64,000 nt of DNA from Kondoa subrosea. Its lineage: Eukaryota. Shown piece after piece: positions 1 through 64,000 of this stretch; the first letter of the stretch is position 1; every line of letters begins with the position of its first letter. Below the pieces are notes generated by a model. That model was not told where the DNA came from. It was given only the letters and a program-made list of their open reading frames with translations, and did no database searches. The position numbers were made by a program, and so were the translations under genes. The stretch covers positions 682,001-746,000 of the forward strand of contig BCIN01000007.1 of the NCBI GenBank assembly GCA_039545335.1. The letters are read 5' to 3'.

Positions 1-319
1 AAGATCAACATATGTTCGATCTTTGGATGAGCAGAGACAAACCTATCCGTCGAGTAAACTTCCCCCGATTCTGGTCTGATATTGGCGAATGCGTATAATA
101 TATGAGTGAGATCCGACGCAGGGATATCTTTTGGGAAATATTTCCTAGCATAAATGCTCCAATCTGACACAAATAGGTACGTGGTAAATGAAGGTCCAAA
201 CATAAAGAAGAAAGAACGAAACTGGTGAAATAGCCTACGTTCCGCTTCATAGTAGAATGTGATATAGATTGAGAGGTAGATGCCTCGGATGATGATTTGG
301 GTTTGCCAAAGAAATGCAT
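1..319 (-). CDS. GH18 chitinase, 5' part (continues off the window edge), no evident signal peptide
   Basis: Spliced translation MKRNVGYFT/NWSIYARKYFPKDIPASDLTHILYAFANIRPESGEVYSTD matches the N-terminal GH18 motif (GYF.NW.IY.R...THILYAFAN). Confidence 0.85.
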
Positions 320-669
320 GAAATCAAGGAAATTGAAATGGTATAAGATGAAGAGAAGTGCTAAGATAGGAACAATTCGCTGTCTACGTACTACTGCATG
401 AGAAACGAGCCGGCTGTGCGAAGGCTATGAAAGCACGCACTTCCAACTAAAGTGACGCGGTATCTGGTCTTGCAAGTCTTGCTCTGGCGGAAAGTCTTCG
501 TCTTGCAATGGCTCGTAAGAGGAGCTCATACAGTCGACATAGCGGCTTCAGAGTCGCTGTTATGGAAAGAAAGCATTCGACCCCTCCTTGACCGCGAACA
601 GTTAACTATTGCATATATCGTGGAAACGCTGGCACTGTGCAGCTTCTCAGTCCACTGGCAAGCGATCCA

Positions 670-1814
670 ATGGCGACATCTCGCAATTCTCCCTTTCTAT
701 CTTTGTCAAATGAAGTGATTGAGCACATTTTGCTGCTGAGTGATCGAGAAGACTGCTACAATGCATTGTTTGTATGCAAGAGAATCAGTGGGATAGCGGT
801 TGGGCGGCCTTTGTGGAGAGAAATAAAGATTGAAGAAGCCGCACAAGCTTATCAAATCCTGGATCTCATCAAAGGCAGCCCGCTGTATGGTCAGTATGTC
901 CGTGAAATCAACTGGGGCGATGGATATCTGCAATCTGAGGATGACATCGGAGAGTTCACTGCTCAAACAAGTATCGTGTCAACACTTTTGCTGGAAATGC
1001 TGTCTTTTACACCGCTGCTACGACACCTAACCCTCTGCGATTTACCTATCTTTACGCATGATCGCTGGGTCGTTGCCTTGAGGACATTATCAAAGTTGTC
1101 GGAATTGTTTCTCAATAGCTATAGTCAAAAGCCTCAATCTTTCGGGCAACTGAAATGGTCGCATATTATATCTTTACTTGCCAACAATCGCATTCAGGAA
1201 TTTTCGTACGACGGATGCAACGAGGCAGAACTCGATCTTCCTGTTATCCCGATTTCTTGTTCAACTGCTCTCTCTGGACTGAATCTGGTGTCGACAGAAG
1301 TGAATTCCACTCTCTTCACGTCACTCTTGCGATCACTACCAGCATACTTCTCTATACTAGCTTGCGAATACTTGTCTGGCATGACACCAGCCCAGCTTGT
1401 CGAACACATCAGTCGCCTGTGCCGTCAAGTCCAACAATTGTACCTCAAATCTGAAACTAACCATCCTTTGGATGCTCCGATATCCTGGCTGAACCGACTG
1501 CACAAACTTAAGACTTTGGTTATTGAAGGCCGAGATATTATACATCCCGCATCTCTGCACTACCTACCCAACCGCGTATGTCAGCTGGAATTGATGAACA
1601 GCAATATAGAAATAGGATATGTGGGCATGTTGATTTGGAAGCAAAGGAAGAAATTGCGGTTTCTAGACCTGGACGAGGAAATGTCTGGTTCGCAAATCGA
1701 AAAGGATGCAATGACGGTATGCTGGTACCTTTTGATTCGTTATAAGCTGTGATCTCATAATTCATGCTTTAGAGATTGGCGAAGGATTTTGCTGTCAATT
1801 TACAATGGAAATGA
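670..1814 (+). CDS. F-box / LRR (RNI-like) protein, copy 1
   Basis: N-terminal F-box-like SPFLSLSNEVIEHILL...ALFVCKR followed by LxxLxL repeats. One intron 1717-1772; last exon RLAKDFAVNLQWK*. Confidence 0.75.
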
Positions 1815-2207
1815 AAGGCGGCATTATATTCAGGGTTCTCGCTTACTTGAGGATCAGATGATGTGATATATCGAGTCAGTGGGGAGCTGCTTGCCAGAAA
1901 ACTGGCTGTCAGCTCGAAGGGAGGATGCAGGAGAAACATTATGCAAGTCAGCGGAAGGCAAACTTGCTAGCGATCTGTAGCCCACGCTCGCTTAGCCGAG
2001 TCGACAGCAATTGTATTGCCACCTTCCTAGCTGTGTGCCACTGCCGACATCTGAGCGCGTTGGATGCTTGCGCTATGATCTACGACTCATCTTTTGAACC
2101 TGCACCGCCAATCTTTCAGACACAAGACCATTTAGTTGACAGGCAGAAGCGACGCAGAGCCGACTGCTCGCAGCGTACACTGATCACCAGCCAAGGCTCA
2201 ACTTCAG

Positions 2208-3333
2208 AAAACCGATAGCTGTCCTTTCCTATCTCTTTCCAATGAACTCATTGAGCATGTTCTGCTCTCTTGCGAAAGAGCGGATCGATACAGATGTCTT
2301 TTCCTCTGCAAACGTATTACCTCTGTCGCAAAAACAAGGCCCTTGCATGAGGAATTGGGACTGGAAACTGCTGAGCAAGCGTATGGAGCTTTCGAAAGTT
2401 TGAAGGCGAATCCGAAGCTGTTTCGGCTGGTCCGGGCAATCGGTTGGACCAAGGGCTGCCCCAGTATCGAGAACAGCCTACATCAAAGTTCGCACATATC
2501 GACAATATCTGCTGTTCTGCTCGATATATTGGATTTCGCGCGCAATATACAAGAGGTCAGCCTGTGTACGTTGCCAATATTCGCACACGAAACTTGGGTC
2601 AAGGCATTGTTGAGCTGCAAGCATTTACAAACTTTCAAGTTTTACCACACCCAGGGCGACCTTTTTGGTTTCGCTATGCTTGATTGGTCCAATGTAGTGA
2701 GAATTTTGGAGGGCAGCACGATTCGCAATCTGGAATATTGGGGCTGCGATGAAGAGTCTGACGACCACTTCGATGCCGAATTGCAACACATGATCACGTT
2801 GGAAAGCCTGCGACTGGATTCTGTCAATATTAATGCGGCACAATTGAATCGATTCCTTGCAAAAGTCAAAGATCTCACCAGACTACATTGTAAATGGCTG
2901 GAATGCATCAGGCCAGGCCTCTTGGTCCAGAGTATCATTCAAAACTGCCCAAGACTACGAACACTCTTTCTCTGTTGCTGCGTACCGCAAGAAGACTTTC
3001 CATCTGAGTATCGCTTCTGGTTCAAGTCATTGCAAGATTTGCGCGTTTTGTGTGTCAACGGCAAAGCATTGCATCCGAGCTCTATTCATTACCTACCTGC
3101 AACACTCGAGCAATTGGAATTGCGAGGCACTGGTATCAGCTTGGGCTATGTTTTTTCGGCCGTCAAGGATTTGGATGAACTTCGATGGATGGATCTGGAC
3201 AAGAATATGGCAAACTCGCAAGAGGAAAGGGATGAAATGAATGTGAGATCTGCTGGACTCGTGCAGGCATGGCTCTAACGTGTTATTCCAGATTTTAGCA
3301 ACTAATCGCGACATTATCCTCGAATGGCTATAG
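2208..3333 (+). CDS. F-box / LRR protein, copy 2 (tandem paralog; start codon or first exon not located)
   Basis: Frame is open from about 2184 and reads CPFLSLSNELIEHVLL. Colinear with copy 1, with the same terminal intron (3243-3291) and a 13-aa last exon ILATNRDIILEWL*. Confidence 0.7.
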
Positions 3334-3991
3334 CTGAAGTCATGCCGAGGGGCGCTCCGCATTTACGTCCGCACTGTATTTATTGTGAGTGATGACTCTC
3401 AGCCTCTCGAAAATCTTGAGCTGATGGAACAAAGTATTCTCAGAACTCACCGTATGTGATCAAAATTGGTATTCGTCGACGAAAAGCAGGCATTCTTGGG
3501 CTATAGCATCAGACAGCAGTGTATCTAGCGCGTCCATGCTGGGCTCCATTCCGACGCTGACCGTCAATCCTTGGACAGGCTCATATAGTTGCATCACATG
3601 AAAGATCATCAAAACGATTGATACGTTAAGCTTTGGCAACACCAGCACAGTAGTCACGGAGATGATGCAATAATTTCTATTTCAATCTTACGCCCAACCG
3701 AGTTAATACAAAGGTAGAAGAGAAATAAAAGACTATGCCATTTTTTCGCAGACGAAGTATGATTCTCAACAGACTGCAAGTTTGTGTTGCCCTCCTTCAT
3801 TTTGACTCAATACTCGCCAACCTCTTCATAAGGTGAAAGTTGCATTGCGGTCGAAAGAAGGAATAGACAAGGAAAGGTTTTCAAGAGAGTTTGACAAGGT
3901 AGCCGGACCTTGCGAGATGAGGGGAGGATTTAGGTGCAGCTTGACATATACATGAGAGGGATGGAAGTTTGGCTATAGACTTCATTTCACT

Positions 3992-5437
<1,446 letters not shown>

Positions 5438-6163
5438 TGCGAAGAAGATGTAAGATCGTTAAGATGTAGCAAATGAGGTCTGAATGAGGAGCTGTATGAC
5501 AAAGCAAAATGTCAGCTTCCATTGTTTGTACTCATTTCCCGTAATCTTTTGCGGGCGGGACACATAGCATTCCGACTGCGAGCAGGACAACCCATGAACT
5601 ACAGCGTAGACCGTTGACACGCTGAACAGTTGACATAGTGAAAGCGCGAACGGGCGTCAAATTTGCGGAAGACGATGATCTGAAGCCCGCAGGAGCCTCT
5701 AACGAAGCAAATATCACTAACATAGGAGCTCTTGTATTGGCTAGGTCTGCAGTAGAAGTCTTGCAGGCGTATAGTCGGTGTAGATACGCAAATCTGTTCG
5801 AGCTCGAATTATTGGGCTGAACAGGCGAATTCTAGACCGAAGCCTGGCTTGGGAAGCGTGCAGATCGTTGAGAACAGGCTCTAGAGGGTCGTAAAGGTGC
5901 TGCAGCGTCAGACGGAGACGGTGACCGTCGTTTGATTCAAGATTGCTTCTTGTTTTGTGCCCAAAGATCCGAAAGCGAGTTTAAAGAGTTGACCTTGCTG
6001 AGGCTGCTCTAAATCTTCAGCACGAAGCGACGCTCCTACTCAAGGCGAAAGAAGATTTCTCGCTGCTTCCCTTGCTCTCTGGCGCGAACCTGCTCGGTTG
6101 AAGCGGATGTGTTACCGGGCAATGGTCAAGGTACTGAGGGATCTGCAGAGGACAAAGAGAGCT

Positions 6164-7792
6164 CTAGAAGTATTGATTGGCTAAAGCATAACTCCGATTC
6201 TGCTCAAGGGCAGGCTCTTCCCTTTCTTCATCACTTTCAGACTCTTCTTCTTCCTCCTTGGCGTTCAGAGACATGCTTCGTATTGAGCTTTCGAGTGCTG
6301 TACGATCAGCAGGAGCGAAAGCTGCTTCAGGTAGAGTGTAAGGCTTGACAGCAACAGCTGATCTTCCGCTTGGGATTTGACTCAACAGAGTAGCTGGAGG
6401 TGGGATAGGTTGAAATAAGACCTGCACCAACATATAAGCTGAGAAACCTCGCTAATAGAAACAGACGCTCACCTTATCGTTGACTTTTGAGTAAGCTTTC
6501 AAGAAACTCTCAACGCTCTCCAACTCGATCATAACCCTTCCTTTCCTCCTGACTTTATTTTTGCCCAATGTCAATCCAGTCTTTCCACCACCAGTCATTT
6601 CCAAACCCAAGCTCTTAGCCATGCTCAACCAAGCGATCGCTTCACCCATTTTCAAACCACTTTCACCACAATCTACACCTAACCATTTGTAAGCCAACAA
6701 TCTATACGTCTTCCTTCCTTCTTTCGCATAGTCTCTTAAAGAAGGGATTACTTCAGATGAAGATTGTTTGGAAAGAGAATCGAAATTGTTGCAGGCTTTC
6801 TCGTAGAGTGTATAAACGTTGATATGAAGTTTTGCAAGTAAAGAAGGGGAAGGGTGCGAAGTAGGTAATGGATGTCCAGGAGCAATATTCATATCTGATA
6901 CAGCTTTAGTCATCAGACGTCGGATTGATAAGCGACCAGCATCGGCGAGCGAGATACTGAAAAATTCATTATTAGCTGGAAGAAGCCTTTGTATAGGACC
7001 GATTTACTCTGCTAAAGCACTCGTCATCTCTTGCGATAGATCAATAGGTAGTACAGCTTTAGATGCGCCAAGAGTTCTTTCGCGATCAGGTAAAAGTTTC
7101 TGATTCAGATAGGTAAAAACGCCAGAAGCGCGACAAAGCATATCTGCCGCTGAGTTGATGAGTTCATCTAATCGTTTCCGTTCATTCTCTGATGTCTGGC
7201 GCAAACTTTCGTAGTTGCCCAAAGCAGAAACTTGCTGTCCTGCAAGATTGTACAGCACCAGACCGAGAGTAAGTAGACATGCTGCCATATCATCTTGTCT
7301 GACAAATATTCAGATAGTACAACCATACGTCAGGTAGGTCTGCTTACAAAGAGCGTAGATCAATTCGAGCTGAATCGCGTAGGTTGCGGGAAGACAGAAC
7401 AGGTCTCCAATCAAAGACTGCAAAGCATTAGCCGCAATGACTGTCGCATGTAGTAGTGACCTACCTGGATCGTTCTTGAGCAGAAGAGCATCCGATTCGA
7501 CGCAATTCGCTATAGCCAGGACATGAGGTAGATAGTCTTGAACTGCCTAGAATCCAAATCTTCAACTCCTAACCCATCTTTGGTAGTAGACTAGACACAC
7601 TGACAAGACAGCAGACCAATCTTTAGCCTGCTGATCTGCTTTCCGACATTCTTTGAGCGAAGTTCGAAGTCTGCTTCTTGCAGAGGTAGCTTGGCTGATG
7701 TGAGATGTATGAGCACCACCAGGAGTAGGGTCCGTCAGAAGCTGCGACAGGCTGCAGCTGCCGGTTGTAGGCAAGTCGAACACAAATGTCAT
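6164..7792 (-). CDS. palC: pH-response regulator PalC/Rim23 (BRO1-like domain)
   Basis: N-terminus MTFVFDLPTTG, internal LCRASGVF and LGVDCGE..GEAIAWL, C-terminal QPIP...IPSGR and terminal YF, all typical of PalC. Confidence 0.85.
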
Positions 7793-7939
7793 TGTAGCTT
7801 GTCAAGCGAACGCGATAGCATTGAGCTCGAAGAGAGTGCTCTATACCCAAGTATACCTGCTGGAACAGACCTGGGGATACCTTGAAGTGCTCTAGACTGG
7901 CTCGTGGACTGCTGAGTGCGAGAGAAAACGCAGCGCATC

Positions 7940-10900
7940 ATGCTTCGCGTTTGGATGCAGCTGCTTCTGGGCTATTGCCTTCTCTGGATACCTTCTACAC
8001 ATGCTACACCAGCTATTGTTCGTATCTCGGCCTTTCAAGTGTTAGTCTGGTCATGATATTCCTTGAACAGCGAGCCTCTGTTCGAGCATCATGGCAAGAA
8101 GCTCCTCTTCTTGTCCAGATTCTGTGCGCAACGGTCGCTATACTGTATGATGATTCTCTGAATGACTTCTTAGCGAATCCTTCCACCTAGAGGCTCCAAG
8201 TCGATTCTTTGATCTGCTTACCTACATCTCAGAACATGACTCTTCTGCTCTGTTCGATGCTCAATCGACGCAAAAGGATGTGTACACAAGTACTATCGAT
8301 CTCATCAAGGCATCTGGGTACTTGCAAGATGTAGGAGAGCTGGACTCTCTCGAATTGAGCTTGTCTATGAAAGAAGCAAGCGCCAAGATTGAAGCGTTCT
8401 ATCAGCACTATGTTTCTGTAGATCAAACGATATCATCATCGACAGAAGAAACATGCGATAGCTGGGTTCTTACACCTACGAACCAGAAGATATGCTCTCT
8501 AGCCGGATTAGAAAGTCTGGAAACAGTCTCTTCTGCGACGCCTACTGATCGGTTACCTTTCGATCATATCTACGAGCGAGACCAAGCAGATCTAAATACT
8601 TCAAAACCGGTATACGTCTTATACGCTAATCCGAGCTCGAAAGACTGTTTCGAAATGCATAAATATTTGGCTAGAGAAGCTGAACAAGATCATCTGATTT
8701 ATATCCTTCGCTGGAAACCTCCTTCGAGCGAGATAAAGCGCCAGAAGCTAGTATTGACCGGCTATGGAGTTGGACTGGATATCAAGAAAGCAGATTACCT
8801 AGCTATAGACGATCGCAGTGTCGATCAAAACCAAGTGAAGGTAGAGAACGATAATAAGCAAGATGATCTCATACCCTTAACAAGAACAGAATTAGCTAGT
8901 AAGTGAGTAATGGTTTGCAAACACATAGAAATTCAAGGTTGGTTGTCAGGCATTGGAACAAGAGCTGTCCAGCATATCATGTCAAGTAGCAGCTCACCCA
9001 TTGATTCTTTGATCTCTCTGGCCCAAAACTTCCCTATGCATGCTCACTCCTTGGTCTCGAAATGGCAGCCTGCGATCAATATGTCTGTACAAGAAGAACT
9101 AGAAACCAATAGACAAACCGTATTAGAGGGAGGACGTAGCGTTGTCTGGCTGAATGGCTTAATGCTGGCCGAAAAGGACTTAGAACCGCTTAGGTAAGCT
9201 TTTGTGCTGATGAAATATCTGTGATTTAAGTGAACTGCAGTCTACTCCGTATCATGCGTCAAGAAAGAACGTTCATCAAGTCGATCACAGACTTGGGTAT
9301 AAGAGCTCAGCAAGCAGTGTCGATCATCACCAATCCAGCTATTTGGCAAAAAGAGCCGCCAGCATCAAGAGGCGGATTAATATCCGTCGAGTCGCTGTAT
9401 CCGCTCTTTGATGCCAGTGATCGTTCAGAAAAGGGCGACGCTATATATTGGTGGAATGATCTAGAGAAGGATAAACGGTACAGATCTTGGTCGAGTGACT
9501 TACAGACAGTATGCTTTCTCTTGTTCTCCATCAAATTCCATTTCTCACGGTCTATACAGCTCATGCGACCTGCTTATCCTGGATCTATGGCTCTACTTCG
9601 TCGAAATCTGTGGAACTTTGTTTTCGTTCTTGATCTGTCCAAGACTTCTAGCCATATCTTCATCACCGAATATGTGATGGCATTCGTTCAGCGGTCTATG
9701 CCTATGCATATGGGCTTTGTTCCTGTGATGATTAAAGAAGAGAGTGCCAATGGTGCTTTCTCCTTCAGGCTATCATCACTACATAACTGACAAAAATAAC
9801 AGTCAACAATATGGCTCGACTTTTCATGTATCTCTTTGCCGAGTTTGGCAAATCAGACACCATGGCGTTCTGCCTGCATGTGGGTCTCGCTCTGTTGTCG
9901 TTTTCAACACTCCCTCTGACTTGATTCAACACAGCTTTCTGAGCTGCCCGTGGAGGCTGTTGAACTTTCAGCAGCAAAGGCAGCGTATGAAGCAATCACC
10001 GAAGATCGGGCAACAACAAGCGGTTCACCTAGTCTAGCATTCGAGGATGCTATTAGCTACCAGAACAATGCAAGGTCGACTGCCATTGTGCACTATCTGG
10101 AGAGACTTGATTTGGACGGATCAGAAGAAGCTGATAGCCAAGGCCACTGCTTTATAAACGGGAAATATTCGCCCATGGACAATGTAAGCGGTTCAGCTTG
10201 TCGTGTTTATAATTCGCTTATTGGTCATCATAGAGCTTCCGAAGGTTCATGCAGCAGACCTTACAACAGCATCAGCAGTATGTACAACAGCAGGTCAGTC
10301 CGGATTCCAGGTAGCTACACACAACCTGATTGCTACCTGTACAGATTTATTATGACAAGATAATCGACTCGCAAGATGTTTCTACTCTGTTCTACGACCT
10401 TCCGGCAGTATACGCTAGCCGCAATAGGCACATCTTCATTGACAGTACCAACACGTTACAAGTGGTTCCCGTGCGCGAGCTTGTTGAGTCTTGCCAATCG
10501 CTTTGGTCACAATCCAGTATGTATGTATCGATCTCCTGCTTCCCTGCTGATCAAATCTTCAGCTGTGGATCAAGCGGCGGATTTGAGTCTTTGGGTCATA
10601 ACCTCATCACCTCCAGCTACGGGGCAGATATTAGAAGACACGCTGAACGGACTTCCTGTGCGTATTAGGTTCCGTGTACCATTGTAGCTATGCTGATCCT
10701 TATACAGTCTACTGCTAAGAACGTTAGAGTTTGTCAGCTAGATTTATCGCAGGCGCCGTTCGCAATCGCTCAGCAATACATTAATCTCCGCGATGATCAG
10801 ATGTTGTTGGTAGTGAATGGACGAGTGAGTACACAAGCACGATCTGTTGGGTTTGCTGATCTCGATCAGGTTATCGGCCCATTGGCCAAAGATAGCTTTG

Positions 10901-13714
10901 CTCTTTCCGACTTTGAGCTGCTACTACAATATGAACTCAAAGAAAGAGTTGTACCTATCCTGGCGGCGATGCAAGAAGCATCAGTCGAGACCTCGTCGCT
11001 TTTTGCGTAAGTCTAGGGTCCCGCTTTGGTTACTTGTAGTCATCTCAAGTCATGCGAATGGAGCAGATCTGCTCGAAGTGACCTGATATCTACGCTGTCG
11101 GCCGTTATCAATGCCGCAACCGTGATCGATAAATCTGCTTCAATTTTTAGCAATCCAGTGGTCAGACGAAGTCAAGATTACAAGCGTATTGGTGGTCGCT
11201 ACTCGTTTGTACTCCGCCTTTGGGATGTGTCATAGCTCATCTAGATGTTCAGCTCGTTCCGCATGGGCGCTGAAACAAATTCGTGGGCAACTTTTGCGGT
11301 TGCGCTGGATCCTGTTAGTGAAACAGCGCAGAAGTGGGCTCCATTGCTGAAAGTAAGTTTGATGCGTGGTACTAGAGCACTTTGATACAATACGACAATA
11401 GGAGATCTTTTCGCAAGCCAATGTTTCCCTACTTATGTTCTTGAATCCGCCGCCTGAAACAAAAGAGCTGCCTCTTAAGCGCTTCTATCGTCATGCTTTT
11501 GAGGCGAAGATTAGCTTCGATGATATCGGGTATGTCAACGAGAACTAAATTGACCTCAATCTCATCAGAGCTCCAGCCAGGTCGAATCTCCTGCTGTGAC
11601 TTTCGAAGATATGCCTGGCAAAACGTTGATGACTCTTGGACTTGAAGCACATCAATCTTGGCTTGCATTTCCAGAGGAATCGATTCATGATCTTGACAAT
11701 ATCCGCTTAGTCGATGTCCCGAACAGCGCAGGAGATGTATCTGTCGTGTATGAGCTCGAAAACATCATCATTGAAGGTCACTGTCGCGATATGCCATCTG
11801 GCGCACCTCCGCGCGGTCTACAGTTGGAGCTTGCGAGCAGTAGCGGCACATTCAAGGTGGACAGTCTGTGAGTATATCGTTATTCTGCGTGTTTCAATTG
11901 AACCAGTATCTATACTAGTGTGATGGCAAATCTAGGCTATGTTCAGCTAAAGGCCAATCCTGGCTTATTCAATCTTGCAATACGAAGCGGGCGCAGTAGT
12001 GAAGTCTTCAATCTTGAAAGCGTCGGTAGCAATGGCCTTCGGAGCGACAACATTACCGTCACAGGCAATTCACTTGCAATGACAACACTCGAAGGCTTGA
12101 CTATCTACCCTCGTTTCGCTCGAAACCCGGGTATGGAAGAAGTACAGGATCTTCTCGAGGAAGTGTCTCCGCCAATCCCGACAGCAGAATCTGCTTCCTT
12201 CGTGAAGCAAATGGGATCAAGGTATGTCGCTCGAATTTGTCATCCTTTCTGCTTGACTCTGAATGTATGGAGTCAGACTAACATCCTTGTTTGGCAATAA
12301 TGATCAAACCAAGCGATCCAAGAAGGCTCTTGCGACTACGGTGACGAAAGGCGCAGAAATCAATGTGTTCACAGTAGCATCTGGGTTGCTCTACGAAGTC
12401 CGTCTCTCTTGCTTTTGCGCTAGATCAAGCTGACAAGGTCGGGAGCAGCGTATGGCTTTCATTATGATCGTATCCGTTCTTCGGCACACAGAAAGCAAGG
12501 TCAAGTTCTGGTTCATTGCCAACTTCTTGAGTCCATCATTTAAAGTATGCCGTTTCTTGCTTTGATGTTCTCTTGCTTATAATGTGCGGCAGAGCTTTAT
12601 ACCTCATATGGCGAACGAGTATAATTTTGACTACGAATTGGTCACTTACAAATGGCCACATTGGCTGCGATCGCAGTCAGAAAAGCAGCGCACAATTTGG
12701 GGGTAAGCTCCTTGACTTTAAGTTTGCATATACTGACCCTAGCGAATGTAGCTACAAGATCCTCTTCTTGGACGTCTTATTCCCTTTGGAGCTGTCTCGA
12801 GTGCTCTTTATCGATTCTGATCAAATTGTTCGAACGGATCTGAAGCAATTAGTGGACTTGGATCTGCAGGGTGCACCATATGGTTATGCACCAATGGGAG
12901 ATGATCGAGTTGAAATGGAGGGATTCAGATTCTGGAAAACAGGCTACTGTAAGTTCATTGCTGAACTTCTCTGACTTAATTCTCATGCGGTACTGCACAG
13001 GGAGGGAACATCTAGCTGGTCGACCATATCATATTTCAGCACTCTATATTATCGATCTTGATAGATTCAGACAGATAGCAGCGGGAGATAGATTGAGAGG
13101 TCAATATCAGAGTCTTTCAGCTGATCCAAACTCGCTCGCCAATTTAGATCAAGTAAGTCTTTTGCTTGACATTGAATCCTATGCTTATATCTCGGACAGG
13201 ATTTGCCAAATAACATGCAACAACAAATACCCATAGTGAGCTTCTCTTGAATATCTGAGGTCTCTTGCCTAAAAATGTGTAGTTCACGTTGGATCGCTCG
13301 TGGCTGTGGTGTGAAACGTGCGCAGCCACTTGTGAGAATGTAGCAACAACTGACCATATCAATACAGTTGGTGCTCGGACGAATCGCTAGCTCAAGCGAA
13401 AACTATCGATCTTGTAAGGCTCATCCAGCAAACATAGACGCGCACAAGATCACTCACCTGTTGACTTGCAGTGTAACAATCCTCAAACTCACGAACCTAA
13501 ACTTGCGCGAGCAAAACGACTGATACCGGAATGGACAGAGTATGATCAAGAAATAGCACAACTTGCCAAAAGAGTCGCGCAAGATCAGCAATCAGCTGTC
13601 TTTCAGCAAGATGCGGATGGATTGGGGCAGGCGAAACAACAAGAAGCGGAATTTATAGAAGAGGGAACAGGTTCGGAAGTCAAAGCAGATCAGAAAGTTA
13701 AGGATGAACTCTAG
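7940..13714 (+). CDS. KRE5: UDP-glucose:glycoprotein glucosyltransferase (GT24)
   Basis: Signal peptide, [53 protein letters not shown] and [11 protein letters not shown]-terminal KDEL; many introns. Confidence 0.95.
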
Positions 13715-13844
13715 AAATGGGTCGCATATATAGATTGCATTGCATATATCATCAACTCCCCTTTTCCTGGGTGAACCTGTAACAGTCATTCAATGAGCTT
13801 TGGGTTCTTCTGACCAAAATTTCCGATTTGTAAAGAATAGGTGA

Positions 13845-13947
13845 AATTCAGATACCGTTGTAGTTATTTGAAGCAAGTTCGACCTCATTTTCCAAGCATC
13901 TTTGTGCGAGGAATGCAGACAGTGTGAATAATGCTAGTCATCACGAA
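13845..13947 (-). ncRNA. Box C/D snoRNA, snR79-like (guide for 18S C1007-equivalent methylation)
   Basis: C box GTGATGA (13944-13938) and D box CTGA (13851-13848). The D box is preceded by ACTACAACGGTAT, complementary to the conserved 18S segment ATACCGTYGTAGT. Confidence 0.8.
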
Positions 13948-14304
13948 AAAAAAAAAAAGTGGATAGAGAAGAGAAACTTGGGCTGGATGTAACGCAAGCC
14001 TACCTTAATATATCATACTGTAGCGACTTGCATACAAGTGTCGCATTCTAGCTTCTTAGAGAAAACATCATCGTACAGGACAAGAACAGAATTCGAAAAT
14101 TCAAACAATTAATCATGTCCACAGAGGCAGCCACGCGTTCCTAGCCAAAGACACCTCAGGCCGGACAGTACTCTTGTTCTACAGCGCTCAGCGTGAGCCT
14201 ACTTTTCCGCCAGGTTTCACTTCCACGATATTTCGACTCCGAGTGTCATCATTATCGCTTGATCATTCTGTCTCTTGCTCTTATTCCGGCTGCGATCCCA
14301 AAGT

Positions 14305-15091
14305 ATGCTCGCAAAGATCTTGAAGCAATTTCGTATAGGCAAATACAAGTTCTTTCGGGGCTACGACAGTCAGTGCTTCCATGTGATCATCGAAGTTATT
14401 CAAACACTGAGAGACCTATCAGTCCAAGGGAACAGATATTTCGAACGACCGAATCCACAAAGCTTCGATCCTCTGAATCCTCGATTTACTAAACGAAGCA
14501 TTGAATACAAACAAGCGAAACCTCTTTATGCCTACACCGGAACCGATATAGCTCCACAATGGAGCTCTTGGTTACGACATTCACGCTTAGAGCCACCTAC
14601 ATTGGATGTGAGCTGACTATTTAACATTGCCTTTCTTCCGAGCTGATGTAATCATTGAGCAGGAATTATACGCGGAAGAAGCACGATATGCGAATCTACA
14701 ACAGAATGTAGCTACTCTCGATGCGGAACAAGCTGCAATAAGGCAACGGACAACAGAAGAGAATGCTCCTTTGACAGCTCCTCCTTCTGCACCACCTAGA
14801 GAACCAGAAGCTGTCACGAAAGATGTCGAGACTGAAGTGCCGGTTGCCAGAGAAATACATACTTTGCAGACTCAAACAGCGGACGGGAGAAAATTGAAGG
14901 AAGCAGAATTACAGAAGGAGTGGATAAGGAAACGTGCGGAAATGGCAAAGTCTCGTGAGTTTACATATCAAGACGTTATGACAACAACTGACCCAGCACG
15001 AAAAGCTCTCGCTGCTTTCAAACCGCCGAGTAATCCGGACGATAACTACCAGCCCAATTCGTGGACTGGCAAGGCGCCTATCAGAAGATGA
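14305..15091 (+). CDS. Complex I NDUFA12/NDUFAF2 (mimitin-like) family protein
   Basis: GYD..GNRYFE and PQWSSWLRHSR.EPPT motifs; C-terminal YQPNSW. Confidence 0.8.
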
Positions 15092-15819
15092 TTGGAACTT
15101 TAGAGAGAGCCCTTCACTCATTCGTATAGCTCGTATAAGTCCTGGGCATGCGATGAAAGGTTTGGATGTAAGTTGACGTCGCCTCATGCTCTTGTAAGGC
15201 GACTAATTATCTCGCACAGAAACAATGTACTATCTGTCTAGCTTTTATACATTGTGATTGGTACATCTGGCTCGCCAGAAACAAATGATAACCCTGTGAC
15301 CATCCCCTCTGGTGATTTGATGAGGATCGCTGCGTTATGAACCCATCAGCAACTGCTCGCATTTGCATATGAACAATCTTTCTTTTGACTTGATAGAGAA
15401 GCTGAGCGTGGACAACAAATCGTTGCAAATGGGCTGCTTGACAGTAGTGAGCAGTATTATTGCTGGATTTCTTGCTGCAACCGGTATTGACTGTAGTAAA
15501 AGAGACTCGAGACACAGTCATCTGGAACAAACCATCTTTGCGGCAATCTGAGTACATTCCCACCGAGTTTAGCAGGGAACATTTCCTAGGGAAGGAGATA
15601 AACGAAAAACGGAAAGAACACAAGGCAGTATATGAGAGATAAGGAAACACACTGAACACGACCTTACCTATAGCTAGACTTGCAAATCACAGACCAAAAC
15701 ATGCTGGTGAGAGAGAGACGGAAGAAACAAGCTTAGAGACAGAGAGGCATGAAATATAGTATATACAGAACGCGAGATCCATGTCTGTCAGTAGTCCAAA
15801 GGATTCCCTGTGCACAACA

Positions 15820-17356
15820 TCACTTGACGACTAAGCGCAAAAAAATCGACCAAGAACACCATTGACCATGCTTGAAGCATTCTGAACTGACGCTGGACAC
15901 TAATTTGAACTTGAAGCTGATGACTAAAAGAAATTGACAAACCTGACACGAGCAGAGAATCCGAGCTTTGTTGCTGCACCTGAGCCCAATGCATTCTGGT
16001 AGAGAGTTAGAGTGGAAAAGCTGAACAGGAATTAAGATTGTCTGACCTGATGCATCACATCGGCTGTGAGAAAGCTGATTGCCCGCTTCTTCAGACTAGG
16101 ATGAGTCAGACATGCCCTGAGAAGCCACAGGTTCAGCAAAAGAAAGCAGAATACAATAAATTAGCAACAGACTGGAACAATCGTTGGCCGATCCGCTTGC
16201 GCGTGACTTCTGGTCTGAGATATACGCTCAGAGACAAAGTACTAGTATGTCATGAGTGACAAAAGTGGTATTCACTAGCTGCACATACTGTCGAAAACAG
16301 GGCAACTCATTATATTCGCCAAAGCACATAAAGCTAACAACTTGCTCGTCGATCTGAGCCACAAAGAACTGGCAGCAATTCAATTAGCTTGAGTATCATG
16401 CATAGAACGAAATGTATGTACCGGCAGGTCTAAGTCTAGTAGTCTTTGCATCCAAGGAATTTTTTCAGCAATGGTGAAAGGTCTCGTCAAGCCTCGAGCC
16501 TGTGTATCAATCTGGATCAATACGAGGACCTCAGCATTATTTGCCGACATTACCTTCGTAAACATGATAGCATAGTTCAGACATCCGACCATATCTGGTA
16601 AATCGCGCCATTCCGCTTGTCGGATAATGAGGTCGTTATGATCGAAAGGTGAAATGAAACGTTGAGGTGCAAGCGGACGCGGAAGATGCTGATTATCGGG
16701 GAAACCAAGACCCTGAAGTGATGGAGATGGACCTATGAATTTGCTTGACCAAGTTTCGCCGACCCGAATACCATTCTTCTCTGCTATGTGTTCCAGACTA
16801 TTCGCAAGATGAATTGCTGCAGACGTGCACTTAGATGCTGCTCAACCTACGTTCCGTTGTGGAAAAAGTCGAGCTTTTTGAGAAATGCAATTCCTGCCGT
16901 GTTATGCGACAAGGTGGTACCTATGTACAGCTTAGACCCAGTATGGAAGTAGAAGGAAGAGAGCTCACATAGAACCAAATATAGACGTCTGTCGACAGTA
17001 AAGTCATGTTCCAGGAAAGCCTCAAACAGCTGAGTTGCAACGCCTCTTCGACGGGCTCCGGGCTTGACTAGACATAGAAGAGACACCGTAAATTGCCCTC
17101 CGTCTTCTCTGATAGCTAGTCTGAAAGGTTCAAAAGCGGCCAACCCAACAAGTTCGCCAGTAGCGCTGTATGAAACAAGACAAGGATATCGATTATCCCT
17201 GAGTACATTAAACCAAAGTTCAGCTTGTCGCAAAGATCGAGCGGTGTCTTGTGTGAGAAGCCCTTCTGAGATTACAGCATTATACAGGTCATTGATCGCA
17301 GGCAGGTCTGCTTCAGAAGCATCACGTATGTTCAGAGCCTCCGTGGATTGGGGCAT
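15820..17356 (-). CDS. Tandem double GNAT acetyltransferase (YncA/Pat-like); 3' end approximate
   Basis: Domain 1 reads IRDASEADLPAINDLYN...ARRRGVA. Domain 2, by manual splicing, reads IRQAEWRDLPDMVGCLN...SVYLRPEVTRKRIG...CFKHGQW. Confidence 0.7.
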
Positions 17357-17789
17357 GATTGATATCACCAGAAGAGAGATGCGAACAAGCGCGAAACGTT
17401 CGAATATCATAGCTCGAAGCAGTGCAACTAAAGATAGTGTGCGTTCTCAAGCATAGCAATTTTGGCGTACAATAGAGCATCAATGAATAGGATAGAAACA
17501 TTTGAATAGCAGACTGCAAGTCATGTACTGCTGCTGCCGTTGGCAAGCTTGAGCAGGCAATTTCACTTGAATGTTGTTTTCGTCATTTCGCCTCAGCCGT
17601 GACCTGAGCTGGCTCGGTCTTGATGCACATTTCAATCTCATCAAAGAATGGTATCGTCGGCCTCGTGGAAGGATATATGCCAATTCCGGGTCATGTCATG
17701 GTTTCTGGTCGAGATAATTTAATGCCCTCTCGCTCGCAGACGTCGAAGACAGCGGCAATCCTTTGCAACGGAGCACAATCTCGATCAAC

Positions 17790-18591
17790 ATGGGGTAAGT
17801 GCGACAGTCTTGTCCGACAGCAGGCGCATCTAATGCTTCCCTGAACGAAAGTTGGTATGATGACAATCATCCTGATTACGAGGAAGAGTTTGCAGAAGCA
17901 ATGGGTATGAACAAGGTACAGCGTCTGCATGATTTCCGACTGGGTTGATAATCTGTCACCATATAGTGGTATCAGTACTTCTTGATCGCTTCAATCCGAC
18001 ATGATGGAAACTGACCATGTTATAGAGATCCGGCCCCAGCAGGATGATATAAAGAACCGAAACAAATCGCTTACCCTGAAAGTATCTTTGATGAAAGTAA
18101 ATGGAAGAGGAGTAAAGCGACAGGATCTATCAAGAAGACTTCCTGCAAAACCTTATACTTGCTGATGGATGGGGATTTGTTGAATTTGAAATATCAGAGG
18201 GTACAAAATTCAATGGGTTATGCGGTTCAGAAAGATTATAAGAAGGAAGAAGTGGTTCTCATGTCGTGAGCTATCACCTGCCTTTAGTGACATGATGCTT
18301 AGCAAGATGTAGATGGAGGAAATATGGCGGACCGACAGGATTGAAAGCTGCCAAAGCTGATACCAAAGCCTAAAAAGCAGATCGAGCAGAAAAGAAGGTT
18401 TGCCTTCGTTGAAGTATCAAAGGCTAGTGTTGACAGACATGCAGGCGAGTAGCGTGACCTCTTCTCCAGCTGCCTCGTCATCGAGATCATCTCCATTTAG
18501 AACAACCCCTGCTAAAGCAGACGACGCGGATGATTATTCCCCTTCGCCTTCGAAGAAAAAGGGTAAAAGAGCAGCAGCATGGCCTTATTGA
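17790..18591 (+). pseudogene. XPA C-terminal-like domain gene interrupted by two in-frame stops
   Basis: Spliced frame gives IKKTSCKTLYLLMDGDLLNLKY...YKKEEVVLMSWRKYGGP; TGA at 18045 and TAA at 18371 fall inside exons. Confidence 0.55.
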
Positions 18592-19227
18592 AATAATTGT
18601 AGTGAATTGAAAGAGACAAAGGAACAAATGGGGACTGTGCATGTAGCTAATCGGGTTTCGATTTTGCAATAAATGCAGATTGCAGAAGAGCTTGGTTTCG
18701 GGACTACTAGTACTTGTGCGCAGAGCTTCCTATATACCAAATGTACTGTAGAGGAGAGCAAAAGAAAGCAATTTTTTGCATAACCTTTGAAAGCACCTCA
18801 AGGGTTCGAAAATGGTTATTTCACGCGAAAGGTTTTCTGCTTCTTCTTGAGCTCTAACACGTTCTGACCACTTCATTTCATCTTCTGCTGCGTTGCTAGT
18901 TCGAGAGGGATGAACGAGGCTTCCTATAGCGCATAAGAACGACTCGAGATCAACAAGAACAAGCGCGCAGAGCAAGAGTCCAGCCCAGAGCACGATCTTA
19001 ATAACGTGAATGCAAGTAGAAGAGGCAGTTATCCAGCAAGCACAGCTGCTGAACTCGAACAAAGCAGAATGACATAAGCTGAATTCGAAAGAGAGGGAGA
19101 AGCCTGAGAGGCAAATGAGGGAATTCGAGCAGCTGCAAAGATCTACAGACCAGTGAACAATAAAGAGTGGCTAGAGCTAAGCTGCTCATCGCGATGCGAG
19201 AATGGCTCTGGTCTTCCAAGAACCATC

Positions 19228-19760
19228 ATGTCTGGAGTTGGTGAGTTTGGTCGCGATTGCCAGCTTTAATTTGAGGCTGATTCGCGTACTGTAGCTGCTG
19301 CTAAAGATTGTGCCTGCCCAAGAACTGGAGGAAGTGACGCTGCTGGCTGCTCATGCGGCAATTGCTCCAAGGGTGGGTTGTTGAACAAGTCATGTTAATC
19401 GCACCTGAGCTCTTCCCCAGGCTCATGCAACTGCGGCAAGCTAGATTCATCTTGTGAATGCGGCGGAGAGTGAGCAACATCGATCTCTTTAGCAGAAGCG
19501 GGGTTGACGTATGAATTCTCTATTTCAGCTGCACCAAATGCACTGGTTGCAAGCAGGGCGAGAAGTCTTGCCAGAATGGTGGAAGGTTCGTTCAAGTGTT
19601 TGCGCTCCCACATATAATAGTTGCTGACCCTTGTATATAAATAGCTGCGAGAGCTGCCCGTGCTCGTACGTTCCCAACTCTACAGCCTTGCAATCTGTTA
19701 ATTGATCTCACGCATGACTACAGCTGCAAGAACTGCGGTTGTGCCCAGAAGAGCACTTAG
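19228..19760 (+). CDS. Metallothionein (84 aa, about 19 Cys, six exons)
   Basis: Exons 19228-19240, 19295-19372, 19421-19469, 19529-19585, 19645-19665 and 19724-19760 give MSGVAAAKDCACPRTGGSDAAGCSCGNCSKGSCNCGKLDSSCECGGDCTKCTGCKQGEKSCQNGGSCESCPCSCKNCGCAQKST; CxC/CxxC motifs, no aromatic residues. Confidence 0.9.
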
Positions 19761-19870
19761 GTTGATTGCACCGAGAATGTAGCAAATTGCATGAACGAAA
19801 TCTATTTCTGATCCCTTGAAGTCATTCGCTAGTGTCCTAGTACTTTCCACTCTGTTTCATTGCTGACTTT

Positions 19871-21784
19871 CTATACCTTGCCTCCGACTTTGCTCATCTT
19901 GATTCCTACATCGGGCGCTTCAGCAACGAATTCCAATCCTTCCACTTTCCCATCCTTCTGGAAAGTGAACTTCACTTCTCCAGCACTTCCATTCGCCATA
20001 ATTCTCTTCTGCATATCCAAAACTTTCCCATCTCTTCGAGAAAGGTATCGAGCTTGAGCGAAGAATTCGGTTGCTGATTTAGGTATCAAAGCCCAATAAG
20101 TGAAAGCAACTTCTACATGATAGGAATTTGGGCTGCACATATAGAGAACTGGTTCGAAATTCTTCTCATAAGGTTGAATGTTTGATGCGTTTTGAATATC
20201 GGTACGGATTTGATCAGGAATAGATGGAAGATTTTCAGTCAGACGATTGAAGACGAAGAGCTGATTCTTCTGATTCTTCTGGTACAGGCCACAAAATGAA
20301 AGAAGTTCTTTCTCGGACCGAGTCTCAGTATAAGTTGACCTAGGGTAAGAAGGTAGTTCAGTAAACCAAAGATCTTTGACAGCTGGCGACCAATTGTTCT
20401 GCTTGAGCTTCAATACTTCTTCCAACGCACGTAAAGCGATCGTAATCGACACAGCGTTTCCTCTCAAAGCGCAAGATGCTCGTACAAAAGTACCAAAGCC
20501 TTCTTCGGGCGCTAAGATCATTTCTGTACCCCAGCCGGGCCTAGAAGGACAAATATTAGTGTACTGCCGTTGCATGCCATAGTAGAAGCTTACATAAGTC
20601 CGGAATGATCGTAAAGCTTCTTGCCTTGGTAGATCGATTGATTGTTAGCGCAACCATAACCAATGAACTCAAGGGAAGGATCTATTGTCTTTGCTGCTCC
20701 AGGAGCTTGAATACCGCAAAAAATATGGAACTCGTTATGTTTGGAAAAGATGAATCGAAGTTGCTTGACTGATACAGGTCCATCTTCTGCTTCTTTGATA
20801 TCAGAAGAAGAAGATGATAAGGTTTTGATAACCCAAGAAAGCCATTTCGTTGCATCGTTTGCCGACATGAACAAACCGCCTGGACCATTGGCATCACTTG
20901 AGATCGGATCGCTTTCATTCGTGAAGAGATTGATAGAATGAGCTGTACCATCTTGAGTCACAACAGAAGGAACAGCAGTCTTCTTTGGGTCAGGTCTATA
21001 AGTAGCACTGACCATTCCCAAAGGTTTGAAGACATTTTCTTCCATGAAGTGAGTGAAAGGCATTCCAGACACTCTAGAGACGACTTCAGCCAGGACTGTG
21101 TACATGACGTTGTTGTAAATTAGCTGAGAACGGAAAGGAGCGGCTTGGTGAAATTCAGGCAGAGAGGAAATCATTTGCTTGTGGCTCTGTTCTGCCAAGG
21201 TAAAAGGAATAAACGGCTGAAACTTGGTAACACCACTTCGATCTGGCCATAGCTCATTGAAAAAGCCATGCGATCAGGTGATGCAAAGACTTACGAGCCT
21301 AAACAAGCATCAGCTAGATTCAGACAATATCTCCCCCAAGACAGTGATACTTACAGAGAGATCCAGAACAGTCGCTTCGTTAGTGACTTGCTCATCCGCT
21401 ACTTTGAATTCTGGCAATATGTCTCGAATCCGCGTTTGCCATTTGAGTTTGCCTTGATCAACAAGAATAGCAAGAGCGAGATTGGTGAAGGTCCTTTTAG
21501 CGGATATAAGTGCCAGGATGGAATGAACGAAACTGGACTCACTTCGAGACTGAACCGCTGTTGTATAGGGTGTCGCCAGTAATTGCTGGTCCTTCGATTG
21601 GAGCGCCGTAAGACGCTGTTTCCGACACTAGCTTGCCTTGACTATCGCGACAAACCAGACCAAGCGAGACTAAATGAAACATCAGCTAGGTATGTAGCCA
21701 GACTTGTGAAGGCAGACCATTTGGCACTTGCCATTCACGCAATAAACCGTTGACGAAGCTATCGAATTGAGTTGAGATGGTCAT
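19871..21784 (-). CDS. Serine beta-lactamase-like (AmpC/CubicO family) hydrolase
   Basis: SVSK (SxxK), HRSG, YNN (YxN) and HSG motifs in the expected order. Confidence 0.85.
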
Positions 21785-22011
21785 GGCGCGATTTAAAAAG
21801 AGTACACAAGACAAGATGCCTTTCCAGGGCTAACAAAGGGCAGTGTGTCGACGTACAGAACAATTACGTGAATACTGCACAGCGATGCACGCGTGGAAGA
21901 GATCTAACATAGCCTTCACAGTGCGTGCAGCGAATAGGACAGATTCAGATGAATAGTTAAGATGACCCCGCTCATGAGCTTTGCAAACAAAGATTCGATG
22001 CAAGAACAGTC

Positions 22012-23027
22012 ATGAGCAATGAGATAGAAGAATCACTATTGGAGCAATGGAGAGCGTGAGTCTTCTCCGGAGGAAGCAGATTCACTCTGAAGATGATTCA
22101 AATAGGCAGCAATTGCAAATTGGCACAAATCGAGCAATCTTTCACGACAAGGATCTGTCTTTTGCATGTTCAGATGAACATTCAGATGCCTTTGATCCTG
22201 CAGAAGTCGAGCAGCCAGTAGTCAGACAAACGCAGCCGTCGCCGTTTCTAGATAATTTCGAAGGTCAGTTTGGGCAAAGCGTTGTCAGCCTTGCCAAGCT
22301 CCATTGAGACTTCGTTGCTCAGGTCTCTCTTGCATTGGAGGTCTCGATATTTCTTTTCTCGAAAGCAACGATGCTGTTGCAACCCTTGCTGTTTTGAGCT
22401 ATCCCAATCTGGAACTTCTTGATATCGTATCTGAGCGCATTGTTATGAAAGTTCCTTATGTCCCTTCGTATCTATCATTTCGCGAGTCAGAACCTCTGTC
22501 GCAACTCGTCAATGGTTATCGACATACTGGCAAACCTTTTCCGCAAGTCTTCTTCGTCGATGGCAATGGAAGGAATCACGAGCGTCAATGCGGCTCAGCA
22601 ACAGCTGTTGGAGTACTAGCAGATATCCCCACTGTCGGAGTCGCGAAAGAGTATCACTCTCCCGCTATGTTCCCCGGAGATTGTTTTCGCAATTCTCAGA
22701 AAGGCTTTCGCGCAAAGACAGAACATATGTTCAAGAGACCTGGTGATTGGATCGCTATCCCAGACAATACCTCGTCTACTATACTTGGAGCTGTTAGAGC
22801 ATTCTCTGCTGCTCACGAATGACGAGACTGATCGAATATCATAGGCACTTAAGAGCTGCAAAGCGGGCTCGCGGCCTATCTTTGTGTCTTCCGGTCATCG
22901 AGTCTCGCTATCTACGTCTTTGAAGCTGGCTCTCTTTTGTACGAAGAATGGAAGAATCCCAGAACCAATTCGAATGGCTGATCAGCATTCGAGACAAGAG
23001 ATTAAACGTCTATGGAACGATACATAA
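22012..23027 (+). CDS. ENDOV: Endonuclease V (inosine-specific nuclease)
   Basis: GGLDISF, PYVPSYLSFRE, VDGNG, GVAK, FVSSGHR and RIPEPIRMAD motifs. Confidence 0.92.
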
Positions 23028-23265
23028 AGTCTTCACTTCACATATGCTCTCTTCTGGTTTACACGAATCACGATATCGTTTCAAATACAAAAGGCAATAA
23101 ACAAGAGGTTCGAGCGGATCTGTGCATCCAAAAGACCACATAGCGCATAAGCGCTTTTGTAACACTCTCGGATCGTTTCTCAACAGACTTGCGCTTTGCA
23201 ATATTTCCTTGTCCAACCACTGTCTTACCTTTTTTACTCTTACCCACATACCAGTAACTCACATC

Positions 23266-24083
23266 ATGAACCCAAAGGTTTTGCGTATCTCTCACATCTT
23301 CCTCTTCAGCATGACCATCGTAAGCTTTCTCAACTCCTCTTCTTGCTACTTGGCTGATTTGTTGGTGACAGATTCTCTTATCTCTCGCTTCGCTGTCTAG
23401 TCCTATCATTAAAAGTTTGGGTATGCTAGAAGCTAGAGGATCAGCAGGGATAAGCGCTATGAAAGTGAACGGGAGCTTGACAAGTAAGCGCTCACCTCTC
23501 TAAGATATGTGCGCTTGTGTTAAAAACGAATGTGAAGTTGGAATGTTTGGAGCTTGCTACAAAGTTGGGAACAGGCAAGATTGCACAAAGACGAACCTAG
23601 GCTATGATCTTGGTAAGGTCTAAGCTCACTACCGCTTGATGAATGCTGAGGCTCTCCCGCAGGTTCGTTGAAAGATGTACCGGCCGTTGCGAAAATCCAG
23701 GATTCTTTGAGTTCAGTCACGGTAGCTGCTGTACTGTGTCATCCTTTCGGTATGTCCTTACATACTTGGTTTAAGTGATACTAATCGATTCTTCAATAGC
23801 AATCGGAATTATCCTTATGGCCCTCCTTCTCTCGTTCTCGCCCAAACCAATTCTACAACACGCTGCTCTCTGGGCAGCTTTCCTCGGCTTATTCGTACAC
23901 ACCATTGCCCTTCTACTGGATCTGTTCCTTTATGTTCCAGCTGTGAAGGTTATTCAAGCTACAACACCTTTAGAAGCATATCTGGGACCAGCTTTCTATC
24001 TCGTAGTCATTTCGTTGGCTTTGGCATCACTGGGAACATATATCCAAAGCAAGCTTAGACAAACAATTTTGGGAAAGAAATAA
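23266..24083 (+). CDS. SUR7/PalI-family membrane protein
   Basis: N-terminal transmembrane segment followed by LSSPIIKSL, a GMFGACY...CTKTNLGY cysteine motif and three further hydrophobic helices. Confidence 0.7.
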
Positions 24084-24281
24084 CGGCTCGATACACTTAT
24101 AAGGACACTCATAGAAAAGCATAAGCATTAGCATTCATCATTGAAGATACCACAACATAGACACAAACAGAGAGTACGGAGTCTTTAGATAGCAGACAGT
24201 GCAAAGTTCCTAAAGATAATTGATTGCAAAGATGCGGCTCAAACCGAATGAAGAGATAGTCTAGTCTAATACTTTGAGCTT

Positions 24282-25549
24282 CTATGAAAGAAAGAGCTTC
24301 TTGCAAATCTCTGCAGTCTCTTCTGGGTTGTTGATAGCATGACCGATGGTGCGCTTGTCTTCGTAAATTTCGTAGTCGTTACCGCCTTTGTAAGTCTTGT
24401 CGCCGAACTGAGAGGCACGGTATTAGTACACGGACTCTTTTGACTGGAAGAGAAGACTGACGAAGTGAATTTCCTCGAAACCTTCCGATTCAACGTGGCG
24501 CAAAGCATATGTCTAACATTGGAATTCAGCTAATGCGGCATCAGAAGAAACAGTTTCCGCTGACCTTATCCCAGCCAGTAGGGACTATCCTCAACATCAG
24601 TATCGAGCATGATTACTCAACAGATGAGTACTTACAGACATCGACTATGGTTGCACTCATTAAGTTCAAGGTAGCGATGGTAGAGAAAAAGAGGCTCACA
24701 GGAGATCTGACCACCAATGGAGTAAGTCAAGCCGTAATCTGCAAACTCCTTCTTGAGCGCTTCAACGAAAGGTTTGCGGATGTTGTGTTCCTATTTAAGC
24801 GCAATCAGATGATTGTTCACGAGATGTATAATTGACAAACCTTGTCATACTTTTCAAAGTCATCCCGCTCTTGGTTGCTAGCGTTCCTTCCAACAGGCGA
24901 GACATTGATCATACCCTAAGACGAATTCTTAGCTCCAGATGAAACAGACTGCGACAAACGGAAGACTTACGTTTCTGAACTCAATGAAAGTACCTCTCTT
25001 GACAGGGATATCGAGGTCAGCAATGTAGTGCAACACAAAGTTTGCGAGCTTCTTGTATTTCTCTTCGCCTAACCAACCAATGAAAGATTGCGAAGCGAAT
25101 TCTTTGCCCAACTTGTATGCAGTCAGACCATTTTCAGCAAAGCAGTAATCAAAGTCTTCCGTGACTGCGCAAAAAGAAAGGGTCAGCTTGCTACTTCATG
25201 TCACGCGTGTAAGACGGCACACCTTTGCGTCCGTTTACGCCTAGCTGTTCCTGCTGCTTAGGTAGATCACTACCGCCTACGAAGCCAACGACAACCACTT
25301 TGCGCAGCTCTTGCAGCAGATCCAGCATTTCTGGACTCACCAGCTGGAAAATGTGCCATAAGCGGATGAGACTATACTGAAGCAGCTTCATCTTACCCGA
25401 CGAGCTGGAGTAAGAGTACCATCGACATCGAAGAGGACAAGAGTCTTGCCTTTAGGGCGATCAGAGAAAGCACTTTAATCAAAATATTAGAATGGGAAGT
25501 GAAAGCTTGGACACGCTAGAGCAGCTTACGTGATGGCTTGAGACGACAT
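24282..25549 (-). CDS. SEC53: Phosphomannomutase
   Basis: [23 protein letters not shown] and [14 protein letters not shown] motifs; includes a 9-nt microexon. Confidence 0.95.
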
Positions 25550-25693
25550 GGTAGTACTAGTGTGGATATGTGAGTCGAGTAGAATAGCTGATGCGAAGTT
25601 GATGCTGAAGGTCAAGAGAGAAGATCAAGCTTGGACGCGAAGGTTATGCGAGAGTCTACGTGTAAATGCTGTGCAAAGTACACTTGTACAATA

Positions 25694-28627
25694 CTATTCT
25701 ATCCACGTCTCGTTGGGATACATCTTGGCCGCTTTCCCTAAGGCATAGATTGTCCTGCCATCAAACTTTAGCGAACGTGTTTAGAATAGTGGAAGGTAAC
25801 TCACCATGAGAACAGGAAGTTGGGATAAGAGATAGCGCAAGACTTGTTAAATATGCCTTCGATGCCTTCCTAGACAAATACTTTCAGCATATATTGGATC
25901 TCACTTGATTTGTCTTACTCTATCCCAATGTCCATCTTTCTGCTGCCTTGACATGATCAAGCGGATACCACGCTTGATAGCTTGTTTATTAGGAGATTGT
26001 GCAGTCATAAGACCAAGACATGCCCAAGCGGTATTGATGAGTAGCGAAGTGTCTTTCCGCACATAAACGCCTTGTTCGCAAGCCTATAATTTTCATCAGT
26101 CTATGATCTCACTCTCATCTAAGAGATCTTACCTGAAAGCTTTCTCCCCAACCACCATCTTCCATTTGATGTTCTTCCAGGAATCGACATGCTTTTCTAG
26201 CTCGATGACTCGTTTGACAGGTTTCGCCAAAGGAAGCCAGGGATTCCAGAGCAAACATTGTAGCATAGGTGAAACAAATACCCCATGAACCGAACCAACT
26301 GCCGTCTTGTCTTTGACTTTTGTGAATATACCGTACGGCACCTTCTCGAGCTCGTCTGTCAAAGTCTGAGGTAAGCCACGAGACGATAGCAAGTGAATCA
26401 GCGTACCGTATATCTTCTGTCCGATAGTTCGGGTATTGCTTAGTAAAGAGGGATAAGGCCGTCAAAGCAGCCGTCGTGCATTCAGGGTAATTATATTCAA
26501 TCTGTCATACGAAGACTTCTTCAATATGCCTGAAACAGCAAAGAAGAAGCATCGACTGACCATGATGTTACCAAACACTTCAGCCGGATTGAGCAATTCG
26601 AGTAATTGGCTACCTCGTATCAGTTCGTAACTTGCGAAACCTTCGCCAGAATTTTGCAGGCTGAGTAAAATATCCACAGCTTGCTGTAATCTCTCTTCAG
26701 GTACGCATTTCGGTGTGTACCTACTTTGACTTTCAGACGATACAAGCATTAAGAAAGACAAGAAATGCATACGATAATTCTTGCAGCATTAAAACACTTT
26801 TCAACCCTTCAGCAGTACAATCACTGACAGTATACCCTTGTTCTCGAGTAGAAAAAGGCCAAGCTCCTCTACTAGCATGCCGAAAAGCTTCTTTATGCCA
26901 TTTTGGGTTATCCTTGATTTGACAATCATCCAACCACTCAAGAGCTTTGATTACACTAGCTTTGTTGGCTTCTTCATTAGCTAAACCACTTTCTACTAGA
27001 GCTTGAGTGATGAAAGCGCAATCCCATAACTATAGCAGTTAATATCTCAATCAGCTTGAAAGTGTTTATCCATCGAACTAGAAGACGTACTTGAGATCCA
27101 TTAGTACCGCACATCATCATCCCTTCTCTACCTAACCACATGAAATCCCTGAATTTCTCTTTATGCAATCGAACCGCTTCTGAATTGGGACCTTCCACAG
27201 CAAACCGACAAATGAAATTCAATGGTTTGTTGACTGGAGCTAAAGCTTGGTAACTGGTATTTTCGTCATCGTAACATATTTGTTGATAGGCAGCTTCGAT
27301 TCCTTTTTTACGTATCGATGGGATAAAGGGTAAAAGGTAATTATCGTATTTCGATAAAACATTGAAAAGGAGATCAAGAATTGGTGGATGAGGTGTATAA
27401 AGATCAATAGGAGCACAATTATTTCGAGCTGCTGGCCAATTGATGGAAGAATAGGGTTGAACATAAAGTTCTTGTCGTAATGATAGAATAAGAGGGTCGA
27501 CTTCAGCTTGAAATTTTGTGGCCCATAAGAAAGCTAGAGGTATGTAGACATTTCGCATATGAATCCAATACCGCCATGGATGAAAAGGGACCCATTCCGG
27601 AAGCAATCTGCGGCAAAGGCATGAGCAATTTGAAATCTGCAAACAGCTTGAACTCACAGAAGTTCAGGAGGAGTAGGATTCATGCCATCCCAAGAGTACA
27701 CATTGAGTACCGAGAGCCAAAGAGAACCCCAAGAAGGCGAAGCAATCGCTCCTCCATGATAGTGCAAAGTTTCCCGAGCGCGAACCATCATGGGTACTTC
27801 AGCATCAACGCCCATCAACCGAAGAGCAACATAATTGAGCGATGCTATACTTGTTATGAGTAGGTGTCAACAACGATAAATGCGCCTCACTTCCAAAGAC
27901 AGTTGAAGGCCCTTCTATGTGTCTGATATACAGTCAGTCCTCTGATTTGACCAAATGCATGCAACTGACTCACAGACCCCATCCGTTATCTGATACGCCG
28001 TTTTGTCTTTGCCTATGCTTGATGTATCGAGCCATTTCGACTTTCCATTCTTGCGGTAAAGGTGTTTTCGTCACATAGCATGCAATGACCAGACCTGCAG
28101 CAGTCTTGTGAGATGAGCCTCTTCAATATCAGTGCGGAATTACCTGGCATCAAGAACATAGGTCCGCCGTATTCACCAGACCTGTTACGGATTAGATAAC
28201 TTTGGGTTTCCAAAGTTCCAAGACTAACCAATGTCCATCTTCAGCTTGCATCAGCTTATAGTATTCATAACCATTCCGTGCAGCTTTCAAGGGATCTCCA
28301 GCAGGATCAGGTAATTGAGGCGCGTCCTATTCTTGTGAACAACACAAAATCAGACATTTGCTCATTACTGCCTACCCTTTAATAAGAGCGCACAGTCCTC
28401 AATCCCAACCAGTGCTTCTCTTCTACATTCTGTTCTCTAGCTTTGCCTTTCTCAAAAGGTGAGATTCCAGTTAAATCACTCGGTCCACTTCTGTCGCCCA
28501 AATAATGCCAAACATGTCTACCGCTGTCTGAAGAATCTAATCTCCAGAGTAGAGGATCTGTAGATGGTCCTAGTGGTCCTTCGCCTGGGTAATCAGCGGG
28601 TATAGGCGAGGCAGAATGACCGTTCAT
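25694..28627 (-). CDS. ERG7: Lanosterol synthase (oxidosqualene cyclase)
   Basis: [20 protein letters not shown] and QW repeats ([22 protein letters not shown]). Confidence 0.95.
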
Positions 28628-28951
28628 TGCAAGCAATAGAATAACGAAGAATTGTTGTGGTTTCTCGGTATAACTGTTCACCTAGAAGCATCACTGTCTC
28701 ATAAGTACAAATGTACGACTAATGTATCGTGTACTGCCAGTCTCCGGCTTTCGAGTTGAATTCGGACCCCAATGTCTTGCTTGTCTCCATCTCTTGCTGC
28801 TGACTCGAGATGGAGCTACGCGCACTCTCAGGAATTCATGCCGCTCTGCAACGCAAGCTTATCTCTGCCGTTCCGTCGATGCTTAATGACGTACGGCATT
28901 CTCAAAGGCCGAACCAAGGAATTCGATCTTTTTGGCTTACTGTAATTTGCG

Positions 28952-30233
28952 ATGTCTTCTCGTCCCTCAACTGAAGGTTTATTAGGAAACACACCTGAAT
29001 TCCAAGAAGACGACAACGAGAATCAAACAATGGCTGTAACGTTCGTCTGAGGTGTTGCGAGCTGGTTTGAGCGGGAATGCTTACATCAGATCTTGTTATG
29101 CAGACGTGAAACCGCTTCATGGCTCATTCCTGGTGCAATGGCAATGTGAGCAGTATTACAATACACATTAGATCATTGCTGAAAATGCTTGACACAGTAA
29201 CATTGCTGGACAAGTTCGCTGTTTACTCCGCATAAGCCGAATATCATTCTGACTCTGTAATGCTAGATCTGGGGCATCTTTATTGATAATCCAGCTATGA
29301 AGGAGGTAAGTATCATTATCTTCTACTCAGTGACCGTGTTAACGATACTTGGTAGATTGCGGACAAGAACCATTCTATGTTTTCACCTCAACCATTCTGG
29401 ATTGGTGGTTTCTTCACTCCTCAAGTCATCATTCAATCCCTTTGGGTCTACGATATTTGGTATGGCCCTAAACCCAAGAAAGAGACTTTGGATTATGCTC
29501 CTTGGTTCGCTTTGGGTGAAGTAGCTATTGGAGTATGGCCTTTGTTCTGGAACAGAGAGATGTACAATGCCTCCATGGCTTGTGTTGGTGAGTCGATCTC
29601 TTGCCAGCAATGAATTGTTGTATTGATTGTCTCTGATACCATAGCTATCAACTCTGTTGCTCAACTTTACGCTGTTTCTCAATTGCCTGCCATGAGAACA
29701 GGCAACAAGCTCACTCATGTAGTAGCTAAGATGGTACGTTCCTCTTGTCCTTCAGACAGTGATATCGATTAATTTTTTGGACAGATTGCCGGTATTGGTA
29801 TGTCTCAGTCTTCTCCCAACTTTTCTTCTGACTTATATCAACCATTTTAGGCATAATGGACATGTTGGACAATGGGGCTGTAACATTCGCGTACAAGCAA
29901 GCACCAACAGCTTTAATCAAAGCTTTAACTTTTGGTGGCTTCACCGTCGCTTCACTCTTCTCGGACCCGATCATGGGTGCTTGCTTAGTGTACGATGCTG
30001 CTGCATTGGCTTTCGGTCAAAGAGGTACATTAAAGACATATCCTCGAGTTGGAACATTGACACTGATAGAAAATGAACAGATATTTACAAATCTGCTGGT
30101 GGATGGAATTGGGGTACAGTTCTTGCTGCCACTACTGTATCTACTCTGGCGGGAACGATCTTCACTAGTGAGTAAGCCTTTTGCTGATTGGGAAAGCTGC
30201 TGATTTGCTTGAGCAGATGTTTTCCGCAAGTAA
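28952..30233 (+). CDS. Multi-pass fungal membrane protein (DUF1774-like)
   Basis: Manual splicing gives FSPQPFWIGGFFTPQ...LTHVVAK..AGIG.MD.LDNG with several hydrophobic helices; boundaries approximate. Confidence 0.55.
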
Positions 30234-30365
30234 AAATCTGGGAAAGAAGCGCATGTACATATTTTGAAAGAGTCACAAATGCAATGAAAGAGAATACAAA
30301 GATCTATGAAGAAGAAAAGCATGGTAAGAATTATGTACAATGAAGTAGAGCGTCCGAGATTCGCC

Positions 30366-31752
30366 TTAAAGATGATGCTTCAACTCGCTGAGTGAGAAGT
30401 GCTGGCACTTGCCTTCGAGAATTTCTCCCGATGAACCCTTGGCTACAACCCTAATCAGTCTGAATCGCACATTAGCAAGCCTCACACGCACATTGCATGA
30501 GTTCTTTTCACTTTGCCAATGTTTGCTTCTTCCATCAAAAACAGCGGCTGTACCATCTGCTAAGCGAGCGGGGCAAAGGTGATTGTTGCATTGGTACAGG
30601 ATAGCAGCGTTTAGGCGATCGTTTCGCATCTTTTCCATCTTCTCCACATCGCGTGGGGTCCTTCTGCTATCTTCCGGCTGGTTATCATGGTACTCTTGCA
30701 GGAGTTGAGCTCGTGATTTAGACTCATGAGGAGACAGCGCTTTACGAGTACCTAAAAGCAGCTATGCAACGTAGGTTGAGAACGAGTCTTGGCAATTTGG
30801 TTGAGACTGCACCTCGCAATTTGCACCCAAGCTGTCGACATCAGTTTCCCCGACCCCCTTTTCCTTGTTGGCTAAAGCCCTTCGCCTGAGTTGGGTGCGA
30901 TGATCATCTCTCGTGCGGAAGCCGTTTATGTAATTGAACGGTGTCAAGCCAGGGCAGGACTCGTTCGTGCAGAAAAGGCGAGGATCGTTTTCATTCGGCG
31001 CAGATTTGCCCCCTGATACCTGTCCAATAGTCTTCAGATGAAAGGATCAGCTCGAATATTTATACGATTGGGCGACAGTTAAAAAGGTTAACGGACCTGC
31101 TTGCCCCTTGGAACCACAACACTGGCGGAAGCTGTCGCCGGTACAGGACCAGGGGAATTTCTTCTCTCACCAGCGGTAGCTTTGACGGGAGCTTTTCCCT
31201 TTGAAATCTGCGACAGCTCGAATCTCATTAGAAATCATTCCAGACAAGTGCAGACAGACAAACGTAGTCGGCAACAGCTAAAGGTGCATGACTAGCTAAT
31301 TCTGCCAGACGAAGAACATTCTCACCATGCTGCTCATGATGAGTATCGACAGCGTTGCCCATGTTATGCGAGGGCTAGAAGATCCGTCAATCAGGAAAAG
31401 TAAGCCTAGACGAAGGCGAACATTTGCAGGACCATGACTAGGCTTCGACATTGGCCCAATCTGGGGTCTGACAACCTGGTTCGAAGCACCAGCAGGTGAT
31501 TGCTGCTGCTGATGTTGCGCTTTGGATGTTAAAGCCGAACTGGGATGAGGAGGCGCTGTAATTCGAGAGTTGCTTTCAATTGGGTTCAGCTAATGCGCTC
31601 CGGAATCAGCGAAAGCGGTTCAAGTCGCGAGTTACTTACGGTGGTCGGATGTTCTGACAGAAATGCGTCAAAGCCTGCAAAAGGATCGCCTAAGGACTCT
31701 TACCTGAACGGCTTGCTGGTTTCTGGGGATTGATTGGGGTAAACTTTGACAT
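30366..31752 (-). CDS. Hypothetical protein with two C-x4-C (CTNESC, CNNHLC) putative Zn-binding motifs
   Basis: ATG (MSKFTPINPQ) with canonical donors and acceptors linking ORF pieces 30762-30947 and 30366-30647. Confidence 0.4.
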
Positions 31753-31796
31753 GGTACTGACAGCTTGAGAGAAATATGGTAAAAGAAGAAGGCAGG

Positions 31797-31911
31797 TTAT
31801 GAAGCAAGAAGAGAGAGTTTGAAATCATGAAACAGGAAGATGAATGTCAATCCCCCTTTGTCTTCAGATACGGCTTGAGGGCAAGTCGTGATGAGACAGA
31901 GACAGAGAGAC

Positions 31912-32002
<91 letters not shown>

Positions 32003-32602
32003 TACGACAGAGAAGAGTCGTACTCTCATAAGCATATATACAGTCCCAAAACAGCTTGGTCACCGTCATATGCATTCGCATTCCTTGACCTTTATCTTCC
32101 GGGTTGAAAGGACTGCAATATGGACAATTTAGGTCTATCTACGACACGAATCAACAAGTCCAACTGACTAGCGTAGATCCAATAATTGGGCGCTCCATTT
32201 GACTTCGCATACCTCATAATTGAACTTACGAACATGGGCGTCGTGTGCCTGGCTACCGAGCAGGGATTCGAGTGCTGACCTGATGTGGAGGCCTTCATCT
32301 TGCCAATCTGAGTTTCCGCGCTGGTCTGCTAATGAGCCTGTGATGATGCATTCCCTCAACGCAGCCAGATTCTAAGTCATCCTATTCAGTATAATTTGAC
32401 AGATGAGAAGGGAGAGAGACTTCACCTTGAGTAAATCCCGATGCCAATCAGTAGGGACAGGATAGGAGCAGGAATAGACATCGGTGAGATCAACAGGTGA
32501 ATGCTCGTAGATTATTGGATTTGCCAATTCAGCTGGCCAGTATACAAAGTATGGCAGGCTCTCTTCATCCGGTATGGACGTGAAAGGCAGTGAAGGAATC
32601 AT
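31797..32602 (-). CDS. Hypothetical protein (multi-exon)
   Basis: ORF pieces 32372-32602, 32168-32359 and 31797-32081 can be joined through GT-AG introns in phase. Confidence 0.4.
31893..31997. repeat. (GA)n/(TC)n microsatellite, about 41 perfect units with an imperfect GACA flank
   Basis: Directly visible in the sequence. Confidence 0.98.
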
Positions 32603-32900
32603 CGTTTGAGGAAGAGCAGTCGCATATCAGGCTCGAAACACGGGGACGATTGTCAGTCCAAACAGCAACAAGACAATTTGAAGAAAGCAACATCAAAGCA
32701 CAGAGAATTTGGTTGGCGAGCAAGATGAGTCGAGCATGAACGAGAAGTGTATACGGAAGCCAGATTTTGTGACTCGTCTGCGGCCGACAAAGCTCAACCT
32801 GCACATTAGCCACTTTCGACCTCTTGCTCTCAAACCGATACCTCAGCAAGTTCTATATCCTAGCAGCAGCAAAGTCTCATAATACCACAATCCCATTTGT

Positions 32901-35900
32901 ATGGCCACAACAAGCGACGGACTGAATCCACAAGCAGCTCAATTTCAGCAAACTTCGCAATCGGAAGGGCAAGCTAATGGCAATCGTGGACGAGGCAGAG
33001 GTCGTCCTAGGCAAGCTAAGAAGCCTAAAGTAGCTGTAGAAGCCGAAAATGCAACAGAAGGGCAGACAAATGCAGATTCGTCTACTTTGAGTAATGCCAG
33101 AGCAGGGGCATCAAGAGGTCGAGGAAGGAGAGGCAGAGGTGGTCAAGCTAGAGCTACTAATCTTGGTCCTGTTCCAGCTCAAATAGCTTCAAATGGAGCA
33201 GAAGCAGCGAATCAAGCAAATGACGATCAACCTAGCGAACCTGCTACTCGAGGCAGAGGATCAAGAAGAGCTCGTTTTGGCTCGAGAATCACTAATACGG
33301 CTGAAGGTCGAGCAAATGAAGCAGTATCCAGCGGTTCTTCAGCTCCTTCTATGTCTGTACCGACTGAACACAGCTCATTGCAAGCTCGATTGACGTATGA
33401 TCTGCTACACAACACCATCGAATGCGCTATTTGCATGTCTACAGTTGCCTCGACAGCTCAAATCCATTCTTGTGCTGTGTGCTCTACTATATCGCACCTG
33501 AAATGCATTTCCCAATGGGCTTCGCGATCCATCACCGAGCTTCGAACGCGAAATCAAACAGCAGCAACAGCCAATCCAGTCACTTGGCGTTGTCCTTCGT
33601 GTCAATCATCTTTCCCCGAATCAGATCAACCGAAAACGTACCGCTGTTTCTGTGGCCGTCAAGCGAATCCTAAGCCCGCTTCACTCAAAGGTGGTATCTT
33701 GCCTCATTCTTGTGGCCAATCGTGTGCAAAGGAAAGACCGGCAGGATGCACTCATTCTTGTCCTTCTCAGTGTCATCCTGGTCCTTGTTTGCCCTGCAAA
33801 GTGGTCGTCAGCGTAAAATGCTACTGCGGAAAAGATGAGAAGCAGATGCAATGCGCAACACTTCATCCAGCTCTCCGACCTAGCAATGCAGAAGATGGAA
33901 CCATAGTCGTAACGGAACCTGTTCAAGTAAAGAGTTGTGGAGCTGTTTGTGGAAAATTGTTAGCTTGTGGATTGCATCAATGTCAAGATGTGTGTCATAC
34001 TGGAGATTGTGGGAAATGTGCAATTGTCAGGGAGAAGAATTGCTTCTGTGGACTGACCAAAATCCAAGAAGAGTGTGATGTACAAGAACATCCGTCTGTC
34101 GACCGGACCGAATGCTGTGGTGATGGTACTACAAAGAAATGGACTGGTGAATTTGCTTGCCAAAAGCCATGTCGCTGGTCCGAAAACTTTTGCGCCATGT
34201 CATCTACAGATTACTGATCTTAGTCTTACAGGTCTCACGATTGCGGAAAACACCAGTGTACTCTTTCCTCGCACTGTCATCCTCATACTGTTCTATCTCG
34301 GCCGCCCTGCCCTTATTCACCTAAAGCTATTTCGCATTGCCCTTGCGGTCAAACCCGTCTTGCTACCAATAGGAAGAAATGTACAGATCCAATTCCTCCA
34401 TGCAACAAAACTTGCAACAAACCTCTCTCTTGCTCGCATTTCTGTCAACAGAAATGTCATTCAGGTCTCTGCCCACCTTGCCCTGTATCAGTCACTACTC
34501 CTTGCCGCTGCGGTCACGATAAACGCACGCTTCCCTGTCATAGTGCGCAAGAAGTCGAAGAATTCACTTGTAACAGAATATGTAAAGCGATGCGGCATTG
34601 TGGTCGACACGAATGTGGTCAGAAATGCTGTCCTTTGGCTTTTCAAGAAAGTTTGTTGGCAAAGAAAGGGGCGAAAGCTAGTCTGCTCGATGCTGCTGCG
34701 TTGGAGGATCCAGCTGGTGTTCATTTGTGTCCGTTGATTTGCAACAAACCGCTCAGTTGTGGTATACATTTCTGTGAAAGGAATGACCATCGTATGTCCT
34801 TGTATTGTTTCAGAAGATTATCTGCTCATTTAATTTACAGGTGGCCCTTGCGGAAGATGTTTGGCCAGCAATTTTTCGGAAGTCAGCTGCCATTGCGGCG
34901 GAACAGGTCAGTGGATTGTCAACGTGTTCAGCTTGAACTGATCTCCTTTGCTTTCATGATAGTTCTTATGCCACCTGTGCCTTGCGGAACCCAGATCAAG
35001 TGCGATCTTCCTTGTGCTCGGCCGCCTCTCCCTTGTGGTCATCCAAAAGTGCCTCACGCTTGTCACGAGAACAATGTCAGCTGCCCTCCATGTACGTTCT
35101 TAGTCGAAAAAGAATGTCAATGTCACAAGAGGATTAAGGTGAAGAATGTTCGCTGTGCTCAAGAGAAAGTCAGCTGTGGCACTATCTGTGGAAGGTTAGT
35201 CATAAGTGTCTTCCATGAAAGCTCCTGGATATGAAGAGTGTCTATAATAGTTTACTCGGCTGTGGAGCTCATCAATGTCGCAAGCTGTGTCACAAACCTG
35301 GCGAATGTGAAAAATGTACTCAGCCTTGTGGGAAGCTCAAATCCTTCTGCGGTCATCCACATGAAGCTCCCTGTCATGCTCCGGCTCAATGTCTTCTCGA
35401 GGCACCATGTCTAACCATGGTGGACGTTTCTTGCGCTTGCGGTCATGTCAAGCAGAAAGTACTATGCGGCGCCTGCAATGCGAGACCAAATAGCGCATCG
35501 GACAAAGTTCTCAAGTGTCTCGATTCATGTGCGGTCATCAAAAGGAATGCAGCTCTAGCAGAAGCGCTTGGTTTGGAGCGCGGAACGATAGAGCCTCTCG
35601 CTGTCAAATACGAAGATGATACTCTGGACTATTACTTAACGCACCCAGCGTGGTGTTCAGATGTCGAGAAGACTCTGCAGACTTTCTTACTTGCAGATAA
35701 ACAGACGCATCTTTTTCCGCCAATGAAATGGATTCAGCGAAAGTTCACGCATGAATTAGTGGAATTGTACAGCATGAAAGGCGAATCTCTAGATGCTGAG
35801 CCGCACAGAAGGTCTGTCCCATCATAGTCCCCAGCGTCAAGTACTGAAGTTTGCTGCAACAGTGTGCATGTAACCAAAAGTCGCAATTCCTTTAAGCCAT

Positions 35901-36688
35901 CAAATTCGGTAGCTGAAGCAGCTACAGAATACAAGAGGGCGAAGCTCCTCGGTTTACGCGCTCCTCCGGAGAAAGCAAGCAGAACCCGTCCTCATTGGAA
36001 TGCTTTGTACCTGTGTTCCGTCTTTGGCCATTCACAATCCTCTCTTCGAGCCATCATTCATCCTTCTATTCAGCCTCTCGACTTTGAACTGAAATGGGTC
36101 ACGGACGAAGACGTGCTTATCAAACCGCTTAAAGTTGATTCCATTACACCCAATGACCTTGAACAGAAATTACGGGGTGTCAAGCACTCTCTTACCAGTA
36201 GCTCGGCGGTAATATGTACTGGTGGTATAGAAGGAGCTCATCTCGACATATCTGGCAACCTCGCATGGCGGGACACTTGGGCAGTAGTTGGTTCTTCTTC
36301 GAATTCCAACTCTGGCACTTCAACTCCTTCTCGCTGGGGCAACAACTCCAAATCCATCTATTCAGCGAATGCGTTCTCTCTCCTTGGAACAGGGGGAGAG
36401 AGACCCAAAGAAGTTGCGCACGACACAAGTCAATGGACCATTCTTTCTGGCGGTTGGAATCGACCTCCTTCGGCTGTCATTGCACCATCGACTACCTCCA
36501 CATCTTCTTCGTCTTCGTATCCAATGTCTAAGGTGCCATCAAGAACCAAAACACCTATTCCGCCGCCAACAGAGGAATCAGAAGTAGCCGAAGATTGGGA
36601 GGAAGGCTTGAGTGAAAGTGTTGGCGCATTGGATGTGAATGAGGAGGGGCCAAACCAAGAGAGAGAAGTGAAGGAAATGACAAGCTAG
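32901..36688 (+). CDS. FAP1: NF-X1-type zinc-finger / RING / R3H protein
   Basis: Arg/Gly-rich N-terminus, RING/PHD (CAIC...WRCPSCQ), repeated CGxHxC..CHxGxC NF-X1 fingers and an R3H domain (FPPMK...RKFTHEL). Confidence 0.92.
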
Positions 36689-36909
36689 ACTTTCAGATAC
36701 TAAATAGAGATGCACAATGTGAAAATAGAACACTGTCATAAACATTTGCACGTCTCTTAGTGTCAGACTGATATGACAAAAAGTACTCCTTCAGCACGTA
36801 GATGCAAATTATAAATGTACAGGGTATGATATGCGATGCGTTTCTTACTATGGCTTTACCAACGCCGTACTACTCGATCTTGCGTATCTCTTCTCCTTCC
36901 AGCTTTATT

Positions 36910-38066
36910 CTAATGCGCCAACAGCTCTTGGGCCCTTTGGCTAGCTCTGTCAAACAGAGTCTTGGTCTCTGCCATCTCTTTCCAAGCTAAAGCGCTACTC
37001 CTGTCTTTCCCTTCTTGCAAAGCAGTCCATGAATCTACGAAGCTTTTGCTTTGATCTATACTTTCTGCTTCACCCTTCGCTGTTGTCAGAGCGGACTTGA
37101 TGGATTTGATCTTGCGTGAGACTTCATTATTGGTTGTCCGATTCAGTTGAGCGTGCTCAGATATAGCGGAAAGCGATTGAAGAAGAGAAGTTGTGCTGGT
37201 TCTTAGTTCAGCTAAAGAAGAGAGATCCATTGATGATGCAAGAAGTGACGAAGGTGATAACTCGTCAATATCAGAAATTATAGCGAACCATTCTGGATCT
37301 GATCGAGACGATATGAGATGATTGAGCTCTTTGAGTTCTCTTGATTGATTCTCTCTGATCTTAGCTTGTTCATAAAGCGTCCGCACAAGTTGAGTTATAA
37401 GCCGCTCAACTTCATGTTGACGATCTGGACCGGGTGAGTGCGCAATCGATGAGTTGAGATAGACTACGTTCGGTTGTGAAGAAGTATCAGAGGTATTGCT
37501 GCGTATTCGAGAGAGGAAGGCATCGATCGACGAGACTGAGGATTCCAAATCTGCATGAATTGATTCTAGATCAGGCTCTTCATCTTCCTCTTGTTCCGCT
37601 ATGCCCTCATTGTTCGATACTCGACGTTGTGAAGGAGAGAAAGAGGGAATAGAAGGCTTCCTTCGGGCTCGACTGGGTGTCGCAAGAGGTTCATCGAATT
37701 CTTCAGCGTACCCAAATTGCAGCTCCTCTTCCTCTTGCAGCGTTCCTTCATCCTCCGCTTCCAATCCAAGCTCGGCCAGTAAGCTTGAATTGCCAGAATA
37801 CGAATCTGCACTGGCCAGCTCGAAAGCAAGACTGAAGCCGCCTTGAGATTCAGCGCTGCTGTGTCTGCCTCGACGACGAGGTGTCTTCTCTTGCAGTAGA
37901 TCAGGTGACTGCCTGCCTGGTGTGCTATAGCCTGAATCTTCGAGATTGTCCAGAGTTATTGATTCGCCCGAAGGCATATCTGATGCAGGCCAGGTTTCAG
38001 TTTATGCCTATCAATGGAGCATCTGTGTGCACCTATGAAAGCTGGATCTATCTCTTCTTCGTCCAT
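36910..38066 (-). CDS. Hypothetical coiled-coil protein with acidic, disordered N-terminus
   Basis: 355-aa ORF plus a short first exon MDEEEIDPAFI; SLAFELA/SLLAELG motif. Confidence 0.65.
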
Positions 38067-38125
38067 TTCTAATGCGAGTCGGTCGAGCGCGAATGACCCT
38101 CTCGGAAATTATGACACCGAGCGCT

Positions 38126-41100
38126 TCACCGCATTACAAATTTGTTTCCACACCAGGTACAAATGACTGCAGCCTCCAATGCGTCTCTCATAACCGATTC
38201 TTCCGAGATCGGCGCGTCATCTATATCCATCTCTTGCCCTTGTGTTGCTGGAGCAGATGAAGGTAAGATCACCTTCCGATCACAGCAGCTACAAGTCTTG
38301 ATGGCCATAGTTCTGATGATAGCCAAACTTATAGCGCAGCGATCTGAATCGCAAGGTTAAGTACGGTCGTATGACAGCGAGAATAATATTTACCCCAGAT
38401 GTGACCATTTGGGCAAGTCGCTTGCCTTAGATGCTCGAAAGGTACAGGTACTCGACAAGCTGGACATAATTCTGATGTATCTGACATTGCGGAGATAGAG
38501 TAAGGTTGACTAGCTGTAGAAGCAGACTGTAATGCTTGAGCCGCGTGAACCATTCTTGAAGTACAAGGGTTGACTTCTAAATCTTTATATCAAACAAGAA
38601 GTAGACACAGGCAAGAAGGCATAGCTTACCGCTCGACTTGAGACCCGCTTTGCTCAATACGGCAGCCATACAATCTACTATTCTTTTAGCCAAAGCTCGA
38701 ATTAGCTGATCTTGGAGGGATTGGAATTGCTGTAGGTAGGTAGTTGAAGCGAAGACTTTCTGTAAGGTAAACAAATTCAATCAATCAGCTCAAAGCTGAT
38801 CGCTGACGTTGCAACACTCACGCATGCCTGAGCCACTACAGTACATTGCAAACTCAAACGTTGCAAGACTGGGTCGTGATACATTCCAATAGCGAAGTTC
38901 GATGCAGTCTTGCGACCAAGAGCAGGTATGGCTTGATTTTCAGTCTGAGGCGCTAATAGAGCAAGCAATTCTTGCATTGCTGAATCTTGATCCGCAATGG
39001 TAGGTTTCAGATTATCAAGATAGCGTAGAGTAGGTATAAGGGTTGCTATACTACTTGTTTGCAAAGCTAAACGCTAATCTGTAAGCGAAATTCGTGCTCC
39101 GCAAAACAAAAACAGCTTACGAGAGACCGCTTCGCGCAATCTGACTTTGAGCTGATCCAGCGGCTCATCCAATTCCAATACATCCGCAGCGATCATGATT
39201 TCCGTGGCAATCTTGCCTTCAGCCCGATAAACTATTGTATCAGGTCTTTCCACTCTATTTTCGACACCGCCTTCAGATCAGCAGAGTCCTTATTCAAACT
39301 GATCTACGGAAAGGCGCACTCATAGATCCAGGAAATCAAACCTTTGCCATGCAAACCAACATTCACACCGAAAGTCTTCATGTAAGATCTCATAGTAGGT
39401 AAATTTTTCAAAGCCTTCATTTCATTGACCAAGAAAAGAGATCGAACTTTGTTTGTGAGGACTTTGGACTTGCTCTGATCATCCGAATAATCAATGAAAG
39501 GTGTTTTGGAAATATCTTGAATGATGTAGAAAGCAGAGGAAGAGAGTGCTACGAGACATTCATCCGTTGTCGGTAAATAGTGAATACCTTATGTAAATCA
39601 TGATTCAGCCTATAGTCTGAAGTCTTGGAAAAGGCCATACCGACACATTGAGCCCATGGAGTCGATCCAGCCCAAGTTGAGATCTGTTCCAGTATCATAG
39701 TAGTCATGGTAGTCGAAACTTCTCTCCCTTCTTGAGCTGGATCGATACTGAAAACATGAACTATTCCAAGTTGAGTTGCGATGAGACATTCGTTCTAAGT
39801 GTCAATTCATCAGATAGAACATAACGAATTCTTCAGATGGTGGAGACTGACAGAGGGTGTCTTAGCCCAAGCTAAACCAGCAACGGGTTTCGGATGACAG
39901 GGAAACGACAGCGTCTCCGCAATCTTGATGCCGACCGCATGACCATCGTCTAGACATTCAGAAGGAAGATGATCTTTGCTGAAGAGAGGTTCTGAAAGCG
40001 TTTGCTCTATCGAAAGGAGATGTAGATTTCCTTTGTTGGTACCCACGGCGAGGTAAGCGATTGCTATTTCAATTTATTGTCAGACAGACATACTCTCGGC
40101 AAGAGAAAGATCTTACCTGTATCGTCGTCAATCTTCCACTCGCCAAATTCTAGGCTCGAGATCCATTCTGAAGCAACGTGTTGTCTACAAAGTAACACAG
40201 CATGATCTCGTATCCTTCAGAAGCATTCAGTTCTACCTAAATCTGTCTGCACAACAGGAATCACTTACGCCCAAAGTGTGATATGACCTGAACGATGAGC
40301 GCAAGCCAAAATAGCCCGATCTTTTTGCCCAGGTATGCTAAGCGATTTGGACCAAGCGCATCCTTATCAATTCCTTATAAATTTTTGTCCTCGATGCGTC
40401 AAGAAGAGCAGAAGCTTACCGATTGATTGTACTTGAATGATGCCGACATGTAAAGCAGTTCTGTGAGCAGCGGAAGTCGCTTCTTTCTCTTCGTCTAGAG
40501 GTAATAGTATGAGTAGCTTGAGTAGTTCAATAGTAGGATCCGCTATCTAACCCTTTGGTCTTAAGCATCCTGTTGTGCTAAAAGACGAACGTAGCTGACC
40601 TTGTGCCATTCGCCTTGAAATGGATTCTTTGTAGGTCCATAAACAGAGACTTCATCATTTGTATTGACAGCTGCAATCAGACATCTATTTGCGTCGTACA
40701 TCAATGCCTCGATATCGCTTTAGCTGAATCAGACTTACGTTCCAATATCGCTTAGACTACCAGATGACCATTTAGCAGTCTTCCAAACCGGTATCACACC
40801 CGTAATGATAGGCGGGCAAGTTCTCAAATCTATATACCCACAGCAGCATCAAACCATCTTTCTTTCCAATTCTGAGAAATACAACTAACCATTTGTAAAG
40901 AATTCCCAAGAGATTTCAAAATCACATGAAATACCAGTACGGAACAATGCCACTGGTGCTACTTTCTCTTCCTTTTCTTTCTTTGAAGTAGTGGGATCTG
41001 GTTTAGGGTTCAATAGAGTTCCTTTAGGTAAACCAGAATGTTGAGGTGCTGATCCTTTAGGTATTGATAATCCTAAAGCAGGTGTCTATTTGTGCATCCG

Positions 41101-41257
41101 TATGAGAATGATAGCAGAGAAGAAGCAGAAGAGGGAAATTTACAAGAATATGGATTTCTTGTTTTGTTACGAGTAGGAATTGATTCTCGTTTGAATAATC
41201 CAAAGAAGGACAATTGTTTGGTAAATAAGGTAAAGAAGCAGTACTGATGCATGTCAT
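38126..41257 (-). CDS. RNA Pol III transcription factor TFIIIC subunit delta (Tfc8/GTF3C4-like)
   Basis: N-terminal beta-propeller-like start (..EIHILTP) and C-terminal zf-TFIIIC (CPAC...CPNGHIW.RC...CSCC...CTWCG). Confidence 0.75.
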
Positions 41258-41475
41258 CCTTTTCCCCTCGCATGCGTGAAAATCAATAATTGCTTGACGA
41301 AACGCGACGAGTCAAACGTCCGGACAGCAAGAGATTTAGAGCAGGCAGAGTACAGCAAAGGGTATAACAAAGCCACACTCAGATATCTCACAAAGGTACG
41401 TCGTCGCGAATTAAGCAATGCGCAATTTGGATCATTCTTATGAACTGCATGCAGTTGCTCGCAAAGCGCAAGAAT

Positions 41476-42027
41476 ATGCAGCTCTCTTGTCAATGTGGAC
41501 AAATCTCCTTTGCATTATCAGCAAACCAACCTTCCAAGCTCTATATCTGTCATTGTCTGTTCGTTACTCCCCCTCTCGCATTCTAATTCAATAGCCGACC
41601 CATCTATCTAACTCTCACTTTCATTGATACAGAGAATGTAGAAAACAATCTGGTGGATTAGTTGGATCAGCAGCTTTGTTTCCTGCATTCGATTTCCCTA
41701 AACAGGGCTTAGAATCTTACGAATGGAAAGCTGATTCAGGTCGAACTAAACTAGGTTACTTTTGTAACAAGGCATGCTTTTCACTCACTTCACTTGACAT
41801 GTAGGTATACTGATTGAAAAACGATTGACGATCAGTGTGGAACTAGAATCTTGCATATGCAACCTGGAGGAGATACTTTAAGGATCAAAGCCGGTACTCT
41901 GGATCAAGAGAAGTTGGATTGGAGTCAAGCAGAACATTTATGGACTTGCAGAGCTGTTCTGCCTATTCCTGAAGGAGCGGTCAAGCATGACAAAAATATG
42001 TTGAATGATCCACGAAACAAGAAGTGA
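41476..42027 (+). CDS. GFA/CENP-V (Mss4-like) zinc protein
   Basis: SCQCG, YICHCLECRKQSG, FCNK/CGT and IKAGTLD...HLWT; the second intron is GC-AG. Confidence 0.85.
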
Positions 42028-42183
42028 AATGCGAGAGAATGGATGCATGAGTGAAGGAGAACGAAACGAATTAGAAAGGTCATCCAAATGCGATAGGAAT
42101 GCAATGAGGACGATCAAAGTGGTACTGCTGTTCCCTTTTTGTAAACTGCCGCTTCGCCAATGATAGTCAAGTAAAAGACGTAT

Positions 42184-42847
42184 TTAGACGCTGCAAGTAC
42201 ATTAGTCCAGTTCAGGCAGGATAAGTATTACGTACGAGGCGAGAATGGTAGAGTCACCAGCATCGGTGATAGTCATGACACTAATCACGTTAAAATGAGT
42301 ATAATTGAATAGCGAAAAAGATAGCTGTTGACTAACCCAACGCGGAAAAGTTTACCGGCAGCTGTTCCAAGAGCGACGTTTGAGCCAGCGTAAAGGTGAA
42401 CAGGGGTCTTGGACAACATGGCGTAGTATTCGAGCTCAGAGCGGCGAAGAGGTTGGCAGTTACCAGATATGAGAACGAGCTTGGCTGTGAGTGAGACGTT
42501 CCTGCATTAGCGTATGCTAATCGCCAGGTCGCTTATGCTCACCCTTGCCAGATCGCATGAGCTTGAGGGTAGATTTGTATCCCAAAGAATATTTGCCAGA
42601 TTCTGTACATCGAGATTAGGAGTAAATTCAAGAGCTGAAAGTCCCGCGAAAGACGCACTGATGGTCAAAGCCAACTTGGTGTTGATGTTGTCCGAGGACT
42701 TCTTGACCTATTAGAAAAAAGCAACGCAGGGGTATATCAGTCCCTCCATCCAACGCTTGCACAGCAGCGCCGACTTCTCAGGGCTGCGTGCATTTTTTAA
42801 TAGGATTAGCGAACCTTCTTGTTTGCTGTTGGTGCAGTAGGGGCCAT
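42184..42847 (-). CDS. RPL30: 60S ribosomal protein eL30
   Basis: [44 protein letters not shown] and ITDAGDS. Confidence 0.97.
42736..42786 (-). promoter_or_regulatory. Predicted kink-turn RNA element in RPL30 intron 1 overlapping the branch point
   Basis: CAGCCC-UGA-GA-AGUC ... GAUG-GA-GGG-A-CUG(AU): C-stem, 3-nt bulge, tandem G.A pairs and extended NC stem. Confidence 0.65.
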
Positions 42848-43208
42848 TTCTGTTAAAGTCAAAGATTAGCAATTGGCTTTTTGAACAAAGTGCATGCCTT
42901 TTCAACAAAGCTCGCTTGCCAATATGCACAGCAGAGCTCGTCGAGAAGACATAGCACAGACGGAGTACTCACTTGATGATATGAAGGTTGACTTACAGCG
43001 AAAGCAAGAAGATTTCGAATTTTCGCAAAGAGAAGAGCGACGCCACATTTCCCCATTTCCTGATCCACGAAGCAGCAGTACAGCAGGTCTGAAACTCGCC
43101 TAAGGCAACTCAATGTATGTATCTGCATGTCATAAGACAGCAATGCTAATCTTTCCTCTATCTCAGCCAATCTCTCGCACACAGCTTAATTGAAGCCCTT
43201 TACCAATC

Positions 43209-43891
43209 ATGTCTGTGGACCCTTCACTGCTCTTCTTCCAGCAGCAAGAGCCAGCTCAAGCAGTAGAAGAGGAAACATCTTCTGAAGCTATCTTACCTGA
43301 AATCCCTTCTGATCCATCCCAAACTCAACGTGACCAGTTTGTCCATCTCTCTAATCTCCCATTCTGTATTCATATAATGTTCTTATAGAGTTCTAGCTGA
43401 ATTACTATATCAACTCTGTCCGCCCAATTCATCAATAGAAGATTCAGAAGCTCCTCTTATACCAGACGCCTTATTGACTTATTACCTTCAACGAGCTGGT
43501 TTCCAAACTGATAATTTGGCAGTCACTCGATTGATTGGATTAGCAACCCAGAAATTCATGGCTGATATTATTGGAGATGCATATCAGTATGCTAGAACAA
43601 GAGGTGGAACTACAGGTGGTGGAGGAGGACAAGTGGGTAGACCTAGTAAAGAAGATGAAGCCAATACTGCTGCTGCTGCTGCTACGAATACGAATGCTAA
43701 CGGGCAAGATCCAAAAGGAAAGAAGAAAGCTGCAGAGAAGGAAAGGGATAAATCTAGGACAGTATTAACGATGGATGATCTGAACAGCGCTTTGGAAGAG
43801 TACGGGATTCAGGCGAATAGGTGCGCTCCTATGTCTTCTTCATTGGTGATCACATTCTGATGTGTTATATAGGGCACCGTATTATCTGTAG
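43209..43891 (+). CDS. TAF10: TFIID/SAGA subunit TAF10
   Basis: PLIPDAL..YYLQRAGF...RLIGLATQKFMADI..DAYQY and VLTMDDL..AL.EYGI...PYY. Confidence 0.92.
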
Positions 43892-45405
43892 AAATATTCT
43901 TATGTACAAATTGCATTGCATGGCTCGAAGTAACCGATTGTCCTTGTGACACATCATTTTGCTCAGTCTCTGCCCTTCTACAACGCATTGTACTGCATTG
44001 ACTTGCTATGTTTCATTCGAAATCTATTCGAAATCTTCCCATATCAGAATGATTCAGGTTCGCAGCAAGGATCTCGACAAGCATCATCTCTTACTTTTCT
44101 GAGCTGTCATGGACAACACCTGTATTCTGTACCTGACCGTGCTTCATCGACCTTTGTATGGAGTGCATTGTGACCCTGCATCCTTTCCTTGGGCTGATCA
44201 AGATTTGAAACTAAAGAAAGTCTTGAGTTTGCTGCTTGTTTTCCCGGATGATTGGACTATAGAGAGATAGCATTAATATTCAATTTCTATCGTGATATAG
44301 ACAGGATTGAGAAATCCTACCTGTTTGTGATGAGGAGGAGGACGTAGCTGGATCTCGATCGCTAGAAGAAGAAGAAGAAGAGGATCTAATGTATTGACCT
44401 TGTTGCTCTGTGTCGTACGACTTCCCATTGAGTCTCGCTTCGTGTAAGTGGGAAGATGGATGATGACATACTTTGTTGCTCATACGCTTTCAACGTTAAC
44501 GGATTCACCCGTTGACTCGGATCTAAAAATCCTAAAGAAAGATAACAGAGGAGAACAGAAATAAGAACTAGGGCAAAATTCGAGGCAACGGATGAAAAGC
44601 GAACCCATCGAATTGCCTTTGAAGACAGAATGAGCGCAAGAAGGCGCATCGTGATTCGGTGACATCGCTCAAAGGTGCACAATCAACGGCTAGGAGGCCA
44701 GGACAACGATAACGGTATTGCGAATGGACGTTTGAAGATAATCAATTTCCCAAGCAACATGGAGAAATTCATGCTTAGGTAATCAGGCGATCTTTCACCT
44801 ACGGGACGAAGAGGCATCTGGCGGATTGGAGTACGCTAAGACTTGGTTATGTTCAGCATTTAGATTTACGTCGTTTGTGGATTCTTGCTTTGACTTTGCC
44901 CGACTTTTAAGGTAAACCCAAACCCTTTTCAGCATCGATAGATCCAAGCTCTTGCTCTGTCAGCAGCCATGAGTTGGACCCAGAAGATCTCAGTGCTTGA
45001 GTAGTAACCTCAACATTTCTTTATTGACTTTTGAGCTCTTTCGTATGGTCCACAATATATTTCAAGAAGTTCTAAACGAGCGAAAGGGAAAAAAGGGAAT
45101 TGACGACGGAAAGAAGCGTCTAAGTGGTACCAAGATAGAGTAAGGCGGATGCAATGAACTCTTTACCAGACGACTTTGCAAAGGGGAATAGCATTTGGTG
45201 ATTGATCAAATGGGGAGAAAAGGGTATAGTAAGCAGAGCCTTGCTGCTTCTTGGCATTCGCCAACGACAACATACAATAAGCTTGTCCTATCCACAGCAA
45301 AGAGGATAGAGCTGAGAAACCAAAAAGAGCAACCCCCAAGCCAAAGAGGACAATTTATCAGCCGTATTTCTTGACCGTTTGAGTATACATCTGATTAGTA
45401 CATTT

Positions 45406-46136
45406 TCATCCTTTCTTAAACCCAAGCTTCTTTCGCTGTAAGCCGTTGTTCTCCATCAGCATGCAATGCATATGGGAAGCAAAACGCTTACCTCATAGAA
45501 GAGATCCGTTCTACTCGCTCCACTATAGTGATTAAGAAGCATAAACATGTGCGAACGTAATTACTACCGAAGAGACTCTTTACGTACAGATTGACAATTT
45601 TCGGGCATCCGTCTCTATCCTTTTCTAACCGTGTACATTCCGAGCAGTAATGAGCGTCAGAGACACCAGGAGCTCCACCTATAAGTATGTTTGAGTGCAA
45701 GTCACAAGAAGAGAAGAGGAGCAGACTTACAGATGATACATCTTCCTCCATAAGTACCGAAATTGCATTCATCGCATATGCGAACGAGCGTTTCTGGCCG
45801 CACATAAGAATCGCAAACAGGGCTGCCAAAGCGCAAGATGCAGATCAGCTTCGAAGCGGAATTGCAGCGTGCACTACTGACCATTTTCCATCACATTTCC
45901 TGCGGTGAAAGCATGGTCAATACTGAGAGATACGCTACATAGTACGAGTACTCACTCGCACAACCTTCCGACAGCTATTCGTGAAGCATCAGTTAACAGC
46001 CAGCTAAGCAAATGTTAATGCAGAACGAACCAATTCCAGGCAATTTCCTGCATGAGATCAAATCTGGTACAAGGTTATTTCAGTTCATGGTCGAGAGTGC
46101 GATGCATGTAAGCTCACCTGGATTATGTTTCGACAT
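45406..46136 (-). CDS. RDS3: SF3b subunit PHF5A/Rds3
   Basis: [48 protein letters not shown] and TDLFYE. Confidence 0.95.
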
Positions 46137-47036
46137 GACGTGGCGGCTACGGGACAAGGTGTTCGAAAAGTGGATTCAACTCTCGTCCTGGTACGAGGAA
46201 GATACTGGATCATACCAGACTATGGGAAGAATTCAACATGAAAGATACCTGGCCGCTATGATGGACTGCTGGAACAGAACATCGTTTCCCATGGCTCTGT
46301 CAATGTGCCTGCTCGACAGTCGGGCAGATGCGTCGAAGCCTTGCAACATGAAGCTCAGCTTAGAGTGATACGATCTGTCTTGTGCTCGGTGTGCAACAGG
46401 TTTTCACATTGTACTTCAGAAGCTCTACCTTTGGACTGCGGCGGTCGCTTTGCTGTTGTATTGCCTGTTCGTCCTCCTAGCTACTACTCCAACTGTACTG
46501 CTTACTGTTCGATACTACCATTGCGTACTCTGACTTTGGCTTTGGGCTTCAACGAATGCTCATCGCGGTGGACATTGATGTACGCGGAATCGATTGCTTA
46601 AACCGATACTTCAACGCTCTACCGCTCCTCGTATGTTTCATATCATGCCAGGGTCCTCTCTTGAACGCGCTGCCCAGGTTCAAGGGATAGCTTGTTGCAT
46701 TAATTCCCGCGCGCAATGGCAAGCTCTGGCTCGCGTCCTGTCTTTCGCCCGAAGCCAACAGTTTGATGAACGCGCGTCTGTTGCTTTTCTCAGCAGTGAA
46801 GTGGGGCAGCTGTAGGTAGACCGAGGGAACGAACGAGATTTGCGACTTGCTTAATGGGCAAGCCTGCCTACGCAATGGTGTATTCTAGTAGCTCTGACTG
46901 TAGCTATCCCTGCTTGCTAAAGATGAAACATTACAGAGATTTGAGACACTCAGTTTGCAACCCCTTTGACGTAGACTTTCGATCAAACACATTGTCCCCT
47001 TTGGCGACAGACAATGAAATAAACATTATATACCAA

Positions 47037-49536
47037 ATGGATTATGAGCATACCAATGGCGGCAGCAATGGTCACAGCAGTAGCGAGCAGCAACAGCATC
47101 AAGTGCAGTATTCACCAGAACATGAAGTTGATATAAGAGAATGGCAAGAGGAAACTGTTCATGGATTCTTACATTCGCTTGGTTTTGGCTTTTACGAGCA
47201 ACAGATCAAAGGTGAGCTTCATCATTTGGTGAGCGCCTTGAACGGGCTGAGTTGTTTCTCTGGTCAGAGCATGGCATTACTGGTGATATCTTGATTCATC
47301 TGGATCATGAAGCTTTAAAGGATGTTGGCATACACTCTGTTGGTCAAAGGCTGTCTATACTCAAAGCAGTCTACACCTTGAAGCTGCGAGATGATATACC
47401 GATAGAACAAAGTCATTGGGTTCCACCAACTGAAGATATGGATGAAGCTATGATGAGCAGTCCGAGGAATAGCAGCATTCTTTCTGGCCAAATGAACGAT
47501 ATGCTAGGCTCTAGAGATGATCGAATCAAGTCGCTTGAATTGGAAGTCAGGCGGTTGAGCGATCAATTATCTGCTGTACGCGAAGAGATGCAGGTCATTT
47601 CTAAAGCGCTCTACAATAAGGTACAATTCCAATTGATTGTAGCTCTCTTTGCTTGTTGCTCATGATTGAACAGGAGCCACCGTTACAATACAGTAGAGGA
47701 CCGAAAGCTCAAAGATCACCGGTTCAAGCAACCTTCCCCGGTCTCCCGTCTTCTAGTATGTCTGAAGCGCAACGTATAGCTATGCAGCAAGCGACAAAAG
47801 CAAACTACCAAGCAAATTATTACAATCCAGACAGTCCGGCAGCGAGTCCAGCTGCTATGACTTTCCAACACTACGAAACACCAGCGGATGGCAACCAATC
47901 TGGAATGATGAACTTGCAAGCTTCGGACGGATCAGTCATGCCAGCTTCTTCACATATGCCTCTCACCCCTGCTGGCTTATCATCTTCTTCACCTGTTTCA
48001 CCTGGTCCTTCTTCACCTGCTAATTTCTCCCCTCGTAATCCTATTCAGAACAACACTAGTCGGTCAAACAGCAGTACTGACTTGATCAAACCTAATACAA
48101 CAACTTCTTCCATTGTCGCTTCTTCCCGACCTTCAACCAACTCATCCTCACCATCATCCACAGCTGATCATCCTTATCGATCTTTCAAAGTAACTCTAGA
48201 AGATCCATGCTACAAAGTTTTACCAGCAGCATTAAAGAAATACAAAATCAATGACGATTGGAGAGAATACGCTTTATTCATTTGCTACGGTGGTGATGGA
48301 ACAGAAAGATGTTTGTGCTATGATGAAAAACCTTTGTTGCTTTTCCAAAAATTAAAAGACGCAAAACAAAACCCGGTCTTCATGTTGAGGCATATCAAAG
48401 ATATCAAATCACCTATTCAAGTAGCTACTGCTAAACATGCTGCTAGGAAAGAAAAGAAGTTGAAAGATGGAGCTGATTCCAGAAGTGCTAAAATATTGAA
48501 AGAAAGTGGTGAGGATCCAACTATTGCAAATGCAAGTGCTATAACTCCTACTGTGGCTACCATGGCGGAAAAAGATGCGCAGAAAGATGTTGCTGGCATC
48601 GTTCAAGATGGACCTCATCCTATGCCATTGCCTAGTCCAACTTCAAGGCAAATTATGGGTTATTGTATTTCGATCTACCCGTATTTGGCTGAAAGAGAGG
48701 TGCGGAATCATTTAGGCTATGCTATCTTGTAGCTCATTCAGATTTTCTGTACAGGACGAGTTCGATGCAGCCGTTGGAGATACTTTCGTGATCGTCAACA
48801 AGGTAAGTCGGTATTCGCTGAGTATATTACTGTCTTTCTTAACAGTATCATTCAGGCCAAAGGCTGGTGGACAGTATATCGAGATCATCGACAACCGGGA
48901 GCAGCAGAACCGGATGACGAAATCGCTTCGCATTCAGGCTGGGTTCCAGCTGGTTGTCTCCTCGAAACTTCAGTTCCACCTCTATCTCTCGCTACGCCTT
49001 CTTCAGATCAGACTACCGCAACCGCAAATAGTCATTCTCCTAGTGCTGCAAATGTACCTATCAAACCTTCACTTATCGTTAGCGTTTCAACACCTGGTGT
49101 AGCTTTGATGGAATTCAAAGGTACTGGAAGCGATGAGCTCAAATTGGTCAAGGGTCAAATGATGCGTGTCTACAAGCGATATAATCAGTAAGTGTCGATT
49201 GTGGTGCTGAGAGAGCACGGCCTGACTTGAATAATAAGCTGGTCCTACGCTATCAAAGATGACACTGGTGAAAGAGGCTGGGTCCCTTCTTGGTTCGTAG
49301 GAAAAGTGAGCTCGATTGCATTAGATCTTGCTATGGGACTAACAAAAGATGGGAAGGTCAATTCGAAGTCAAGTGCCTCAGCTGTCCAAGGACAAATCGA
49401 AAGTCCAGCTCAATTGAGTCCAGCAACTCCTTCTGATGGACCTATAGCTTCTCATACCCCGATTGTCGAACTGGCTCCTTCTTTACCGCGAAGCATGTCG
49501 AGTCAATACAAGTTACCAAATATCAACAGCATATGA
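47037..49536 (+). CDS. STE50: MAPK adaptor Ste50/Ubc2 (SAM, RA, two SH3 domains)
   Basis: SAM (ITGDILIHLDHEALKDVGI), RA (SFKVTLEDPCYKVLPAALKKYKI) and SH3 motifs (AGWVPAG, RGWVPSWF). Confidence 0.92.
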
Positions 49537-49727
49537 ATCTATCACATTAAAGTATTCGTTTTCTTCTTAGGCTTATTTATCTAGCACGGTGTTTATTTGT
49601 ATTGCGGACTCTTTCTGATATATATACAATGCATATGAAATTGAACTTTTTGCCAAACCCGTATACAAGTGAAAAAGATATCTAATCTACAGCTCAAGAA
49701 GTTACCAACACCGAAACCAAAGCAAAC

Positions 49728-50599
49728 CTAGCGCATTCGTCGGATATTCGTCATAACATGGCCATACACAACATCCTCAGCCTCAACAGAAGCTTTCAAA
49801 GCATTACGATTCCTTCTTTTCGCCGTCCCGGTAGTGAATAGAGTTGGCAAGTTCTCTTTGTCTAATGCTCCAGAATCTCTCATCGTAAGGACAGACGGCT
49901 TTGCCTTGAGAGTGAAATCGATTGAAGGATCATTGATGAGCAAGCTTTGACGAGAAGGTTTGGCTTGTAGGACTGGTCGAGTTGGAGTAGCTAAAACTTC
50001 AGCTTCTTCTGCCGGCTATAATATCAACGTAAGCGATTATCTAAGTTACGTTCAAACGAAAAGACATACTGCATCTGTATGCCGTCGTATTTCAACAGCT
50101 ACATTGACTGTCGGATCATGTTCCATGAATTCAATCACGTTGACGAAAGAAGACAAGCTTTCTACAGAATTGTTGTGAAGTAGAGGAGGTGCAGGAACTC
50201 GTTGAACCTTGTGTGAAGTTTGACTTGCTGACATGCCATCATTGGAAATTTGCGTATCTGTTCTGCGAAGAGCGTCCATCGAAGAAACTGTCACAGATAA
50301 ACCTCAGCAGAGCTCGTCATATGCATCATGTTGATGACTTACAAGATCGAAGAACTTGAGGTGGAGAATTATCGAATGCGCTGAGTGAAATGCTTGACCC
50401 ATTTTGCAGATTTGGTAGACCATGAGCAGGCCGAGAATAAGAGCCTTGATAGCAGTACAGACAGCCATCGATCCGTCCTAAACATGACATTAGCTCAACT
50501 TACAGAAGTACTGAAAAAAAAAGCCTTACTGCTATGTCCGCATGCTCTTCGTACAGATTTCTTGACCCTTGGCGCAAACAGCCCGCAGAACAAATCCAT
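49728..50599 (-). CDS. Hypothetical protein (multi-exon, low complexity)
   Basis: ORF pieces 49728-49943 and 50052-50294 flanked by splice signals; start tentative. Confidence 0.35.
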
Positions 50600-51481
50600 T
50601 CAAAGTTGGTAGTTGACAGTGAAAGAGAACAACAAACGAGGAAGAAGTGTGATGAAGAACCAAACAAGGCCTAAGCTTGAGAAGGATGCTTCCAGAGGTG
50701 AGTAACTTAACATGGCAGCCATGCGAGGCTCTGAATAGACTATTTTGTTCAGTGCAGAGCATAGCTACAGCTGCGCTTGTACGCAGGCAGCCGCGAGAAG
50801 CTGTGCGTGGAAGTACAAATGCTTTGTATTGATGTTCACTTGTAGCACAATGCGATCATCAGGCGTAGGCCAAGCTCGATATTGGTCAACAAGCAACAGA
50901 AGGTCTTATTCGCTCCGAAACGCGTATATAGAGACGCGAAAGTGGCATGAAGCGCCAGTCCATCGTCGAGACAGACAAGCGGGACAAAGTTGAGTAGGCT
51001 GACGAGCATTTCCAGCCATACAGGTCACTGATCATCATACTATATGTGCAGTCTTCGAGCATTCCGCAACGCAATAAGTTTGAGTTCCGCGCGAGTTGCG
51101 TCGAGCACTCCATGCATTCTTGCTAGGTCTAGTTTGTTCATTTGATCAAGGCTATCACAGAGTATGACGTAGTTTGTTCGAGCGTGTTGCAGCGAGTCGT
51201 CCTGCCTGAAGCTGATCCGAAACACACGAGACCCAATTCGAGATCTTGCTCGATCTCCGTTTGAGCGTTAGTTCGTAGCTTGCTATTGGTGTGACAGGTA
51301 TAGAGGTCTCTGGATATAGCTGCTTCGGTATCACGCAACCGATCTAGCGCATTCTCAAAGATTGTGATCGTTGCTCTCCAAGTTACAGCGATCTCATCTC
51401 TTACCTCTGATCAGCGCTTTGAGCGGCGTGCTTCTTTACACAGCTCCTTCCCAATTGTCGCTTCATATTGTGCCCACGATC

Positions 51482-52126
51482 ATGACTTCCCAAGCCCAGC
51501 CTCAGCGATTCAGGTCGAGGGAGACTGTTCGTCTTCATTTAGTTCCGACTCCTCTGCTCGTCCTCATCAGTTTCTTCTATACTTCTCTAGTCACAGCTTG
51601 ATCCACCGAACTCAGAACCTAGCGAAGATTACAAGAATGCTTTGCTGAATAAGTCATCCACAAGCAAATGTACTTTTCCACTACTCTGTCTCGAGATACT
51701 GCTCATACGGCGCATATAGTTCAGGATCCATGCGAAAAAGCGAGACAAGTGAGTTTTCTTCCATCGATCATGGTAGAAGACAGTCTAATCTTTGAGTAGG
51801 ACTCGATGAAATGTTTGGACTATTATAGCTACGAGTATGTTCTATATACCATTTCGACGTCTTTCCTGATCGTCAAGGTAGTCGGTCGCAATGCTCGGAC
51901 TACTTTACAGCTTTCAGAGAGTGGTCAGTCCTTCGATCATATTTCGATTATCTACTAAAAGGTGACCACAGTAAAACGAAATGGTAAGCTCAATGATTCA
52001 TGCGACTATAATCGCTCAACAAGCTCTGGTAGGATGAATCAACGGAGAGAAGACAGAATGTCAGTCTTTCCATGCTCCCATGCATTACACTCCCTTAACC
52101 ACTATTGTAGGGCTGGAAGGATATGA
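51482..52126 (+). CDS. COX23: Twin CX9C mitochondrial protein Cox23
   Basis: Manual splicing gives QDPCEKARQDSMKCLDYYSYDRSQCSDYFTAFRECKTKW. Confidence 0.85.
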
Positions 52127-52289
52127 GAACCGCAAAGCTTTTGTACATATGTATCGATCGATTCGTGCGGGAATTGTCACTTTTTATGTGTCACCGATCG
52201 CGCCTGAGTGATAGTGGTGAAAGGATTGCATGAGATTTCTAAGTACAAGGAAGAAAGTCTAGACATATGGGTCCATTTCTGGATTAGGT

Positions 52290-52941
52290 TAACGCTTTGA
52301 TGCGTACGCTGAAGTGGTATGTTGCTGCTGGACATCCTTCTTCTGCTCAGCTCTCTCTGAGGCAGTCAAAAGTCAGCTGAGCCGAAAGCAAGCAACAAAT
52401 GAAGGACCTACTGGAAGCAAACGAGCCAGGAGCCGGATGAGCAATTTCAGGAGATCTACTGAAGGTAGAGGAACCATCGGTTTGAGGAGAAGGCCACTGA
52501 GGGGAGGGAGTCGCGGTTGTTTTTGAATGCTCTCCTTTCATATGCGCAGCTACACTTGGCGGTAGAGCTTGATGTCCAAAGTGTTCTACCCCATGCTGGT
52601 ACGATGTCTCTGCTCGCTGAGCTAGATTTCCAGGCTGATTGGTTGAAGAGTTGTAGATTGGCAAGCCATGGTGCTCATATACGTTAGATACGGACGATAA
52701 AGACGCGCTACTGGTATGCTGGTACTGACCGAAGCTGGAAGGCGACGACTGATCGGTTCCATGGTGTCCTGCTTGTAGCTGTTGCGGGCCTGGATGACCA
52801 GTGCCTATGTCATCAATATTGAGAAACAGCTTTTCTCTTGCAAGGCAGTGATTACTCACGACGTTCGACAGGAGAGATGTCAATTTTCTTGTCATTAGTA
52901 TGGTGCCGAAGGACAGCAACAGAAAGTGGAGGTCGGCTCAT
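52290..52941 (-). CDS. Hypothetical Ser/His/Gln-rich disordered protein; 3' end uncertain
   Basis: MSRPPLS start, an intron, then a long open exon within ORF 52347-52919. Confidence 0.35.
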
Positions 52942-53425
52942 TGTGATCAGATATGATTGTTGCAAGAAGCGGAAGTATGGAGGAAATAGTAGATAGTATT
53001 GGGAAGAGAACAAGAAGCGAAAGCGAGAGATCGCTCGGTTTTGTCGATAGAGGTACAAAGGGTATTCAGAAGACATCGTCGCTCGAAGACGACTTCGTTA
53101 GCTACTTTAGCGAAGGGCTTGTCATTGGAACCCCAGAGCTGGACTGAGATGACTCAACAGCCGCAAGAGCGATCATTTGAGTCTCAGAGCAGACATGACA
53201 GAAAGATAAGGAATAAGCATGATCTTGCTACGAGCTGAACGCAATCACAAGGGATACCACAGGAACGCTCGCCTGGACGTGAAGAGAAGCCAGAATCATG
53301 CAGAACGAAAATCAACAGCAACCTCATGAGGAGAGACGATAGAGGGAAAGGAAGTATAGTCGAAAGCGTCGATAGTACAGAGGTGAGTATCTGCGGGAGC
53401 AAGCCAATCTAAGTATGCAAGACGG

Positions 53426-55332
53426 TCAGAACTCCGCTGTAAACGGTTCTGCTCCCTTCTTGTTCTGCAGCGCCGTCACTTGACCTTTCCCGTCTTTACC
53501 AACAATGAGGGTAATCTTGACTGATCTCGTTGCCGCTTTGTTGCCTTCTCCTTTAAGCGTAGCATCGACTTTGACTTCCAAATCCACCAGCAACTTTTCC
53601 GCTTTCACTACTGGCGTTCTTATCGGTTCATCATCCTCGCTATCCTCATCGTCTTCGCTATCTTTCGATTTCTTGCCATTGGTCTTCTTCTTGACTGGTT
53701 CATCTACTTGAATCTCATGTTTCCCTTCCCATAAACTGAGAACAACAGTAGCTTCTTTCTCTCCTTCAGGTACTTGAACATCAATCGTCCGTCTTGCAGG
53801 TAAAGGAGAGTTTTCGTAAAGCAAAGGAGCGAATCGACCTTCTTTCGAATCGCCCAATAATAATCCAATAGGTTTGGATAAGGTGAGAGTGGATTTTGCT
53901 ACAGTTTGCCAATCTTTTGGTGAGAGTTGAGCGGAAGAAGGTTTTGTTACTAAGAGGGCTTGCAAAACGCAGCCTTTTGCTATCACTTCGTCTGGGTCGA
54001 GTTCGGAAGTGATGGTAGTTTTTGAGGAGAAGAGGTTTTCTAGACGAGATGTTAAAGCTGGAATGCGAGAAGAGCCGCCAATGAGAACGACCTGGCGATG
54101 ACATTGAGCAAAATATGCATGCAGCGAAAGACTGGACTCACTTCATGAATTTCTGCTGGATCCAAGTTCGCACTCTTGACTGCCTCCATGGCTTTGTCAG
54201 TGATGGATTGGTATACTTTACTGCTAATCAAGTCGAATCTCGTTCTGTTGACAACACCTGAGAAATCCATGCCTTCAGCCAAACTTTCCACTGCGCAGTT
54301 TGCCGATGTTGAAACGCTCAATGTTCTCTTTGATGCTTCTACTTCCAAGAGCAACTTCATCAAAGCTCGGTGGTTTGATTTGTCTAAAGCAACCTTGGTT
54401 TTCTTTGTGAATTCTTTGCTGAAGAATTCGACTAGCCGATCATCGAAAGCTTCTCCACCCAAAGAAGTATCTCTGACTGTACTGAGCGGGACAAGTAAAC
54501 CTTGACGAGCTGCTACGACAGTTGCGGTTGTAGATGAAGCGCCAACGTCAAGAAAAAGGAGGTTTCGGTCTATAGCATTGAATTTAGCTGAAGGAGCTGC
54601 TGTCCATCCATAAGCAACTGCAGCGGCTGCTACATCTGGAATGAGCTGAGATGCTTTGACGCCGGCTTCTTGCGATGCTTTTTGAAGTGCTTCGGATTGA
54701 GCAGAAGAGAAGTCTGAAGGAACTGCAAAGACGCAGGAATCGATTTTGCGACCCAGGAAATCTTTGGCAGAGTTGAAGAGAGTTCGAAGGAATTTGACAG
54801 TAATATCATGTACGGTCAAGACTGTTTCTTGTCCATTGACGATAACGCGATATGCCGGTTGGCCTTGATGATCAATGACTTGTGCAGAGCTGAAGGGCGC
54901 CTTGACGTCTTTTACTTCATCGTAGCTGCGAAACCACTATTAGAAGAAACTATTGCAGTCGACAGATGAAACGAACCTTTTGCCTAACAGATCCCTGAAG
55001 CGCAGGATAGTGTTTGCATTGTTTCTAACGAGCTGCTTCCTGCCTGGAATTCCAATGTACTCTTCTTCGCCTGCAAAGGAGACTGCATTTGCTATTTGTC
55101 TAGCACCATCCTCGTCTGCAACAAGTTGCTAAGACCTTCCCATATGACTATGGATGAGCTCAATCTCAACACACCTGCAATAACGTCAGGAAGACCTTCC
55201 TAGAACGACTATTATGAGCTCCATTTCCACACTTGAAGAAAAATATCGAACCTTGTTGATGACTGCGACTGAAGAGAACGAAGAGCCAAAGTTGATGCCC
55301 AGCACTACTTTTGGATCTTGTATTGAGACCAT
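53426..55332 (-). CDS. SSZ1: Atypical Hsp70 of the ribosome-associated complex
   Basis: GINFG (rather than GIDLG), IADEDGARQI, LGGEAFD..L, CAVESLAEGMDF and a short C-terminal domain. Confidence 0.9.
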
Positions 55333-56077
55333 CCTTCTATTTCTAAAGCGTCTAAGATCTAGTCTATTGGATCAAAAGCAACCTCTGCGAAAATTTCATG
55401 CAGAGCGGAAGTGTGGCAATAAACCACCACGCATTGCGGCAGTTGTGCTCTATCCAGCTGTACAAGTCTCGAATGGTGCTGTGTGTCTGGTCTTGGAATC
55501 TTTTACATATAGTTATCTTCAGTTTGTGATGCTTCTGCTATTCTGGCATTTGCTGCTCCTTTGCTATCCTCACTGTTCTGAGACGGAACCTGTGTCTCAT
55601 GCTCTCGGTTTCTGCTAGCCTGCTTCTTGTGTCAATGCACTGGAAACTGCGGTACTTCCTGTTCCTCAGTAATTTGTTGGAAGTACTTCGCGTTGACCTT
55701 GGAGTCTATCATCTATCACACGTTCAAGCAAAGAATAAGAAGATCTTCGGAGTCCATCCTGGACACACCTTCGTTACCTTGCATTCCCTTCTTTTCAGAT
55801 TTATTCCGAACTGCTTCGTCTATTTCCAGGCAGCAGCATTGTCAGGCGACCGAATTATATTACAGACGTAGAGTTACTGCCTCGTTACTCATCTATATCC
55901 ATTCGCGCGCTGAAAGCAGAGAAAGTGTGATCATACCAATTAGTCTTCCTCTCTCTCTTCTCCTTGTCAGATTGATCTGTTCACGATGAAGGCATGACTA
56001 GAACTCTTATGTCAATTGTCTTTGCTCTGCACTGTTCAGCGAATGCAAAAAAAGCAGGCCACCGGAAGCAAAAATTT

Positions 56078-56219
56078 TGAAAAGAGGGGGATTCGAACCC
56101 CCGCCCGAAGACCGCCGTTTCATCGAAGAAACCTTAAGACGGCGCCTTAGACCACTCTAAATTGGATATGAGTCGTTGAACTTGCAAAATATAGCTAGAA
56201 ACTAACCGGCCATCTTTCC
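56078..56219 (-). tRNA. tRNA-Leu(AAG) with two introns: a 50-nt GT-AG intron at position 13/14 (56206-56157) and a canonical 14-nt intron at 37/38 (56131-56118)
   Basis: Removing both introns gives the 78-nt GGAAAGATGGCCGAGTGGTCTAAGGCGCCGTCTTAAGGCGGCGGTCTTCGGGCGGGGGTTCGAATCCCCCTCTTTTCA, a full cloverleaf with B-box GGTTCGAATCC and a downstream T5 terminator. Confidence 0.88.
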
Positions 56220-56587
56220 GTTTTGCAACGAAGGGACAGCAATCCGTCGTGCGTATATAATAACGTGACCCAAATTTTGTAGAATTTTCCTTAAGTCCGG
56301 GGGCGCGATCATCGGCGCTGACCGAAGGCTCGCTCACTGCTCGCTCTAGAACGCAAGTCGGCTTAGCTGAATACGAAGCCAATCGATGCGAGGATCTCCC
56401 TTGATCGTCTCATCCACAAAGAGGTCAAGAAAGAAAGATTTTATGCATACGGCTCCATAAGATCCTGCAATGAACGAACAGTCTTTCGCTTGGTAGCAAC
56501 TTGCTATCAATTCAGTATATCATGGCATACCATGCCTTAGTAATTCCCCTTTGCGATACTCCTGGATTCCAGACCAATACTTCTCCC

Positions 56588-57054
56588 TTAGTTGTCCGCA
56601 ACAGCCTTTGACAAAGCAGTTGGATCCAAGTAAGCTCTGAAGCTCTGAACCTTTCCTTCTGCCTCGTTGATCTCAATCTTGCACAGGAACCCAGTGACCA
56701 CAGTTTTCTTTTCCGCTCCCTTTTTGCCCTTGACCACATGAGTAACTTCTCCTTGTGCGAAATATTTGTTACCAGCGATATCGATCTTCTGAACATCGTG
56801 CTTGATTGATGCAAGGGAAAGAGCAGCGAACATCTTGTCAAGGAAGTCGACAATGTTCTGACGACCTTTGATTGCTGGAAGTTCTCCGCTTTGGTAAACA
56901 GCATCTGTGTAATGAATGCGTGAGTTCTGACCTTCTCTCTTATAGCTACGTCCTCGTACTGACCTTCCGTTATATAAGGAGCGAAAGAGCCTTTTCCCGA
57001 CAGAATCTGATCGCATGAGGCGAACATAGCCTTGACATCGAAAGTGTTTGCCAT
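56588..57054 (-). CDS. SnoaL/NTF2-like small protein
   Basis: Spliced YITEDAVYQSGELPAIKGRQNI...GKVQSFRAYLDPT, an NTF2-like pattern. Confidence 0.7.
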
Positions 57055-57475
57055 TGCTTTGGTTAACTGAAGAAGAGAAATGAGAAGAGAGAAGAGAGAG
57101 AGAGCGCTGGTCCGGCCGAGTCTAGTGCTCACCGAACACGTGGAATAGAAACGTCAAAGAAGCTGACTAATAGCGGGCAGAATGCAAGAATAGGACAGAT
57201 ATAGATTTGAGCTACACACTGATGGGAGCCTGTTTGGGAGCTCAATGTCAATTCACGTCGCTGCCCGGAGCAACCTGCAGTGCTTCAGTTTCCACAAAGT
57301 CTTGCCCGCAAACGTCGATACAGTATCTGATCCAGCTATATACCCTTTTTGGGAGCTCAATTGAAATGATACCAAAGCCTGTTCTGTTGTGTTGAGGCGC
57401 CTTCTACAATGACAATAGGCCAAAGTCTGGTCATTGGTCAAATATGTGTTCTCTGCCTGCTGGTCTTGAACAGCA

Positions 57476-58640
57476 ATGCTACTCTACAGCATCATACTAT
57501 ACTGCTCGTCTAACTCTAGTCTACCGCCGCAAGTTGTGCGGGAGGGAGCCTCTGCTACAGATCTTCTTCAAGCTTTCAAAGAAGTTTTTAACGGCCAAGA
57601 ATACTCTGCACTGGCTAGACGGACTTCAGATACATCGATACCTTTCCTCTTCATTCAATGCGAAGGGTCTTCATTCAGCTATGGCTTTTCTGTTTGGCGT
57701 GAAATTACTCGAGAACATCTGAACTGGATTCTGGCTGTTTCCTCCGATGCCAACAATGTAGAGGCTGCCAGTGCTTTCATGAAGGAACAGAAGCTTCGGG
57801 GCACCTTTATCGGTCAAGACTTCTCGAAAGAGATTACTCAAGCCAAAGCAGATGCAGTCACTGCACAAGAATACCTCAAACAGGCCAAAGGTCGAGTCCA
57901 ACGCCAAGCTGTGATACATCCTACAGCATCAAAGTCCAGCTTTGGGAGTTCTACGATAAAACAATCAGAACGGCTGGCCGGTATAAAGGTAAAATCAGGC
58001 AGGAAGAGGAAAAGAGCTAGCGTAGGAGTTTCATTAGGGTATGCCAAGCACTTCTTTTGTTCGAGACTTGAGCTGAGATGTCACTCTAGCACCTTCGTAA
58101 AGCAGTCTTCACCCCTCTCATTTCTAATCCTTCCAGAAGATTGGCCTGCTACTTACTTGCCCGACATCCCTTCTGCTTCTTGTGATAAACCTTCTGCTCA
58201 TTCAAATGGTACTGCGTCGCTGTCCCGTCATGCTGAACATTCGATGCCTGAAAGACAAGCAGGAAACGACACAAGCTCAAGATCTCTCTTCAGTCAGGCA
58301 AATGAGAGCAATCGATATATGGAGATTGATATACCAAGAGAACTGCTCAATATGCAATTCCCCATACCTGGCAATATTGCTCCGATACAAAAGTCAGTTG
58401 TATCTCTTGTTCGATGAGTGCATTAACGCTGATATCCTGACCAGAATATATCCACCAGCACAAGAAGAATACTCCTCAACTTCCTACTTCACTCACATCG
58501 CATCATTGAAAGAAGAAAGTTCGGATATGACCAAATTGTGCATGAGTTGCGATTCGACCTTTTATTGCTGGGACGATACTAGGCAGACGGACATGAGCGA
58601 TATGATCTGTGAGCTGTGCGAGAATACTTTTGCGAAGTAA
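57476..58640 (+). CDS. Hypothetical protein with C-terminal CxxC...CxxC; structure approximate
   Basis: 313-aa ORF plus a downstream exon ending CMSC...CELCENTFAK*. Confidence 0.4.
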
Positions 58641-59063
58641 GTTGTTACCTACGACCAATGCGGAATATCTGCTGAATCCGATGCGATAGTTTTCTGAGGC
58701 TTTGCTCCAATCATGAGTCAGAGTTCCTACTATCGAGTACTTCGTGCCCGACATAAGACCGGACGTGTAATGTCGCCCGCTCTGGCATTGTACAGTTCGA
58801 CGGATCTATTCCCATCTTTCTCCGGACCCTTCTCTCTTCTCGTCTGTCTGCAATTAGCCTCCTCATCTCGTACCTCATTATTGGCCGTACTCATCACAGC
58901 CTTACAGCACGTTCCATAACTACTGTCATCCACATCAAACCAAATGCAAGCATGTCTCTGAGCTATTTTCATTCTGTTTATTCACTGCCTACGCGTCCTG
59001 ATGCCACAAGAATAACACAAGCATATGGTCATGACTCATAGCCATTTCCGCGCCTCCTCAGGT

Positions 59064-59071
59064 ATAAAAGC
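59064..59071 (+). promoter_or_regulatory. TATA box of the secreted-protein gene
   Basis: TATAAAAG about 90 nt upstream of the ATG at 59156, followed by a pyrimidine-rich tract. Confidence 0.55.
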
Positions 59072-59155
59072 CTCATGAGATTGCTCTCTTGTTCGCATCA
59101 ATCTCTCTTCAACAACTTCACTCCCTTTCAAATACATTCAAGCTACTAAACAACG

Positions 59156-59722
59156 ATGAAGGTCATCTCACTTCTTCTCATTGCTGCTTCTGCTATTGCT
59201 GCTCCGGCTATGGAGAAACGCGCTGGTCCTTCTGGTGTTTTGATGATCCCTGTCGGAGGAGCCCAAGGCCCAGCAAATCAACCACTCGGTGAGTAATTTT
59301 GTTTTGCGCGATGATTGCTTGCTGATGAGCTCCACCCAGCCTTCGAATACAAAGGTGTTGAAACCACAAAGAATAACGAAGGTCAACGCACTACTAATGT
59401 AGCTGTCGCTTTGCTTCCAAAGAACGGTGGAACCGTCATCAACGTGAGGATCTCTTTGCTTTTTCCGCCTTTACCACTACTGATATGCATTCTTGTCTAG
59501 CTTGGTTCTGTTGCTGTTGGCCAATTTGTTGAATTGCCCTCAAACACTCACAAAGAGTTCAAATGTGGCACATACAATGTACAAGTCACGGAGTCTCAGG
59601 TCGGACCTGTTTACAATGGTTCAGTGAGTCTTTGTCTGTCTGGTGGGAGCAGAATCTAGCTGATTGGAGCCTTCGTATCGCAGTTTGTTGCCGATTCCCC
59701 AACTGTCAAGTTCACCTGCTAG
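59156..59722 (+). CDS. Small secreted protein (signal peptide, Kex2-like KR, two Cys)
   Basis: MKVISLLLIAASAIAAPAMEKR/AGPSG...; four exons ending PTVKFTC*. Confidence 0.75.
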
Positions 59723-59944
59723 AAAGCTGAAGATCCCCATCCTAGGTATTTGCATGGACTTCAATAGCTTATGTATATAGTGTTTAGCAGCTTTTGCATT
59801 TCATTGTATTCTGCCCTTACTTATCAATTTGGTGATTTGGTGTTTAAAGTGATTGACCATGTCCTCAATCCTCAGGCTTGCCCTATAGTACTCTTCGACA
59901 AAGCAATCGGAATTTCTGAACCCTTCCCTTGAATTGTTGCAGCG

Positions 59945-62734
59945 ATGCCAACTTCAGTAGACGAATTCGTAGCCTGGCATGAAGCACAGCTAGCTTTGCT
60001 GCAGAAAGAAAGGGAGGCAGAGATCCTAGAAACCTCCTTGCTGTTCTCGAATTGCAGTGCATCGTTACTTGAGAAGAATGGATTAGCTTTGCTTTCGCTT
60101 GGAGTGAGCAACATTTCGGTCGGGCTAGGCGGCAAGAGGTGTGCTGTCTATACATTAGCTTGGTCTTCACGCTCTGAAGCTGGCCTAGTCTGGTTGAACT
60201 CGAACGTCCTGGAGCGCATCACACATCGCCTTTCTTTCCACCTCATCTCTTCCGACCTGGTGATATCGCAGCTATTGCAGAACATACTTCTGCATCTTCT
60301 AAGCCCAAAAAAGCAGCGAAAGACAAAGATTCTACGTCAAAAGATGTAGAGGGAGTTGTCTATAAAGTGTCTGATCAAAAGATAGTCATTGCAATCAAGC
60401 AGAATGATGCTTCTTCTGAAGAGTTGGACTTGCCTGAGCGTTGCAAGGTGTATGTTTCTTTATGTGGATGCTTTCTACTTTCTTTTTTTCGTTGATACCC
60501 TTGTGTTCAGTCTGAAATTGGCTAACGATGCCACCTTCGAGCGGTACATCTTCTTCCCTTTGCTAAGCTCGTCTTGTAGCTGAGTCTGTACTCAGTATGG
60601 ACAAGAATCTTCGCTTTTTACGTAAATCGATTCTCGGCTCACCAGATTCAGAAAGCAGTTCTCCGAACCCTCCTAATCCTCTCGTATCCGTTCTGCTCGG
60701 ATTCAGTGATCCTAATTTTCACCAACCTGTCGTAGACCAGAACATTACGTTCCTCGATGAGAACTTGAACGAGAGTCAGCGAAAAGCAGTGAATTTCGTA
60801 CTGCATGAAACAGAGGAAGTTGGCTTGATTCGTAAGAAAAGGTCCCTCGAGATGTTTCTAAAGTTAAACGTCTTCATAGATGGACCTCCGGGTACGGGGA
60901 AAACGCAAACTCTGGTCGAGGTTATTCGACAATTGGTAAATCAGCAGAAGCGAGTTCTTGTTTGTGGTGCATCGAATTTAGCAGTCGGTCAGCTTCAAGC
61001 TGCCCATGTCTTCTCTTCACCTTAATCCCACTTTTACAGACAATCTGGTCGAACGTCTTACTCTGCATCAAGTTCCGCTCACTCGATTAGGACATCCAGC
61101 TCGAATCTTAGCTAATTTACATTCTGCAACATTGGATTATCAAACTGCTCATTCCAATAGCGGAGAGATAGTTAAAGATATAAAGAAAGAAATCGATCAG
61201 GTCATGTCAGAATTGGCAAAAGGTAAAATCAGAGGGAAGGAGCGGAAAGAGAAATGGAACGAGATCAAAGAACTGCGCAAAGAGTAAGTAGATTGTCCTT
61301 TTGTACTGGATTTGATAAGGCTGATGCCTCGCACAAGATTCCGGAAGCGCGAGAGTAAGGTGGTTGAAGGTGTAGTAAGTCAAGCCAAAGTCATTCTTGC
61401 TACATGTCACGGGTGAGCTGTGCGCCTCTACTATGAATCAAACCTCGAGCTCATCTCCTGTCGGTAAGTGCTGGTGGAAGACAAATCTACAATACCAACT
61501 TTGATGTCGCAATTATCGATGAGGTGAGATCAGATCGTCAGATTAAATGGCAGAGCTGACTTCTTCATGAGGCTGCGCAAGCTCTTGAAGCTGTAGGCTA
61601 TTTCTCACTCGTATCACTGATGCTGACAGAAAGATAGGTTTGCTGGATCCCGATAATGAAGGCAAAGAAACTTATCCTCGTAAGCTCAACATTGATGCAA
61701 TATTCTGACTAATGATGTCTGTAGGCAGGAGATCATCTGCAGCTAAGTCCTACGGTGAAATCAGACGACAAGAAATCGAAGTCTAGCAGTAGTAAGAAGA
61801 AGGCGGAAAAGGCCAAAGCCAAGGACAAGAAGACTACTGCAACCGATGTATCTATTCCCGTGGCTCAGGAGCTCGAAAGTCAAAGTGCAGAGCAGCCCCG
61901 CTTGGAGAGGAAAACACTGAAACCAGCCTCCTCCCTCTCGTACACTCTCTTCGATAGACTACTAGCTCAACATGGGAACAAAATCAAGCGGACTCTAACC
62001 ATTCAATATCGGATGAACGAGAACATCATGAATTTCCCTTCTTCCGCCCTCTATAACAACGAGTTGACAGCTGCTGAAACCGTCAAGACGAGGCTACTGA
62101 CTGACTTACCTGGTGTAAATCAAGATGAAGACTTGTGTAAAGAACCAGTAGTATTCATTGACAGTCAGTCCGCATTTTTTGGCAGGTCAACCAAATTGAT
62201 CCTCTCTCTAGCCGCTGGGACGAGCATGTTTGAAAGATCAGACAACGAAGGTGTTAGTACAGACAGCAAATCAAACGAGAACGAAGCTTCCCTGGTAGTT
62301 CGACATGTACAAACACTGGTAGATGCGGGCTTGCAGGCCTCGAGCATATCTATCATCTCGCCTTATCAAGCTCAAGTGAATCTACTAGCTTCTACTCTAC
62401 GGCCTCGCTTCCCGGAGATGGAAATTGGCTCGGTGGACGGTTTTCAAGGGCGAGAGAACGATGTGGTCATAGTCAGCCTTTGTCGCTCGAATGAAGAAGT
62501 GAGCAATTCCATTGGTAATTCTTTCGTGAGAAGCTTACGAAGGACGAACAGCGGGAAGTCGGGTTTCTGCGAGACAATCGACGTCTAAATGTAGCCATGA
62601 CAAGACCTCGGCGACAGCTCGTCATAGTAGGCGATTCAGCAACAGTCAGCAATGGTTCTGGGTACCTCAAGGACTGGATGGGTTGGCTAGAAGAAAACGC
62701 CGACGTTTCAATGGCAGGTCTGTTGGAAATGTAA
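59945..62734 (+). CDS. HCS1: SF1 Upf1-like helicase IGHMBP2/SMUBP-2
   Basis: GPPGTGKT, CGASNLAV, IIDEAAQ, GDHLQL, QYRMN, SVDGFQGRE and RRLNVAMTR motifs. Confidence 0.93.
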
Positions 62735-62750
62735 TCAATGCATGGTATTT

Positions 62751-63919
62751 TTACATGAAAAAATCATCATCGTCTTCTTTTGCTTCCGAAGCTTTAGCTT
62801 CTTCCAGAGCTTCAGCACTGAACAATCTATCATACGAACGCTCTTCTTTATCCTTTTGCCATGCTAGTCGAGCTGCTTCCGCTTTCGCCTGGGCATCTTT
62901 AGCCGCTGCCTTCTTTACTCGGCTCTCGTCCTTTTGTCTTCTTATGAGACTGAAGAGCTCTTAGCGCACTTACAAGGTAAAAAGACAAGAAAGGTCTTAC
63001 TCTGCCTCGTGATCCACTTCTACTTCCTTCCGGGTCTTATTCAATCTGTTCACTACAGCATTATCCTTGGTCGGGACATGTATTCGCTTGACCTAAATTC
63101 CCGCACAATGAGTATCAACTTGAAACCCCCAAGCATGAAAGCAAACCATCTTTTCCTTGTGGAAAGAAACTTGTCCTACCGCCATATCGCCTGTCTTCTT
63201 TAGATTCGAGGCAGGTGTGTAGATGACTGCCACATTATCCTTCTTTTGTCCCACGAGTCAATTTCAGCCTGATGCCCTAACTTAATGAAAGCAGAAGCGC
63301 ACCTTGTTGCCTTGTATCGAACCCGCTTTAACCAACTGAGCAGCATCCATAGATAAAGACTCAGGTATCGATTCCCAATCCATCCCAGGCGGTAATCGAA
63401 GGTAGATGTGCGGAGAAGAAAGTTTGTCAACATGATACCAGACATCGTTTGGGTAGGCGAATTGGATAAGAGTCTCATCTGATTTTTGCTCTCAGTATCT
63501 GCCCAAGGATCGACGTGAGTTTGGACTAACAAAGGAAAGCAGAGACAATTTACTCAAAGCCCGTAAGAGAGTTCCATACTTACTCTCGAACTAGGACAAG
63601 ATATTCAACCTGAAGCCGGGCAAGAGTAGGACATAAGATCACCTTGTCTTTACCTGCATAACTGTTGAGAACATATCAGTTGTTGATCGAAGACAGAGCA
63701 GAAGAGAGAAGCGGAATGAATGTGAGAAATGGAGAATAAGAGATAGAGCAGGGTAGAGTACGAGAAGAACGAGCCCTAGGAGAAAGAGCTCAAATCAATA
63801 GACTAACATGATTATCGCATCATTGGCATTCAACACTAAATGAAGACCTTTCAGCCTTATACACTGTGCACATCAGGACCTTGTCGCAACACACCTCTTG
63901 ACTCGTAAAACAAGACCAT
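62751..63919 (-). CDS. CCDC25: CCDC25/Jlp2 (NFACT-R domain) protein
   Basis: MVLFY...YAGKDKFENE.LI...[30 protein letters not shown] and C-terminus DDDFFM*. Confidence 0.9.
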
Positions 63920-64000
63920 TTCGCAGAAATCCGAGTTCGATGATCCGCTCTAAGGTGTAACCTTGACTACACTCTTGGTCCTGAACAGTGACTGCCAGAT

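Follow-up and report, generated by a model that had tools for sequence, protein, structure and literature searches.

In budding yeast, the product of RPL30 controls the splicing of its own message, the standard example of such feedback by a ribosomal protein; this example stands nearly alone, and the block to U2 exerted from the 5′ splice site has been explained only indirectly. The K-turn of the Saccharomyces cerevisiae RPL30 pre-mRNA is the subject of several studies (Eng and Warner 1991; Vilardell and Warner 1994; Chao and Williamson 2004; Macias et al. 2008, as cited in PMC11585973), and L30 bound to exon 1 and the 5′ splice site is described as permitting U1 binding while blocking U2 (PMC11585973). 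Li and Breaker (2017) described a second fungal element next to L30 genes, the rpl30 motif, a hairpin with a conserved purine-rich internal loop reported in 47 examples from 26 fungal species, mostly in 5′UTRs, for which L30 binding in the service of autoregulation was proposed; the species names visible in that account are filamentous ascomycetes (PMC5640933). In Schizosaccharomyces pombe, the paralogues rpl30-1 and rpl30-2 are described as cross-regulating (Lemieux et al. 2011, as cited in PMC4695336). Here we examine an RPL30 gene whose first intron can fold into a K-turn that includes part of its putative branch motif. The gene lies in a 64-kb stretch of DNA, referred to below as the window.

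The RPL30 gene and its first intron

The gene occupies the minus strand and is predicted to comprise six exons (Table 1). Its identity as eL30 is indicated by the 48-residue peptide of exon 4, which matches Pfam PF01248 (E 6e-9) and whose best PDB matches are all eL30, including the yeast protein of the L30e–mRNA complex (entry 1T0K). The predicted model has five GT..AG introns of 107, 56, 58, 56 and 45 nt. Relatives were collected by a metagenome scan with the exon-4 peptide, which yielded 80 RPL30 loci (denoted L followed by a number). The peptide spanning the exon 1/2 junction, ...NKK|VKKSS..., runs uninterrupted in L001 and thereby places the ends of intron 1 at 42814 and 42708. Read-through translation of the retained intron gives 13 codons followed by a UAA stop. 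The window has a G+C content of 45%, and its eL30 is closest to those of the G+C-rich fungal contigs L001–L003. Upstream of the start codon, a possible 123-nt 5′UTR intron was noticed at 42850–42972 (minus strand; GUGAGU at 42972, AG at 42851–42850), which contains branch-like GCUAAUC and UUUAAC and ends directly 5′ of the AAAUGG start.

Table 1. Coordinates of RPL30, its first intron and the parts of the K-turn element (window numbering; minus-strand features are read from the higher to the lower coordinate)
Feature	Position	Strand	Basis
RPL30 (eL30) coding region, 6 exons, 113 codons	42184..42847	-	predicted gene model, Pfam and PDB matches
RPL30 exon lengths: 33, 49, 60, 148, 45, 7 nt			predicted gene model
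RPL30 exon 1, ATG plus 10 codons	42815..42847	-	sequence, gene model
RPL30 intron 1, 107 nt, GUUCGC...AAUAG, phase 0	42708..42814	-	gene model
In-frame UAA reached upon intron 1 retention	42806..42808	-	read-through translation
Whole K-turn element, intron positions 29–77	42738..42786	-	pairing; best covariance-model match in gene region
C helix, 5′ strand CAGCCC	42781..42786	-	pairing
3-nt bulge UGA, L1–L3	42778..42780	-	pairing; shared with class B and most class A copies
Bulged-strand G A A (1b, 2b, 3b) of the G·A, A·G, A·G pairs	42775..42777	-	invariant in alignments A1 and A3
NC helix and hairpin: G·U, U-A, C-G, bulged G, 6 bp, 8-nt loop	42748..42774	-	
Non-bulged strand G G A (3n, 2n, 1n)	42745..42747	-	invariant in alignments A1 and A3
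C helix, 3′ strand GGG-A-CUG; CUG shared with branch motif	42738..42744	-	
Putative branch motif ACUGAU, branch A 42737	42736..42741	-	consensus assignment

Anatomy of the intronic K-turn

The first-pass annotation of this DNA had singled out intron 1 as about twice the local norm, had drawn a K-turn within it and had placed the CUG of the best-placed branch motif, ACUGAU, in the C-stem. All of this is borne out: the other four introns measure 45–58 nt, the K-turn can be drawn over 42786..42738 with coordinates, sequence and pairs in agreement, and CUG enters the C helix through G31–C75, A30–U76 and C29–G77. In intron numbering, the C helix consists of C29–G77, A30–U76 and G31–C75, then, past a bulged A74, C32–G73, C33–G72 and C34–G71; the bulge is U35 G36 A37, and the core runs through G38·A70, A39·G69, A40·G68, G41·U67, U42–A66 and C43–G65 into a hairpin of 6 bp (positions 44–49/58–63) with an 8-nt loop. 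G64, unpaired in the NC helix, was absent from the earlier description.

The secondary-structure parts of a standard K-turn are thus in place, namely a 3-nt UGA bulge followed by tandem G38·A70 and A39·G69, a Watson–Crick C helix (CCC/GGG, with C34–G71 at −1) that is extended by CAG/CUG across A74, and an NC helix that continues past the G·A pairs. With C–G at −1b·−1n and A·G at 3b·3n (A40·G68), the element fits the published rules for a standard foldable K-turn and shares both positions with Kt-7, which folds in Mg2+ alone (PMC5061560). From the A·G at 3b·3n, folding in Mg2+ in the absence of protein would be predicted, which would make the window element less switch-like than a regulator is expected to be (PMC5061560). 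As a separate observation, a 13-nt stretch of the NC hairpin (42758–42770, GCGCUGCUGUGCA) recurs with 12/13 identity at 42925–42937 in the putative 5′UTR intron; this direct repeat may be chance or the trace of a local duplication.

Three YURAY motifs occur in intron 1, at positions 6, 75 and 101. The first is 6 nt from the 5′ end of the intron and the last 3 nt from its 3′ end, leaving CUGAU at position 75 as the only usably placed one; its branch A precedes the 3′ splice site by 29 nt, and the K-turn fold takes up the CUG of this motif as the outer part of the C helix. No yeast-like K-turn was seen at the 5′UTR/AUG of the gene, and none downstream of its stop codon.

The same core in other fungal RPL30 genes

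The K-turn core was found in the RPL30 gene of 56 of the 80 metagenome loci, in two topologies that we term class A (9 loci) and class B (47 loci). Class A is built as in the window, with the bulged strand first, then the NC hairpin and the non-bulged strand. It sits in an intron inside exon 4 in L073, L074, L075 and L077 and 3′ of the stop codon in L001, L002, L003 and L051, the loci closest to the window by exon 4 (98% for L001); L052 carries three copies 3′ of the stop codon, two of them within intron-like units. The L052 copies are arranged in tandem ~260–560 nt past the start of the exon-4 match, and the two units, which begin GCUGAA(A)GCAG|GUAYGU and end CAG with CUAAC or CUGAC between, resemble 3′UTR introns.

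Class B (24 distinct sequences) has the circularly permuted form UGGAG-C..G-CUGAGAAGGUCC, in which the non-bulged strand precedes the bulged one and the element is closed by its NC helix, and it resides in the intron before exon 4, a position homologous to window intron 3 and not to intron 1. The element reads ...GGGAC-UGGA-GC(loop)GC-UGA-GAAG-GUCCC..., with the core C|UGA|GAAG plus UGGA|G as in the window and a C helix of only 2–3 bp, capped by a loop of 3–5 nt. The UGA bulge is present in 47/47 class B loci and in 8 of the 10 class A copies. A composite class B pattern had 47 matches in the gene region (109,625 nt), 3 in the remaining sense sequence (177,044 nt) and 1 in antisense (286,669 nt). 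The class A pattern is looser (11 matches from 9 loci in the gene region, that of L058 doubtful; 5 outside it and 5 in antisense), so that its helices are needed for conviction.

A yeast-type arrangement, with the K-turn strands in the 5′UTR and at AUG|GUCAGUAU, was found in L069–L071. By eye, a K-turn-like pairing across the 5′UTR and start codon can also be drawn in L073, L074, L075, L077, L080 and L060 (ACC-G-GA-GCGC ... GCGC-AAA-GA-U-GGC, ~150–250 nt upstream of the exon-4 match), which we liken to that of L069–L071. L060 is cut at the contig start, and L010 is cut such that only the 3′ half is present. No element was seen in 18 loci (L006, L053, L056–L059, L061–L068, L072, L076, L078, L079), some of which are cut, some intronless and some non-fungal. 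An intron at the codon of window intron 1 is absent from all sampled relatives.

Several of these loci merit separate mention. The RPL30 contigs L006, L058 and L060 are without introns, L006 corresponding to the spliced junction of L007/L009-type genes; they may be transcript-derived contigs or retrocopies. L076 retains only a degenerate class B 5′ half (GGGGACUGGAGCGUGAGG, 5–32 nt upstream of the exon-4 match) with the reading frame disrupted upstream, and is probably a pseudogene. L078 and L079 start with CCCCAAAA repeats, like the telomeres of ciliate nanochromosomes, and their eL30 genes lack the fungal K-turn core. In the ascomycete-like introns of L073, L074, L075 and L077, the bulged strand CCC-UGA-GAAG has a second possible partner, an upstream CU-GA-GGG, with which it would form a mutually exclusive, loop-capped K-turn (L073 2501+159..186, L074 651+174..199, L075 2501+171..196, L077 2501+173..200), the NC pairs of which are compensatory (AUC/GAU in L073 versus CUC/GAG in L074/L075); the two alternatives could constitute a two-state switch. 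In 14 class B loci (e.g., L013 1276–1355), exon 3 GCC-CUG-AAG could pair with intronic CUGGA-GCG into a window-like K-turn with a C helix of 3 bp, probably a by-product of conserved coding sequence.

Conservation and covariation

Among the 43 distinct class B loci, identity reaches 95% and 98% in the two K-turn strands, compared with 34% in the 25 nt upstream and 35% in the 15 nt past the branch motif. The first-pass annotation had proposed a covariation analysis of intron 1 across related fungi; here, covariation was assessed in the elements at other gene positions. Class B shows no compensatory changes, the sequences being too conserved for covariation; as its loci belong to related lineages, they do not amount to 47 independent observations, and what they document is strong conservation and not proof of structure. 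Both helices of class A, which comes from more distant lineages, do covary: 8 of 13 pairs changed on both sides in alignment A1 (10 copies from 8 loci, L077 being omitted as its element is identical to that of L075), and the three purine–purine pairs G·A, A·G and A·G are invariant. The covariation score was reached by 0 of 500 shuffles and has a clear maximum at register 0, shifted registers scoring far lower. The window element was left out of this count because MAFFT misregistered its 3′ strand, where UGGA occurs twice (alignment A2).

A covariance model built from 10 window-like copies recovered the window element weakly: 10.6 bits, rank 3 and E 0.81 across the whole window. Confined to the gene region, the element ranked first with E 0.01, still a weak score, followed by others at E 0.026 and 0.038. 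The differing hairpin length and the two bulged bases of the window element lower its score. The match at E 0.038 (8.9 bits; 42516–42557, minus strand) falls in intron 3, which is homologous to the class B host intron; it has no G·A core and is probably due to chance.

Position of the element relative to the branch site

In the intronic copies, the element nearly always lies directly 5′ of a branch consensus. YTRAY starts 0–6 nt past the helix in 42 of the 47 class B loci, for which the composition null is 8%; the remaining loci have CUUAC at the same place (four) or CUGAC at +12 (one). This spacing is kept although the 3′ splice site may lie anywhere from 22 to 166 nt from the helix. Likewise, ACUAAC follows the C helix by ~5–6 nt in L073, L074, L075 and L077. 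The window fits as the extreme of the pattern, its putative branch motif overlapping the C helix. The idea of the first-pass annotation, that a wholly intronic K-turn would let eL30 occlude the branch site, is therefore in keeping with what other loci display. Its description of this as a candidate new mode goes too far, since U2 recruitment is already the step blocked in yeast, such that only the geometry would differ (PMC11585973), and since the rpl30 motif has already been reported from 26 fungal species (PMC5640933).

A real eL30-binding K-turn might nonetheless serve without hiding the branch site. It could mark the RNA, whether unspliced or already excised, for nuclear retention or decay, titrate eL30 or act as a structural aid to splicing; in the last version, 49 nt would be looped out and the 5′ splice site brought near the branch site, with eL30 merely modulating the outcome. 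Such roles would suit L001, L002, L003 and L051, which keep the K-turn after the stop codon and far from an obvious branch site, the second K-turn-like pairing drawn by eye around the AUG of ascomycete-like loci, and the control of S. pombe rpl30-2 by intron retention and nuclear decay (PMC4695336). On these terms it is hard to see why the K-turn should keep so close and so length-independent a distance from the branch consensus, as it does in 46 of 47 class B introns and in L073–L077, unless its position beside the branch site matters. We consider a role other than hiding the branch site unlikely, though well worth keeping in view. The post-stop copies imply that the motif, if functional, can work without a nearby branch site and is not tied to one mechanism; that they occur in the closest relatives is the main ground for caution, because no sampled relative has intron 1.

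Specificity of the core and the possibility of chance

Chance could account for the K-turn fold taken alone. In 125,652 nt of RPL30 loci, a loose K-turn descriptor matched 259 times in sense and 260 times in antisense, and a stricter one matched 48 times over the two strands of the window; generic descriptors are too unspecific and carry no weight. The K-turn is absent from the minimum-energy fold of intron 1 (−32.9 kcal/mol, z −2.2), and forcing it yields −26.0 kcal/mol, a cost of 6.9 kcal/mol in a nearest-neighbour model that gives no credit for G·A pairs or protein. Without protein, the minimum-energy fold places the branch motif in a hairpin loop of 10 nt, whereas the K-turn fold pairs its CUG.

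The core sequence is far more discriminating. CUGAGAAG...UGGAG occurs once in the window, inside RPL30. The extended core CTGAGAAG N8-38 TGGAG has a single match, at 42781..42744, with 0.21 expected over both strands of the window, which scales to ~0.001 for the ~700 nt of the RPL30 sense strand. The 13 specified core bases are those of the RPL30-specific core of other fungi and form a single site in the 128 kb of searched strand. The fungal RPL30 core C|YGA|GAAG ... YGGA|G is accordingly present in the window, flanked by complementary C and NC helices.

A chance look-alike, that is, a K-turn-compatible sequence without any regulatory role, would account for the abundance of generic descriptor matches, the modest covariance-model score, the divergent minimum-energy fold and the lack of an orthologous intron among the sampled loci. 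It would have to produce the 13-base core, which is unique in 128 kb and barely expected within the RPL30 transcript, with both helices in the right register around it, in an intron twice as long as its neighbours. We judge this improbable.

Box C/D K-turns are not known to have CUGA on the bulged strand, and the window element, which does, has the opposite arrangement. At the gathering score, Rfam returned no match in the whole window; in the RPL30 region at E up to 10, it returned only a chance archaeal sRNA match (E 7.5), and in loci L001, L004, L052, L070, L074 and L075 nothing except a tRNA. The marks of a box C/D snoRNA or kink-loop RNA were looked for and not seen, there being no Rfam match and, by eye, no C box in the intron. 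That the element serves another L7Ae-family ligand, Snu13/15.5K or Nhp2, as an intron-derived small RNA or a general K-turn brake on excision, is very improbable given the specificity of the motif for RPL30 across many fungi, the absence of an Rfam snoRNA or other family match and the placement of CUGA, even though several L7Ae-family proteins recognise K-turns (PMC5061560) and mammalian 15.5K-bound intronic K-loop RNAs are described in a 2026 preprint as suppressing excision of their host introns (10.64898/2026.08.03.742641).

A proposed branch-site roadblock

That the window K-turn is genuine and linked to eL30 is very probable, as the same core occurs in RPL30 of 56 of the 80 loci. We infer that eL30 is the ligand, where the branch point lies, that U2 is blocked and what becomes of the unspliced RNA; surplus L30 probably blocks splicing of its own message through the K-turn. 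The full proposal, in which a genuine autoregulatory K-turn of the eL30 type sits at the branch site in intron 1 and blocks U2, seems to us somewhat better than an even bet.

During spliceosome assembly, U2 snRNP docks on the stretch 5′ of the branch point. Free eL30, in excess over ribosome assembly, would bind the K-turn on the nascent pre-mRNA and fix the C helix, whose outer three pairs would hold the CUG of ACUGAU. The resulting protein–RNA knot would cover ~45 nt directly upstream of the branch adenosine, so that U2 snRNP could neither pair with the branch site nor dock there. With intron 1 retained, translation would end after 13 codons and the output of eL30 would drop.

A broader reading, which we hold tentatively and rate just short of even, is that eL30 feedback in Dikarya rests on one portable K-turn cassette, C|UGA|GAAG ... 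UGGA|G, redeployed or reinvented in at least six places, with the branch-site roadblock as a common fungal mode. These places would be the 5′UTR plus 5′ splice site, the 5′UTR plus AUG, the first coding intron (the window), the intron before exon 4, the intron inside exon 4 and the post-stop region, there in part within intron-like units. Any reinvention may have proceeded under the constraint of the binding preference of eL30. The cassette may come in two circularly permuted topologies, its intronic copies always lying immediately upstream of the branch point, where U2 docks, and the window may be the extreme case, with the branch motif inside the C helix; the roadblock, and not the yeast 5′-splice-site structure, may then be the common fungal mode of eL30 action.

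If this holds, eL30 feedback would be widespread in fungi and its usual geometry simpler than that of yeast, a small protein–RNA knot beside or on the branch site. The loci would provide a natural series of variants, differing in position, strand order, hairpin- versus loop-capped form and intronic versus post-stop location, for asking how near a roadblock must sit to stop U2. They would also supply a compact signature for annotating regulated RPL30 introns and an example of a regulatory RNA module that can relocate within a gene while its core is kept.

Comparison with known systems

Within the literature searched, which lay outside subscription papers, we found no RPL30 K-turn at a branch site, no basidiomycete RPL30 K-turn, no permuted form and no post-stop copies. 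Among more distant systems, archaeal L7Ae is described as repressing its own gene through a 5′-leader K-turn that mimics its rRNA site, a likeness in logic; it differs in that the repression is translational, with no splicing involved, and in that those K-turns are predicted to be unfolded without protein (PMC6298567), unlike one with A·G at 3b·3n. The mammalian kink-loop RNAs resemble the window element as intronic K-turns or K-loops that suppress host-intron excision together with an L7Ae-family protein, but they are box C/D-type, 15.5K-bound and genome-wide, and do not represent gene-specific feedback by the encoded protein (10.64898/2026.08.03.742641).

Fungal RPL30 offers closer parallels. 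In S. pombe, L30 is likewise reported to influence RPL30 splicing negatively, the intron-retaining RNA being degraded; that control acts between paralogues and through Mmi1/Pab2-dependent nuclear decay, and no branch-site K-turn appears in the account as available (PMC4695336). The rpl30 motif agrees with the window at the level of its published description: the window element too is a hairpin with a purine-rich internal loop in a fungal L30 gene. The ascomycete-like loci L073–L077 probably carry this motif, which the accessible part of its account neither terms a K-turn nor relates to a branch site (PMC5640933).

The nearest counterpart is the K-turn of S. cerevisiae RPL30. Both elements lie in the transcript of the eL30 gene itself (in the window, according to the predicted gene model), and the published descriptions of the yeast element share with the window the K-turn in the gene's own pre-mRNA, the tandem G·A/A·G pairs and a purine-rich bulge of 3 nt. 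An unspliced and untranslatable transcript would likewise be expected in both, with U2 recruitment as the step blocked in yeast (PMC11585973). The yeast element draws on the 5′UTR/exon 1 and the 5′ splice site and has the AUG in its NC helix, whereas that of the window is wholly intronic and starts 28 nt past the 5′ splice site; the window element has neither the helix at the 5′ splice site and AUG nor the U·G that yeast has at 3b·3n, which is A·G here (PMC5061560). It further departs from the yeast element, as published, in its UGA bulge, its opposite strand order and its overlap with the branch motif. Judged by its sequence, the window element would be a yeast-like RPL30 regulator in kind, one that differs in its location and in its 3b·3n pair.

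Follow-up and report, generated by a model that had tools for sequence, protein, structure and literature searches.

In Schizosaccharomyces pombe and other fungi, introns of the mRNA type interrupt the U6 snRNA genes (Tani and Ohshima 1989, 1991; Canzler et al. 2016, cited in PMC5855946), in agreement with the initial annotation of the locus described here, which gave such introns in a Pol III transcript as background. Spliceosomal introns are also reported from the U1, U2, and U5 snRNA genes of Rhodotorula hasegawae, and they occur in rRNA genes as well (Takahashi 1993, 1996; Bhattacharya 2000, cited in PMC5855946). PMC5855946 names U6, U1, U2, U5, and rRNA as noncoding RNAs with spliceosomal introns, tRNA not being among them. 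Unusually placed introns in tRNA genes have been described from Archaea, Cyanidioschyzon merolae, and nucleomorphs, where they are cut by the splicing endonuclease at a bulge-helix-bulge (BHB) or are only 3 to 24 nt long (PMC4090602, PMC3978253). A paper from 2025 and a review from 2023 treat spliceosomal and tRNA introns as separate systems, and the string "spliceosom" is absent from a review, dated 2026, on the tRNA genes of photosynthetic organisms. The initial annotation knew of no description of a single tRNA requiring both the spliceosome and the tRNA splicing endonuclease (TSEN); consistent with this, neither that combination nor any spliceosomal intron in a tRNA gene was found described in the full-text literature outside subscription journals and bioRxiv supplements.

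We scrutinized a 64,000-nt stretch of DNA (the window) that encodes homologs of SSZ1, a helicase, and NFX1. All three proteins are most like homologs from Microbotryomycetes, Mixia, and Atractiella (~40 to 57% identity), which assigns the window to a basidiomycete of the Pucciniomycotina, the subphylum that includes the red basidiomycete yeast R. hasegawae; no named species close to it was present in the database. Sequence reading together with ARAGORN identified a 142-nt tRNA-Leu(AAG) gene at 56219-56078 on the minus strand, composed of three exons and two inserts. Our preferred reading, which we consider likely, is that the larger insert, located in the D-arm, is a real intron removed by the spliceosome in a working tRNA-Leu(AAG) gene that harbors two kinds of intron. 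The locus resembles the U6 genes in that a spliceosome-type intron resides in a Pol III-read gene (here a predicted polymerase), in that the host is a fungus and the same subphylum is involved, and in that a canonical 5' site, branch, and 3' site are embedded in sequence that is otherwise not conserved. Unlike U6, the host RNA is a tRNA, the A box of the internal promoter is split, and the same gene carries a second, tRNA-type intron. The explanation offered for U6, reverse splicing at the active site, is not directly applicable, since the host RNA here is a tRNA and not a spliceosomal RNA. The introns in U1, U2, and U5 of R. hasegawae and those in rRNA genes likewise represent spliceosomal introns in noncoding RNA genes; their hosts, however, are transcribed by Pol II or Pol I and do not include a tRNA. 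The ectopic tRNA introns of C. merolae, cryptophyte and chlorarachniophyte nucleomorphs, and Archaea share with the present gene the D-arm location, the co-occurrence with a 37/38 intron, and the failure of scanners to detect them. In contrast to those introns, which are short (3 to 24 nt in the Guillardia nucleomorph) and/or have a BHB, the present insert is 50 nt long, lacks a BHB, and has GT, a branch motif, and YAG. What appears to be new is the placement of a putative mRNA-type intron, of the sort known from Pol III genes, in a tRNA, paired with a TSEN intron.

The features of the locus are given below; splice-site, branch-site, T-run, and TATATA assignments are read from the sequence, and the second copy is a paralog in the same genome that is described further on.

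56254..56259, minus strand: TATATA, a possible TFIIIB/TBP site, -40 to -35 relative to the mature 5' end.
56207..56219, minus strand: tRNA-Leu exon 1, 13 nt, tRNA positions 1 to 13, part of the cloverleaf found by ARAGORN after excision; contains the acceptor 5' strand, U8, G9, the D-stem 5' strand, and the 5' half of the A box.
56157..56206, minus strand: D-arm insert, 50 nt, a candidate GT-AG intron of the spliceosomal type that separates tRNA positions 13 and 14.
56201..56206, minus strand: GTTAGT, a hexamer resembling a 5' splice site.
56168..56173, minus strand: ACTCAT, resembling a branch site, with the candidate branch A at 56169, 12 nt from the 3' end of the insert.
56157..56159, minus strand: TAG, the putative 3' splice site; CAG in the second copy, YAG being retained.
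56132..56156, minus strand: tRNA-Leu exon 2, 25 nt, in the ARAGORN cloverleaf, 0 differences in the second copy; contains the D-loop (with the 3' half of the A box), the D-stem 3' strand, the anticodon stem 5' strand, the anticodon AAG, and G37.
56118..56131, minus strand: canonical tRNA intron at 37/38, 14 nt; five differences in the second copy, all internal.
56078..56117, minus strand: tRNA-Leu exon 3, 40 nt, in the ARAGORN cloverleaf, 0 differences in the second copy; contains position 38, the anticodon stem 3' strand, a 9-nt variable region, the T-arm, the acceptor 3' strand, and the discriminator A.
56089..56099, minus strand: B box GGTTCGAATCC in the T-arm, intact.
56070..56074, minus strand: T5 run resembling a Pol III terminator, 3 nt past the discriminator.
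56053-56047, minus strand: T7 run behind the T5 run.

Since exon 1 and the D-arm insert both end in G, the boundary of the insert can slide by one base, and GT...AG is one of two equivalent placements. Following excision, ARAGORN recovers a cloverleaf with the invariant tRNA positions, a Leu-type D-loop, and the discriminator A73. The variable region (56109-56101, minus strand) has only 9 nt, short for a cytoplasmic tRNA-Leu, is the same in both genomic copies, and could form a hairpin of one or two pairs around UUCG. The insert splits the A box (positions 8 to 19) into halves that lie 50 nt apart, and the B box (positions 52 to 62) is intact. TATA elements at 35 to 40 nt upstream aid the placement of TFIIIB in some fungi. 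The gene is flanked by a minus-strand gene ending near 56588 and by SSZ1, also on the minus strand, starting near 55330. A protein-coding reading of the locus was rejected, the overlapping 91-aa ORF and three neighboring ORFs having no Pfam family. Elsewhere in the window, the plus-strand ORFs 592-1752 and 2184-3278 encode related proteins, a tandem pair of paralogs with a common N-terminal motif (FLSLSNE.IEH.LL) and a similar leucine-rich layout.

ARAGORN returned no tRNA genes in the whole 64,000-nt window, with its intron option on or off, and no tRNA in the native 301-nt stretch of the locus. When the 50-nt insert was removed, a tRNA-Leu with an anticodon-loop intron was called, and removal of both inserts gave a 78-nt tRNA-Leu(aag). 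Rfam produced no matches at gathering score across the window, and in E-value mode, applied to the locus alone, it matched the tRNA clan only in part, over the T-arm. Left to itself, ARAGORN parsed the small intron as 13 nt at 35/36 (anticodon tag), a parse that would place two of the five differences of the second copy in exons. We prefer the 37/38 parse (anticodon AAG) because it is the sole parse with all five of these differences inside the intron, and because it keeps G26, as in the metagenome locus L001 (see below). The 14-nt intron so defined is of normal geometry, with 3/4 and 3/3 pairs scored, adjoining the anticodon stem and lying one base 3' of the anticodon. The pieces quoted in the initial annotation for a tRNA-Leu(AAG) split in its D-arm were thus all located at 56219-56078, in the sequence as quoted. 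Its further statements, that exact GT-AG excision restores the cloverleaf, that a separate 14-nt intron sits at 37/38, and that standard scanners miss the gene, agree with the ARAGORN calls, the manual excision, and the second-copy differences, the last statement being true for ARAGORN and the Rfam models, the ones run.

For comparison with local mRNA introns, proteins homologous to SSZ1, the helicase, and NFX1 were aligned to the window with a spliced aligner that demanded only GT..AG. This gave 15 introns, each placed identically by every homolog used (SSZ1, 4/4; helicase, 3/3; NFX1, 3/3), that ranged from 45 to 61 nt (median 52, n = 15). A G at +5 was present in all 15 and a YAG end in 12/15; a CTNAY motif with its A 8 to 30 nt from the end was found in eight, and hence we treat it as a loose marker, and a T5 run within two. 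GTTAGT starts one of the 15 (the NFX1 intron at 35195-35250), two SSZ1 introns begin GTTCGT and GTTCGA, and CTCAT also occurs in the local mRNA introns at 55251-55200, 55174-55116, 61413-61468, and 34792-34840. The D-arm insert is in line with this set on every count, being 50 nt long, starting with GTTAGT, containing CTCAT with its A at 12 nt, ending in TAG, and lacking a T5 run. Across both strands of the window, only 8,106 of the 2,174,198 stretches of 45 to 61 nt are GT..AG, and 218 of these (1.0e-4 of all) also have the +5 G, the -3 Y, and a CTNAY 8 to 30 nt from the end. The resemblance in length and signals to the introns of neighboring mRNAs, already proposed in the initial annotation, is therefore borne out against a homology-supported set, with approximately one in 10,000 random stretches fitting as well. 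A copy of a mobile element or introner was rejected for the window, where the D-arm insert matches only itself.

Two further observations concern the mRNA introns themselves. Three helicase introns on the plus strand (61284-61337, 61413-61468, and 61524-61571) end in AAG, AAG, and GAG, respectively, and not in YAG; all three were placed alike by 3/3 homologs, and they represent either tolerated acceptors or an aligner placement that is a few bases off. In SSZ1, at 55232-55108 of the window (minus strand), intron 2 can be aligned over ~60 nt to the 3' part of intron 1 plus the 25-nt exon 2, an alignment that takes in GAGCTCAT and GGAAGGTCTT. Intron 2 hence seems to have arisen by tandem duplication in place and may exemplify the gain of an intron through duplication.

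Contigs from two DNA runs of one sample, possibly the source of the assembly, were compared with the locus at 80% likeness. These contigs break at two shared 30-mers, 56077-56106 and 56129-56158, and then enter other flanks on both sides. One 206-nt contig spans 56129-56229 gap-free with 16 differences, of which the 14 listed all fall at 56159-56199, within the D-arm insert; the other two, situated in the terminal 30 nt of the alignment (somewhere in 56200-56229, which comprises 7 bases of intron, 13 of exon, and 10 of leader), are unlisted for that reason. Between the shared 30-mers, an 82-nt piece of run X2 shows five differences, all inside the 14-nt intron. All pieces of this second copy occur at a depth of ~50 in run X1, the same as the flanking long contigs, and from this depth and the different flanks we read the second copy as one further single-copy gene at another locus. 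Among the readable positions, which in the second copy exclude exon 1 and the 5' splice site, those that differ from the window gene number 19 of 57 in the introns and 0 of 65 in the exons (Fisher p = 8e-8), and exon decay at the intron rate, as in a pseudogene, was not seen. Within the D-arm insert, CTCAT and the terminal AG are untouched (0/7 versus 14/36 positions differing, one-sided p = 0.048), positions on both sides of CTCAT differ, and TAG is replaced by CAG. A T5 run is found right behind the shared 3' end of the second copy, at a loose contig end. No TATA occurs in the 30 upstream letters shown for this copy, hence the TATATA of the window gene is judged not conserved. No joint skipping the D-arm insert was found in the runs at 80% likeness, a result from filtered records that is uninformative on intron-less copies. 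At the level of the DNA, the comparison of the two paralogs shows the signature of purifying selection that acts on exons and spares introns. This pattern of identical exons and drifted introns fits a working, spliced gene under purifying selection and is one that a decaying pseudogene would not show.

To extend the comparison to other organisms, metagenomes were scanned with a pattern consisting of the exon bases on either side of 13/14, a gap of 38 to 68, and a terminal AG, with GT not required. A single locus was matched, L001, on a 79-kb contig; the same pattern gave no matches in a prokaryotic genome collection and none in viral contigs. ARAGORN finds nothing in the native sequence of L001, and after removal of a 51-nt insert it calls a tRNA-Leu(cag) with a 17-nt anticodon-loop intron. 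The L001 insert occupies the same 13/14 position, starts with GTTCGT, and ends in CAG; the A of its CTAAC lies 10 nt before the end, and none of its T runs exceeds 3, T5 and T8 runs being found behind the gene. Its tRNA differs from that of the window in the acceptor stem, anticodon stem, variable arm, and T-stem, with an identical D-arm, and its variable arm is normal, with a 4-bp stem. Beyond the splice signals, the two D-arm inserts have little in common. No telling ORF was found in 871 nt of the contig. As far as the DNA can tell, L001 shows that a D-arm insert of the GT...AG form recurs at the same position in another organism and in another isoacceptor.

Three other explanations were weighed against the preferred reading. 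That the D-arm insert is a noncanonical tRNA intron cut by the tRNA splicing endonuclease seems to us very unlikely. Noncanonical introns in the D-arm of eukaryotic tRNAs are known from nucleomorphs (3 to 24 nt) and C. merolae, some with a mechanism still unexplained (PMC4090602, PMC3978253), and the present gene already needs TSEN for its 37/38 intron. BHB-like cleavage, which the initial annotation had set against its own reading, was nevertheless not indicated, since neither a BHB nor a relaxed form of one was found at the junctions of the D-arm insert in the window gene (central helix 2/4, both G-U; outer helices 1/3 and 1/3) or in L001 (central helix 0/4; outer helices 1/3 and 0/3). In the second copy, four of the five insert positions 44 to 48 are changed (44, 45, 46, and 48) opposite unchanged exon partners, and three of them (45, 46, and 48) are among the four positions, 45 to 48, of the would-be BHB central helix. 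The insert region of the folded pre-tRNA is without outstanding structure (z = -1.08), and the features that are conserved, GTNNGT, CTNAY, and YAG, are spliceosomal. Moreover, yeast Sen54 probably contacts the D-arm as well as the acceptor stem, according to PMC3978253, and the insert disrupts the D-arm.

It is also unlikely, in our view, that the copies are dead, an insertion having broken a tRNA-Leu gene that was later duplicated without giving a functional tRNA, with the GT-AG look a coincidence. Neutral decay would have reached the exons, in which 0/65 positions differ against 19/57 in the introns, and exons of 13 to 40 nt would presumably be poor substrates for gene conversion confined to exons. 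All three copies retain every invariant tRNA position, the B box, and the T5 terminators, the architecture recurs with its splice signals in another organism and isoacceptor, and the chance of the splice-signal set is ~1e-4 per placement. These points stand against the split A box, the short variable region, the possibility of intron-less copies elsewhere in the genome, and the custom, stated in PMC4090602, of usually taking D- or T-arm insertions in eukaryotic tRNA genes as pseudogenes. A third alternative keeps the spliceosome and changes the polymerase, the gene being read by Pol II, for instance within a read-through or noncoding transcript from which RNase P and RNase Z release the tRNA. 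In its favor are the split A box, the location of the gene between two neighbors that share its strand (~370 nt past the upstream stop and ~750 nt before the SSZ1 start), and the existence of tRNAs or tRNA-like RNAs made by Pol II (PMC2943599, PMC6152437). Against this, a T5 run follows directly behind the gene in all three copies despite their different flanks, the B box is intact, and it is established from S. pombe U6 that the spliceosome can take an intron out of a Pol III transcript (PMC5855946); the occurrence of T5 within 0/3 D-arm inserts versus 2/15 local mRNA introns points weakly in the same direction. We regard a Pol II origin of the transcript as a minor alternative and as very unlikely.

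Under the preferred reading, removal of the D-arm insert by the spliceosome, Pol III would transcribe the gene from ~10 nt upstream of its 5' end to the T5 run. Pol III is the most likely polymerase given the intact B box, the T5 terminator directly behind the gene, and the lack of a T5 run in either intron. The spliceosome would then remove the 50-nt insert, with U1 pairing at CCG/GUUAGU, the ACUCAU adenosine 12 nt from the end acting as the branch point, and UAG/A serving as the 3' site. The D-arm and the L-shaped body would form only after this step, whereupon TSEN and tRNA ligase would remove the 14-nt intron at 37/38. Splicing as such, the spliceosome as its agent, the sequence of the two removals, and the polymerase are all inferred. 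Since the D-arm insert looks like the ordinary mRNA introns of the same fungus, tRNA-Leu(AAG) probably depends on two machineries, that of mRNA splicing and that of tRNA splicing. Among the points that count against this reading are the split A box, which would leave the correct setting of the start site by TFIIIC/TFIIIB unexplained; the 9-nt variable region, short for a Leu tRNA; the CTCAT motif, which differs from the textbook CTRAY branch motif; and the single match from another organism.

If the preferred reading is true, spliceosomal splicing of Pol III transcripts would reach beyond U6, and the gene would provide a natural split-A-box case for studying Pol III promoter logic as well as a test for ideas on the entry of introns into noncoding RNAs. 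It would also expose a blind spot of tRNA annotation, ARAGORN and Rfam both missing the gene. On a broader and more tentative reading, about which we are close to evenly divided, the Pucciniomycotina, or part of them, may make at least two Leu isoacceptors only from genes that combine a spliceosomal D-arm intron with a TSEN intron. Were this lineage-wide reading true, the isoacceptors would seem "missing" in published annotations, because scanners miss such genes, and the translation of CUN codons would require spliceosomal processing of Pol III transcripts with a split A box.
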